64,000 nt of DNA from assembly GCA_052327205.1 (NCBI GenBank), contig CM126210.1, positions 15,190,001 to 15,254,000 on the forward strand. Reading direction: 5' to 3'. Below are positions 1 through 64,000 of this stretch, one piece after another (positions within the stretch are counted from its first letter, which is position 1; the number at the start of each line of letters is the position of its first letter). A program made the translations under genes and the position numbers. The stretch is from Somniosus microcephalus. Taxonomy: Eukaryota. Below the pieces are notes generated by a model. The model did not search any database, was not told the origin of the DNA, and was given only the letters and a program-made list of their open reading frames with translations.

Positions 1-1745
1 TTTGTCCATGTTTGGACCAAGGCTGCAATGAGGTCTGGAGCCGAGTGGTCCTGGCAGAGCCCAAACTAAGCATCGGTGAGCAGGTTATTGGTGAGTAAGT
101 GCTGCTTGATAGTACTGTTGAACACACCTTCCATATTTGCTGATGATTGAGAGTAGTCTGATGGGGCGGTAATTGGCCAGATTGGATTTGTCCTTCTTTT
201 GGTGGCCAGGACATACCTGGGCAGTTTTCCACATTGTCAGTTAGATGTCAAGCTATACTGGAACAGCTTGGCTAGAGGCGCAGCTAGTTCTGGTGCACAA
301 GTTTTCAGCACGACAGCCAGGATGTTGTCGGGGCCCATAGCCTTTGCTGTGTCCCGTGCGCTCAGCCATTTCTTGATAGCACATGGAGTGAATCGAATTT
401 GCTAAAGACTGGGTTCTGTGGTGGTGGGTACCTATTGAGAAGGCCAATATGGATCATCCACTCGGCACTTCTGGTTGAAGATGGTTGCAAACGCTTCAGC
501 CTTGTCTTTTGCACTCACGTGCTGGGCTTCACCATCATTGAGGATGGGGATATTCATGGAGCCTCCTCCACCCATTAGTTGTTTAATGGTCCACCACCAT
601 TCAAGACTGGATGAGGCAGGACTGCAGAGCTTTGATCTGATCCGTTGATTGTGGGATCGCTTAGCTCTGTCTATAGCATGCTGTTTATGCTTTTTAGCAT
701 GCATGTAGTCCTGTGTTGTAGCTTCCCCAGGTTGGCACCCCATTTTTAGATACGCCTGGTGCTGCGCCTGGCATGCTCTTCTACACTCCTAATTGGTGCC
801 CTGGCTTGATGGTAATGGTAGAGTGAGGGATATGCCAGGCCATGTGGTTACAGATTGTGGTGGAATACAATTCTGTTGCTGCTAATGGCCCACAGCACCT
901 CATGGATGCCCAGCTTTGAGCTGCTAGATCTGTTCTGAATCTATCCCATTTAGCACGGTGGTAGTTCCACACAACACGATGGAGGGTGTCCTCGGTGTGA
1001 AGACGGGACTTCGTCTTCACAAGGACTGTGCAGTGGTCATTGCTAGCAATGCTGTCATGGACAGATGCATCTGTGACAGGTAGATTGGTGAGGACGAGGT
1101 CAAGTAGGTTTTTCCCTCGTGTCGGTTCTCTCACCACCTGTCGCAGGCCCAGACTGGCAGTTATGTCCTTCAGGACTCGGCCAGCTCGGTCAGTTGTGGT
1201 GCTACCGAGCCATTCTTGGTGATGGACATTGAAGTCCCCCATTCAGAGTACATTCTGTGCCCTTGCTACCCTCAGTGCTTCTTCCAAGTGGTGCTCAACA
1301 TGGGCGAGCCCTGATTCCTCAGCTGAGGGAGGGCGGTAGGTGGTAATCAGCAGGAGGTTTCCTTGCCCATGCTTGACCTGAAGCCATGAGACTTCATGGG
1401 GTCTGGAGTCAATGTTGAGGACTCCCAGGGCTACTCCCTCCCTACAGTATACCACTGTGCCGCCACCTCTGGTGGGTCTGTCCTGCTGGTGGGACAGGAT
1501 ATACCCAGGGATGGTGATTGATGATTCTGGGACCTTGGCTGAAAGGCATGATGCTGTGAGTCTGATTATGTCAGGCTGTTGCTTGACTAGTCTGTGGGAC
1601 AGCTCTCCCAATTTTGACGCACATCTCCAGATGTTAGTGAGGAGGACTTTGCAGGGTCGACTGGGCTGGGTGTGCCTTTGTCACGTCCGAAGCCGGTGCC
1701 GAGGTCGATACCAGGTGGTCCATCCGGTTTTACTCTTATTATTGA
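1..1745 (-). mobile_element. APE-RT LINE (CR1/Jockey-group 'family A'), degraded 5' part; runs off the window edge
   Basis: Broken ORFs 1243-1611, 781-1242 and 432-743 carry APE endonuclease motifs (DRPTRGGG, YRPP, GDFNVHH, LDLVLTN, NDH). Highly similar to the copy at 33483-36680. Confidence 0.85.
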
Positions 1746-2484
1746 GTGACTGTGCGGTGGTCCCTGCTACCAATGCTGTCATGGACAGGTGCATCTGTTC
1801 CTGACCCACTGTCAAAAAAAACAACTTTCCCACCAGACCCGCCACCGATCGCACCCACTACCACCAAGGAAAATACAACCCTAGGTATCGAACTGGTCTC
1901 TATGGCTCAGTTACTGGTTGCACTTAACCAGCAATGCTACAAAGGAAGCCGTGAATAGATTGGGCACTGGACTCAAAGGGAGATAAAATAAGCTTTGCAG
2001 GTTCAGGAATCTGTACAATTGGGGTAAACTGGATGGTTCCTATTGCCTATCTAGTTTCTAGGCTTGTTGCTGATAGACAGATTAAACAAAACAATGAGAT
2101 AAGCCAACTTCAAAGCATGATAAAAGGCTGTGTACCTGAAATGACCATTAATTACTTAGCTGAATAGTTTAATCAGCATCAGACTTCGGCCCTTATTCTA
2201 GCAACAAAATATTAATTGTCACAGTGGTAATAAAAGGAAGTTCTGTGAAAAATTGTTTCTTGGAACAAGAAGTAGCATTTTCAGTACCACATATCCTTCT
2301 TTGCAATGCTTAGAGTGAACACAGGTAAAACTAGTGCTAATGAGCCTAAACCCTGTGAACACCAGTGCTTCTGAGTCTACAACTCAAGTAAAATCATTGC
2401 TAGAGACTCTCAAATCTGAGTAAAATCAGCGCTAATGTCTTGAACCTGAGTAAAATCAGTGCGAGAGTGCAAAATTCTGAGTAA

Positions 2485-3808
2485 GTCCTTGAATGTGTTG
2501 TCACCTCCCAAATCCGTGCCCATCTTTCCGGGAGCTCCATGTTTGAATCGATCCAATCAGGTTTCCGCTCTTGCCACAGTACCGAAACGGCTCTTAACAA
2601 AGTCAAAAATGACACCCTATGTGACTGTGACGAAGGTAAACTATCCCTCCTCGTCCTTCTTGACTTGTCTGCAGCCTTTGACATGGTTGACCACTCCATC
2701 CTTCTCCAACGCCTCTCCAGCGTCGTCCAGCTGGGTGGGACTGCACTCGCCTGGTTCCATTCTTATCTATCTAACCATAGCCAGAAAATCACATGCAAAG
2801 GCTTCTCTTCCCGCTCCCGTATCATTACCTCTGATGTCCCACAAGGATCTATCCTTGGTCCCCTCCTATTTCTCATCTATATGCTGCTCCTTGGCAACAT
2901 AATCAGAAAACACAGCATCAGTTTCCACATGTACGCTGACAACACCCAGCTCTATCTCACCACCACTTCTCTCGACCCCTCCACTGTCTCTAAATTGTCA
3001 GACTGCTTGTCCGACATCCAGTTCTGGATGAGCAGAAATTTCCTCTAACCAAATATTGGGGAGACCGAAGCCATTGTTTTCGGTCCCTGCCACAAACTCC
3101 TTTCCCTAGCCACCGACTCCATCCCTCTCCCTAGCATCTGTCTGAGGCTGAGCCACACTGTTTGCAACATTGGTGTCATATTTGGCCCTGAAATGAGCTT
3201 CCGACCACATATCCGCAGCATAACAAAGACCGCCTATTTCCACCTCCGTAACATCGCCCGTCTCCGCCCTTGCCTCAGCTCATCCGCTGCTGAAACCCTC
3301 ATCCATGCCTTTGTTACCTCTAGACTTGACTATTCCAACGCACTCCTGGCTGGCCTCCCACATTCCACCCTACGTAAACTTGAGGTCGTCCAACGCCTCG
3401 ATTTCAAAATTCTCATCCTTGTATTCAAATCCCTCCCTGGCCTCATCCCTCCCTATCTCTAATCTCTTCCAGACCCACCTCCACCACCTCCCCCCCCGCC
3501 CCGAGATCTCTGCGCTCCTCTAATTCTGTCCTCTTGAGCATCCCTGATTTGAATCGCTCCACCATTGGTGGCTGTGCCTTCAGCTGCCATAGCCCTAATC
3601 CTCTGGAATTCCCTCCCTACCCCTCTCTGCCTCTCTACCTCTCTTTTCCTTTAAGACGCTCCTTAAAACCTACCTCTTTGACCAAGTCTGCCCTAATTTC
3701 TCCTTCTATGGTTCGGTGTCAAATTTTGTTTGATAACGCTCCTGTGCAGCGCCTTGGGACATTTTACTACATTAAAGGTGCTATATAAATACAAGTTGTT
3801 GTTGTTGT
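2485..3808 (+). mobile_element. L2 LINE, 5'-truncated RT fragment with 3' tail
   Basis: ORF 2539-3048 has QSGFR..HSTETAL, LLDLSAAFD, VPQGSILGP and YADN(D)TQLY. ORF 3193-3462 has [10 protein letters not shown]. Tail is AAAGGTGCTATATAAATACAA(GTT)n. Confidence 0.9.
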
Positions 3809-3848
3809 AAAATCAGTGCTAATCTTGAACCTGAGTAAAATCTGTACT

Positions 3849-4225
3849 TGTGTCAGCTGTAGTTCAGTGACAGCACTCGTGACCCTCAGTCGTAAATTTG
3901 TAGATTAAGCCCATCTCCTGGACTTGAGCGCATCATTCAGGCTGTAGAAAGACACTACTGAGGGAGTTCTGCACTGACAGAGGTGCCGTCTTTCAGATGA
4001 GACGTTAAGCCAAGACCCCCGTCTGATATCTCAGGTGAACATAAAAGAACCCACAGCACTATTTTGAAGAAGAGCAGATTATCTGGTCATTATCACATTG
4101 CTGTTTGTGGGACCTTGCTGTGCACCAGTTCCTACATTACAACAGTGACTACACTTCAAAAAGTAAAGCGTTTTGGGACATCTTGAGGTCGTGAAAGGCG
4201 TTCTATAAATGCAAGTGTTTCTTTC
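3849..4225 (+). mobile_element. tRNA-derived Deu-domain SINE (SacSINE1/AmnSINE1-like) with L2-type tail
   Basis: tRNA-like head, central GAGGTGCCGTCTTTCAGATGAGACGTTAA...GCACTATTTTGAAGAAGAGCAG domain, and tail GTGAAAGGCGTTCTATAAATGCAAG. Matches the copy at 11188-11636. Confidence 0.8.
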
Positions 4226-5427
4226 TAGTCTCAAGCCTGATTAAAAGCAGTGCTAGTGCCTAGGCCCTGAGTCAAACCACTGCTCGAGAGTCCCAAAGCT
4301 GACTAAAGTTATTTCTATCACCTTCAGATCATGGGGTCGATTTTTGTGTGGCGTGCAGACCCAGCAGGTAGCGTCCGCTCCACCCTCCCGATGATGTGGA
4401 TAAGGGCCCAATCCATTTTCATGGTCCAACCTCATTTAAGTGTAATCGATGTGATGCCAGCACTAATCGTGTTCATCATAGGTAGCTCACCGACTGGAAG
4501 GGTGGAAAAACTGGTGGGGCTGCTGCTACTTAAAGGCAGCCTGCTCCTCTTAAAGGAGAGAGGCAGTTTTCAATGCTGGTTCGTTGCAACTGATTTTTAG
4601 AATCCGCTGGCAAAATTACTTTGTCCAGGGCTCTGAGATTTTCTGAGATGGTGCCATGGAGGTGCTCATAGACCAAGTGAGCACCAGAAAGGAGGTCACC
4701 CTCCCCTCTGATTGGCACCAGGTGCCAAGTCAAATTTGACAGTAGCCAATGAAAGGTGGCAGAGCATGTCAACGCCAGCAGAATTGTACCCAGGACAAGG
4801 CAGAAGTGCAAGGGGAAATTTAATGATCTCACCAGGACTGCAACGGTAAGAGTCCCCTTCACATCTCTTTTACTGTCTGCACAGCCTTGCACCATTCTAG
4901 TTTAGTTTTGGCACTACTATTCATCCCTTCCCCATATCCCATGCCCCTTCTCCAACCACAACAGGATCCCTCAATGCACCTCCTCTTCTACTACAGCCAT
5001 CAGAACAACTTCCCCTTCTTGCCCACATTTTCTGATTTGTCCTCTCATCATGTGCACTACGCCAAGTTGCCTCACGTGTCTTCAAAACCCTTTAACAAGG
5101 CTAACACACGAAACCACTTCCACCCTTCTTGCAGGAGAAGCTGACACACAAGAGAAGGGAGAACAGGAGGAGGACTTGCTTCGGCGCTTATGCTCAGACC
5201 AATGGAGGAGGCCAACATTCAGATAATTGGCAGAGAGAGGGGGGACAGCATTGAAGAAGGAGAGGCAGAAGGCCGCACACAGCAAGACGTATCGGTATCT
5301 TCCCTTGCTTCTCTCTTTATACTTAACTCTCTCACTCATACACTCAGCGTGGCAAACTGGTGGTGCCTTGTGCTGCCACCCATCTGCTACTGCTTTCCCT
5401 TGCCATTATGTGCTAACCCATGTCACT

Positions 5428-5654
5428 TGACGTAAGAAAACTACTAGGCACTCGGTCTAAGCGTTAAACAAAGCTTTAATCAACTGTTTTACAACATGGA
5501 GGTCTAGTTGTGTCCTTCACTAGTTCCTGTTAAGAATGTCTTGCGCAAGTTGGGCCCGTGCCCGAGTATTTATATTCTCCCTGGACAGCGCCACCTTTAG
5601 GCCGCTCAGTATTATTTCATAAGTCTTTCTTTCACAAATGACTGATTCATGTCA
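5428..5654 (-). mobile_element. Solo LTR (Gypsy/BEL-type) with 5-bp TSD TCACT
   Basis: TGAC...GTCA termini. TCACT at 5423-5427 and 5655-5659. TATAAATA and ATTAAA on the - strand. Confidence 0.85.
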
Positions 5655-6190
5655 TCACTCTCCCCTTTTTCTAGCTCCATCAGTTAGTCTCAGGCCTTAC
5701 TGTAGCACAACTGAAGGGGAGAGCCCTCCCAGAGCTGGTGACCCTGCAATACTAGTTAACATGAATATCAATGTTGGCCTTTGGGCAGATGCCATTTATT
5801 TGAGAATAGAAGGACGGGGAGAGGTGTTGGACATCACTGTTATGATTGTTTAGCTGAATCGTTCTTCCTTGAGCTGTGGTTTCAGTCAGTGCTTGGATCT
5901 CACCCACTTCCTCACCATCTCCTACATCATCAGTGTCCTCTCCCTCCTCATGTTGCAGGTTCTCCTCCAATGCTGGCTTTACGTGTCATCTCCATTGCAG
6001 GGCAAATTTATGCAGCTTACAGCAAACCGCAATCATACGCGACATTCCTTGTGGGCTGTATTGCAGGGCGCCGCCTGATCTGTTCAGGTAGTGGAATCGC
6101 TGCTTGAGGACTCCAATAGTTTGCTCAAAGAGGTCTCTAGTCAACCCATGGCTCTGATGGCAGCACAGTTCAATAGCCGAGCATGGGTTC

Positions 6191-6398
6191 TGACATAAGA
6201 AAACTACTCGGCACTTGGTCTGAGTGTTAAACAAAGCTTTAATCAACTGTTTTTCAACATGGAGATCTAGTTGTGTCCTTCACTAGTTTCTGTTAAAGAA
6301 TATCCCGAGTATTTATACTCTCCCTGGACAGCGCCATCCGCAGGCTGCCCAGTATCATTTCATAAGTCATTTCCACATGAATGGCAAGATTCATGTCA
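6191..6398 (-). mobile_element. Solo LTR, same family as 5428-5654, with 5-bp TSD GGTTC
   Basis: TGAC...GTCA termini. GGTTC at 6186-6190 and 6399-6403. Clear similarity to 5428-5654. Confidence 0.85.
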
Positions 6399-6535
6399 GG
6401 TTCCTGAAGGAGTCATGAGCCAAGTGTGAAGGAGATAACTCTTGCCCCTAAGCAGCCAGCCTCTAAAAGTCTCAGGGCAGATGCCAGGATAGTGGGAACA
6501 TTTGTTGTAAGAGGTGTCACGACTCTGTGACAGCC

Positions 6536-7847
6536 TCATAGGATTACATTGTATTACATAGGATATACAGCACAGAAACAGGTCATTCGGCCCAACCAGT
6601 CCATTCCAGCTGGTCCTCCCCTTATATGCATCGATACTATTCACTCCAACCACTCCCTGTGGTAGCAAGTTCCACATTCTCACCACTCTCTGGGTGAAGA
6701 AGTTTCTTCTGAGTTCCCTATTTGATTTCTTCATGACTATCTTATATTGATGGCCTCTCGGTTTGTTCTTCTCCACAAGTGGAAACACTCTCTCTCTGTC
6801 TACTCTATCAAATCATGTCATAATTTTAAAGACCTCTATTAGGTCACTCCTCAGCCCACTCTTTTCAGAAGAAAAGTGACCCAGCCTGTTCATCCTTTCT
6901 GGTAGGGATTCCATTATCTTTCCTATCAATTATGTTAAGCTGACTGGTCTATAGTTCCCTGGACGTGTTCTATCTCCCTTCTTAAATATAGGTATTATGT
7001 TAGCTATCCACCAGTCCTCTGGCACTACACCTTTTTCTAACGAATTACTAAATATGTGTAGTAATGCCTATCTCTTCCCTATATTCTTTTAAAATGCGTA
7101 GATGTAAAACCAGGGGTTTTATCCTCTTTGAGTTTGCTTAGTTTATTTAATATTTCTCCTCTTTTATGTTTAAATGCGGTTATCTCATTTCTAATCTCAT
7201 CATCCAATGTCATGTCCATCTGATCTGTCTCCCTGGTAAATACTGAAGCAAAGTAATTATTTAATAATTCTGCCATTTCGCTGTCACTGTCTGTGATTCT
7301 ATCCTGTCCATCCCTTAATGGCCCTATTCCCATCCCAACTTTCCTTTTTTTATTTATGTGCCTATAGAAGATTTTACTATTTTGTTTTATGTTCCTTGCT
7401 AACTTAATTTCATAGTTCCTTTTTGCCTTCCTAATTGTTTTTTTGACTTCTCTCCTAATCTCTTTGTATTCTCCCTTGTCAAGCTCCCCCCTGCTGACCA
7501 TGTACTTAGTATATGCCTCTTTCCTTGCTCTCAATTTTTCCCTTATGTCTTTATTCATCCATGTTGTCATATAACATAGAAGATAGAAGCAGGAGTAGGC
7601 CATTCGGCCCCTCGAGCCTGCTCCGCCATTCAATGAGATCATGGCTGATCATCCAAATTCAGTACCCTGTCCCTGCCTTCTTCCCATATCCCTTGATCCC
7701 TTTAGCCTTAAGAAATATATCTAACTCCTTCTTGAATATATTTAATGAATTGGCCTCAACTGCCTTGTGTGGTAGAGAATTCCACAGGTTCACCACTCTC
7801 TGGGTGAAGAAATTCCTCCTCCTCTCAGTCCTAAATGGCTTACCCCT
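6536..7847 (-). mobile_element. Cluster of CR1 LINE fragments (3' ends and ORF2 pieces)
   Basis: RRNFFTQRVV..WN.LP motifs, ORF2 linker (YRHINKKRKV..GIGPL, LLNNYFASVFT), and CR1 3' UTR GGGCCGAATGGCCTACTCCTGCT. Confidence 0.85.
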
Positions 7848-9940
7848 TAGCCATTGTCTCGCTAGAAAAGTACAGCCTCCTTACACACTGCTCCTCAGCG
7901 AACTGTAGGTATGTTGTTATGGGCCTGTACACCTTAATAGGAGGTTGAAGAATTTCTGCGAGCACGCCTCCTTCTATTTGCCTTTCCTGCAGTCGCAGCT
8001 CTGCATGCTCCTTCCTCCCGAGTCTCCAGTTCCTCCTCTTCCTCTGGCTAGAGTGGAATTGGCAAAAGGACCCCATGGAAAAAAGGTGCATTGCTGGGGG
8101 CCCCTAAAGAGTTCAGAACACTCCACAGGCACGACAGGCACTTTGAGATTACCTAAGAAGCCAAAAAGCACAATGTCATAGCAGAGAAATGCCTCCCAAA
8201 ACCCTCCACGGTTTTTACCTGAGTGTAGCTGAGGACCCTTTTAATGCTGCTAAAAATGACCACTGCCCGACTTGTACCGTCCACGTTTTGTGGCTGGTTG
8301 AGGAACTGACGATAGCAATGCGGGTAGAGAGCAAAATGGTGTCAGGGTTCAGAACATAATTCGACCCTGATTTACATATATTTATTAGGCCCCCCCACCT
8401 GTTTCATGCAGGAACACTGGCCGCCCAAATCAGGGTCTGCTCATAAATGGGAGCGGGCAGACATCCAGTGGCATGTCCGCGATGATTCTTTTTTAAAAAT
8501 TCATCCCGCTACTGCCCTACTTACACCTGAAAATGAAACCGTTGGCCCCATAATACATAGATTTCCATTGACAATGCTGGACACTTGTCATCCGTATAAA
8601 GGGGATTTTCCGACCTGATCGCCGCAGTACTTATGAAGGGCGACACCCAAAACATTCACCTGCTGTCGTCTCTCGGTTGCCGTGGCTTTCCTTTTTACTT
8701 CAGGTTGTAAAGGTGGGCCTGTAAGTAGTCAAAGCTTACATGTATCTCCTCGACAGAACAAATTGCTCATCAGCTTCTGGCTGATTAACTCAAGGATATC
8801 TGGCTGCTTGCTAAAAAAAATGTCCCAGGCGATTTAGCAGTGCAGGATTAAGAAAACGATGATGGATATGCACTAACTGTGTAGGAGTGAAGTGCCTTAA
8901 AGTTGTCAATAGAAAGCAAATTGTTATTTTGGGGAAGTCATGCAGGCATTCCTCAGAGACAGACATGCTGCGAGTGAGTCTGTAAAACTTTATTTACTTC
9001 TAACAGACATAATACCATGTTTAGAAGACACTTAATGTGACATTTATTTAAGGTGATTATCAGCTTACATACCTCCAAAAGATTAAAAACACCTGTCCCT
9101 GTCTGCACGCAGATGTGCCCCTGTGGGGAGCACGTTTAAGCAAACAAATGGAACAGAAGGTTTTAATTCTATAAATCTTACCAGCCTGTTATAATATACC
9201 AATAAGGTTACAGTTAGCGCCTTGCAGCAGTTCAACAGATATGAACTTCCAGAAAGTTCATTAAAGGACAGACCTTACTGAATTTCTTACACGTAACTCA
9301 TTTATTGACTTGATCAACACATCTTCCTCTGATAAATAATAAAGAAGCGAGCATTTATATAGGGCCTTGTCACATCAAAACGCTTGCCATAAACTGGGAC
9401 CAATAATGCTCGCTGTGTATCTGGCACTGTGGAGCTGGTTTCTGTAGATAAAGCAAACTCAGTCCATTTTAATCATCTTTTGGTGCACCGTGCACATTTC
9501 TCGTGACGTGCAGGGAGTGCCAGGACTGTGTTCTCGACTGCTAGCAGATAACGGAAGGCTGTTGGTTGCCAGCTGTTTTGCAAAGGCACTTTCCCCGCAA
9601 AGGAGAGGGGGGCTGGGGGCGGGGGGGAGGACCACTGGGCACAGGGCTCAGGAGTCAAATGGCAAGGAGGTTTTGGGGAGGAGGTGTGGGGAAACAGTCC
9701 AAACGGCCAGGGGTGACAGTGGGCCAGAGGGGCCGAGAGAGAAATTGATTTTTTTTAAATTTGAATGGTGGTCTTGCTTTCAGCACCCATTGGGAACGGA
9801 CACTGTGCAGCTGGAGCGCATTATGCATTGGCCACCTAATTAACATTGAAGTCAGGGTCCTAATGAACCTCGAGCATAGCTTTCATGCCAGCTCCCAGTC
9901 CTCTTTGTACTGGCACATTGGGGTACGTCATAGAGTCAGT

Positions 9941-10786
9941 GGGGGTGATTTTGCCAATGGGGGCGCATTGGGGGCGGGACTGCTGCTTGTCGAGTTTCAG
10001 TCCCGCCTCCATCGACGTCCGGCCAACCCACGCTATTTTCCCTTGGTTGACCTTGTTAAGCCCGCCCAGCGGACTTAGCAGGCCAATTAAGGGAAAGCAA
10101 GTGACAGAGAACGTCAGCGTATGATGTTTCATCTGTCAAAAGTTTTTGACAGATGAATTGTCATCGTTTGACAGCTCTGAGAAGCTGTCAAACACTGACA
10201 TTCTCTGTTGTTTGGTGAGTTCTTGTGCTCAAGGCTCACCAAACCTATATCCTGAGCGGAAAGCAGATGGCTGTTAAATCGGAGAATGCAGCAGCCATTC
10301 GGTCACCTCTGCCGTGGAGATGCCGGAGCCTCCTGATCCCCAACGATTGAAGCCTGCAGGAAGAAACAAAGGTAAGTAAACTTTTTCTAACACTTTTCAC
10401 TCACCTCACATACTTATCTCTCCACACTTGCACCCATCACTCACCTCCACAGCGCACTTTTCGAACCCTCCGACCCCCGCAGACCCACTGCTCGCCTCGC
10501 TGACCCTGGCGGGGTTTCCCGACGTCGGGAAGCCTACACTTCTGTTGGAGAAATGGGGATAATCCTCTTAACTGTCTATTAACTACCTGTTAACAGGCAG
10601 TAAAGTGACTGCAATCCCCTTCCCGCCTCCAGGAGACGGGACCCGGCACAGGTCGGGTACCCGCCTCCTGGGAAGATTCCACGGAGGCGGGTTGGGGGGG
10701 GGATGGGTACCCGCCCCCAGATTCTGTCATTTTCCCGGCAGTCCCGCCTCCAAACCTGCCTCCCCAGGGCTGGCAAAATCGCTACC
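9941..10786. mobile_element. Non-autonomous DNA transposon (Harbinger-like MITE)
   Basis: TIR GGGGGTGATTTTGCCA / TGGCAAAATCGCTACC. A second homologous copy lies at 63353-64000. Confidence 0.7.
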
Positions 10787-11187
10787 ATAGAGTCACACAG
10801 CACAGAAGGAGGCCATTCGGCCCATCGAGTCCGTGCTATGTTGGGCAACTCGAGTATGTTGCAGGCTTTATGCTTCCTTGCCCAATTTTCCAAGGAGCAT
10901 CCAATGCCTGCATCATGTTATTGGTTCCGATGAAGTGCTTGAGAAGTGCTGTACCTGTTGCTGTACAGACAAAAACCTGTGCACTATTTTCCCACCGTAA
11001 ATGAAATGCAGTGCGTGCTGAATTTCTGACACGGACTTTCACCTGATGGAACTCCCTGCCAGGAGCTCAAAGTTGTTCTTAAAATGTCATGGTGCCTGCA
11101 ATGCTGGTTACAAATGTACAAGCCTGCAGTAGGTGTTCTTTCAGGTTCAGCATCACTGGTCACTCCCTAAATAGACCTTGTGCCCCC

Positions 11188-11636
11188 TTGTGTCAGCTGT
11201 GGCTCAGTGGGTAGCACACTCGCCTCTGAGTCAGAAGGTTGTGGGTTCACAGTCCCCACTCCAGGGACTTGAGCACATAAAGCTAGGCTGACACTCCAGT
11301 GCAGTGCTGAGGGAGTGCTGCACTGTCGGAGGTGCTGTCTTTCGAATGAGATGTTAAACTGAGGCCTCCTCTGCTCTCTCAGGTGGACATAAAAGATCCC
11401 ATGGCACTCTTTCGAAGAAGAGCGGTGTCCTGGCCAATATTTATCCCTCAACCAACATAACAAAAACAGATTATCTGGTCATTGCTGTTTGTGGGAGCTT
11501 GCTGTGCACAAATTGGCTGCTGCGTTTCCCACATTACAACAATGACTACACTTCAAAAGTATTTCATTGAATGTAAAGCGCTTTGAGATGTCCGGTGGTC
11601 GTGAAAGGCGCGATAGAAATGCAAGTCTTTCTTTCT
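11188..11636 (+). mobile_element. Full-length tRNA-derived Deu-domain SINE
   Basis: A-box-like TGGCTCAGTGG, B-box-like GGTTCACAGTCC, Deu-like core and L2-type tail ending (CTTT)n. Confidence 0.85.
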
Positions 11637-12134
11637 ACGATCTGGAGAGCATCCTTGCTGACCAATAGCTAGTTAAGTGATCGGAGGATCCAAACAATGA
11701 GAGCCCTCTGTTGTCCTGGGCACTGTGATTTCACACTTAGCACTGCGTGACTTCTCCTAACTTAGTGAAATGAATCATGATTGTGAACCAACAAACTAGT
11801 TTCATTTACATGCAATAAATGAATGAGCAGAACGTAGTTTTCACTGTGAGGTTCTTTTGTTTCCTACAGCTCTTTGCATCACCAAAAATAATGATTATAA
11901 AGCAATGCTGCTTATGTTATGGGCTAAACACACTAATAAGTTACTCTTACAGGGCACATACATACACGCCACAGCCTGAAGTCTCATAGTCTCACTCACA
12001 GATTGCAGCAAAAGTTAGAATTCTCGCTCTCTCATCCTGACACAGATTACCCTAGACTGATTTCTCTGGAGAGCAACAGAAAGATAATGACCAACCTCTG
12101 ACCACTCCCGGGGCTCTGTGTGTTGAGGATTTTC

Positions 12135-13565
12135 CTGGGTGTCCTTGTGCACCAGTCGTTGAAGGTAAGCATGCAGGTGCAGCAGGCGGTTAAGAAGGCA
12201 AATGGTATGTTGGCCTTCATAGCGAGAGGATTCGAGTACAGGAACAAGGATGTCTTACTGCAGTTGTACAGGGCCTTGGTGAGACCACACCTTGGCCTAG
12301 AAATTCAGTAAGGCGCTGCCAGCTTTGCGGCCAGTTACCGCCCAAAGAGGGCTTCTGCGCCAATAGAGGAGTTTGCGCTGATATTCAGCGCAGTGGTAAT
12401 GGCGGCGGTAGCCGTTAGCGCTGCGCCGGCACTGATGACGTCATCGGTGTGCGCAGTGCCCCGCTACCGCCCCGACCCCCATATTGAGTTGCGGCCGCCT
12501 CTTCTGCAGCAGCCGCAAACAGCGATCAGAAAACGGGGCCGTACTGTAGCCTTAGTGGGGCGCTTTAAGGTGGAGGTGCGGCCGGCCGCTTTTTCGGCGG
12601 CCGCCTGCCCGCACCTCCTTCCCCGGCCTCCTCCACCCCCCCCTGCGGCATTGCCGGCTGCTTTCCGCGAACCCGGCACTTCTCCGTGGTGCCGGGCTCA
12701 TTTGCCGGCACTATCCAGCGGCGATCTCCCCGTTGCAGGCACCTCCCCCTTAAGAGAAGGAGGAGGCCTGCAGTACCGCAGCCTGCCGCTCCGCAGCGGG
12801 TGGCGCAGCGGCGCCTAGAGCGCTGAAATTCAGTTTCAGCGCCCCAAGCGGGGGCGGGCACACCCTGGAATAGCGCCCGGTTCCGACTTGGGGCGCTAAA
12901 ACTGAATATCTGACGGTCGCAACTGGCTCCGCGCTCAGCGCTAACTTTTGGGCGCACGCCAGCTGGCGGGCCCAAAGTGCATTTCTAGGCCCTTGAGTAT
13001 TGTGTGCAGTTTCGGTCACCTTATCTGAGGAAGGATGTTCTTGCCATGGAGGGAGTGCAGCGAAGATTCACCAGACTGATACCTGGGATGGCAGGAATGA
13101 CGTATGAGGAGAGATTGGATCGATTAGGCTTATATTCGCTCGAGTTTAGAAGAATGAGAGGGGATCTCATTGAAACTTATAAAATTCTAACAGGACTAGG
13201 CAGACTAGATGCAGGAAGGATGTTCCCGATGGCGGGGGAGTCCAAAACCAGGGTTCACAGTCTAAGGATGAGGGGTAAGCCATTTAGGACTGAGATGAGG
13301 AGGAATTTCTTCACCCAGAGAGTGGTGAACCTGTGGAATTCTCTACCACAGAAGGCAGTTGAGGCCAATTCATTAAATATATTCCAGAAGGAGTTGGATA
13401 TATTTCTTAAAGCTAAAGGGATCAAGGGATATGGGGAGAAAGCAGGGACAGGGTACTGAATTTGGATGATCAGCCATGATCTCATTAAATGGTGGAGCAG
13501 GCTCGAGGGGCCGAATGGCCTACTCCTGCTTCCATCTTCTATGTTTCTATGTTTCTATGTTTCTA
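12135..13565 (+). mobile_element. CR1 LINE 3' fragment, split by a MITE
   Basis: LGVLVHQSLKVSMQVQQAVKKANGML...LVRPHL continues as EYCVQF...RRNFFTQRVVNLWNSLP after the MITE. (ATGTTTCT)n tail. Confidence 0.9.
12294..12991. mobile_element. GC-rich Harbinger-type MITE with 3-bp TSD CTT
   Basis: TIR GGCCTAGAAAT / ATTTCTAGGCC. CTT is duplicated at 12291-93 and 12992-94. Removing the element restores the CR1 ORF2 sequence. Confidence 0.85.
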
Positions 13566-14029
13566 TGTAGATACCACCTTACATGCAAAACCCCCTCCTC
13601 CCTTGGAGTGAGAGCTATGACAACAAGATATAGTCTGCCCATGACAGGTTTTTTTTGGTGGCTTAAAAGGTGTGCCCTTTCCTGTATAATCTTGCTGCAA
13701 GTTTAGCAGCGTCTGCCAAAGTGGCCAGAAACTAGGCCAAGATCTGGAGTTGCCAAGTCCTGGCCTTGCACTCCAGAAGCCTACCCCCAACCATAAATAA
13801 CTTAATTGACACGAGGGGTTGGGCTGGGGGGAGCAAGTATTTCCTGCATTAAGAGTTCCTGTGAAAAGAACCAATCACATCCTTGGTGGTGGTGCGCCTG
13901 GTGAAAGCAGGTATACGGCAGATGTGGGGCCCACCTGGGGGTCCAGGCTAGGGTCATAGCCAGGGCCCTTGAAGAGCTGCCTGGCAATTTTTTGGTTGCA
14001 AAAGTGGATGCATAGGGCAAAACTATTTG

Positions 14030-14238
14030 TAATGCCTAGAATCTGGAACTACCTCTCCCAAAAGACCGTGGATGCTGGCTAAATTGAAGCTTACAAGACT
14101 GAGATTGATAGATTTCTGTAAGGTATCAAGGGATATGGAGTAAAGGCAAGCAAATGGGGTCGAGGTACAGATCAGCCATGATCTGATTGAATGGTGGAAC
14201 AGGCTCGATGGATGAATCTCATGTTCCTATGTTCCTAT
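14030..14238 (+). mobile_element. Degraded CR1 3' end
   Basis: Similar to the CR1 3' end (ATCAAGGGATATGG...ATCAGCCATGATC...GAATGG) with an ATGTTCCT tail. Confidence 0.7.
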
Positions 14239-14394
14239 CCAGTGCTGGATGTTCAACAACTGTCCAGATGTCAAAAGTTGGCAGTTCACATTTTATCTGA
14301 ATGGAAGAAGTAATTAATTAAAAATGTCTACTTCCTGTTGAGAAAAGGGCCCCGATTTTGGTCTCTCTCTGCCGGCCTGTTTTTTCAGCATGTC

Positions 14395-14792
14395 TTTTTC
14401 TTTTCAGGCAGTCCCTCAGAACCGAGGATGACTTGCTTCCACATTAAAAATGAGTTCTCAGGTGACTGATGAGTCCAATGCAGGACCTACAGTCTCTGTC
14501 ACAGGTGGGGCAGACGTTGGTTGAAGGGGCGGGTGGGTGGGGTGCTTCGGTTGACGTGCGCTGCTTGCACCTGGCTCCCGCTTGCTCCCGGCGAAGAGAC
14601 TCGAGGTGTTCGGCGCCTTCCCGGATGCTTCTCCTCCACGTTGTGTGGTCTTGGGCCAGGGATTCCCAGGTGTCGGTGGGGATGTTGCACTTTTTCAAGG
14701 AGGCTTTGAGGGTGTCCTTGAAGCGTTTCCTCTGCCCACCTGGGGCTCTTTTGCCGTGTCGGAGCTCCGAGTAGAGCGCTTGTTTTGGGAGT
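14395..14792 (-). mobile_element. RTE-clade LINE 3' end
   Basis: GGQRKRFKDTLKASLKKCNI..WE.LAQD...WR and C-terminal CPTCDRDCRSCIGLISHLRTH. 3' UTR GGAAGCAAGTCATCCTCG. Confidence 0.85.
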
Positions 14793-15129
14793 CAGAGGGT
14801 AGCAAGACCACAATGACAAAATGCTAACTTTGAGCGGACCTTGAGTTAAGCAGCCAGTGCTCCAGCCAGAAACAGGTGGGAGCCTCATTATACAATGCAA
14901 ATCAGGATCCTATGATGCTGTGCAGACCCTGGTGCCATTTTGGTGCAGTGAAGCATGGCGACCCTGAGTGTTGGGTCTGCCCACAAAATGAAACGGAAAA
15001 CAGCCAGAACCAGCATCCCTTAAAGAGATCGCTGGAAGCAGAGGGGAGCAATACAAAGTAATTTATTTGCACTTATTGGTCATAATTGTTTTCGCTGTAC
15101 CTTGCTGCTAATCCTCCACCTCTTAATGT

Positions 15130-15307
15130 TCTTTTCCTCCTTTAAGGCCAACCTTAAGACCCAACTCTTTGGCCAAGCTTTTGGTCAATCCTCCTGATAT
15201 CTCCTTCTTTGGCTCAGCGTCCATTATCATTTGATTGCACCTCTGTGAAGCGCCTTGGGATGTTTTTCTTCATTAAAGGTGCTATATAAATGCAGGCTGT
15301 TGTTATT
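15130..15307 (+). mobile_element. L2 3' tail fragment
   Basis: GTGAAGCGCCTTGGGA...TAAAGGTGCTATATAAATGCAGG(TGT)n. Confidence 0.7.
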
Positions 15308-15737
15308 GAACCTCTGGTAGGGTCCAAGGAGGAAGTGGCAGGAGGGGTGAGCACAACGGGAAGGAGGTTGGTGAAGTTAGCCCCTAGCGGGCACTACACA
15401 CTTGCGATTGAATTTTAGTTTATAAATGGTATGGGCCTGCTTATGGAAGCTGCCTTTTGCGGCAAGTAAAGAGTGTTGGGAACAAATTTAAATTGTAACG
15501 AGGTGATCTGAAGAAGTGGTTGGAACTTGTAATGGACTCTCACAACTTTAGGCCAGCACAGCGGAAGCAGTAGCACATACGTAACCCAAAGTTTAAAACA
15601 ATCACTCACCATTCTTGTCAGCATAGGAATAAGAGTCAAATTATTCACAGGTGACCTGAATAACTAAACGCTGAGCAGTATTTAACTAGAGAAAAAATAG
15701 CGAGCAATTTGTAGTTTTGTCACCCATTTGATTCTTT

Positions 15738-15985
15738 GGCACCTCGAAGTTCCCCTCCAAGTCACACACCATTCTGACTTGGACATATTTCGCCATTCCT
15801 TCATCGTCGCTGGGTCAAAATCCTGTAAACTCCCTACCTGTTGTTTATGGGAGAACCTTCACCACACGGACTGCAGCGGCTCAAGAAGAAGGCCTGTCAC
15901 CGCCTTCTCAAAGGCAATTAGGGATGGGCAATAAATGCCAGTCTTGCCAACAATGCCCACATCCCAAGAATTTATATTTTTTAAA
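15738..15985 (+). mobile_element. Family A LINE 3' end
   Basis: TTCATCGTCGCTGGGTCAAAATCC...GGCAATTAGGGATGGGCAATAAATGC, shared with the 33483 copy. Confidence 0.75.
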
Positions 15986-16694
15986 TATCCCATTCTTAAA
16001 TTATTCATAATTCAAATAAGCTAGCAGTTTGTTTTAAATAAATTATTTAGCGCCTCATTTTTCAGTGTTTACTTACCTAGCATCATTAAAGAGGATGTTT
16101 TATGTTTTTAGAAACCAGAGTGTTAATCTCGCATGTTTGTGTTAAATTTAACGGCAGTAAATAGAATGGCTAATTACGTTGGTTTTCCTCTGGGTGAGTG
16201 TCTTTTCGTTAGCCTTCCTGACAGAATCCTTGCCAGCCAAGACTCATTTGTAATCATGCTTTTTCCATGCTTCTCAAATAGCTTAACAGCCACATAAGTG
16301 GTGAAGTTAATCCAGCTCTGGAGAGTGGGAACTGCAGGAAATTAAGCAGAGACGCAAATTTACACAACCTGACTCACTGATTGGATTCTGAAAGGCTGAG
16401 TTACAGATTACAGCATTAGAACCGACAAAGTGGGTCTCGTGTGTGTAATCAACCCCTCAGTTTAGAAATCAGAAACAAAGGGTAAAGCACAAATTGAGTT
16501 CTAAAAGTGCTTTACATTGTCTACTTGTGTTGTTTTTATTGAAAATTATATTTAAATTAATTTCTTGGTTAGTTCTGGTCTTCTTTCTACTCATAATGAT
16601 TTATTTAAACATCCAAAGCGTAAGATTTTCGAATTCCCAGGAGCAAGAATAAATATGCAGCTGAGAGACACATTGGCGCTCTTCGACATGTTAC

Positions 16695-17348
16695 AAAGCT
16701 GGGTGGGATTGTAAGTTGTGAGGAGGATGCAAGGAGGCTTCAAGGGGATATAGACAGGCTAAGTGAATGGGCAATTATATAGGGCCCTGGTGAGACCACA
16801 CCTGGAGTATTGTGTTCAGTTTTGGTCTCCTTACCTAAGGAAGGATAGAGGGAGCGCAACGAAGGTTCACCAGACTGGTTCCTGGGATGGGGGGATTGTC
16901 CTATGAGGAGAGATTGAGTCAACTAGGCCTATATTCTCTAGAGTTTAGAAGAATGAGAGGTGATCTCATTGAAACATACAAAATTCTAACAGGGCTTGAC
17001 AGGGTAGATGCAAGGAGGATGTTTCCCCTGGCTGGGGAGTCTCGAACCAGGGGTCACAGTCTCAGAATAAGGGGTCGGCCATTTAGGACTGAGATGAGGA
17101 GAAATTTCTTCACTCAGAAGGTGGTGAATCTTTGGAATTCTCTACCCCAGAGGTGCTGTGGAGGCTCAGTCGTTGAGTATATTCAAGACAGAGATCGATA
17201 GATTTTTGAATATTAAGGGAATCAAGGGATATGGGGAATAGTGCAGGAAAGTGGAGATGAGGTAGAAGATCAGCCATGATCTTATTGAATGGCAGAGCTG
17301 GCTCGAAGGGCCAAATGGCCGACTCCTGCTCCTATTTCTTATGTTCTT
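16695..17348 (+). mobile_element. CR1 3' fragment
   Basis: ORF 16887-17201 has YEERL..LGLYSLEFRRMRGDLIE...RRNFFTQ. Confidence 0.85.
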
Positions 17349-17815
17349 ACTGTGCATCCTTATTAAAGTGCCAGTAATCTGAGCGATACTCAGCTGAGTA
17401 GAGTACTGGTGAGTGTATAGTGCAGTGGGATCTTTGAAAGTCCAACGGGAGTTGATGGGGTGGGCATTTACCTTCCACAGCCTTGTCCCACAAGCAGTAA
17501 CACTGAACCAGTTCATTTAACAATTGCAGCAATACCCGTGTTAAACACGCATGCTGCCAAAGAGCCTAGCTGCTCCACTGCCGATTAAACTTCTATTCAA
17601 AGAGTGAGATCATTCCTACCTGGTCATTTTAAAGTTTGACCCAGCAGAAAACAACTGAATCTTTCATTGAAAAGTTATTAACAAGGACTTACAGGCAACA
17701 GCAGATTTTTCAACAAATGTTTTTATCAATTTCCCCCTTCCCTTTATATAGCACCTTTCCCATCCTCAGGATGTCACAAAACACTTCACAGCCAATGAAG
17801 TCCTTTTGAAATGTA

Positions 17816-18286
17816 CAAGGAAACTCTTTTTTATCCGGCAACGACGGGACCGGCGTGGTGCCGGTTGATCAAAAAGTCCGGATTACAGAGAGGTATACTT
17901 ACCAAAGTACGAGAGCCCCGTACACGGCCACAAGTGCAGGAGCCCCGGTTACACGGCACTTGTGCAGGAGTCCCAGTTACACGGCCACAGATCCAGAAGT
18001 CCCGGTTACACGGCCACAAGTGCAGGAGCCCCGGTTACACGGCACTTGTGCAGGAGTCCCAGTTACACGGCCACAGATCCAGAAGTCCCAGTTACACGGC
18101 CACAGATCCAGAAGTCCCGGTTACACGGCCACAGGTGCAGGAACCCCGGTTACACGGCCACAGATCCAGGAACCCCGGTTACACAGCCACTAATATATAG
18201 TAAAACTTACCTGAACCTACTCCTGAATTTTGCCGGTTAAGAGAGATTTCCGGATATTTAGGTGTCAGATAAAAGAGAGTTTCTTG
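17816..18286. mobile_element. Tc1/mariner (pogo/Tigger-like) MITE with TA TSD, carrying an internal minisatellite
   Basis: TA-CAAGGAAACTCTTTTTTATCCGG ... TCAGATAAAAGAGAGTTTCTTG-TA imperfect TIRs. TA is duplicated inside the SINE tail. Confidence 0.75.
17911..18190. repeat. 28-29 bp minisatellite, ~10 units
   Basis: Unit GGAGCCCCGGTTACACGGCCACAAGTGCA with recurring variant types. Confidence 0.9.
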
Positions 18287-18660
18287 TAGTCACTATTGTA
18301 ATATAGGGAAACAGAGCATGATCCCACAAACAGCAATGAGATGAATGAGCAGATCAGCTGTTTCCATGATGTTGGTTGAGGGATAAATATTGGCCAGGAG
18401 ACTAGGCAAACTCTCCTGCTCTTCTTCAAAGATCTTTTCCATACCTCTGAAAGGGTAGACAGGGCCTCAATCTGCTGTTCCATATGAAAGGTGGCACTTC
18501 CAACAGTGCAGCACTCCCTCAGTCCTGCACCATAGCGTCAGCCTGGATTATGAGCGCAAACATAGAAACATCGAAACATAGAAGATAGGAGCAGGAGTAG
18601 GCCATTCGGCCCTTCGAGCCTGCTCCGCCATTCAATGAGATCATGGCTGATCATCCAAAC

Positions 18661-21522
18661 TCAGTACCCTGTCCCTGCCTTCTCCCCATATCCCTTGATC
18701 CCTTTAGCCTCAAGAAATATATCCAACTCTTTCTTGAATGTATTTAATGAACTGGCCTCCACCGCCCTCTGTGGCAGAGAATTCCACAGGTTCACCACTC
18801 TCTGGGTGAAGAAATTCCTCCTCATTTCTGTCCTAAATGGCTTACCCCTTATCCTTAGACTATGACCCCTGGTTCTGGACTCCCCGACCATCGGGAACAT
18901 CCTTCCTGCATCTAGTCTGTCCAGACCTGACAGAATTTTATAGGTTTCGATGAGATCCCCTCTCAATCTTCTAAACTCCAGTGAGTATAAGCCCAATTGA
19001 CACAATCTCTCCTCGTACATCATTCCTGCCATCCCAGGTATCAGCCTGGTGAATCTTCGCTGCACTCCCTCCATGGCAAGAATGTCCTTCCTCAGGTAAG
19101 GTGACCAAAACTGCACACAATACTCAAGGTGCGGTCTCATCAAGGCCCTGTACAACTGCAGCAAGACATCCTTGTTCTTGTACTCGAACCCTCTTGCTAC
19201 GAAGGCCAACATACCATTTGCCTTCTTAACCGCCTGCTGCACCTGCATGCTTACCTTCAGCGACTGGTGCACAAGAACACCCAGGTCTCTTTTCACTTCC
19301 CCTTCTCCCAATCTATTGCCATTCAAATAATAATCTGCCTTCCTGTTTTTGCCACCAAAGTGGATAACCTCACATTTATCCACATTATAGTGCATTTGCC
19401 ATGTTTCTGCCCAATCACCCAACCTGTCCAAATCGTACTGGAGTTTCATGACATCCTCCTCACAGCATACCCTCCCACCCAGCTTTGTGTCATCTGCAAA
19501 TTTGGAGATATTACATCCAATTCCCTCGTCCAGATCATTAATATATATTGTGAACAGCTGGGGTCCTAGGACCGATCCTTGCGGTACCCCACTAGTCACT
19601 GCCTGCCACTCGGAAAATGACCCGTTTATTCCAACTCTTTGCTTTCTGTCCGCCAACCAGTTCTCTATCCAAGTCAATACCTTGCCCCCAATCCCATGTG
19701 CCTTAATTTTGCAGGCTAACCTCTTATGCGGGACCTTATCGAAAGCCTTCTGAAAGTCCAAATACACCACATCCACTGGTTCTCCCTTATCTATTTTACC
19801 AGTCACATCCTCAAAAAATTCCAGTAGATTAGTCAAGCATGATTTACCTTTTGTAAATCCATGTTGACTTTGTCCGATCCTGTCACTGCTTTCCAAGTGC
19901 TCTGCTATTACATCTTTTATAATGGACTCTACCATTTTCCCCACTACCGATGTCAGGCTTACTGGTCTATAATTCCCCGCTTTTTCTCTGCCACCTTTTT
20001 TGAATAGTGGGGTAACATTAGCTACCCTCCAATCCATGGGTACTGTTCCAGAGTCTATCGAGTTCTGGAAGATGACCAGCAATGCATCTACTATTTCCAG
20101 GGCCACTTCCTTAAGTACCCTGGGATGTAGATTATCAGGCCCTGGGGATTTATCGGCCTTCAGTCCCATCAATTTTCCTAACACCATTTCCCTACAAATA
20201 CTGATTTCTTTCAGTTCCACCCTTTCATCAGACCCTATGTTCTGCGGTATTTCTGGGAGGTTATTTGTGTCCTCCTTTGTGAAGACAGAACCAAAATATG
20301 TATTTAGTTGGTCTGCCATTTCTTTGCTCCCCAATATAAATTCCCCCGATTCTGACTGCAAGGGGCCTACGCTTGACTTCACCAATCTTTTTCTCTTTAC
20401 ATATCTATAAAAGCTTTTACAGTCAGTTTTTATGTTCCCTGAAAGCTTACTCTCGTATTCTATTTTCCCTTTCTTAATTAATCCCTTTGTCCTCCTTTGT
20501 TGAATCCTAAACTGCTCCCAATCCTCAGGATTATTGCTTTTTCTGGCCAATTTGTAAGTGCTCTCCTTGGATCTTATGCTATCCCTAATTTCCCTTGTTA
20601 GCCACGGTTGAGTCACCGTTTTTGTTTTATTTTTATGCCAAACTGGGATGAACAACTTCTGTAGTTCATCCATTCGGTCTTTGAATGTTTGCCATTGCCT
20701 ATCCACCGTCAACCCTTTGAGTGCCATTCCCCAATCAATCCTACCCAACTCGCTCCTCAGACCATCGTAGTTTCCTTTATTTAAATTGAGGACCCTAGTT
20801 TCTGAATCAACTACTTCATTCTGCATTTTAATGAAGAATTTGATCATATTATGATCGCTCCGACCCAAGGGGCCTCATACAACAAGATTGCTACTTAATC
20901 CTTTCTCGTTACATAATACCCAGTCTAAGATGGCCTGATCTCTGGTTGGTTCCTCGACATATTGGTCCAGGAAACCATCCCGTAAACACTCCAGGAATTC
21001 CTCCTCCACAGTATTGTTACTAATTTGGTTAGCCCAATCTATATGTAGATTAAAGTCACCCATGATGACTGCTGTGCCCTTATTGCACGCTTCTTTAATT
21101 TCCCTTTTAATGCTATCCCCAACCTCCGCCTTACTGTTTGGAGGTCTATATACCACTCCCACTAATGTTTTTTTCCCCTTAGTATTCCTCAATTCTACCC
21201 ATACAGATTCCACCTCATCAGAGCTAATATCCTTCATTACAATTCTGTTAATCCCTTCTTTAACCAGTAATGCTACCCCTCCTCCCTTTCCTTTTTGCCT
21301 ATCTTTCCTGAATATCGAATACCCCTGGATGTTGAGTTCCCAGTCTTGGCCGTCCTTGAGCCACGTTTCCATAATCCCAACCAAATCATATTCGTTTACC
21401 TCTATTTGCGCAGCCAATTCATCCACCTTATTACAAATGCTCCTCGCATTAAGACACAAAACCTTCAGGCTTGATTTTTTAACGCTCTTAGACCTATTAG
21501 AATTATTATTTACTGTGGCCAC
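18661..21522 (-). pseudogene. CR1 ORF2 (APE endonuclease + reverse transcriptase) with one in-frame stop at 20875-20877
   Basis: ORFs 20875-21522 (NARS, ETWL, GGGV, YRPP, GDFN) and 18661-20868 (SDH, NYRPVSLTS, YLDFQKAFDKV, SGVPQGSVLGP, FADDTK) share a frame and are separated by a single TGA (LVV*GPLG). Confidence 0.95.
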
Positions 21523-21644
21523 GTTTGATTTAAACCGTTGATTTCTCTGACTGCCACTTTTTCTTTTTTCCTTCCTATCTTTTGCTTTTATCCTTGTTTC
21601 CCTTTCCTCTGTCTCCCTGCTCAGGTTCCCAACCCCCTTCCATT

Positions 21645-22590
21645 TTAGTTTAAACCCTCCCCCAGAGCACTAGCAAACACTCCCCCTAGGACATCGGTTC
21701 CAGCCCTGCCCAGGTGCAGACCGTCCGGTTTAAACTGGTCCCACCTCCCCCAGAACCGGTTCCAATGTCCCAGGAACTTGAATCCCTCCCCCTGGCACCA
21801 TTCCTCTAGCCACGTATTCATCTGAAGTATCCTTCTATTTCTACTCTGACTAGCACGTGGCACTGGTAGCAATCCTGAGATTACTACCTTTGAGGTCCTG
21901 TTTCTTAATTTACCTCCTAACTCCCTGTATTCCGCTTTTAGGACCTCATCCCGCTTTTTACCTATATCGTTAGTGCCTATATGCACCACGACAACTGGCT
22001 GTTCATCCTCCCCTTCCAAGATGTTCTGCAGCCGCTCGGAGACATCCTTGACCCTTGCACCAGGGAGGCAACACACCATCCTGGAGTCTCGTTTGCGGCC
22101 GCAGAAACGCCTATCTATTCCCCTTACAATTGAATCCCCTATTACTATAGCTCTACCACTCTTTTTCCTCCCATTCTGTGCAGCAGAGCCTGGTGCCAGG
22201 AAGTTGGCTGCTGCTGCCTTCCCCTGATAAGCCATCCCACCCAACAGTACTCAAAGTGGTGTATCTGTTGTAGAGGGGGATGGCCACAGGGGACCCCTGC
22301 GCTACCTGCCTGCGCCTAGTACTCTGCCTGTTGGTCACCCGTTCCCTTTCTTCCTGTCCAACATCTACCTGTGGTATGTCCAACTCCCTAAATGTGCTAT
22401 TCACAATTTCCCGAGCATTGTGAACGCTCCAGTATGCATCCAATCACAGCTCCAGCGCCACAATGCGGTCTGTCAGTAGCTGCAGCTGGGTGCACTTCCT
22501 GCACACGTAGTTGTCAGGGACACAGGAAGTGTCCCTGAGTTCCCACATATCGCAGGAGGAGCAGATCACAGGGCTGGGCTGTCCTGCCGT
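21645..22590 (-). pseudogene. CR1 ORF1 (N-terminal Cys zinc finger plus SGNH/GDSL esterase), disrupted
   Basis: CSSCDMWE...CRKC at ~22490-22565, then IGDSIVRG, CLPGA, HIGTND and DGLHL in ORF 21645-22244. The start is mutated (ACG), with one stop and one frameshift. Confidence 0.85.
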
Positions 22591-22822
22591 GATTTACCCT
22601 TTAATTAATTGAGTTTAAATTAAATCAATCAATCCCACTAATTACACTACAGTTAAATAGTTTACCAACAGTCCCCGCTACACCAGAGAGACCTTAGAAA
22701 CTATAAAACAGAGTTAAAGTTTAAAAAAGAGTGAAATACTCACCAACCAATCACTTACCTGCTTCCTGCTGACGTCACACTTGGATTACTTTTTACCTCT
22801 CTCCAGGAACCTGGATTGGTAT

Positions 22823-23133
22823 GCCTCTGGTGCTCCCTCACAGGTCCGCTGCCTCTCCGGTCTCGGGGCTCTGGGCCTCGCTGCCTCGGGCTGCTGTTTA
22901 AGTACCTCTGCCGCCTCTGGTGCTCCCTCGCAGGTCCGCTGCCTCTCCGGTCTCGGGGCTCTGGGCCTCGCTGCCTCGGGCTGCTGTTTAAGTACCTCTG
23001 CCGCCTCTGGTGCTCCCTCGCAGGTCCGCTGCCTCTCCGGTCTCGGGGCTCTGGGCCTCGCTGCCTCGGGCTGCTGTTTAAGTACCTCTGCCACCTCTGG
23101 TGCTCCCTCGCAGGTCCGCTGCCTCTCCGGTCT
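22823..23133. repeat. 90-bp GC-rich tandem repeat, ~3.5 near-identical copies, forming the CR1 5' end
   Basis: Units start at 22823, 22913, 23003 and 23093. Confidence 0.95.
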
Positions 23134-23879
23134 GGGAGTGGGCCTAGAAGCCACAACCTTGCGACTCAGAGGCGAGAGTGCTGCCACTGAGCCGTGGCTG
23201 ACACTTAAGGAGGAAAACAGGGAATAGCACAAAAAAAATAAATTAAAATGGCAGTTTTTGATTTACCTCCAGGTTTTCTGCAATTCCCCATTAAAAAAAA
23301 CTGTGGGAAACATATCCCTAAATAGTTAGAGTCTCGTACCTCTGCTATTGAAGTGATAACTTTAGCATTAAAGTGCACATATGTATACACTTTCTCGGTG
23401 AATTGTCTTGCTAAGTGTGTAAAGATGTTAAGAGACTCAGTAGCTCAGCTAATAGCAGTGCACGGCATTGTTAATTGTCAGTCTTGCTCAGACTCGCTGG
23501 CAGCATTCTCTTTGCTTTTTCTTTGTTCTTTACTTCAGGCTGTCAGACAATCCAAGTCCGTATGCTTTGCCATTTACTTGTAAGGTTGTTGTTTTTGTGA
23601 GTTAAATGTGAGCCAGACTGGGTAATCATGAGTCTCCTGAGCTCTCATCAGTCTGTTAAATGTCATTTTATGCTCGCCATATAAATCAGACTAACCAGTA
23701 TACTTACTATAAAATGACTGATCTCTCTATACCTCAGTTATGTGCTTTATATGGATTATAAGAATGAGGACTCAGTTCCATGTATTGTAGGAATTTGACA
23801 TGTATTTTATTTGATGTATGAAACAATTACTGTAAATGTTAATTATGACCAGTTGACTATCCTGTGCCTCAGTAAATAA

Positions 23880-24235
23880 ATACACCACCTGGTGTGATAT
23901 AAAGCCATAGCGATGATGAAGATTTCACCTTCAACCTTCGGTTTGGTGATAAGTTAGGTGATCTGAGCTGGAGTAGCAATTAAGACACGACCATTCATTT
24001 CAGCATTCCTGGGCTGCAGATGGGAAAATTCAGCCAGAGTTCCTCCACTTGATCTCTATCCAGGTACTCTGATGGAAAGTGCTTGCGTACGCATATCAGG
24101 TAGGAACCGGGCTGGGCCCCACAAATGAATTGTCCGCGGTACTCGCTGTTTGGATTCACACGTGACCAACAGTTGCTTGGGTGAGGTACTGGAAGGCTGA
24201 TGGTGCCTGTGGAACTTTACTCCAACAAGAGTTGA
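23880..24235 (+). mobile_element. Possible old, diverged SINE-like repeat
   Basis: GGGAAAATTCAGCCAGAGTTCCTCC...GATCTCTATCCAG resembles a remembered chondrichthyan interspersed repeat. No second copy in the window. Confidence 0.3.
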
Positions 24236-25135
24236 GGAGAAGAGAGGACAGAAAGAGGAGAAAACTGGAAAAAAATATTGCGAGCTTGCTCCAGTAAAAC
24301 CAATTCATACATTGGCATAATGCTTGCACTGCATTGAAATACTTAGGGTACAGTAATAGATTATAGTGCTAGATAATACACAGCCAGAACCTGATGGAAT
24401 TGAATTAGTTTATTATTATAAGTAGCTTTATTCCAAAACTTGAAAGGACTCATTTGGTGAGAAATTCAAATTGTTGTTAATCACATCTTGAATCGCAATC
24501 ATTTCGTAATATCCATAAACCTCAAAATTGCTTTATTCAGAGACTGGATAATCTCATGGAAGGCTCATCATCCTTTCACTTTGGATATCAGGGTATGAAT
24601 CCAGTTCAGATTGATGGGATGGATAATCTAAGTGTTCTTAGTTCTTAAGCTTGACATCTCAGTTCGATTTCTGGTGGACAACAGTCCACACGACATGACC
24701 ACTCATAACCTATGAATAATTTGGTAATCTTACCCTGAGAGGGCATAAAGATGTTGGCGTATGAAATGCAGTTCACCTTACCACAGTAGGGATGTGTTCT
24801 GTAGGGAAACAATCTTTTCACTTTCGAGTGAAGGGGCAAGTGAGTTGTGTTAAGCATGATATGAGTGGTTTGTTTACTGTAATATATCACTTCTCACCAT
24901 ATATACTGTTTGCACTGCACATTAAAAATTTACTTACTGATTTACAAATGGAATGTAACACATTTCAATATTTTAAATCTATAATTTTAAAGTCTTTCAT
25001 TTTGGCACAGGTGAGATGGTTTCAGCTTGAAGCACTTGTGATGCGTCTCAACAGCATTCTGTTGAGGCTGTGGCTCAGATCAGAGAGCTTTATATATGAG
25101 AGAGGGAGAAAGAGAGAAAGAGAGCGAGGGATTAA

Positions 25136-26883
25136 GGCCGCGATTTCGCCTACCTCGGCGGGTCCGGGGCGGGCGGGGTCGGTAGTGGATCCCAACCCCG
25201 CTGCTGGCTCCAGTCCACTGTGTAGAATGATTTTACCATGATTGGGCTTGTTAAACCCGCCCTGTGAGGTTCCTGGCCAATTGAAGGAAGCGGGTCTGAT
25301 GACATCATTTGATGACGCGTCATCAGCCAGTTTCCTTAAAGGGACCATGCACAAATTGATTTTGACATTTGTGCTGTCAGTGTTCTACAGCATTGAGGTG
25401 CTGCAAACATTGACAAGCACTGCACAGAGGGGCACAGCTGCACACGGGCTCTCCCATTACTCCCTCCATATGCTTATAGAGGGAGTCACAGCACGCAGGG
25501 AGGTTCTCTTCCCTTCCCATGGGTGGAAGAGACCTCCCCAGGAGACCAATGCAGCCTGGTTGCCCATTGCACAGGAGGACACAAGCAGGGATGTCGTCAG
25601 GAGAACCAGGCTGCAGTGACACAAATCTTTCAATGATCTCAGTAGATCACGAAACATTACTGCAAAGCTACACTCAGCCTCATCCCGCTGTGTCGCTCAT
25701 CACATCCCTATCACTCTGCCTTCCCTACCCTACTCCTGCACATCCTTACTCACGCCAACTTACCTTGCACCTCCACCTATCCCTCTCTATCTACATTATC
25801 ACTTCCCCATCTCACTAGCCACCCTTCACACTCACCCTCATCCTAGTGCAATCATACCAACTAACAACACACAAGGGTAGGCACTTGGGTGTGTTATGCA
25901 ATGTTCATGTGAAGTTTCTGTTAATGTGGTGTCAAACATTGACATCTTTATTTTCAACACTTTGCACTCTTGGACAGATTTGTGTGCACCTTTGGAAGTG
26001 GCTTAGTGAGTTGCGGTGAATGGTGAGACATAACGGTACCCCCCGCAATGGTGATGAGTGTGAAAAGAATGGCTTGGGCATTGTAGGGATGCTTTATGGT
26101 GTTGGTGTGGGATGGTGCCAACCAGGTGCATCATGTGGCAGTCAGGGTGTACAGCATCAACTGAAGTAAATCTGGCCATGGTGAGGCCATCGCTGGCCAC
26201 CCGGGTAGCAATGTGGTCGGATGCTGATGCCCTTTGTCCTGTGCAGCATCAGTTGATTGCGGAGAAGGTTGGTGTTGTTGTTGGTGCTGCTGAAGTGCCT
26301 GGTGCTTCTGTTGTTGGGGCTGATCATGGTGGGATTCTGAGGACCAAGGTGAGATAGTTTCAGGTGAAGTTGAGATGACAGAAGCAATCTGTCAATGGTG
26401 AGAGAGGTTGTTCCAATGAGGTGACACTGGATACAGAGTTTACTCCAAACACTTGCAACCTGCATAAAGCTCAATCTGTCTTCTAAATGCAGTAAGCAAC
26501 AGCTTCTGAGCTTGGAAAGTGAACAGCTGTGAGATGGGAGCTTTTATAGCACATTTGCAGCTGTCAAGTAACGAGATCATTTCATGGTAACACACTCCCG
26601 ACCTGCTTACCTGATATGATCCCCGAGCAGCATGGAACCCATGGGCAACCTCATAAAACAGTTAAGATGAGCTCAAAATTCTATTTAACAGGTTGTTAAC
26701 AAGTTCTTAATCATTTAACTTGCCTCCCCCGCCGCTTGGTGTCGGGTCTGTTCAGCGCTGACAGACCTGGCATCTGGGAAACTAGCGTGGCGGCAGGTTG
26801 ACAGTGGGTTCCCTGCCCGCTGTCAAAAAAAATTTCCCACCTGACCCGCCACCAAATGCTGATCCCCCCAAAAAATTCTCCCC
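25136..26883. mobile_element. Internally deleted Harbinger element with Myb/SANT-like remnant
   Basis: The + strand at ~25465-25640 gives LIEGVTARREVLFP..G.KRPPQETNAAWLPIAQE.TSR.VVRRT.LQ*.K.FNDL. Ends are GC-rich (GGCCGCGATTT / AAATTCTCCCC). The left end is homologous to ~45221-45445. Confidence 0.7.
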
Positions 26884-26947
26884 AAAAAGTACAAAGAGTG
26901 GAGAGAAAGTGAGAGCAAGAGAGAGAGATAAAGAATACAAAGAGTAG

Positions 26948-27779
26948 TGTAAGACTTTCTCTTACTACTGTTCGGACCTCGAGAATTACAAATTAGCTTA
27001 ACAATGACAGACAAGGATGTGATCAATAAAATTGGTCATTGTTCACACTATAGTTCAAAATTCAAGTGTGCCTAGAAGAACCTTTGGCAATAAATTCAAA
27101 GAACTCTCGGCAATAAATATGCCTGCAACTTATTAATTCAAACTTACATAAAAGTACCCCCTTAACAATTCAAACATACATAAAAGTACCCCCTTTAACA
27201 ACATCTAAGCTTATGTCTGACTTTCATACATACTCCTTTTCTGGGTGATCGGTCAAGGGAAATTGTAAGTCGAAACATAGACTGGCCAGCTTTCTCATTT
27301 CAATCTTCCTCCTGCTCTGTCTTCTGTGTTCTTCTAAACTCTGAAAACTCCCGCCACTGGGTTATAACGCCTCGTTGATCGTAAATTACTCTCTGCCTCC
27401 CTTGGATAGGTCAATTCTACTCCAAACCTTCCCTGATTGGAGTTCCTTCCGCATGACACACTCCTGTTCCTGTGAGATTTATGAGGGCGGGACTTCCTTG
27501 TCAATCATGTTCTCCCTTCTTGTCCATGTGGTCTCTCAAACAAAGAACACATACTGACCACCATTTTGTGTCTTCACAAACAAAGAACACATGCTGACCA
27601 CCATTTTGAGTCTTCACAAACAAAGAACACATACTGACCACCATTTTGTGTCTTCACAAACAAAGAACACATGCTGATTTCCTACATTTTAAATCCGTCC
27701 GTTATCATCTTACAATTCGTTTGCAATTTCGATCTCCACACGGTAGCAGCGGTTTTATTCCACTTTTCAGAATCTTACA
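26948..27779 (-). mobile_element. 832-bp solo LTR with 4-bp TSD GTAG (ERV-like)
   Basis: TGTAAGA...TCTTACA inverted termini. GTAG at 26944-47 and 27780-83. Internal 40-bp repeats, GC box, CCAAT and TATA-like TTATAAC fit a minus-strand U3-R-U5 order. Confidence 0.8.
27537..27677. repeat. 40-bp tandem repeat, 3.5 copies, in the LTR U3
   Basis: CAAACAAAGAACACATACTGACCACCATTTTGTGTCTTCA repeated with period 40. Confidence 0.95.
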
Positions 27780-27923
27780 GTAGAGAAGAGAGACAAACCA
27801 TGATATAGACAGAGAGAACAATGATACAACGAAACTGCAGAGACAGCAATAAACACAAACACAAACATTCAGTTGGTGGCTAGAAAGAAGGAAATAAGAC
27901 AGGAGACAAACAGCAATTGATAG

Positions 27924-28135
27924 TGTTGGATCCGTGATTCTTAGAGTATGATGTTTTCCAATAACTACACGGAGGCTGTAACTTAACAATCAACAGGTGT
28001 TTACTGGAGGAGGGTAGTCTAAAGACTGACAGTACAGAGGCATGCTCAAGGCTTATATACAGGTGTGGTCACTGCCGGTACTACAGTATACAGGAGCTGT
28101 AAAAGTAGTTCTCTCTTAAAGGTACATACACTACA
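27924..28135 (-). mobile_element. Solo Gypsy LTR with 5-bp TSD GATAG, related to the LTRs at 47485 and 52230
   Basis: TG...CA ends. GATAG at 27919-23 and 28136-40. Shares the GGTACATACACTACA terminus, CTTATATAC.GGTGTGGTCACT and AACAGGT.TTTACT with the 255-bp LTRs. Confidence 0.85.
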
Positions 28136-29774
28136 GATAGGACAGCAACAAGAAGGCAAACAGGGATGGAGAACGGTAACCCTGACAAATCAAAAGATAG
28201 AGAGGAAAGGAGAAAAAAGAGAAAGAAGGAGGAGATGAAAAATATCTAGCATGCTCCGAGGTAGAAACATCTGTAAATTAGTTCCAACAAGAGTTCGTAA
28301 TAAAACATTGCTTGAAACATTGTACATTGTTACAAATAGGGCAGGAGATATCCCACTTATTGTAACAGTAAAATTCAAAGTTAATACTTGCATAATAATT
28401 GAAACTAATGTTTGGCTTGTACTAAGAATGCTTAAAATCACTATTTCAAGGTTTATTTCTCCCCCTCATTAAGGCTTGTGAATATGTTGCACTCTTATCA
28501 GTTACGTTACACAATACTGGTAGCCTCCCCAAAATCAAACATGTACATATGGGGAATTTAGTGAAATAAAACTGACTTGAATATCACTCTTTTTAATCTC
28601 ATTTTATGAAACTGTATGCGCTTTGGCGTATGGTAATTAGTATTTACTTGGATATTCTACACTTATTGAGAGGAATTGTTCATTATGATCTGCCAAATTG
28701 CCCCAGGAGGCAATCTCTATATTTAGTAGCTTACAGTATTTATGCTTGAACAGTTAAAAAGAGATGAGAGGAAGACTCTTCAGATGAGCCGACAACAGGG
28801 AGAGCAGTAAGAACAGGCTTGATAGCATTGAACAACATTTTCCATTAGAGCATCAGAAAAAATATTTCATCAATTGTGAAAGGCATTAATAACCCCAATA
28901 AAGTAAGTGCGACCTCCTCAAAGAGAAACTGTTTTTCTATTTGTTCTCGGGATATGGGCAACATTGGCAAAGCTCATCCCTAGCTCCCCTGAGAAGATGG
29001 AGGTCGTGCTTTCTCATTAAACCGCTTCAGCCCTTGTGGTGATGGTTCTCCCATCAAAGGCCACCTCCAGCTGGCCTCTTTGCGCTCCTCTGCCACAAAT
29101 GGAGGGCTGAATGAGAAGTGAGAGATTTGAGATTGAAAAGACGCACAATTGGAGGCACCAAGGGCAATCACAGTGTAAAATAAAACAAGAAAAAAGGCAC
29201 ACAAATCTCTGTGAATGTTAAAAAATCACCAGCACAGATGCTATGGGCAGACTGGTATTTTGGCCAGGTAGGCAACTGCCGAGGAGAATGCCATGTAGAA
29301 TCTTTTCAAAACGGTAGGCATGGGAGTTTTATGGGAAGCAACTGAGTGTCAATGGCAGCAGTCAGAGATTTCATCCCATAAGGTGTGACTGCTGCTAGCT
29401 CCTCTGTTGGGGGTGCCTGTGCAGATTGTACTGGAGCTGCCACACACTCAAGGGTTGACTGCAATGCTGAACACATGCCCCTTTGTGGTATTGCATATAG
29501 GCGAGGGTTGAGTGGACCCATGCAACTGAGCCACCTGCAGCACATTCTTGGACACTGGGGGAGGGGGTAATTTTAGATCTCCCCACCCGATGTGGAGAGA
29601 GGAGATTGGGGGGATTGCGGGAGATTAAAATGGGATGGAAGACTTACCTGCTGGTCTCGTGTCCCGATCCTGCTGACTGCAATTTTAAATTGCAGGCACC
29701 AAGGACACCTTCCTGCTGTCAGTGGGGTCCTTGTTTAAATATGCAAATTGCCTCCCAATGGTATAATTGGTGCA

Positions 29775-30600
29775 ATAAGACCTTGGCAATGTTCAGGCCT
29801 GGGCTGATAAGTGGCGGGTAACATTCGTGCCACACAAATGCCAGGCAATGACTATCTCCAACAAGCGAGAGTCTAACCACCGCCACTTGACATTCAACGG
29901 CATTACCATCGCTGAATCTCCCACCATCAACATCCTGGGGATCACCATTGACCAGAAACTTAACTGGACCAGCCACATAAATACTGTGGCTACAAGAGCA
30001 GGTCAGAGGCTAGGTATTCTGCGGTGAGTGTCTCACCTCCTGACTCTCCAAAGCTTTTCCACCATCCACAAGGCACAAGTAAGGAGTGTGATGGAATACT
30101 CTCCACTTGCCTGGATGAGTGCAGCTCCAACAACACTCAAGAAGCTCGACACCATCCAGGACAAAGCAGCCCGCTTGATTGGCACCCCATCCACCACCTT
30201 AAACATTCACTCCCTCCACCACCGGCGTACCGTGGCTGCAGTGTGTACCATCTACAAGATGCACTGCAGCAACTCGCCAAGGCATCTTCGGTAGCACCTC
30301 TCAAACCCACGACCTCTTCCACCTGGAAGAACAAGGGCAGCAGGCGCATGGGAACACCACCACCTCCAAGTTCCCCTCCAAGTCACACACCATCCTGACT
30401 TAGAAGTATATCACCGATCCTTCATCGTCGCTGGGTCAAAATACTGGAACTCCCTCCCTAACAGCACTGTGGGAGTACCTTCACCACATGGACTGCAGTG
30501 GCTCAAGAAGGCGGCTCACCACCACCTTCTCAAGGGCATTTAGGGATGGGCAATAAATGCTGGCCTTGCCAGCAACGCCAACATCCCATTAAAAAAAGCA
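29775..30600 (+). mobile_element. Family A LINE 3' fragment, inserted in a GC-rich MITE-like repeat (~29563-30960)
   Basis: WADKWRVTFVPHKCQ, ILGITIDQKLNW, HKAQVRSVMEYS and A-rich tail. Confidence 0.85.
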
Positions 30601-32334
30601 ACAACAAAAAATTGGTAACTGACTGCAATCGTCACCCTAGGGCTGTGTGGGGAAGGGCTCAAGGCTTCCTTGCCAGGTAAAACCTGGTGGGAACACAAGC
30701 CAGACCTGGAAGAGGCAGATATCTTTCATTTTTCTTTGTTTCCTGTGGGCCAGGAGAAACAGGAGTGTTCCATTGGGCTCCACAACCTAACCTTGGGCCT
30801 CCCTTGCTCGGTGTTTCCGTTCCCATCTGACGGACTTCCCAAACACTCATCTTAGTGCTGGGGCCATTCGATCAGTTCCCTGACAGCGAATACCTACTGC
30901 CTTGAATCCCGCTTCCACTCATCAACTAAATCTCTCTTCCCACCAGGTTCAGGCGGAAGAGTGACGTCTATCATGCAGCTGAGGCCCAGGAGTTAAAAGA
31001 GCAAGTGACATAGGGACATAGGAATTGCTCGACCAAAAAAGACCAAGGTCCATCAAATTTGTCTTCTACCTTCCTGGTACTATAAAACGATAGTGGACTA
31101 CTCATAGCAATCAATCTCTATGAATTAGTCTACAACAGACCCACATCTGATGCCAGGAAAATCCTAGTGATGAAGAACTTTGGGAACCACAGGCCCAAAG
31201 TCACCTCTTCCTCCTAAGCGTGCTACACTTGCCAGAGTTCCAGGGCTTTCTCCTAATATGGGGTGCTTTCTGTCATTGTCTATGGGTCATTTTCTCCATT
31301 CAGAAGTAGTTAATGTGGAAGCTCTCTGCATCATATGAAATACAATCTTAGATGTCAGTAAGCATTCTTCAAAGGGACTGAAAACAGGTGTAAGAAACAA
31401 GCAATTACATCCTTTCATGTTAAGTCGTGTGTGAAACAATACTTGCTGGCGAAGGAATGGATCAGAAGGTTTTTGTGGTAACTTATGCTCAATTGTAGAT
31501 GTAGTGAGGTCAAGGTGGCTGCAAATGTGCAAGTTAATACATTGCACTGTTACAAGGTATCACTGCCCGCTTTTAGCTTAACTAGACAACTGAGGACTTA
31601 GAAGTTCTTCCAGCAATGTGCGCGCGATTTGCTGATATGCTGTCCTCTGTGTGTAAGGCGCCACCAGTGGTCCAAGGGCTCAGAGAATTTCACTCTGTTT
31701 CAGAGGACACCTGCAGGATGTATTGTGAAGCTTTACTTAATTTAACTTTGGGGAGGGGGAGGCAGGGAGCAATTTTGCAGAATCTTTAGTCCAGAGGTTA
31801 AATGGATTGGGGCCGTACATGGTCCATGGAAGTAATGGGCTTGTCAGACATCATGGAATTTTCTTGTTTCATGTTTCCTTGTGTTTTGAACCTGTGTATG
31901 AATATATTTTTTTAAACTTAGGATTCAGCACTGCTTTGTGGGTATATCTAGCAAAATAGATGCTTATCCTGGAGTAATTCTTTACAACTAACTATTGACA
32001 TCATTTAGTATTTATGTGAAGAAAGGTCATTTATGTTTGCGCGTGAACTTTTTCAGTGCTGTTATATTTGATTTATTCTCACGGTTCAACATTTTTAATA
32101 GGCCTTTGAGGAAAAAATAAATTGTACTAGTACCTTTGAAAGGTATCAATGATTCCTGCAGTCCTGCCTCTGGCTTTACAAACACTGGTAAGAATATCGC
32201 AAAGGGTCCAAGTAAATTTCACCGAGCTAGGAAAGTAGTTTTAGGTTCAACCATATATTATTTTTGGCAGTGTCTGCATCTTCCATTTACCTACGTTGTC
32301 TGTAGATTTCAATATCATGACACAAATATCCTTA

Positions 32335-33054
32335 GGGGGGGAAAATTGGGTTGCTTTGCGCCTCCCGTTAGCGCCCCGAGAGGGCGCTAATGGGGCGCAA
32401 AGCACCTAGCGCCCGGGCGCAGCGCCGCTAACGCCTGCCGCAAAATTTAGTGGGAGGTTAGCGATGGCGGGAGCTGGTAGCGCCCTGCGACTCCGGCGAT
32501 GACTTCATCGTCGTGCACAGCTCCCCGCTCACGCCCTGGCAGCAAACTTGGCTCGCGCCCCGTGACCTCCCACCAGACGCTATGTCCGACAGAGTCAGGG
32601 TGCCGTGTTGGTGGCGGCGGTGGCGCAAATTAAAGGGCAGTGCCAGGCGGCCATTTTTTTTGGGCCGCCTGCCAGCACCTGCCCCCTCTGGCCTTCCCCT
32701 GTAGGGTGCCGGCCGCGATCGGTCAGCCCGGCACTCCTCGTGTACCGGGCTCTTTTGCCGCTACCCCCGCTCCCCGGTGGTCCAGCAGGGTCCCGGTGCG
32801 CGCAGCGCTAGGCCCCTCCTCTTTAATCAGGGGAGGGAGGCCTGTAGTACCACGGAGCTACATGCCGACGCGCGTGGCGCTGTTGCACGTCGCGCCACGA
32901 TATTCCATGGGAACGCCCCAAGAGGGAGGGGGAGCGCTTCCAGTAGCGCCCTGCCTCCCGCTTGGGGCACTACCATTCAATTTCCCGTGCGGGGGCGCTA
33001 ACTTTTTCCGGCCAAGTGAGCGCCCCAAAGGGGGCGCGACCCAATTTTTCCCTC
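32335..33054. mobile_element. GC-rich Harbinger-type MITE
   Basis: TIR GGGGGAAAATTGGG / CCCAATTTTTCCCTC with TTA/TAA flanks. Homologous to 42544-43075, 54680-55278 and 62214-62733. Confidence 0.8.
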
Positions 33055-33482
33055 TAATGTTTAGTTTGGATTTTATCAAATGAGATGAAATGATAATTTC
33101 TTAAATAAATCATCTCCCTATGCATTAAGTAACCGTTCTCTCTTTAAGTTACAATAGTAGTTACAAAAGATATTTGTTCTTATCTTGTATCTTTTGATTG
33201 CTCTGTTCCTATTCAACCTGGCAGCAGTCATAAAGGCAGCCTCATGTTCCTTCACTTCATTGATTTAGATAGAACCATAGGACCATAAAGTCATAGAGGT
33301 TCACGGCAAGAAGGAGGCCATTAAGCCCATCAAATCTGAGCCGGTTTTTTGCTGGAGCGATCCAATAGTAATCCCGCTGTACTAATCTTTCCCTACAGCC
33401 CAGTATTTTCCTCTTCTTCAAATATTTTTGCCTTAAAAGATGGAATGGCGTCTGCCTCAACTATTCCCTGAAGAAAAGCATT

Positions 33483-36400
33483 TTCTTTTTGTTCGTTCGT
33501 GGGATGTGGGGGTCGCTGGCAAGGCCAGCATTTATTGCCCAACCCGTAATTGCCCTTGAGAAGGTGGTGGTGAGCCACCTTCTTGAACTGCTGCAGTCCG
33601 TGTGGTGAAGGTACTCCCACAATGCTGTTAGGGAGCGAGTTCCACGATTTTGACCCAGCGACGATGAAGGAACAGCAATATATTTCCAAGTCAGAATGGT
33701 ATGTGACTTGGAGGTGTTGGTGTTCCCATGCGCCTGCTGCCCTTGTCCTTCTAGGTGGTAGAGGTTTGGGAAGTGGTGTTGAAGAAGCCTTGGTGATTTG
33801 CTGCAGTGCATCTTGTAGATGGCACACACTGCAGCCACGGTACGCCGGTGGTGGAGGGAATGAATGTTTAAGGTGGTGGATGGGGTGCCAATCAAGTGGG
33901 CTGCTTTGTCCTGGATGGTGTCGAGCTTCTTGAGTGTTGTTGGAGCTGCACTCATCCAGGCAAGTGGAGAGTATTCCATCACACTCCTGACTTGTGCCTT
34001 GCAGATGGTGGAAAGGCTTTGGGGAGTCAGGAGGTGAGACACTCAATGCAAAATAACCAGCCTCTGATTTGCTCTTGTAGCCACAGTATTTATGTGGCTG
34101 GTCCAGTTAAGTTTCTGGTCAATGGTGACCCCCAGGATGCTGATGGTGGGAGAATCGGCGATGGTAATGCTGTTGAATGTCAAGGGCGGTGGTTAGATGC
34201 ACTCTTGTTCGAAGTAGTCATTACCTGGCACTTGTGTGGCGCGAATGTTACCTGCCACTTATCAGCCCAAGCCTGAATGTCATCCAGGTCTTGCTGCATG
34301 AGGGCATGGACTGCTTCATTATCTGAGGAGTTGCGAATGGAACTGAACACTGTGCAGTCATCAGTGAATATACCCACTTCTGACCTTATGATGGAGAGAA
34401 GGTCATTGATGAAGAAGCTGAAGATGATTGGGCCCAGACACTGCCCTGAGGAAATCGTGCAGCGATGTCCTGGGACTGTGATTGACCTCCAACAACCACA
34501 ACCATCTTCCTTTGTGCTAGGTATGACTCAAGCCAGTGAAGAGTTTTCCCTCTGATTCCCATTGATTTCAATTTTACTAGGGCTCCTTGATGTCACACTC
34601 AGTCAAATCCTGCCTTGATGTCAAGGGCAGTCACTCTCACCTCACCTCTGGAATTCAGCTCTTTGGTCCATGCAATGGGATCTGGAGCCGAGTGGTCCTG
34701 GTCGAACCCAAACTGAGCATTGGTGAGCAGGTTATTGGTGAGTAAGTGTCGCTTGATAGCACTGTCGACGACACCTTCCAGCACTTTGCTGCTGATTGAG
34801 AGTAGACTGATGGGGCAGTAATTGGCCAGATTGGATTTGTCCTGCTTTTTGTGGACAGGACATACCTGGGCAATTTTCCACATTGTCGGGTAAATGCCAG
34901 TGTTGGAGTTGTACTGGAACAGCTTGGCTAGAGACATGGCTAATTCTGGAGCACAAGTCTTCAGCACGACAGCCGGGATGTTGTCAGGACCCATAGCCTT
35001 TGCTGTATCCAGTGCACTCAGCCATTTCTTGATATCACGTGGAGTGAATTGAATTGGTTGAAGACTGGCTTCTGTGGTGGTAGGGACCTCAGGAGGAGGT
35101 CGCGATGGATCATCCACTCAGCACTTCTGGCTGAAGAGGGTTGTAAATGTTTCAGCCTTGTTTTTTGCACTCGCGTGCTGGGCCCCACCATCATTGAGGA
35201 TGAGGATATTCATGGAGGCTCCTACTCCCGTTAGTTGTTTAATGGTTCACCACCATTCACGACTGGATGTGGCAGGACTGCAGAGCTTGATCTGATCTGT
35301 TGATTGTGGGATCGCTTAGCCCTGTCTATAGCATGCTGCTTCCGCTGTTTAATCCTGTGTTGCAGCTTCCCCAGGTTGGCACCTCATTTTTAGGTGCGCC
35401 TGGTGCTGCTCCTGGCATGCTCTTCTACATTCCTCATTGAAACAGGATTGGTCCCCTGACTTGATGGTAATGGTAGAGTGAGTGATATGCCAGGCCATGT
35501 GGTTACAGATTGTGGTGAAATACCATTCTGTTGCTGTTAATGGCCCACAGCATCTCATGGATGCCCAGTTTTGAGCTGCTAGATCTGTTCTGAATCTATC
35601 TCATTTAGCACAGTGGTAGTGCCACACAACACGATGGAGGGTGTCCTCAGTGTGTAGACGGGACTCCATCTCCACAAGGACTGTGCAGTGGTCACTGCTA
35701 CCAATACTATCGTGGACAGATGCATCCATGACAGGTAGATTGGTGAGGACGAGGTCAAGTAGGTTTTTCCCTCGTGTTGGTTCTCTCACCACCTGTCGCA
35801 GGCCCAGACAGGCAGCTATGTCCTTCAGGACTCGGCCAGCTCGGTCAGTAGTGGTGCTACCGAGCCATTCTTGGTGATGGACATTGAAGTCCCCCACCCA
35901 GAGTATGTTCTGTGCCTTTGCTACCCTCAGTGCTTTTTGCAAGTGGTGCTCAACATGGATGAGCACTGATTCATCAGCTGTAGGTGGGCGGTACATGGTA
36001 ATCAGCAGGAGGTTTCCTTGCCCATGCTTGACATGAAGCTATGAGACTTCATGGGGTCCGGAGTCAAAGTTGATAGCTACCAGGGCTACTCCCTCCCTAC
36101 TGTATACCACTGTGCTGCCACCTCTGGTGGGTCTGCCTTGCCGGTGGGACAGGACTTACCCAGGGATGGTGATGGAGGAGTTTGGGACGTTGGCTGAAAG
36201 GTCTGATTCTGTGAGTATGACTATGTCAGGCTGTTGCTTGACTAGTCTGTGGGACAGCGCTCCCAATTTTGGCACAAGTCCCCAGATGTTAACAAGGAGG
36301 ACTTTGCAGGGTCGACTGGGCTGGGTGTGCCGTTGTCGTGTCCGAAGCTGGTGCCGAGGTCGATGCCGGGTGGTCCATCCGGTCTTAATCTTATTATTGT

Positions 36401-36680
36401 TTTTCGTAGCGGTTTGGTACAACTGAGTGACTTGCTCGGCCAATTCAGAGGGCAGTTAAGAGTCAACCACATTGCTGTGGGTTTGGAGTCACATAGAGAC
36501 CAGATCAGGTAAGGATGGCAAATCTGCTTCCCTAAACGTCATTGGTGAACCAGATGGGCTTTTATGACAATCCGATAGTTTCATGGTCACCATTACTGAC
36601 ACTAGCTTTTTATTCCAGATTTATTCAATTAACTGAAATTAAATTCCGCAGCTGCCGTGGTGGGAATTCAACTCATGTCT
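33483..36680 (-). mobile_element. Near full-length family A APE-RT LINE (frameshifted)
   Basis: APE (YRPP, GDFNVHH, SDH), RT (NYCPISLLS, LDIKAGFD, PQGS, FTDD) and C-terminal HKAQVRSVMEYS in order, with an A-rich tail at ~33483. Confidence 0.9.
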
Positions 36681-36822
36681 CCAACAACTGTCTGTGTAAA
36701 GAAATGTCTCCCCAACCCCCCTCCTCACTCTCTAGGTGATATTTTAAATTGATGAACCCTCGTCACTGACTCCTCAACTAGAGGAAATAGGGGCAGGTTT
36801 TCATATTTTGCACTTAGGTATG

Positions 36823-37052
36823 TGATACGCTTATCAATTACTTCATAAAAGGTGATGAGTCGAAGAAGAGATGATGAGTCGAAAGAAGAGATGAATAAGG
36901 CTTTTATTAGCTAAGAAGAGACCATGCTTCTTCGTGAGTGACTGAACAAGTCTGAACGAAACCCACACAGTGGTGGGTGGAGTCAGCTGAAGCATGCCTC
37001 CATACACAGCACCACCCAGAGGTGGCAATATACAATACAGTGGTTTACCACA
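36823..37052 (-). mobile_element. Solo Gypsy-type LTR with 5-bp TSD GTATG
   Basis: Minus strand TGTGGTAAACCACTG...AATAAAAG...CGTATCA. GTATG at 36818-22 and 37053-57. Confidence 0.8.
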
Positions 37053-38139
37053 GTATGAATTGTAGCCTGGGCGGAACACGCATCGAAGAAAATCATGTGG
37101 AGCCCAATTGATTTTACATCCATTAATTCAGCTAGACAAATGCAAAACCTATTTTATCTTAACAATCTGGAGTATGGGGTGCACCCCCTGTCCATAGAAC
37201 CTTACTTCACGTTGTCAAGGCTCTCAGTCACCCGTTTTATGTCCACATTCAACATTGAATTTAATATCTATGTATGTATCTATGTGCACTTGAAAATGGA
37301 ATTGTAAAAAAATCTGAATTGAATTCTCTTACAATATCATCTGTTCTACAATCTGAAGATAAGAGTTCTTTCCACGAGTCCTGCGGATTTATTTCATGGG
37401 GAAACAAGTGCTCTTAAAGCTGAAGGGTTTCTATTTTGTTTACCAATCTCATTAATTCTTTGTAAAGGTGGCACTGCAACTGATCGTCTCCCTCACATTT
37501 CCACCATGAAGTAAAATCACTGAAAAGATTCAGCCTTGTTCCAGAGTAGTTAAACTTTTCTGCCACCTTCCTGGTCCTGTTAATTAATTTACTGGCACAT
37601 CGCCACGAGCTAGTTGTGAACAGGATACATATGGTTTTATCATCTACTGTACCAAGCGTTATAAAGTGAAATCTGTCTTAAAACCCACTGACTGCCAGTC
37701 TCAACACTACCAGTGAATGATTCAGACTTAAACCTGCATTAGATCACCTGTCCTAACAGACCACCTGAAACCAATCCCGCAGGTGTCCATTGCAGACAGG
37801 TTCCATTGAAGTCAGACGATGTTATAGAGCCTGTTATTATCCATTTGGTTCTTTTTTGTAATTCACTAAACCAAAATCCAATACAGTGCAATTCTTTTCT
37901 ATCGGATTCATCAGAGCTGACGCCACAGTTACGTACTGTAATATTATAACAACAACAACTTGCCATGATATACTGCACTTAATGTGGAAAAACATCCCCA
38001 GGTGCTTTAGAGAGGTATAAACCAGAAGGCTTATACACGAAACCAGAAGGAGAGATTAGGAAGTGAGACCAAAAGTTTGGACAGGGAGGTGAATTTTAAG
38101 GAAGGTCTTAAAGGGGAAGAGGGGTTTAAAGAGGGAATA

Positions 38140-38630
38140 GAAACATTGAAACATAGGAACATAGAAGATAGGAGCAGGAGTAGGCCATTCGGCCCCTCGA
38201 GCCTGCTCCGCCATTCAATGCGATCATGGTTGATCATCCAAATTCAGTACCCTGTCCCTGCCTTCTCCCCATATCCCTTGATCCCTTTAGTCTTAAGAAA
38301 TATATCTAACTCCTTCTTGAATATATTTAATGAATTGGCCTCTACTGCCTTCTGTGGTAGAGAATTCCTCAGGTTCACCGCTCTCTGGGTGAAGAAATTC
38401 CTCCTCATTTCTGTCCTAAATGGCTTACCCTTTATCCTTAGACTGTGACCCCTGGTTCTGGACTCCCCCGCCATCGGGAACATCCTTCCTGCATCTAGTC
38501 TGTCTAGTCCTGTCAGAATTTTATAAGTTTCAATGAGATCCCCTCTCATTCTTCTAAACTCCAGCGAGTATAAGCCCAATCGACCCAATCTCTCCTCGTA
38601 CATCATTCCTGCCATCCCAGGTATCAGCCA
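38140..38630 (-). mobile_element. CR1 3' fragment inserted into an L2 3' end (~37945-38800)
   Basis: ORF 38244-38615 is the CR1 ORF2 C-terminus. The flanks match an L2 tail on the - strand. Confidence 0.85.
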
Positions 38631-38843
38631 GGGTGTGGGCCTAGATGGCTAAAAGCATGGCCGCCAATGGTGGGACAAAGGGGTGGGGGATGCACAAGAG
38701 CCCAGAGTAATATTAATGAAGAAGCCAAGGGTGGGTTGTAGTGTTGGAGGTGGTTACACAAATAGTAAGGGGGCAAGACCATGAATGGATTTAAACACAA
38801 GTGGAGAAATTAAATGGGCTGAGTTGCTGGACCATGAGTTAAT

Positions 38844-39609
38844 GGCCCAGTAATTCCGGGCCCAACGTGTGAGTAAGGACGGGGTACTCACGCGTGTGCC
38901 CGGAGGAATTGCCGGTTTTCAGCATGCACAGCGCATGCGCTGAAAACCGGCATTTCCTGTCCTCTGACCCAAGGGGTTAAGAGGCTGAATGCGTGTGCGG
39001 TATCGGGCAGCGCGTGCGACTTGGATTTCCTCTATTTTTAGAGAGTTGCGCGTGTGTAAAGGCCTCCGGTATTTACACATTGAAGAACCACACGTAAGTA
39101 CTTAGTTTTACAGGTAAGTGGTCTATTAATACAATTGAGAATTTTTTTTTCCATAGGTTTGTTATTTTTAAAGAATTTACAGTAAGGTAAGTTTAGTTTT
39201 ACCCCCGATTTTTTATATAAATTTTTTTTTCAAATTTTAAAATTATTGTTTAAGATAGTTTTTCAGAGTTCTTTATGGTTCATTTAAGTAGTGCAATGTT
39301 TTTTTTAATTTTCTTTCAGGTTTAAGTAGTGTTTTGGGGCCAGGAGTTTTCATGAGTTTGATAGCTCTTACTGTCAAACTCATGAATGAACTTTTGCAAC
39401 CTACCATTGGTTGCCCTGTGCTCACGTGATCCCAGCCGGCTCATCGCACTAAGTACGCCGCTGGGTCACGCGCGCACAGCGCGGCAGGACCTCAAGCGGG
39501 CCAGTGAGAGGAAATGCAATGCGGGCCAGGATTAAAATGTCAACGCGCCGGGTAAGTGAACATCGGGGGCTTGCACGCGCGGCAAGCTCCCGATCCTAAT
39601 TTCAGGGCC
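38844..39609. mobile_element. Harbinger-type MITE with 3-bp TSD AAT
   Basis: TIR GGCCCAGTAATT / AATTTCAGGGCC. AAT at 38841-43 and 39610-12. Homologous to ~59330-59830. Confidence 0.8.
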
Positions 39610-39619
39610 AATGTTTGTC

Positions 39620-40300
39620 AGTGAGGAAAGGGGTTATGGATGAGCTGGATTTGGTGCAAGATATGATATGGGCAGTGGAGTTTTGACTGAGCTGAAATTG
39701 ACAGAGGGTAGGCTGGCCAGGAGAGCATTGGAATAGTCAGTTCTGGAGAAGCAAAAGCATAGCTGAGGGTTTCAGCAAGAGATGTGTTTAAATATAGCTC
39801 AAGATCAATCAGGCCACTGAGGTTGCAAACAGTCTGGTTCACCTAACGGACAGTTGCAGGGAGGGGTTGGAGTTGGTGGCAGAGGGTACAGAGGCCAAAG
39901 ATGATGGCTTCTGTCTTCCCAATGTTTAACTGGAACAAAATTGCATACTCATCCAAGACTAGATGTCAGACAAGCAGTCTGATAGCAGAGATGCAGTAGG
40001 GGGAAATTATGTAGTGGGGAGGTAGAGTTGAGCATCATCAGCATACATGTGGAAGTTGACCCCGTGTCTGCAGCTGATGTTGATAAGAGGCAGCATTTAG
40101 ATGAGGAAGACGCGGGGGCCAAGGATGGATCCTTGGGGCATCTGTCGGTGATGATGATGCAAGGGTGAGAAGCCACTGCTGGAGATGCTCTGCCCAGATC
40201 AGATAAGCAAGAAAAGGCAGTGCCACTGAGCTGTGCATTTCAGGAGGGTGGAATGATCAACTGCGGTAAAGGCAGCAGAGGAGTTGAGGAAGATGAGGAG
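39620..40300 (-). mobile_element. Old L2 RT fragment
   Basis: Degenerate PQGSILGP and FHMYADDAQLYL on the - strand (~40015-40140). Confidence 0.7.
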
Positions 40301-40334
40301 AGATAATGCACCACAGTGACAGAGAATATTGTGC

Positions 40335-41565
40335 CTATTTCCACCTCCGTAACATCGCCCGTTTCTGCCCTTGCCTCAGCTCATCCGCTGTTGAAGCCCT
40401 CATCCATGCCTTTGTTACCTCTAGACTTGACTATTCCAACGCACTCCTGGCTGGCCTCCCACGTTCTTTTTTTAAATTCATTCATGGGATGTGGGCGTCG
40501 CTGGCAAGGCCAGCATTTATTGCCCATCCCTAGTTGCCCTTGAGAAGGTGGTGGTGAGCCGCCTTCTTGAACTGCTGCAGTCCTTGCGGTGAAGGTACTC
40601 CCACAGTGCTGTTAAGGCGGGAGTTCCAGGGTTTTGACCCAGCGACGATGAAGGAATGGAGATATACTTCCAAGTCAGGATGGTGTGTGACTTGGAGGGG
40701 AACTTGGAGGTGGTGGTGTTCCCATGCGCCTGCTGCCCTTGTCCTTCTAGGTGGTAGAGGTTGTGGGTTTGGGAGGTGCTGCCGAAGAAGCCTTGGTGAG
40801 TTGCTGCAGTGCATCTTATAGATGGTACACATTGCAGCCACGGTACGCCGGTGGTGGAGGGAGTGAATGTTTAAGGTGGTGGATGGGGTGCCAATCAAGT
40901 GGGCTGCTTTGTCTTAGACGGTGTTGAGCTTCTTGGAGCTGCACTCATCCAGGCAAGTGGAGAGTATTCCATCACAATCCTGACTTGTGCCTTGTAAATG
41001 GTGGAAAGGCTTTGGGGAGTCAGGAGATCCTGCCCTAAGTAAACTTAAAGTCATCCAAAATTTGGTTGCCCATGTCCTAAATTGCGGCAAGTCCCGTTCC
41101 CCCATCACCTCTGTACTCGCTCACCTTCATTGGCTCCCGGTTAAGCAACGCCTTGATTTCAAAATTTTCATCCATGTTTTCAACTCGCACCATGGCCTCG
41201 CCCCTCCCTATCTCTGTAATCTTCACCAGCCCCACACCACCCCCCCCGAGATATCTGCGCTCCTCTAATTCAGCCCTCTTGAGCATCCCTGATTATAATC
41301 ACTCAACCATTGGTGGCCGTGCCTTCTATTGCCGAGGCCCTCAGCTCTGGAATTCCCTGCCTAAACCTCTCCTCCTCTCTACCTTTCTTTCCTCCTTTAA
41401 GACGCTCCTTAAAACCTACTTCTTTGACCAAGCTTTTGGTTACCTGCCCTAATTTCTCCTTATGTGGCTCGGTGTCCAATTCTTTGCCTTAAAATAATCC
41501 TGTGAAGCGCCTTGGGACGTTTTACTACATTAAAGGTGCTATATAAATACAATTTGCTGTTGTTG
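40335..41565 (+). mobile_element. L2 3' fragment interrupted by a family A LINE 3' end (40466-41025, - strand)
   Basis: [10 protein letters not shown]...[10 protein letters not shown] continues as KLKVIQN...LHWLPVKQRLDFK, followed by an L2 tail. Confidence 0.85.
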
Positions 41566-42543
41566 TTTGGTTAGGGCCATTTCAGTGTTGTTGGAGAAGC
41601 AGAAACCCGATTGGAGAAATGCAAACAGGGAATTGAGGGAGAGATGAGCATGGATCTAGTAGGCCACAACATGGACAAAGGGGTCAAGAATTATTTTTTT
41701 AATGAGAGGAGTAATGAGGGAAGGTTTGAATGGGAGGGGGACAATGCCTGAGGAGAGGGAACCGTTTATGATGCCAGGTATAACAGGCAGCCAATCTGCT
41801 ACCGTCAAATCTATCCCACCATGTTTTCCAGCTACATGAAGCCCAGTGAGGCATTAACAAAATTTGCGAATCAACTTGAAAACCCACTTGCGCATGAACA
41901 GCTGTTTCTTTGTTGTGATGTAACATGTGGAAAGTGGAAGTTTAGCATCATGTTGTTACAAGCTACTCAGAAACCATTAAGGTACCCGTCAAAATATCAT
42001 ATCATTTCCTCTGTTTTATTGTCATCAGGACACAGCGCAGGATGAATTAAACATAATCCCAGAAAATAAACAATTTCGCATGGAGGGATTTGAAAACAAG
42101 GATGAGAATTTTGAAATCGAGGCGTTGCTTAACTGGGGAGCCAATGAAAGTCAGCGAGCTCAGGGGGTGATGGGGGATCGGGACTTGACGCGAGTTCGGA
42201 CACGGGCAGCTGAGTTTTGGATGGCCTCAGGTTTACGTAGGGCAGAACCTCCTGACTCCCCGAAGCCTTCAGCGACTTGTCTGAGATGATGTCATTGCGT
42301 CAATGATTAGGAAAAATTAAGCAATTTAATTGGCAAATGTAAAGAGTTAACCTTTACAAAAAGCATTTTTTTCTTAATTTGGAGAATGGTCGTGTGTTAT
42401 TTCATCATGAGCAAGTGATTCATTAATGCAGTTATTATAATTTATCCCATCATATTTTGCCTTTATAAACAAGAGAAAGAAAGATTAGCCAAACCCTTTC
42501 ATTAGGAAGATGATGCTTTATATTTTTTGTCGTGAAATACTAA

Positions 42544-43075
42544 GGGCTAAAAATTGAGTGGGGCGCTAACTTCGCCGGGGCGCTAAAAGGGGAGGGGCCT
42601 TGTGCAGCGCGACCTGGGGCCCAGCTGGGCCCCCAGGGATCAGGAGTGCAGGCAAAAGAGCCCGGCACTCAAGAGAAGTGCCAGGCTCTTTGCGCGCAGC
42701 CAGCACTCTGCGGTGGGGGGGTGGGTTCAGGAGGCCGGGGATGGGAGCGCAGGCAGGTGCTGGCAGGCGGCCAGCAACAAAAATGGCCGCCCCGCACCTC
42801 GCCTTTAAATTGCGCCTCCCCGGCCGCAGGTAGGCCCCCTTGACCCCGTCGGACATAGTGTCCAGCGGTAAGTGGGGGGGCGCTCCCGAAGATTGTGGCC
42901 GGGGCGTCAGCGGGGTGCTGCGTACACCAATGACGTCATCACCAGCGGCGCAGTGCCGCAGGGTGCTACCGGGTAGCGCCACCACTAACCACCCGCTGAA
43001 TTTTGCGGGAGGCGTGGGCAGTGCTGCGCCCGGGCGCTAGTTGCGTTGCGTCCCATTAGCGCCCTCTTAAGGCCC
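42544..43075. mobile_element. GC-rich Harbinger-type MITE (inverted relative to the 32335 copy)
   Basis: GGGCTAAAAATTGAG end. Reverse-complement homology to 32335-33054. Confidence 0.7.
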
Positions 43076-43785
43076 TTAGTATCTATCGATCTCTGTCTTG
43101 AATATACTCAACCACTGAGCCCTCCACAGCCCTCTGGGGGTAGAGAATTCCAAAGAGTCACCACCCACTGAGTGAAGAAATTTCTCCTCATCTCGGGGTG
43201 GGGGTGGGGGCGGGGTAGTGGGGGGGTTAATCTTAACATTGGGCCACGGCGTCAAACCAGCAATATCAAATTAGCCTGCATTATACACCTTCCCCGACTT
43301 TCCTTTCCAACGAAGTCAATGGAAGGAAAAATCACGTGTGCTGTACATTGGGCGGCGGGTTCGAAACACGTCCGATTTACACCATCAGCCAAAGTTAAAA
43401 TTACCCAGCAGGAGTAGAAGCTTGGCAAAAGTGCTATTTAATTCTGCTACTGTGTTCCAGGTAGCATTAGCTGTGCACAATTAACTCCAGGCGAAATGCA
43501 GACAATGACATATGGAAGGGATACTAATTTAGTCCCATTTCTGAAGCATGTCCACTTGCAGTAGAAGAATTAGTCAGTCATTCTGTACCAACTAATGGAA
43601 GTGACCATTCCTCATTTGTACGAAGTACACTCCCACTAAAAGAAAAACACTTGCATTTATGGAACACCTTTCACATCCTTAGGATGCTCCTAAACACTTT
43701 AGAACCAATGAATTACTTTTGAAATAGCAACAGAAAATGCTGGAAACACTCAGCAGGTCAGGCAGCGTCGAGGAGAGAGAAACAG

Positions 43786-43823
43786 AGCCAACGTTTCGAG
43801 TCGGGAGACCCTTCGTCAGAACT
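43786..43823 (-). ncRNA. Minimal type I hammerhead ribozyme motif (PLE-associated)
   Basis: AGTT-CTGACGA-A-GGGTC tccc GACTC-GAAAC-GTT-GGCT on the - strand. Confidence 0.6.
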
Positions 43824-44044
43824 GGACAAGGTTGGAGAAGAGAGATTTTTAAGCAGGGGCAGGGAGGAGGGGAGGAAAGAACAAAGGGAAGGTCTGTGAT
43901 AGGCTGGAAGACAGGAGAGATTGACTGACAAAAGGGGTGATGGTGCGAGGCAAAAGGAGATGGTAATGGGACAAGTTAAGAAACAAAAGATGACTCTAGA
44001 TGAGGTGTGAATGATGATGGCAGCAACATGAAAAGCTACCATGT

Positions 44045-44650
44045 GAGAAAGGATGTCTTGCTGCAGTTGTACAGGGCCTTGGTGAGACCACACCTTGAGT
44101 ATTGTGTGCAGTTGTGGTCACCTTATCTGAGGAAGGATGTTCTTGCCATGGAGAGAGTGCAGCAAAGATTCACCAGACTGATACCTGGGGTGGCAGGAAT
44201 GACGTATGAAGAGAGATTGGGTCGATTAGGCTTATATTCGCTAGAGTTTAGAAGAATGAGAGGGGATCTCATTGAAACTTATAAAATTCTAACAGGACTA
44301 GACAGACTAGATGCTGGAAGGATGTTCCCGATGGCGAGGGAGTCCAGAACCAGGGGTCACAGTCTAAGGATAAGGGGTAAGCCATTTAGGACTGAGATGA
44401 GGAGCAATTTCTTCACCCAGAGAGTGGTGAACCTGTGGAATTCTCTACCACAGAAGGCAGTTGAGGCCAATTCATTAAATATATTCAAGAAGGAGTTAGA
44501 TATATTTCTTAAGGCTAAAGGGATCAAGGGATATGGGGAGAAGGCAGGGACAGGGTACTGAATTTGGATGATCAGCCATGATCGCATTGAATGGCGGAGC
44601 AGGCTCGAGGGGCCGAATGGCCTACTCCTGCTCCTATCTTTTATGTTTCT
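44045..44650 (+). mobile_element. CR1 3' fragment
   Basis: ORF 44007-44561 has [21 protein letters not shown]...WNSLPQKAVEA. Confidence 0.9.
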
Positions 44651-44880
44651 TCTATGTAAAACAAGAGAAAAAAATAAAAAATATATAAAGAAATACAGGG
44701 GCCAAGATTATAGTCTGAAATTGTTGAACTCGATATTGAGTCCAGAAGGCTGTTAAGTGCCTAATCGAAAGATGAGGTGCTGTTCCTCGAGCTTACGTTG
44801 AGCTTCGTTGACCTCCCCTTGGTTCTTTCCTCCCCTCCTCCCTGCCTCTGCTTAAAAATCTCTCTTCTCTAACCTTTTCC

Positions 44881-44915
44881 AGTTCTGATGAAGGGTTCGA
44901 CCCGAAACGTTAACT
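44881..44915 (+). ncRNA. Minimal type I hammerhead ribozyme motif
   Basis: AGTT-CTGATGA-A-GGGT tcg ACCC-GAAAC-GTT-AACT. Confidence 0.65.
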
Positions 44916-46669
44916 CTGTTTCTCTCTCCTCGATGCTGCCTGACCTGCTGAGGGTTTCCAGCATTTTCTGTTGTTATTTCAGATTTCCAGCGTCCGCCGT
45001 ATTTTGCTTAGTGGATTACTCTTGAAGTCTGTTTGCGGTTGTTATGTAGGGAAACGTAGCAGCTGATTTTTGCACAAAACCAACTCCCACAAATGGCAAA
45101 TGAGATGAATAGCCAGTTAAACAGAAGCAAAATACCGCGGAGGCCGGAAATCTAAAATAAAAACAGACAGTGCTGGAAACACTCAGCAGGTTCAGCCACA
45201 TCTGTGGAGAGAGAAACAAGGGCCAGAATTTTGCCTACCTGGGCGGGTCCACTGCGGCCGGTGTCCATGGCGGGTCGTGACCCCGCTGCTGGCTCCATCC
45301 CACTGTATAAAATGAACTTACCTTAATGGGGCCTATTAAGCTCATCCAGCACGTTAACTGGCCCAATGAGATGGAGCGGGTCCGGTGATGTCATTCATGA
45401 CGCGTTTTAAGCCGGGATCCTTAAAGGGACCATGGCCACATTAAATTTTAAGTTTAATCTAACAAAGTGGGTGTTGAATCTTTACTGTACAATAATATAA
45501 CAAAAGCTATACATGAGTGACAAAGAAATATTTAAATAATACCATTAAGTAATATGACGCCATGTACAAATACGATCAATTAAAAAAGAACATTAATTGG
45601 GAAGTTATTGGTGCTTTAGTCACTAATCTATAGACTTTTGTATCAGCAACTGGTACACATAAAAGATGTGTGTGTATAGGCAATACATAAAATTAAGCAG
45701 ATTTTAAAAGTAATTGTAAAAGGGTGGATTTACAATCTTTTGCAAGTTCTGTGGAAGAGCTGTGGAATCCCTGACAAACAGTGTAAGTGGTGCTTACAAT
45801 GTGTTTCTGGGATTTCTGCAGCTCTTCTGTTGAAGTTAACAATGGACAAGTGAGAGAACCACTGTAGAAATTCACCCTAAATTCTCGGACTGAAAAATTC
45901 AATTAGTCAAATTCAGGGATTGAAAGCAAATTGAAACCGGTGGAATGAGTGATGAGAATGAAATTGTTACGGTTGATGACTTGATTTAATGTGTAACTGG
46001 ACAATCACAGTATACTGTGAGAAAAACCTGACCAGAAACAACAGAAAAATGTATTTAAATGGTATATGTCAGTTTTTATAGTGCAGATCAATTCACTGCA
46101 ATTACTGTTGAGTTGGAAGGCAACAGCAGAGAATGGCCAGTGAAAAATGTATTTCTGTCACCATCCAGGGTAGCACTTACATCCCTTCAGGAATTTCTGA
46201 ATTAACATTTACCAGTAGCTTTTCAAGTAGAACAGAATCTCCATCAATCTGTTAGCTGATGTAATCAGCATGTTTTTATTTTGGTTTGTTTTCCATGCTG
46301 TCAAGTAATCAGCCGGAGCAATGGCCACAGAACTCACGCCTCAGGTTGACAGACGTGGTTCCCGAGCTGCGTGAATCCCGTGGCCATGCAGGGAAATGTA
46401 AAAAGATGGGGGGAACAGGCTCTTAAGTGCCAGTAAACTACCTCATAATGATTTCAATTGGGTCCCCCGCTGCTGCAGGTCGGGTCGCCTCCATGATGAC
46501 AAACGCGCCTTTGGGAAAGGCGCGTGGGCGCGAGATGACAAAAATAACAACTTTCTCACCCAAACCACCATCGATCTCATCCGCTACCACCCCGGAAAAT
46601 TCAGCCCAGTGTGAATGTTTCAAGTCGATGACCTTTCAGCAGAACTGGTTATAGGCCTGAAACTTTAAC

Positions 46670-46960
46670 TCTGAATAGCCAGTTAATCGGTTTTTAGCGG
46701 TATTGGTTGAAGGACAAATGCTGGCCAGGCCAACTCTTTGCTCTTTTTTGAATAGTGCCACAAGAGCTTTTACATCTACCTGAACGGGCAGACAGGGCCT
46801 TGATTTAATATCTCATTTGAAAGACAGAACCCCAAACAATATAGTATTCCCTCAGTACCACATTGAAATATCATCCTTGCTCAAGACCTGGAGCAGTGCT
46901 TGACTCACAACCTTCTGCTTCAAGGGGGAGAGTGCTGGGGCAAACGGACACTGAGACACA
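46670..46960 (-). mobile_element. Degraded Deu-domain SINE
   Basis: Reverse-complement similarity to 11188-11636 (GCTCTTTTTTGAATAGTGCCA, GCAGACAGGGCCT...CTCATTTGAAAGACAG). Confidence 0.65.
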
Positions 46961-47484
46961 CCGCGAATGGCACTGTTCCAGTGAGTTTTAACTGGAGTAG
47001 CAAACAGGGAGCTGATTAATGTCGCACTTGCCTTAGCAACAGCTGCGACTAAACGTTGCCACCAGGGGCAGAGACCATCATGTTTTTCTAGCCACATACA
47101 GGCTAGCAAACAGGGCGTGACGGCCAAAAGCAAAATTACATATCAATTTTAAAACGCACTGACGCATGAGCAATTGTTTCTCTGTTCCGGTACAAAATAA
47201 ATGAGGCAGTTTAGTAGTGCTGGGAGCTCCAGACAATATTACAGAGCTGCTTCTTGAAGCAGTGCTGCAATATAAATATGCTATGAGGCACAAGGCCATC
47301 CTCAGACTGCCTGTATGATAAGTGTAACACAGGCGTAGAAATTGCAATGCATTTTGCCCATGTTTCGGGTCCAAAACGAGCGCAACGATCACCATGTTGG
47401 CTCGATAGGCGTCCCTGGCGGCCGCCTGGAACAATCGCCGGCCTCATCAAATGGTTAATAAGGGTCCATCGCCCAAATCAGGAC

Positions 47485-47739
47485 TGTAAAGTCTGTGGGT
47501 TGTGCAGTTAATAAATACACAGACTTCAGAAGTAACAAACAAACAGGTCTTTACTATTCGAAGGTCCGGGTGAATCTGCCCCAGCAATCATGCCACAACA
47601 CTTATATACTGGTGTGGTCACTATCGGTATTACAGTATACAGAAGCCAAACAAATAGTGCCACACCTAAAGTAGTTCCCTTAAAGGTGAACGGTTACATT
47701 CAATAGTTCCCTTAAAGATAGACGGGTACATACACTACA
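47485..47739 (-). repeat. 3' LTR (255 bp)
   Basis: Direct repeat of 52230-52484. TATATAAG and AGTAAA on the - strand. Confidence 0.97.
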
Positions 47740-47740
47740 A

Positions 47741-47752
47741 TCCTCCCTTTTT
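47741..47752 (-). promoter_or_regulatory. Polypurine tract
   Basis: AAAAAGGGAGGA on the - strand, one base before the 3' LTR. Confidence 0.85.
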
Positions 47753-48163
47753 AGCTTATTACTTACAGAGTCCCCGTTAAACATACATATCTTCAAATTC
47801 CTATAAAACAAATTACAGATATAATCTCGGTGGAGCCAATGTCATATAAAACAATTTACAAATATAATCTCGGTGGAAACAGTTCACAGGTTCAGTCTCT
47901 GCGGAAACAGTTCATAGATTCAGTCTCTGATCTTGACTCGTTCCGAACAACATTTCTTTGGTGTAGCCGGTTCACCTGGCTAGCGTGACTCCTCCATAGC
48001 CTTTTTCTTGATGTAACAGCTTGAACTTTCGTCCTGTTGAACCAGCAGTGCGGACTTTTACAACCAACTGGCTGTCTTGACATTTTCCAGTTTTTCAACT
48101 AATTTAGCTCCTTTCGTAATGTCCCGCCTGGAATGGTAGAAGTGCTAATATTTTAGACAGTTA

Positions 48164-51046
48164 TTATCTTCTGCTTCTTCTTTTTCTTTTCTGCCTTTTT
48201 GAAACTCTCGGAGCTCCTTTCTCGGCTGCCAGCTGTAGCGCCACCAACTCTCTATGTTCCTTAGACCTTAAGTGCTTCATCCGGATTTCAGCACTTTGAG
48301 AGTTTTCATCACAAGCTGGGCAGACCACATCCTCGTAATATTCAGTGTCACTCAACAGGTCATGGTAATATTCAGGTTCGTCCTGAGTTAGGCCAGCGAG
48401 AGAGACTTCTTCTTCCTCCTCACCCGTCTGGACGTTAGCTGACGGTGGTTCCTTCCCTAAACATCTTTCTTGAAAAGCCTTCTTCATGCATTCACATTCA
48501 TCCCGCTCTTCCTGGGTTATCTGCCATTCCTTCACGACGGACCTCATTTGTGAGTTCAATACCTTCCTTTCCATCGGTAATTGCGTTATCAGGCTATTTA
48601 ACCCTTCTACTGAAATAACGGTTTCCACATTCTTCTGTTCACCTTGACGTGATTCAATGTACTTTTGGCATCCTTGTAAAATTTGTGTTGCCACCTCAGC
48701 TATCTCCGTGACTTTTGAGAGCTCCGAACTCGTTCCCCCTGAAGATTGAAGCTCGTGTTCAGATTGTTCCCCTTGCCGAGTCTTGTCCTTCAGCATATGA
48801 AGGAGTTGGCCGACCGTTAACTCTTCCCTGGGAACACGGTGGATCAGAGTCTTCTCCATTTCATCCACCTCTTTCTCCAATACTTCCACCTTACGTTCCT
48901 CTTGAACTTTGGCTTTCAGCGCTCGGCAAAGTTGCGCCCTGATGCTCTCTAGTTCATGTTCAGGGACCATTCTTACAGTGTCCTGTTCTTCCACTGAAAG
49001 GATTCCCAGTTGAATCTGTTCTTCAAGTTGTTGAACCTCGGTCATTGCCGCCTCATACTTCTCTTGGGTGTCCTTCAATGTTTTTATAAGTTCTTGGACA
49101 TCCTGTCTTTCATGCTCTGCCATGATTTTCACCTCTAATTGCTCATCTATGGATGGAGCTTCTATCGATGAGTCTGTCTTGGCCTTGAGTTCATCAAGAA
49201 TTTCCTGCAGCCTTTGGACTTCTTGCTCATGTTCAACCTTTAGTTGTTCATATGCTTCTACTGAAACTAGCTTTTCGGAGGCTGCCGAGTTAACCCCCTC
49301 CAGAATTGTAGCCTGGGCCTGTTCATACTGTTCTTTCAACTTCTCACACTCTGCTTGTAAGGAGTCGTAGAGAAGAATTGGAATAAAATCCTGGCTCCCT
49401 GAAGATTCCTCTTCCTTTGGTTCATTCTGTAAATATTCTAGTTCCTGAACAGCATCAGGGGAATGTGATTGGTATTTGACCACGATGGCTCTATGGTCGC
49501 TCTCTGCTTGAGCTAGCTGTCTCTGTAGTCTTTCCAGGTTCCCCCATTCGGTGTCCCAGAACTTTTCCATATTTTTCATCTCCTGTACGAGACGGTCACT
49601 CAACTGTTCTAATTGTTGTCGTACTTTGACATAAGTTTGCGTCCGAGCTTGGTGTTCTTCCGTCATGGATGAATCCTTTGCTTGAACAGGCTCAGAATTC
49701 TCTGTCAACCTGGAGTTCTGCTCTGCAGCTTTATTCTTCTTGGTACCATAAGTCCTTCTGCATGTCTTCGCTTTCTTTCCCATCGTCGGCAAGTCCCTTT
49801 TAGCCTTGTCTTCCATTTCCGACTTGGTCTTATCATCATCCATTTCAGAATCTGAGCTAATAGCTTGCACCGAGTCCTCCCTCATTATGGCTTTTAGGTA
49901 ATGCCATTCCATGTCTATTTTCTTAATCCACTCCCGTCCTAGAAGTGGTGGTCCTCCCTCAGATAATACGTACAAGTTCATTCTTGGGTGTTCTTTACCC
50001 CTATCTCTCACCTTGACTCTTATTTTCCCCACGGGGTATACGTTATGCCCCATGTATGTCTGTAATACGAACTTGGTATTTCTTAAAGGTATGTGAGAGA
50101 ATAGCCGGTGGTAGTCCCTTCGGTTGATGACTGATAGAGCTGATCCAGTGTCCAGCTCCATTCTTACTTGGACTCCAGCTATTTTTAGTATGACCCAGAT
50201 GGCCTGTAGATCAGTTTCTTTACCCACATTGTGGATTCTCAGACTACCCAGCTCCTGGTTGTTTGGGTCTGAGTCTGAATTCTGTTCGTCTGAACTCTTC
50301 TCAGCCACCTTGTGTACCTTGTTGTACTTTTCTGGTGGTGGCTTCCTTTGATTATTGGTCTTTTTCCCGGACCGGCATACCTTCGCGATGTGACCCAGTT
50401 TGCCACACTTCCTACACTCTTGGTTCTTAAACCAGCATTGATTCTGGTCATGCGTTGTCTTCCCACAACGGTAGCATTTTGTTGTGCTTGAAGTAATTTG
50501 GTCCACCCCGAGTGCCGCCGCCTTTAGTTGCATTTCCGCCGTTCCTTTCGCTGCGGCTTCGTGCGATGCAGCTATAAGGACAGCCCTGTCCAGTGTGAGA
50601 TCGTTCTCTTCCAGTAGTCGCTTCTGCGTCCCTTCTTTGGACAATCCGCATACGAACTTGTCCCGCAGCGCTTCTGTCAGATTCCCTCCGAACTGGCAGT
50701 ATTTCGCTAGCCTACGCAGTTCGACCAAGTATTCCGCATTGCTTTCGTCTTTCTTCTGCGTTCTTGCGTAGAATTTGAATCGTTCAGCCAGCATCAGCGG
50801 TGTGGGGTTCAAGTGGTCCTTCAGCACAGCCACAATCTCTTCGAAGGTCTGATCCGCTGGTTTATTTGGTGCTATTAGATGCTTCAAGAGCCCGTATGTT
50901 TTTGCCCCCATCGAGTTTAGCAATGTTATCGCCTTGTCGTCTTCCTCTATTTTGTTGGCTTCGCAATAGATCTCTATGCGTTCCACGTACGTGGCCCAGT
51001 CTTCTATTTCAGAATTAAAGTCGTTAATATTCCCTCGCTTAGGCAT
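48164..51046 (-). CDS. 960-aa Gag - 2x CCHC zinc knuckle - aspartic protease - coiled coil (ANKRD24/RAI14-like) - C2H2 zinc finger (DNAJC21-like) - basic tail fusion protein
   Basis: Gag motifs W..[31 protein letters not shown] and LRDKFVCGL. Knuckles [14 protein letters not shown] and [14 protein letters not shown]. Protease ELDTGS (D299) ... LLGREW. E/Q/K-rich heptad region ~aa 470-860. CPAC...HLRSKEH from C909. Ends [11 protein letters not shown]. Host-protein similarities are from memory. Confidence 0.9.
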   Translation of the reverse strand: [960 protein letters not shown]

Positions 51047-51339
51047 CTTTCTTCCCTTGGGAGCAGCACCAGTATTTCTTTAAGTATTCTTATTTATTTG
51101 TTTGTTTCTAAGATGGTGGTTTTCCCGCGAAATCGGCGGTTTCCTGCTCTTTCCTTCTCTCCCCGCCCACTTCAATGGCGGTATGTCAATCAAGATGGCG
51201 GTTTTCCCGCGAAAATGGCGGTTTCCCGCTCTTCCTTTCTCGCCCCGCCCACTTCAATGGCGGTTTCCCGCTTCTGGCGTCTTCTCCGCCTAATGGCGGC
51301 TTCCCGCGTTTCTTCCCGGTGGAAGGGGTACGCTTCCCC

Positions 51340-51750
51340 CACAGCGGACAGGTTCAGCCGCTGGCTGGCTACCGCACAGCTCCCCTTACTCGGCTATGTC
51401 TTTTCCTCCCGCCCGCACGGCTCTACCGGCGCTGGGTACACCCCGTTAACGGAGGACAGTTCAGCCGCTGGACTGGCTCTCGCGCAGTCTCTCTCTCCGT
51501 ACCCGGCTCTGTCGCTCTCTCACCCGCACGTTCGGTGCTACCGGCCCTGGGTACCCCGTTGGTGGAGAACAGCTCAGCCGCTGGACTGGCTCTCGCGCAG
51601 TCTCTCACCCCGTTTTCGGCTGTGTCTCTCACCCACTCCCGCACGTTCGGTTTTGCCGGCTCTGAGCACCCCGTTGGTGGAGAACAGCTCAGCCGCTGGA
51701 CTGGCTCCTCGCAGTCTCTCTCTCCGCACCCGGCTCTCACCCGCACGGTT
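51340..51750. repeat. Imperfect ~107-115 bp tandem repeats in the LTR element leader
   Basis: TCAGCCGCTGG(A)CTGGCT recurs at ~51354, 51461, 51574 and 51689. Confidence 0.8.
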
Positions 51751-52218
51751 CCCGTTCGCCTCCCCAGCCCTCTCGCAGACCGGTGTTTCCCTCCCCGGCT
51801 GCGGCTGGGTTTCTCTTCCCGCGCCTACTCGCAGGCTCAGCGCTTCGTGGCTGCGGTTGCTGCCCGGAGTTTTCCCGCCGATCGCGGTCCGGCTGTCACC
51901 CGACGCCGTTGGACCCGACTTTTGGCCGGCACAGCTCCCCCTCGACCGAGGTCGAGTGCTCTGCCCTTATCCTCCGGATACTTCTACACCTTCCCCTACT
52001 CACAGTCTCTTCGGCCGCCTTGTTTCTTGCTGGTCGGCTCACTCCGCACCGTGGCAGAAGGGTAGTCAGTGCCTGTTGCTGATACAGCTTTTGTTGTTAG
52101 TCTTCCTGCTTTCTGTTGTTGCAGCCTCGTGTTTTCTTTTGGTAGCACGACGAGGGCGGTTGTCTCTCTTCGACGCTCTTCGTTGCTTTTGGTAGTCTTG
52201 CCGCAGGGTACGATCGGA

Positions 52219-52228
52219 CTCGTCGCCA
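52219..52228 (-). promoter_or_regulatory. Primer-binding site TGGCGACGAG (complementary to the 3' end of tRNA-Ser(GCU))
   Basis: Located 1 nt inside the 5' LTR. Vertebrate tRNA-Ser(GCU) ends ...CTCGTCGCCA (recalled). Confidence 0.8.
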
Positions 52229-52229
52229 C

Positions 52230-52484
52230 TGTAAAGTCTGTGGGTTGTGCAGTTAATAAATACACAGACTTCAGAAGTAACAAACAAACAGGTCTTTACT
52301 ATTCGAAGGTCCGGGCGAATCTGCCCCAGCAATCATGCCACAACACTTATATATTGGTGTGGTCACTATCGGTATTACAGTATACAGAAGCCAAACAAAT
52401 AGTGCCACACCTAAAGTAGTTCCCTTAAAGGTGAACGGTTACATTCAATAGTTCCCTTAAAGATAGACGGGTACATACACTACA
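52230..52484 (-). repeat. 5' LTR (255 bp)
   Basis: Direct repeat of 47485-47739 with two substitutions. Confidence 0.97.
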
Positions 52485-52611
52485 AGGACCCTTTCATGTA
52501 ATTGGTGTCTGGGAGCACCTGATTCGTCAGTTCCTAACCCCTCCCAGCAAAACATGGCACTCACAGTCGGGAAGGAGGATCCAGCGGCAATATTTAAAGA
52601 GATCATCGGTT

Positions 52612-53940
52612 AGAATCATAGAAATTTACAGCACGGAAGGAGGCCATTTCGGCCCATCGTGTCCATGCCGGCCCACAAAGAGCTCTCCAGCCATTCCCAC
52701 ATTCCAGCTCTTGGTCCGTAGCCCTGCGTATCCAAGCACTTTTTAAATGTGGTTAGGGTTTCTGCCTCTACCACTCTTTCAGGCAGAGAGTTCCAGACCC
52801 CCACCGCCCTCTGGGTGAAGACATTTCCCTTCAAATCCCCTCTAAATCTCCTACCAATTACTTTAAATCTATGCCCCCTGGTTGTTGACCCCTCTGCTAA
52901 ACAACAACAACAACAAGTTGTATTTATATAGCGCCTTTAACGTAGTAAAATGTCCCAAGGCGCTGCACAGAAGTATTAAAAGACAACAAATTTGACACCA
53001 ATCCACATAAGGATAAATTAGGGCAGGTGACCAAAAGCTTGGTCAAAGAGGTAGGTTTTAAGGACCGTCTTAAAGGAGGAAAGAGCGGTAGAGAGGCGGA
53101 GAGGGAAATAGGTCCTTCCTGTCCACTCTATCTAGGCCCCTCATAATCTTATGCACCTCAATAAGGTCTCCCCTCAGCCTCCTCTTTTCCAAAGAAAACA
53201 AACCCAGCCTACCAAATCCTTCCTCGCAGCAAAAATTTTCCAGTCCAGGTAACGTCTTTGTAAATCTCCTCTGCACCCTCTCGAGTGCAATCACATCCTT
53301 CCTGTAATGTGGTGAGCAGAACTGCACGCAGTACTCTAGCTGTGGCCTAACTAGTGTTTCATACAGTTCAAGCATAACCTCCCTACTCTTGCATTCTATG
53401 CCTCAGCTAATAAAGGCAAGTATTCCGTATGCCTTCTTAACCACCTTATCTACTTGGCCTGCTGCCTTCAGGGATCTGTGGACCTGCACTCCTTTTGTTC
53501 CTCTACACTACTCAGTATCCTACCATTTAATGTGTATTCCCTTGCCTTGTTAGCCCTCCCCAAATGCATGACCTCACACTTCTCCAGATTGAATTCCATT
53601 TGCCACTGTTCTGCCCACCTGACCAGTTACATAGAAACATAGAAGATAGGAGCAGGAGTAGGCCATTCGGCCCCTCGAGCCTGCTCCGCCATTCAATGCG
53701 ATCATGGCTGATCATCCAAATTCAGTACCTGGTCCCTGCAGTTTCATTGATATCTTCCTGCAGTCTACATCTTTCTTCTTCCGTATCAACCACACGGCCA
53801 ATTTTAGTATAATCTGCAAACTTCTTAATCATACCCCCTACATTCAAGTCTAAATCATTGATATATACCACAAAAAGCAAGGGACCTAGTACTGTACTGA
53901 GCCCTGCGAAACCCCACTGGAAAACAGCCTTCCAGTCACA
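52612..53940 (-). mobile_element. CR1 RT/3' fragment with nested L2 tail (~52900-53105) and short CR1 tail (~53628-53735)
   Basis: VLGPLLFVVYINDLD...KFADYTK, LVRPQLEYCVQF and FTQRAVGVWNSLP. Confidence 0.8.
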
Positions 53941-53984
53941 AAAATTCAATGAAGCTAAGTCGCTAGTTAGGCTTCATAGGTTCT

Positions 53985-54680
53985 TTCGGGCCAGCATTTT
54001 GTCACCCTTGGCTGTCTTTTTGGCTGTCCGCTCATTTTGGGGAGTGATTCGGTGAGGAGCTGTGAGTTTTTTCCAGCACCGGCTTCATCACTATTCTGCA
54101 GCATGGGCAAGCTGCTCGGCCAAACGAGGAGGGAGAGCAGCAGCAGCAAGAAAGGCAACACCGAGTTGGCGAGGCTGTTCGGAGAGGACAAAGGAGGGGG
54201 AGGCGCAGGGGCAGTAACGGCACCCGGGTCATCGGAAACAGGCTCCCATACCTGCACCTGACAAAGGAGCAGTGTGTAAGGCAGGTTCACTTCAGCAAGG
54301 GAGACGGTTACCGAGCTCCGTCACATGCTGCAGCAAGAATTGGAGCCCAGTAGTACCAGGGCCTACATGGCACTTTCTGTGGTGCTGCATGTAACTGTTC
54401 CTCTGAACTTTTGTTGCCTCTTGATCATTCCAGTCTCCATCAGGGGGACATCAGCAGCATCAGTTGGTTCACAGTGCACACCTCAATCAGGCAGGTGACT
54501 GATGCACTATTTGCGAGATGCCAACAATCCATCACCTTCCCTTTGTAGCCTGGCAAGCAACAAGAACAAACTTTGGGGTTTTACAAAATAGCTGGGTTTC
54601 CACAGGTGCAAGGAGTAATAGACGGTACCCACGTTGCCCTGAATTCTCCCTGTCATGAACCAAGATTTTCCTACAATAGG
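53985..54680 (+). pseudogene. Harbinger (HARBI1-like DDE) transposase remnant
   Basis: Frameshifted LHLTKEQCVRQVHFSK.TVTELRHMLQ...IRQVTDALFAR...AGFPQVQGVIDGTHVAL, including the first catalytic Asp motif. Confidence 0.8.
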
Positions 54681-55278
54681 AAGGAGCGTTAACCATTAGC
54701 GCCGCGCGGCGCTGTGCCGCCGGCAATGATGTCATCTCCGCGCGCAGCGTCCTGCTCGTGTCACGGCTGTAATATTGGGTGGCGCCCCCCGACTTATTGC
54801 CGGATGCTATGTCCCCCGGGGTCAGGGGGGCCTACCTGCGGCGCCAATTAAAGGGGAGGTGGCGGGCGGCCATTTTTGTTGCTGGCCGCCTGCCAGCACC
54901 TGCCCCCCGTTGTTGTCCCCAGCCCCTGTGAAGCACCCTCCCCCCTGCGGGGTGCCAGCTGCTCTCCGTGAGCCCGGCACTCCTCTTGAGTTGCGGGCTC
55001 GTTTGCCGGCACAACTGATCCCTGGTGGCCCAGCTGGGCGCTGGGACGTGCTGCGCCAGGCCCCTCCCCTTTAATAAGGGGAGGAAGGCCTGAGGTACCG
55101 CATGGCACTGCAGCATGTAGCGCCATGATATTGTCTCGCAGTGCCCCAAGAGGGACGTGGGGTGCTTCCAGTAGCGCCCCTCCTCCCTGTTGGGACGCTA
55201 CCTGGGAAAATCGGCCGCGGGGGCCCTAACTTTTTCGGGGCGCTAAAATTAAAAGGGGCGCTACCCAATTTTTACCCC
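54680..55278. mobile_element. GC-rich Harbinger-type MITE
   Basis: Homologous to 32335-33054. Ends CCCAATTTTTACCCC. Confidence 0.75.
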
Positions 55279-56564
55279 ATGGGCTTTTATCTCAGTGCAA
55301 CAGCAGCTTAATGGACCACCTAGATTACTTGATTCAATTTATCTATCTGTCCACTTAGGATATAGAGAGCATTATTGGCTGTCTCAGTGGGAGTAAACAT
55401 CCCACTTCCAGAAGCATTTCTGCGCCGGTCAACTTTGAACCTGCAGTCTGGACGCAACACGCTGGGGCTAAAAAAATCCCTCAGCCATTCAGGCCGTGGT
55501 GGGTGACCTCGAGGAACTCTGGCTGTTGAGGGCCTGGCTGCAGACTGTTGAAACTCAGCTTCAGCCAGGGCAGTCTGGCCCAGCTAGCTGTCTGGAACCA
55601 ACGAGGGCACTGGTTCAGAGGCTGGCGGGGGAGCAGGCATGCCGAGAGAGGACAACATGTGTCTCTCCCATGGAACCAATGCCAGTCAGGGGCTGAGCCT
55701 CAGCACTCCCACACTTCCTCAGCCATTCAGGCGCACTCCTGCTATAACATCAGCAGGCTTGTACCAGAAGGGCTGGAGATCAGATACACCAAGTTCTGGC
55801 CTAACGTTGGAGATTCCGTAGGCCCTGTAGGGGGGCAGAGCCTCCACCTGCTCCGTATAAGACCGGCGGTGTTGAGAATCCTGACACGAAGGAGTTTTCC
55901 GTGATCTCGATCCGCAGAGGGAGGGACCCAGCGTGTCCTTGGCTTGTCGTATGCCTGGTAAGAACACCAGCTACACCAGGTATGCCCCGGGATGGATGGC
56001 CCGTGGGTGATTGCTCCATTAGTTTTATTCCTTTAGCCAGGCCGTAAGGCGCCTTTGCACTGTTTTCTAATTTGATTGGCCACTGTTAAGTGTATGACTG
56101 ATAACGACCGCATGGTTAGCATCAGCCAATTGGAAAGCCAATAGGAACTGTACATTTGTTCATTCTTGCAGACACAAAACTTTTAATAATATAAATAAAT
56201 AAATGTTGGGCTGTTAATTTCCCTGTAATTTTCTATCGCAGCTGCTAACTATTTCCTTAATTAAACCTTTCTGCATGTCATATGGTGTGATTTATCTGCA
56301 ATAATCAACCTCGGCAACCTACCCATAAAAGTAATTATATATATTTTTAAACTAAGTTTTTTTTATACATTATAAACAAAATAGCAGATGGTCAGGATTG
56401 AATGTAATGCTCTAATTTAATGGATGGTGTCCTTAAACTCTTTCACTTCAGATCCCAACATGCCATCATACAAGCTCTTCCTTCTCCCTGCAACCTCACT
56501 GTGTTGAAATCAAAACCTATCACAACATCTCCTATTCTAACTCATTGGCTTCAATATTAACCTT

Positions 56565-57205
56565 CCCACGACAGGCAGGAGAGGGTCGGCGGGGGGGGGG
56601 CGTTAGAATTTACTGTTGCCGCACGGGTTTATCAGGGATCGGGAAACTCAGCAGGTAGAGGGAGGTAGGAGCTGCCGGCCCCACAAGGTGAGTACCTTTT
56701 CCAGCACACCTTGTGGGCCAGGAGGAGCAGGAATGCCTCCCACCCACCACCCCCAACCCGCCACCCCCAACCCCCGGCCCCTCAAGGAGCCTTCCGCCTC
56801 CCCCAGCCAATCGTGGCCTCTCTCTCCCCCCCCCCCCCCGTGCTGCGTTGGCCGACCACCCTACCCCCCCATCTCCAATTACCTCCCCATCCCCTGGCCC
56901 CAATGGCCACACTCTCCACACCCACCCCCCCACCCAGGCCCAGTGGCCTCTCTTTCTCCATGCTGCGATGGATGACCTTTACCCTCTCCAGGTTGCCGGG
57001 GGCCGTCCCCAAGCAGCTTTCTCTCGGCCGCCGGCCAGGCTGCCCATCTGGCCAGTTGCCAGGTGGCAAACAGAAGAGAAAAATGCCAATGAGTTCCTGC
57101 CATTAAGCTCGGCAGGACCTCCATGTCCCTGGCCTTGCCAGGTCCTTCGGCCATTTTGGGCCTCCCCTGCACCCTCCCCGCCTCCCCATAAATAGCGGGC
57201 CATTC
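56565..57205. mobile_element. GC-rich MITE-like repeat
   Basis: C-rich low-complexity core with ends resembling other Harbinger-type MITEs here. TIRs not clearly resolved. Confidence 0.4.
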
Positions 57206-57829
57206 TTTCTCAGGAATCAAAACTGTGTAAATCCTTACTTCTGTCAGTTTTCCCTTCCTCTTACAGGGGTAGACCTTACGATAGTGGAAAACGGGTGATA
57301 GCGAGTCAGCGGCCCATTTTATATCTCACCATTTTTATTTCCATTGAAGTCAAACTGGGATTCCACCACACTTCCGGTGAATTTACTGCGGTGAAGCGGG
57401 AGCAGCTCCAAGGAAATTCCATCGGGTGGTCTTGCGTTGTGGGCCTCAGTTCCTCACATAGGTTTTGCAAAATTATATTAATTAGTCGTTATTTTTTTGT
57501 GGCATTGAGCACAGGCAGAAACACATGTTGCTCTCTCAATCATTTTAGGGCCAACACCAGACATTTGCATGCGGGTACAGGATAATGCGAATTTCTGGAG
57601 AGTTCAGCGCTGTCTGCGGTCTCTTGTTACTTGACATGTTCTATGGCGTTTGATGTTTGATTCAGAGTTCGGCAGCAGTATTAAGGTGCTATTCCTTCCC
57701 TTTTTGTTCTTTTTGGCATCTGAAAAAACAACTGACAATTGTTTTTTAGTCAATTATTTCTTTTAAAGAAATGAAAAATAACAGAGGGAAATGATCAGTG
57801 TTGTGGGCAGACCACTCCTCCCAGTGATC

Positions 57830-58326
57830 AACAACAACTTGTATTTATATAGCACCTTTAACGTGGAAAAATGTCCCAAGGCATTTCACAGGAGTATTTT
57901 AAGACAAAAAATTTGACACCGAGCCACATAAGGAGAAGTTAGGGCAGGTGAGGGTCAAAGAGGTAGGTTTTCAGGAGCGTCTTAAAGGAGGAAAGAGAGG
58001 TAGCGAGGTGAAGAGGTTTAGGGAGGGAATTCCAGAGCTCAGGGCCCAGGCAACAGAAGGCACAGCCACCAAAGGTTGAGTGATTATAATCGGGGATGCT
58101 CAAGAGGGCAGAATTAGAGGAGCGCAGATATCTCGGGGGGTTGTGGGGCTGAAGGAGATTACAGAGATAGGGAGGGGCGAGGCCATGGAGGGATTTGAAA
58201 ACAAGGATGAGAATTTTTAAATGGAGGCGCTGCTTAACCGGGAGCCAATGTAGGTCAGCAAGCACTGGGGTGGTGGGCGAACGGGACTTGGTGCGAGTTA
58301 GGACACGGGCAGCCGAGCTTTGGATC
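57830..58326 (-). mobile_element. L2 3' end
   Basis: ORF 57939-58376 has IQSSAARVLT...LHWLPVKQR...LWNSLP, with an L2 (CAA)n tail. Confidence 0.85.
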
Positions 58327-59258
58327 ATACTAAAAATGTATACTATGGTGCAGTAAAGTGGGAGCAGATGTATCACTGCACATTTGCAAATTTAAATAGG
58401 CCAATCTACTGTTCGTCAGATAAAAATGAAGGGGGTTACCAGCCCATGCGAAATAGAACCCAGTAAGCAGAAAACCTACCCAAAAATTAAATGCTAGTGG
58501 GATTGGGAGCTTCTTTTGAGAAGCCAGGGCATTGCTGGGTTTTTGAGCTCCAGTGATGGCCTTTCTTTGAACTGAGAGTCTCATTGCCTGCATTTCCTCT
58601 TCAAATCTCATATGCATTATTGTTAAAATTGTTAAAATGCAATTCAGCTTCATTTTCAACCAATTATAGGAGACACTGATGACCCTGTCCTGTCATTAGC
58701 TTCTTTTATGCTGTACTAGCAACTCCTTATTCCCAATGGTAGGTTTAGAATATCAATGCAGTGTATATTGCTGCAGTCGCCTCAGAAAATAACTCTTTGC
58801 AAATTATTGTACCTTTGCTGTACGGTCACCGTTTTTCCAGTCCTGGATGTTTGAACGATATTATTTGAATAATTCCATTGTAATGCTCTACATTTGCCAT
58901 TTTACTTTACGTGTTCTTCAATTTGTTGTTTTTTCATCTTGTTTTTATGAAATATACTTTTAATTTATGTGAAGCTAAATCATTCAAAAAGAAATCGCAG
59001 GCGTTTAATATAAGCAATTCATTAGGGATTATGGAATGCTGAAATATTGTGCATTTTTCATGAACAGATCTGTGTCTCGCTTTCATAACATTCTAATAGA
59101 TGTAGTCAAATTACTATGAATTATTAAAATTTTTATCTGTTCTGTGGGATACTGCAAAGTTGGCTTTGCTTTTGATAATGCAATCTGTTATAGTGCTTTG
59201 CAGTCTACTTTGCTCGCAATACTTCGCCGTGTGCATCTGCCTTAAATTTAAAATGCTG

Positions 59259-59930
59259 TGGGGTAATTCTGACGTTGAGCGATAGCGATCGGATCAGCCA
59301 CCCATTATAAAACTCTCCTGGCCTGATTTTAACAAGGTAAGTGGTGAATTAAGTAAAATTAAAACATTTTTTCCATAGGTTTATTATTTTTAAATACTTT
59401 AAAGAAAGGTAAGTTTATTTTTAGCCCTGTTAAAAACTATAATTAATTTTTTCAAAAATTTAAATTATTGTTTAAAATAGTTACTTTATGTAATTTATAG
59501 TTATTTTAAAAATGCGATTAAAAAAAAAAAATTATTTAATGTTTTAGTTAGGTTTTGGGGCCGATCTCTATTCATAGATTTGACAGCTCTTCCTGTCAAA
59601 TTTATGAATGGAGATTCCTTGCTACCATTAGCTCTCCATGGCCCACGTGATCCCAGGGGGCGCTTCGAACTAACTGCGCCCCTGGGATACACAGGCACTG
59701 CGTGCCGGCAGTTGGAGGAGGCCCAGGATTGGAATCCCAAGTGGGCCCACAGCACAACGGCTGGCGCGCTAGGTAAGTGAAGGTCGGGGGCTTGCACCCG
59801 CGGGAAGCCTCCGACCTGAATTTCTGGCCCATTGTCTTCAATAGAAATGACAATCGGGAGAGACGTATTACGGGTGGCTGATCATATATCGCCCGTTTTG
59901 CACTGTCGCCCAAAGTCAAAAATTGCCCCC
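59259..59930. mobile_element. Short palindromic MITE containing a partial copy (~59330-59830) of the 38844-type MITE
   Basis: Outer ends GGGGTAATTCTGAC...GATCAGCCACCC / GGGTGGCTGATC...GTCAAAAATTGCCCC. The inner part aligns to 39100-39609. Confidence 0.65.
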
Positions 59931-60214
59931 CATATGCTTCTTTTAACTCATGGTCAATGGATGCAGTGACTTATCTGAATTTGCTGAAAGATTGCAATGG
60001 TCAAGCCTTTCAAAGTCAGGTCACAAATGTAGAAACAACCAAGGCAAACTATAACCAGTACAACGAATGGTTACTTGTATGACCTGCTGTGTAGATATTT
60101 AACAATTAACATTAATTATCCTTAGGTAATTGAAGACAATATCATGCCTACAGTTAAAAAAAAGGTACAGAGCTTCACATTTTAACAATAAAAAACAATA
60201 CAATGAAGGCCCAT

Positions 60215-60750
60215 TAATATCTCTGTCCTCGGCCTCTTGCATGGTTCCATGGAAGCTCAACGTAAGCTCGAGGAACAGCACCTCATCTTTCAATTAGGCA
60301 CTTTACAGCCTTCTGGACAGAGTTCAACAATTTCCGATCATAACCTCAGCCCCTATCATATATATATTTTTATCCACACTTTTTGTTTGTACCTTTTTTT
60401 CTTCTCTCCCACATGGCAGCTGTCTTTCATTCTGCCAGCGCAATTCACACTTCATCTAGAGCCATCCTTTGTTTCTTAACCTGTCCCATTACCATCTCCG
60501 CTCGCCTTGAATATCTCTTAATGTCTCTTTAATTCTCCTGCCTTCTACCCCATCACAGACCTTCCCTTTTGTTCTTTCATCCCCTCCCCCCTTTCCCAGC
60601 CCCTAAACTTGCTTTAAAATATGTTCCATTGCCTGCTTTTTTCCAGTTCTGATGAAAGGTCATCGACCTGAAACGTTAACTCTGTTTCTCTCTTCACAGA
60701 TGCTGCCTGACCTGCTGAGTATCTCCAGCATTTTCTGTTTTTATTTCATT
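60215..60750 (+). mobile_element. Penelope-like element 3' end (GIY-YIG C-terminus plus hammerhead)
   Basis: EAQRKLEEQHLIFQLGTLQPSG, followed by a pyrimidine-rich UTR and a hammerhead core. Confidence 0.75.
60645..60681 (+). ncRNA. Minimal type I hammerhead ribozyme motif
   Basis: AGTT-CTGATGA-A-AGGTC atc GACCT-GAAAC-GTT-AACT: stem I AGTT/AACT and stem II AGGTC/GACCT. Confidence 0.7.
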
Positions 60751-60889
60751 AATATCTCAGGCATTTTTTTAGCTATTGTTGACAGGGAAAAGGGGTTACC
60801 CTGGAAAGTCTCGTCTTGGGGCTGTGGTGGAGAAGAATAAATATTAATAGATTGACAGGGATAGCAAAACCCATGTTGATTGGCCACGT

Positions 60890-61125
60890 TCTCCTCCAAG
60901 TCACACACCATCCTGACATGGAAGTATATCGGCCGTTCCTCCATCGTCGCTGGGTCAAAATCCTGGAACTCCCTCCCTAACAGCACTGTGGGAGCACCTT
61001 CACCACACGGACTGCAGCGGTTCAAGGAGGCGGCTCACCACCACCTTCTCGAGGGCAATTAGGAATGGGCAATAAATGCTGGCCTTGCCAGCGACGTCCA
61101 CATCCCATAAACAAATTTAAAAAAA
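60890..61125 (+). mobile_element. Family A LINE 3' end
   Basis: CATCGTCGCTGGGTCAAAATCCTGGAACTCC...GGGCAATAAATGCTGGCCTTGCC followed by poly-A. Confidence 0.8.
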
Positions 61126-61239
61126 ACAACCAATGGCCAGGGTGAGCAGGCATCACAGTTTAGATCTGCATCAAGTTGCTACTGGTGCCTTAGGTTGGAT
61201 TACAGTTTTGGCAACAAAGCATTAAAGAGACACTCACAT

Positions 61240-61545
61240 GTTCTCCAGCCACTTACAGGAAATCCAGCTTGTGCTGGCTCTTTGAAAGAGTTATTCAATT
61301 AGTCCCATTCCCCCTGTTCTTTCCCCACAGCCCTGCAATTATTTTTTTCCTTCTCAAGTAAATATCCAATTCCCTTTTGAAAGTCACTATTGAATCTGCT
61401 TCCTCCACCCTTTCAGGCAGTGCATTCTAGATCACAACAACTCACTGAGTAAAAAAATGTCTCCTCCTCTCCCCCTCTGGTTCTTTTGCCAATTATCTTA
61501 AATCTATGTCCTCTGGTTACCGACCCTCCTTGCCAGTAGAAACAG
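61240..61545 (-). mobile_element. CR1 3' fragment
   Basis: Similar to 62800-63350 (GAAAGTCACTATTGAATCTGCTTCC...TCTGGTTCTTTTGCCAATTA). Confidence 0.7.
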
Positions 61546-62213
61546 TGAAATGGCAAAGATTATAATGTGAAGCAAACCTGCTGCACACTCCTTCATATTG
61601 TCCCACACATTCATGGTTCAAAAGGTCTGTCATCAATCATTTTTTTTGATATGTGAATCAGAAGCTCCAGTTGACAAATTTCAGATCTCATCACCTGTCA
61701 CCGAGTGCTGCTGGCAAGCTTTTTGCAAATGTTCTTCAAACCATGATGTGGAGCATCAACAAAGTAGACTGCCGGTATCTAATGATGGCAAAGGGAAGAG
61801 CACATCAGAAATTCCACACGTGAGTTAGTGACTTGAACACTTGAATCTTCAGATGAATCGCCTCCTTTAAATAGACAGAACCAAGCAAAAAATCTTAGCT
61901 GAGCCTAACAAGAAGTGAATTATTTTTCTAACAGTCCACTGTCAGAATGTAGTGAAATCATGGACTAAAAATAACCCTGGGATAAAATAGAACAATATAG
62001 CATTGAATGGTAAATTATTGACATTCTTTAAGTTGTGCGAGGACATATAATAACTCAAACTTATCTATGTCCCTCATGTGCTATGGATCTTTGCCACACA
62101 TGAAATTATTTTTACAATACACCAACACTGATGCAGCATCCTATAGTTAATAAACGCGGGCAGGAGTTTAGCATTTCATAGACCTGGAAAATAATAACTA
62201 CCGTACAACATAA

Positions 62214-62733
62214 AGGGGGAAGAATTGAGTCGTGCCACGCACGTCGGCATGTCGTGCCACGGTACTGCAGGTCTCCCTCCCCCGATTAAAGGGGAGGGGC
62301 CTAGCGCAGCGCGCACCGGGGCCCTGCTGGACCACCGGGGAGCTGGGTACCGGCAAAAGAGCCCGGCGCTCAAGAGGAGTGCTGGGCTGACCGATCGCTG
62401 CCGGCACCCCGCAGGAGGAGGCCAGAAGGGGCAGGTGCTGGCAGGCGGCTCCAAAAAAAAAGGCCGCCTGGCACCTGCCCTTTAATTAGCACCGCCCCGG
62501 CCGCAAACACGGCACCCTGACCCTGTCGGACATAGCGTCCGGCGGTAGGACAGGGGGCGTGAGCCAAGTTTGCGGCCAGGGCGCGGGCAGAGCGCGGCGC
62601 ACGGTGATGACGTCATCGCCAGAGTGCTACCGCCGCCGCTGAATTTCGGGGGAGGCGTTAGCGGTGCCACGTCCGGGTGCTAGGTGCCTTGCGCCCCATT
62701 CAACTGGAGGTACAAAGCAACCCAATTTTTCCT
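62214..62733. mobile_element. GC-rich Harbinger-type MITE
   Basis: GGGGGAAGAATTGAG / CCCAATTTTTCCTT ends. Reverse-complement homology to the 32335 copy. Confidence 0.75.
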
Positions 62734-62797
62734 TCAGAGACATTAATTAACTGCAGTTAATTCTTACTTATCCATCCGCACCATAGCACTATATCAT

Positions 62798-63352
62798 CAT
62801 AGAATCAAAGAATGATACAGCAGAGAAAGAGGCCATTCGGTCCATCATGCCTGTACCAGCTCTTTTTTCCTTTTCAAGTATTTATCCAGTTCCCTTTTGA
62901 AAGTTACTATTGAATCTGCTTCCACCTCCCTTTCAGGCAGCGCATTCCAGATCTTAACAACTCGCTGCGTAAAAAAAATCCTCCTCATCTCACCTCTGGT
63001 TCTTTTGCCAATTACCTTAAATCTGTGTCCTCTGGTTATTGACCCTCTTGCCACTGGAAACAGTTTCTCCTTATTTACTCCATCAAAACCTTGCATGACT
63101 TTTGAACACCTCTATTAAATCTCCCCTTAACGTTCTCTGCTCTAAGGAGAACAATCCCAGCTTCTCCAGTCTCTCCACATAACTGAAGTCCCGCATCACT
63201 GGCACCATTCTGGTAAATCTCCCCTGCACCCTCTCTAAGGCCTTGACATCCTTCCTACGGTGTGGTGCCCAGAATTGAACACAATACTCCAGCTGGGGCC
63301 TAACCAGTGATTGATAAAGATTTAGCAGAACTTCCTTGCTTCTGTACTCTAT
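62798..63352 (-). mobile_element. CR1 3' fragment
   Basis: [16 protein letters not shown]...RGDLIEVFK and RRIFFTQRVVKIWNALP. Confidence 0.85.
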
Positions 63353-64000
63353 GGGCTGGATTTTGGTAATGGGAAGCTTTTGGAGCTGGGACTGCTGCTT
63401 GCCAGCTTTCAATCCCGCCTCCATCAGCTTCTGGCCAACCAGCGGGATTTTCCCCTGATTGACCTTGTTAAGCCCACCCAGCGGGCTCAGCAGGCCAATT
63501 AGGGGGAAGTCACTGACAGAGCACGTCAACGTCTGACGTGCCATCTGTCAAGATTTCTTGAAAGAAGAAATGTCGGCGTTTGACAGCTCTGTGTAGTTTG
63601 AGTTTGATGAGTCCTTCAGGACTCAGCAAACCTTTCAACTTTGCAGAAATCAACTGGCTGTTGGTTCGGAGGAGCCAACAGCCAGTCTGTGAAATCTACA
63701 ATAAAGATGTCGGGGCTCCGGATACACAGCAGCTGAAGGCTGTAGGCAGAAACAAAGGTAAGTGAACATTTTATAGCACTTATCACTCACCTTACATACT
63801 TACCACTCCACACTTGCACCCATCACTCACCTCTACATTGCACTTTCAGACCCCTCCAACCCCCGCAGACCTCCTTCTCGTCTCCTGCACCCTGGCGGGG
63901 TTCTCCGAATTCGGGAAGCCTCCACTTCGGAGCTAAAAAATAGGGATAATCCTATCTTCTGCCTGTTAACAGGCAGCTAATGGGATTTAATCCCTTTCCT
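63353..64000. mobile_element. MITE homologous to 9941-10786, inserted in CR1; runs off the window edge
   Basis: Starts GGGCTGGATTTTGGTAATGG and is colinear with the 9941 copy. Confidence 0.75.

What the first reader, a model, noticed from the sequence alone, without database searches (positions are those of the whole stretch)
47485..52484. Young Gypsy LTR element whose pol is replaced by captured host-gene fragments fused in frame to Gag-protease
Seen in sequence: near-identical 255-bp LTRs (2 differences), TSD AGGAC, PBS, PPT and one uninterrupted 960-aa ORF. The ORF has Gag, two CCHC knuckles and a DTG protease, but no YxDD RT, RNase H or integrase core. About 580 aa of non-retroviral sequence follows the protease in frame. 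From remembered vertebrate proteins: [24 protein letters not shown] resembles RAI14 [43 protein letters not shown] resembles ANKRD24 [41 protein letters not shown]..DAVQ resembles the ANKRD24/RAI14/UACA C-terminus ([23 protein letters not shown]). The ORF end resembles DNAJC21. Inference: a non-autonomous retrotransposon that transduced spliced host mRNA pieces, as acutely transforming retroviruses do, and is mobilised in trans. An open frame across diverged captured segments suggests the fusion protein may be selected, perhaps as protease-released cargo in Gag particles or a nuclear/nucleolar effector.
Basis: partly seen in the sequence, partly recalled or inferred. Interest (0 to 1): 0.93.

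Follow-up and report, generated by a model that had tools for sequence, protein, structure and literature searches.

The report
Shark retrotransposon built from circular RNAs
A young, high-copy jumping gene in a shark-type genome has swapped its own enzyme genes for pieces of four host genes, two of them copied across the exact back-spliced joint of a circular RNA, which shows how circular RNAs can be written back into a genome.

Summary
In detail: 255-bp LTRs (2 differences), 5-bp TSD, PBS, PPT and one 960-aa Gag-protease ORF without RT, RNase H or integrase. It is one of at least 61 dispersed near-identical copies, so not an assembly artefact. The cargo comes from four host genes: an STK10/SLK-family kinase, an ANKRD24-like gene, optineurin and DNAJC21.

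The ANKRD24-like piece joins the end of a late exon exactly to the start of an upstream exon, a back-splice junction. Founder-type relatives carry a second exact back-splice: one complete 1,245-nt lap of a five-exon kinase circle, 98-100% identical to the host. It is inserted at an 11-nt microhomology into pol of a Gypsy partner that is still in the genome.

Gag and protease are under strong purifying selection (dN/dS 0.05, 0.16). The cargo is relaxed (about 0.6-0.8) and swappable between subfamilies, but stays stop-free. Best reading: a non-autonomous element making its own Gag captured circRNAs during reverse transcription and keeps them as in-frame filler, not as a host-like effector. Precedents exist (maize Bs1; mouse circRFWD2 copies), but not, in my searches, a full-lap, in-frame, repeated case. 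The host circles were not seen in RNA.

The parts
47480..47484 (.). Target-site duplication (left copy, AGGAC)
47485..47739 (-). 3' LTR, 255 bp
   Evidence: 80% identical to the LTR of a pol-bearing relative
47741..47752 (-). Polypurine tract
47989..48060 (-). 3' UTR remnant of the early part of kinase exon K2 (downstream end of the captured STK10/SLK circle), followed by the integrase-tail remnant
   Evidence: 76% to host K2 1733-1806; 75% over 69 nt to the integrase end of a pol-bearing copy
48164..51046 (-). Single 960-aa ORF: Gag - protease - host cargo
48197..48397 (-). DNAJC21-derived C2H2 (jaz-type) zinc-finger piece, followed by a basic C-terminal tail; limits approximate
48413..48827 (-). 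Optineurin-derived piece (aa about 741-878), colinear with the host protein
48820..49444 (-). First 643 nt of large exon A of the ANKRD24-like gene (18 nt deleted), starting exactly at the splice acceptor
49444..49445 (-). Back-splice junction: 3' end of exon C joined to 5' start of upstream exon A
   Evidence: same exon-C end and junction position in 25 of 25 gap-free copies, with scattered point changes, and in sister subfamilies
49445..49510 (-). Whole 66-nt exon C (penultimate coding exon) of the ANKRD24-like gene
49511..49528 (-). Last 16-18 nt of exon B of the ANKRD24-like gene, normally spliced to exon C (shows a spliced-RNA origin)
49515..49652 (-). Remnant of kinase exons K4 and K5 (PKK domain of an STK10/SLK-family gene)
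49683..49883 (-). Remnant of the late part of kinase exon K2 (entry point of the captured circle)
49892..50200 (-). Aspartyl protease (DTG at aa 299)
   Evidence: dN/dS 0.16
50357..51046 (-). Gag with two CCHC knuckles
   Evidence: dN/dS 0.05
51047..52218 (-). GC-rich 5' UTR with 115-nt and 82-nt tandem repeats
52219..52228 (-). Primer-binding site TGGCGACGAG, shared with all relatives read; tRNA-Ser assignment is recalled, not tested
52230..52484 (-). 5' LTR, 255 bp
52485..52489 (.). Target-site duplication (right copy)

Best explanation
This is a young copy of a non-autonomous Ty3/Gypsy lineage that still makes its own Gag and protease and borrows RT and integrase from pol-bearing relatives (shown: anatomy, copies, partner; inferred: trans-mobilisation). 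The lineage began when reverse transcriptase jumped onto a co-packaged circular RNA made of five exons of an STK10/SLK-family kinase gene. It copied exactly one lap and jumped back at an 11-nt microhomology, replacing RT-RNase H-integrase in frame (shown: sequence order, exact junction, unit length, microhomology; inferred: circular template, template switching inside the particle). Later switches swapped in optineurin, DNAJC21 and then a piece of a second circle from the ANKRD24-like gene, including its back-splice junction (order inferred from subfamily architectures). Selection acts on the replicating lineage. It keeps Gag and protease intact and keeps the frame open to near the old integrase stop, but tolerates most amino-acid change in the cargo. 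So the cargo works mainly as in-frame filler for a Gag-Pol-like polyprotein that helps its own RNA in cis, through translation-coupled packaging or RNA stability (inferred, about 60% on its own).
For: Copies: 28 best matches are 98.3-100% identical; 26 of 28 have a perfect, different TSD and 20 of 28 keep the whole ORF; 61 distinct loci across. ANKRD24 junction: host exons A-B-C-D all have AG/GT ends; the element reads B|C|A with both joints exact; sister subfamilies match the host at 95.6-97.5% over 725 gap-free nt. The uncaptured part of exon A is single-copy. Kinase junction: the acceptor and donor patterns each hit once in 6.4 Gb, 6.5 kb apart, with the acceptor upstream. L046 and L047 read K2 late|K3|K4|K5|K1|K2 early at 98-100% identity. 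The circle is 1,245 nt, stop-free in frame; the captured length is 1,259 nt, the extra 14 nt covering the 11-nt match to the pol stub. Chance that a backward in-frame microhomology jump lands on both an exon end and an exon start: at most 6 of 4,508 and 15 of 5,732 possible jumps. Partner: 5 of 5 sampled pattern hits continue into RT (RVT_1 E 9e-29; Ty3 RT best in PDB). Selection: Gag 0.05, protease 0.16, all cargo 0.60, ANKRD24 piece 0.79. No stop among about 220 post-protease substitutions between subfamilies, 11-14 expected. 3 of 3 ORF indels (window vs L034) are in frame, against 6 of 34 UTR indels (window vs the L030 copy). Private post-insertion changes look neutral in the cargo, 111 non-synonymous to 41 synonymous, with 8 stops overall. 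Cargo differs between subfamilies.
Against: Neither host circle was seen as RNA: exons C and D had no whole-exon coverage in the two RNA runs laid, so the test was uninformative. The stop and indel tests used sister copies that I picked for long open frames (L033, L034, L036), which biases them. The splice-site consensus raises microhomology at exon borders, so the two null figures are rough. Host-versus-element comparisons of the ANKRD24 piece give dN/dS 0.29-0.53 (p about 0.01-0.02; partly host constraint), and the DNAJC21-like end gives 0.29, so the cargo is not pure filler. The one pol-bearing LTR read is only 80% identical to this subfamily's LTR, so its direct helper was not found. About 30 nt at the 3' exit of the kinase lap have no clear source. 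No protein or translation data.
Confidence: 0.75

Rival explanations
1. Same origin, but the cargo is a working part: a coiled-coil spacer and a basic, nuclear-localisation-like tail that help protease dimerisation, particle assembly or nuclear entry, or a protease-released decoy of optineurin or DNAJC21.
For: The DNAJC21-like end plus tail has dN/dS 0.29 (p 0.001), and all cargo together 0.60 (p 0.003 at kappa 2; 0.73, p 0.04 at kappa 4). An Arg/Lys-rich C-terminus arose twice by different routes. The protease is conserved although there is no pol to process. The PKK remnant is kept in every subfamily read.
Against: ANKRD24, PKK and linker pieces are not distinguishable from neutral between subfamilies (0.79, 0.82, 0.63; window branch 0.66, p 0.17). 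Cargo is replaced freely, including by Ig domains. The founder subfamily ends in the native integrase tail, not a basic one. The zinc finger is degraded in the window lineage (Pfam E 0.011 against 3e-8 in L032).
Confidence: 0.3
2. The inverted exon order came from linear RNA: trans-spliced or exon-repeat transcripts, or RT jumping backwards on linear mRNA at splice-site-like microhomology. No circle was involved.
For: Short matches exist at the ANKRD24 junction (TTCAG|G with the intron end). Dong et al. 2016 note that non-colinear junctions can arise by other routes. No circle seen in RNA (uninformative).
Against: Two independent junctions are both exact at both exon borders. The kinase capture is one unit length plus only the microhomology, which a linear repeat gives no reason for. 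Null figures are 6 of 4,508 and 15 of 5,732.
Confidence: 0.08
3. A host-domesticated chimeric gene, selected for the animal's benefit at this locus.
For: Long intact ORF with host domains.
Against: The locus is one of many near-identical dispersed copies with their own TSDs. Inserted copies collect stops and neutral-looking changes.
Confidence: 0.03
4. Assembly chimera.
For: None found.
Against: At least 61 loci on many contigs with distinct TSDs; the junction is shared by three diverged subfamilies.
Confidence: 0.005

Closest known systems
LTR-mediated retroposition (Tan et al. 2016, PMC5131818; passages read)
   Same: Host RNA pieces replace internal ORFs by microhomology-guided template switches, several genes can be combined, the products act as non-autonomous elements and are often in frame.
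   Different: The main text has 0 occurrences of circRNA or circular RNA. Here two captures cross back-splice junctions, the cargo is fused to a Gag-protease under strong purifying selection, and the frame stays open across subfamilies 13% apart.
circRNA-derived pseudogenes, mouse circRFWD2 (Dong et al. 2016, PMC4897178; whole text and supplement passages read)
   Same: Genomic copies with an exact back-splice junction; at least 33 copies with LTR-rich flanks and MMERVK10C-int sequence marked in the figure legend.
   Different: Those are described as pseudogenes and the authors call the mechanism mysterious. Here the host exons, the pol-bearing parent, the switch-point microhomology and a full one-lap copy are all visible, the capture is in frame with Gag, and it happened twice in one lineage.
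Maize Bs1 (seen only through review passages: PMC13317346; PMC5131818; the primary paper was not held)
   Same: LTR element carrying pieces of three host genes in a chimeric, translated ORF.
   Different: Plant; no back-spliced source mentioned in the passages read. Here four donors in this copy, at least five across the family, in a vertebrate, with many intact young copies.
Mouse IAP 1-Delta-1 (seen only through review passage PMC6466679; primary paper not held)
   Same: Non-autonomous LTR element whose in-frame Gag fusion protein acts in cis and which out-replicates its autonomous partner.
   Different: That fusion is gag to deleted pol, with no host sequence.
Acutely transforming retroviruses (own knowledge)
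   Same: Gag fused to captured spliced host sequence, helper-dependent.
   Different: No env. The captured kinase circle lacks the kinase domain, and the cargo shows relaxed, not function-level, constraint.

Membership tests
Ty3/Gypsy LTR retrotransposon lineage | Direct LTRs with TG...CA ends, 4-6 bp TSD, PBS and PPT | tested here: met
Ty3/Gypsy LTR retrotransposon lineage | Gag with CCHC knuckles and aspartyl protease | tested here: met
   above Pfam cut-off in relatives
Ty3/Gypsy LTR retrotransposon lineage | Ty3-like RT, order PR-RT-RH-IN | tested here: met
   Met in the pol-bearing relatives only: RT follows PR, RNase H follows RT, best PDB hit Ty3 RT E 4e-44; the integrase core was not fetched, only its end
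Autonomous Gypsy element | Own RT, RNase H, integrase | tested here: not met
Mag clade of Gypsy | RT phylogeny places it with Mag/K02A2.6-like elements | not tested
   Single Gag-Pol frame and PBS fit from recall; no reference RT set was available
LTR-mediated retrocopy | Intronless host pieces replacing internal ORFs, between two LTRs, no poly(A) | tested here: met
LTR-mediated retrocopy | Microhomology at switch points | tested here: met
   11 nt at pol to K2, 7 nt at K5 to B, 4 nt at the K2-K4 deletion; optineurin and DNAJC21 joints not checked against host DNA
circRNA-derived retrocopy | Exact exon-end to upstream exon-start junction, with colinear single-copy host exons | tested here: met
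   ANKRD24-like C|A in the window copy; kinase K5|K1 in relatives, overwritten in the window copy though both flanks remain
circRNA-derived retrocopy | The parent circle is detected as RNA | tested here: inconclusive
   host exons C and D not covered in 2 of 2 RNA runs; kinase circle not tested
Domesticated Gag-derived host gene | Single conserved locus under host selection | tested here: not met

The most novel reading that the evidence does not exclude
This lineage preferentially packages and copies host circular RNAs, the optineurin, DNAJC21 and Ig-domain cargos also came from circles, and the selfish element uses circle-encoded open frames as a working extension of its Gag polyprotein. That would be a standing route from back-splicing to new, amplified chimeric proteins in a vertebrate germ line.
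Probability: 0.3. Interest if true: 0.92.

Novelty: new variant of a known kind. Interest (0 to 1): 0.82.

Why it matters
How circular RNAs get written back into genomes was left open by the paper that first described such copies (PMC4897178). This family shows the parts in one genome: the host exons, the pol-bearing parent, the switch-point microhomology and a copy exactly one circle long. That makes the LTR template-switch route directly testable. It also fixes two germ-line circRNAs of a shark in DNA, shows serial exon shuffling inside a living selfish lineage, and gives a natural series for asking why Gag-keeping non-autonomous elements hold a long open frame. In practice, these repeats will mimic back-splice reads and ANKRD24, optineurin or STK10 paralogues in annotation of this genome.

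Tried and rejected
Profile search of the post-protease part against 50%-identity representatives gave 10 hits; the best is a ray ankycorbin, the other nine carry no name, and none aligns beyond the region that begins at the ANKRD24 piece. The homologue search of aa 400-960 listed only host ANKRD24-like/ankycorbin proteins, 20 of 20; no cargo-bearing element protein of another species, but candidates were capped at 8,000, so this does not show absence. The Atlas search of the zinc-finger piece was a lead only. Sequencing-run search: no RNA holder listed. Reads laid on exons C-D: no whole-exon coverage in X14 or X15, so no test of the circle. Eight X14 reads on the first 32 nt of exon C, all in one direction, may be element transcripts; too few to count. 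The summed contig depth of DNA run X8 on that stretch is about a thousand times single-copy level, but the tool says this is no copy number. The first hunt for an autonomous partner, by open-frame length among 150 protease hits, failed: the 3 long-frame copies fetched were all cargo-bearing. A junction pattern then found the partner. Tandem duplication of host exons was rejected for this assembly. The long plus-strand frames over the 5' UTR (317 and 424 aa) were taken as GC-rich by-products and not tested further. Earlier-findings look-ups returned nothing. Literature: ten full-text searches showed no paper on circRNA capture in frame by an LTR element beyond Dong 2016, and none naming circSTK10, circSLK, circRAI14, circANKRD24, circOPTN or circDNAJC21. 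Subscription journals are mostly missing from that library, and bioRxiv supplements were closed.
Full report
Observation. The element lies on the minus strand at 47485-52484. Its 255-bp LTRs differ at 2 sites, and it has the TSD AGGAC, a PBS and a purine tract. One 960-aa ORF (51046-48164) holds Gag with two CCHC knuckles and a DTG protease. Pfam finds no RT, RNase H or integrase at E<=1, and the RT/RNase H and integrase-end parts of a pol-bearing relative find nothing in it. Best protein hits point to a cartilaginous fish; the assembly is 6.4 Gb.

It is a family, not a locus. The 28 best genomic matches are 98.3-100% identical over about 5 kb. Of these, 26 have a perfect TSD, each different, and 20 keep the whole ORF. 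A search with the 3' part adds 33 more loci, giving 61 distinct ones; its first look had 1,840 candidates, which is not a count but suggests hundreds to thousands. LTR pairs of 25 gap-free copies differ at 0-5 of 255 sites, mean 0.7% (3 of 28 copies with gaps or a short alignment were left out). Two sister subfamilies with the same architecture are about 87% identical to the window ORF; 18 of 41 element rows have an unbroken frame of 983-985 codons.

The cargo. Amino acids about 388-510 come from an STK10/SLK-family kinase gene (PKK domain E 1e-16 in a relative; DNA match to the host gene). Amino acids 507-742 come from one ANKRD24-like/ankycorbin gene (E 9e-75), 741-878 from optineurin (E 3e-12), and about 885-945 from DNAJC21 (E 3e-15 with the sister copy L032; direct alignment of the window protein). 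Whether the kinase is STK10 or SLK was not settled.

First back-splice junction. The host gene on contig C13 has exons A (1,512 nt), B (165), C (66) and D in that order, all with AG/GT borders and phase 0. The element reads: last 16-18 nt of B, all of C, then the first 643 nt of A. B|C is the normal splice; C|A joins a donor to an upstream acceptor, exact to the base. Sister copies match this order at 97.1-97.5% and 95.6-95.9% over 725 nt, the window copy at 88%. The uncaptured part of exon A occurs once in the genome, so no duplicated exon explains the order. A+B+C is 1,743 nt with no stop when read round and round.

Second back-splice junction and the full lap. Older subfamilies carry the PKK end directly followed by a stretch that, in solved SLK and STK10 structures, follows the kinase domain and so lies upstream of PKK. 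Patterns for that stretch behind an acceptor and for the PKK end before a donor each hit once in the genome, 6.5 kb apart on C8, with the acceptor upstream. The five exons K1-K5 total 1,245 nt, in frame and stop-free as a circle (one intron has a GC donor). At least 39 copies keep the undeleted K2 end. The two fetched, L046 and L047, read K2 late, K3, K4, K5, K1, K2 early at 98-100% identity, then the native integrase end. The captured stretch is 1,259 nt: one circle plus 14 nt. Those 14 nt contain an 11-nt word shared by host K2 and the start of RT in pol-bearing copies. Reading a little more than one lap needs a closed or repeated template, and stopping there fits RNase H having destroyed the first lap (inference). 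Among in-frame backward jumps with microhomology, exon-end to exon-start pairs are at most 6 of 4,508 (4 nt or more, ANKRD24) and 15 of 5,732 (3 nt or more, kinase). These are rough, because splice sites share consensus letters. The window copy has lost K5|K1 itself but keeps late K2, K4 and K5 upstream of the newer cargo and early K2 in its 3' UTR.

Partner and order of events. A pattern for the RT start not followed by host sequence gave 22 loci. All 5 sampled continue into RT, with RNase H in the longer fetches, closest to Ty3 RT in the PDB. One ends in the same integrase tail, with an LTR 90% identical to L046 and 80% to the window element. Architectures seen: full circle (L046, L047); circle with an internal K2-K4 deletion (L040-L044); plus optineurin (L031, L037, L038); plus DNAJC21 (L032); Ig-domain cargo (L039; obscurin-like from recall, I-set domains by Pfam); and the ANKRD24 piece replacing the front of optineurin (window, L030 copy, L033-L036). 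The order is inferred from nesting, not from a tree. Synonymous divergence between the window and L033 is 0.54 in Gag but 0.18 in the cargo, which suggests recombination between lineages.

Selection. Window versus L033, with kappa 2 (non-coding estimate 2.2): Gag 0.05, protease 0.16, kinase linker 0.63, PKK 0.82, ANKRD24 0.79, optineurin 0.60, DNAJC21-like plus tail 0.29, all cargo 0.60 (p 0.003; 0.73, p 0.04 at kappa 4). About 220 post-protease substitutions include no stop, where 11-14 are expected. ORF indels against L034 are 3 of 3 in frame, against 6 of 34 in the UTRs of the L030 copy. Against L033 the aligner also placed a compensating 2-nt pair. These tests are biased because I picked intact sister copies, but most differences are lineage-fixed and most copies of the window subfamily are intact. 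Private changes in inserted copies look neutral and include 8 stops, so selection acts on the replicating lineage and not on the inserted copies. Against pure filler: host-to-element dN/dS of 0.29-0.53 on the ANKRD24 piece (partly host constraint), the constrained tail, and a basic C-terminus that arose twice.

Mechanism. Shown: non-autonomous anatomy, dispersed young copies, four donors, two exact back-splice junctions, a one-lap copy, microhomology, a pol-bearing relative, purifying selection on Gag and protease. Inferred: circular templates co-packaged in particles (about 90%); template switching by the element's RT; cis action of the Gag fusion, as reported for mouse IAP 1-Delta-1 (review passage); cargo mainly as in-frame filler (about 60%) rather than a working part (about 30%). 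RNA evidence is lacking: the two RNA runs laid did not cover the host exons.

Comparison. It works like LTR-mediated retroposition (PMC5131818, passages) and like maize Bs1 (review passages), and it meets the sequence test for circRNA-derived copies (PMC4897178, whole text and supplement passages). That paper already links 33 mouse circRFWD2 copies to LTR sequence but leaves the mechanism open. In ten searches I found no report of a whole circle captured in frame with Gag, of two such captures in one lineage, or of this shark family; the library lacks most subscription journals. PMC11872487 was read in passages only and added nothing.

Verdict: real; a new variant of known kinds; interest 0.82.

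Noticed in passing
L030:721-5612 (G000:C13, intron between exons B and C of the ANKRD24-like gene): A family copy (own TSD, LTRs 4 differences, one frameshift and a stop) sits antisense inside the very gene it captured from. The pre-mRNA would carry an inverted copy of about 725 nt, 96% identical to its own exons, which could form double-stranded RNA and affect splicing, editing or small-RNA silencing. It may be chance given the copy number.
   Followed up: partly
L039:2-1870: A sister subfamily carries about 350 aa of I-set Ig domains (obscurin-like from recall; titin and obscurin hits in PDB) inserted into the kinase circle, in frame: a fifth donor gene.
   Followed up: partly
L031, L032, L037, L038 (optineurin-long subfamilies): The longer optineurin piece includes the segment recalled as the LC3-interacting motif, fused to Gag; the window lineage has lost it. 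A possible link to autophagy, untested.
   Followed up: no
window 48164-48230 and L032/L040 ORF ends: An Arg/Lys-rich C-terminus arose twice: from DNAJC21 plus a shifted kinase-exon frame here, and from a shifted integrase tail in older subfamilies.
   Followed up: partly
L045 (G000:C8:167.19 Mb): Exon K3 of the host kinase gene ends at a GC donor (GC-AG intron), confirmed by the spliced copy in L046.
   Followed up: yes
window 18664-21669, minus strand: A LINE with endonuclease and a 737-codon RT frame, one of many related LINE fragments in the window; ordinary.
   Followed up: partly
window 17921-18190 and 22823-23133: Tandem arrays with 29-nt and 90-nt units, the second 99% identical between copies; not examined.
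   Followed up: no
listing, G000:C44, C45, C53, C151: Several optineurin-bearing copies with identical scores on small contigs suggest a segmental or tandem amplification, or duplicated haplotype pieces.
   Followed up: no
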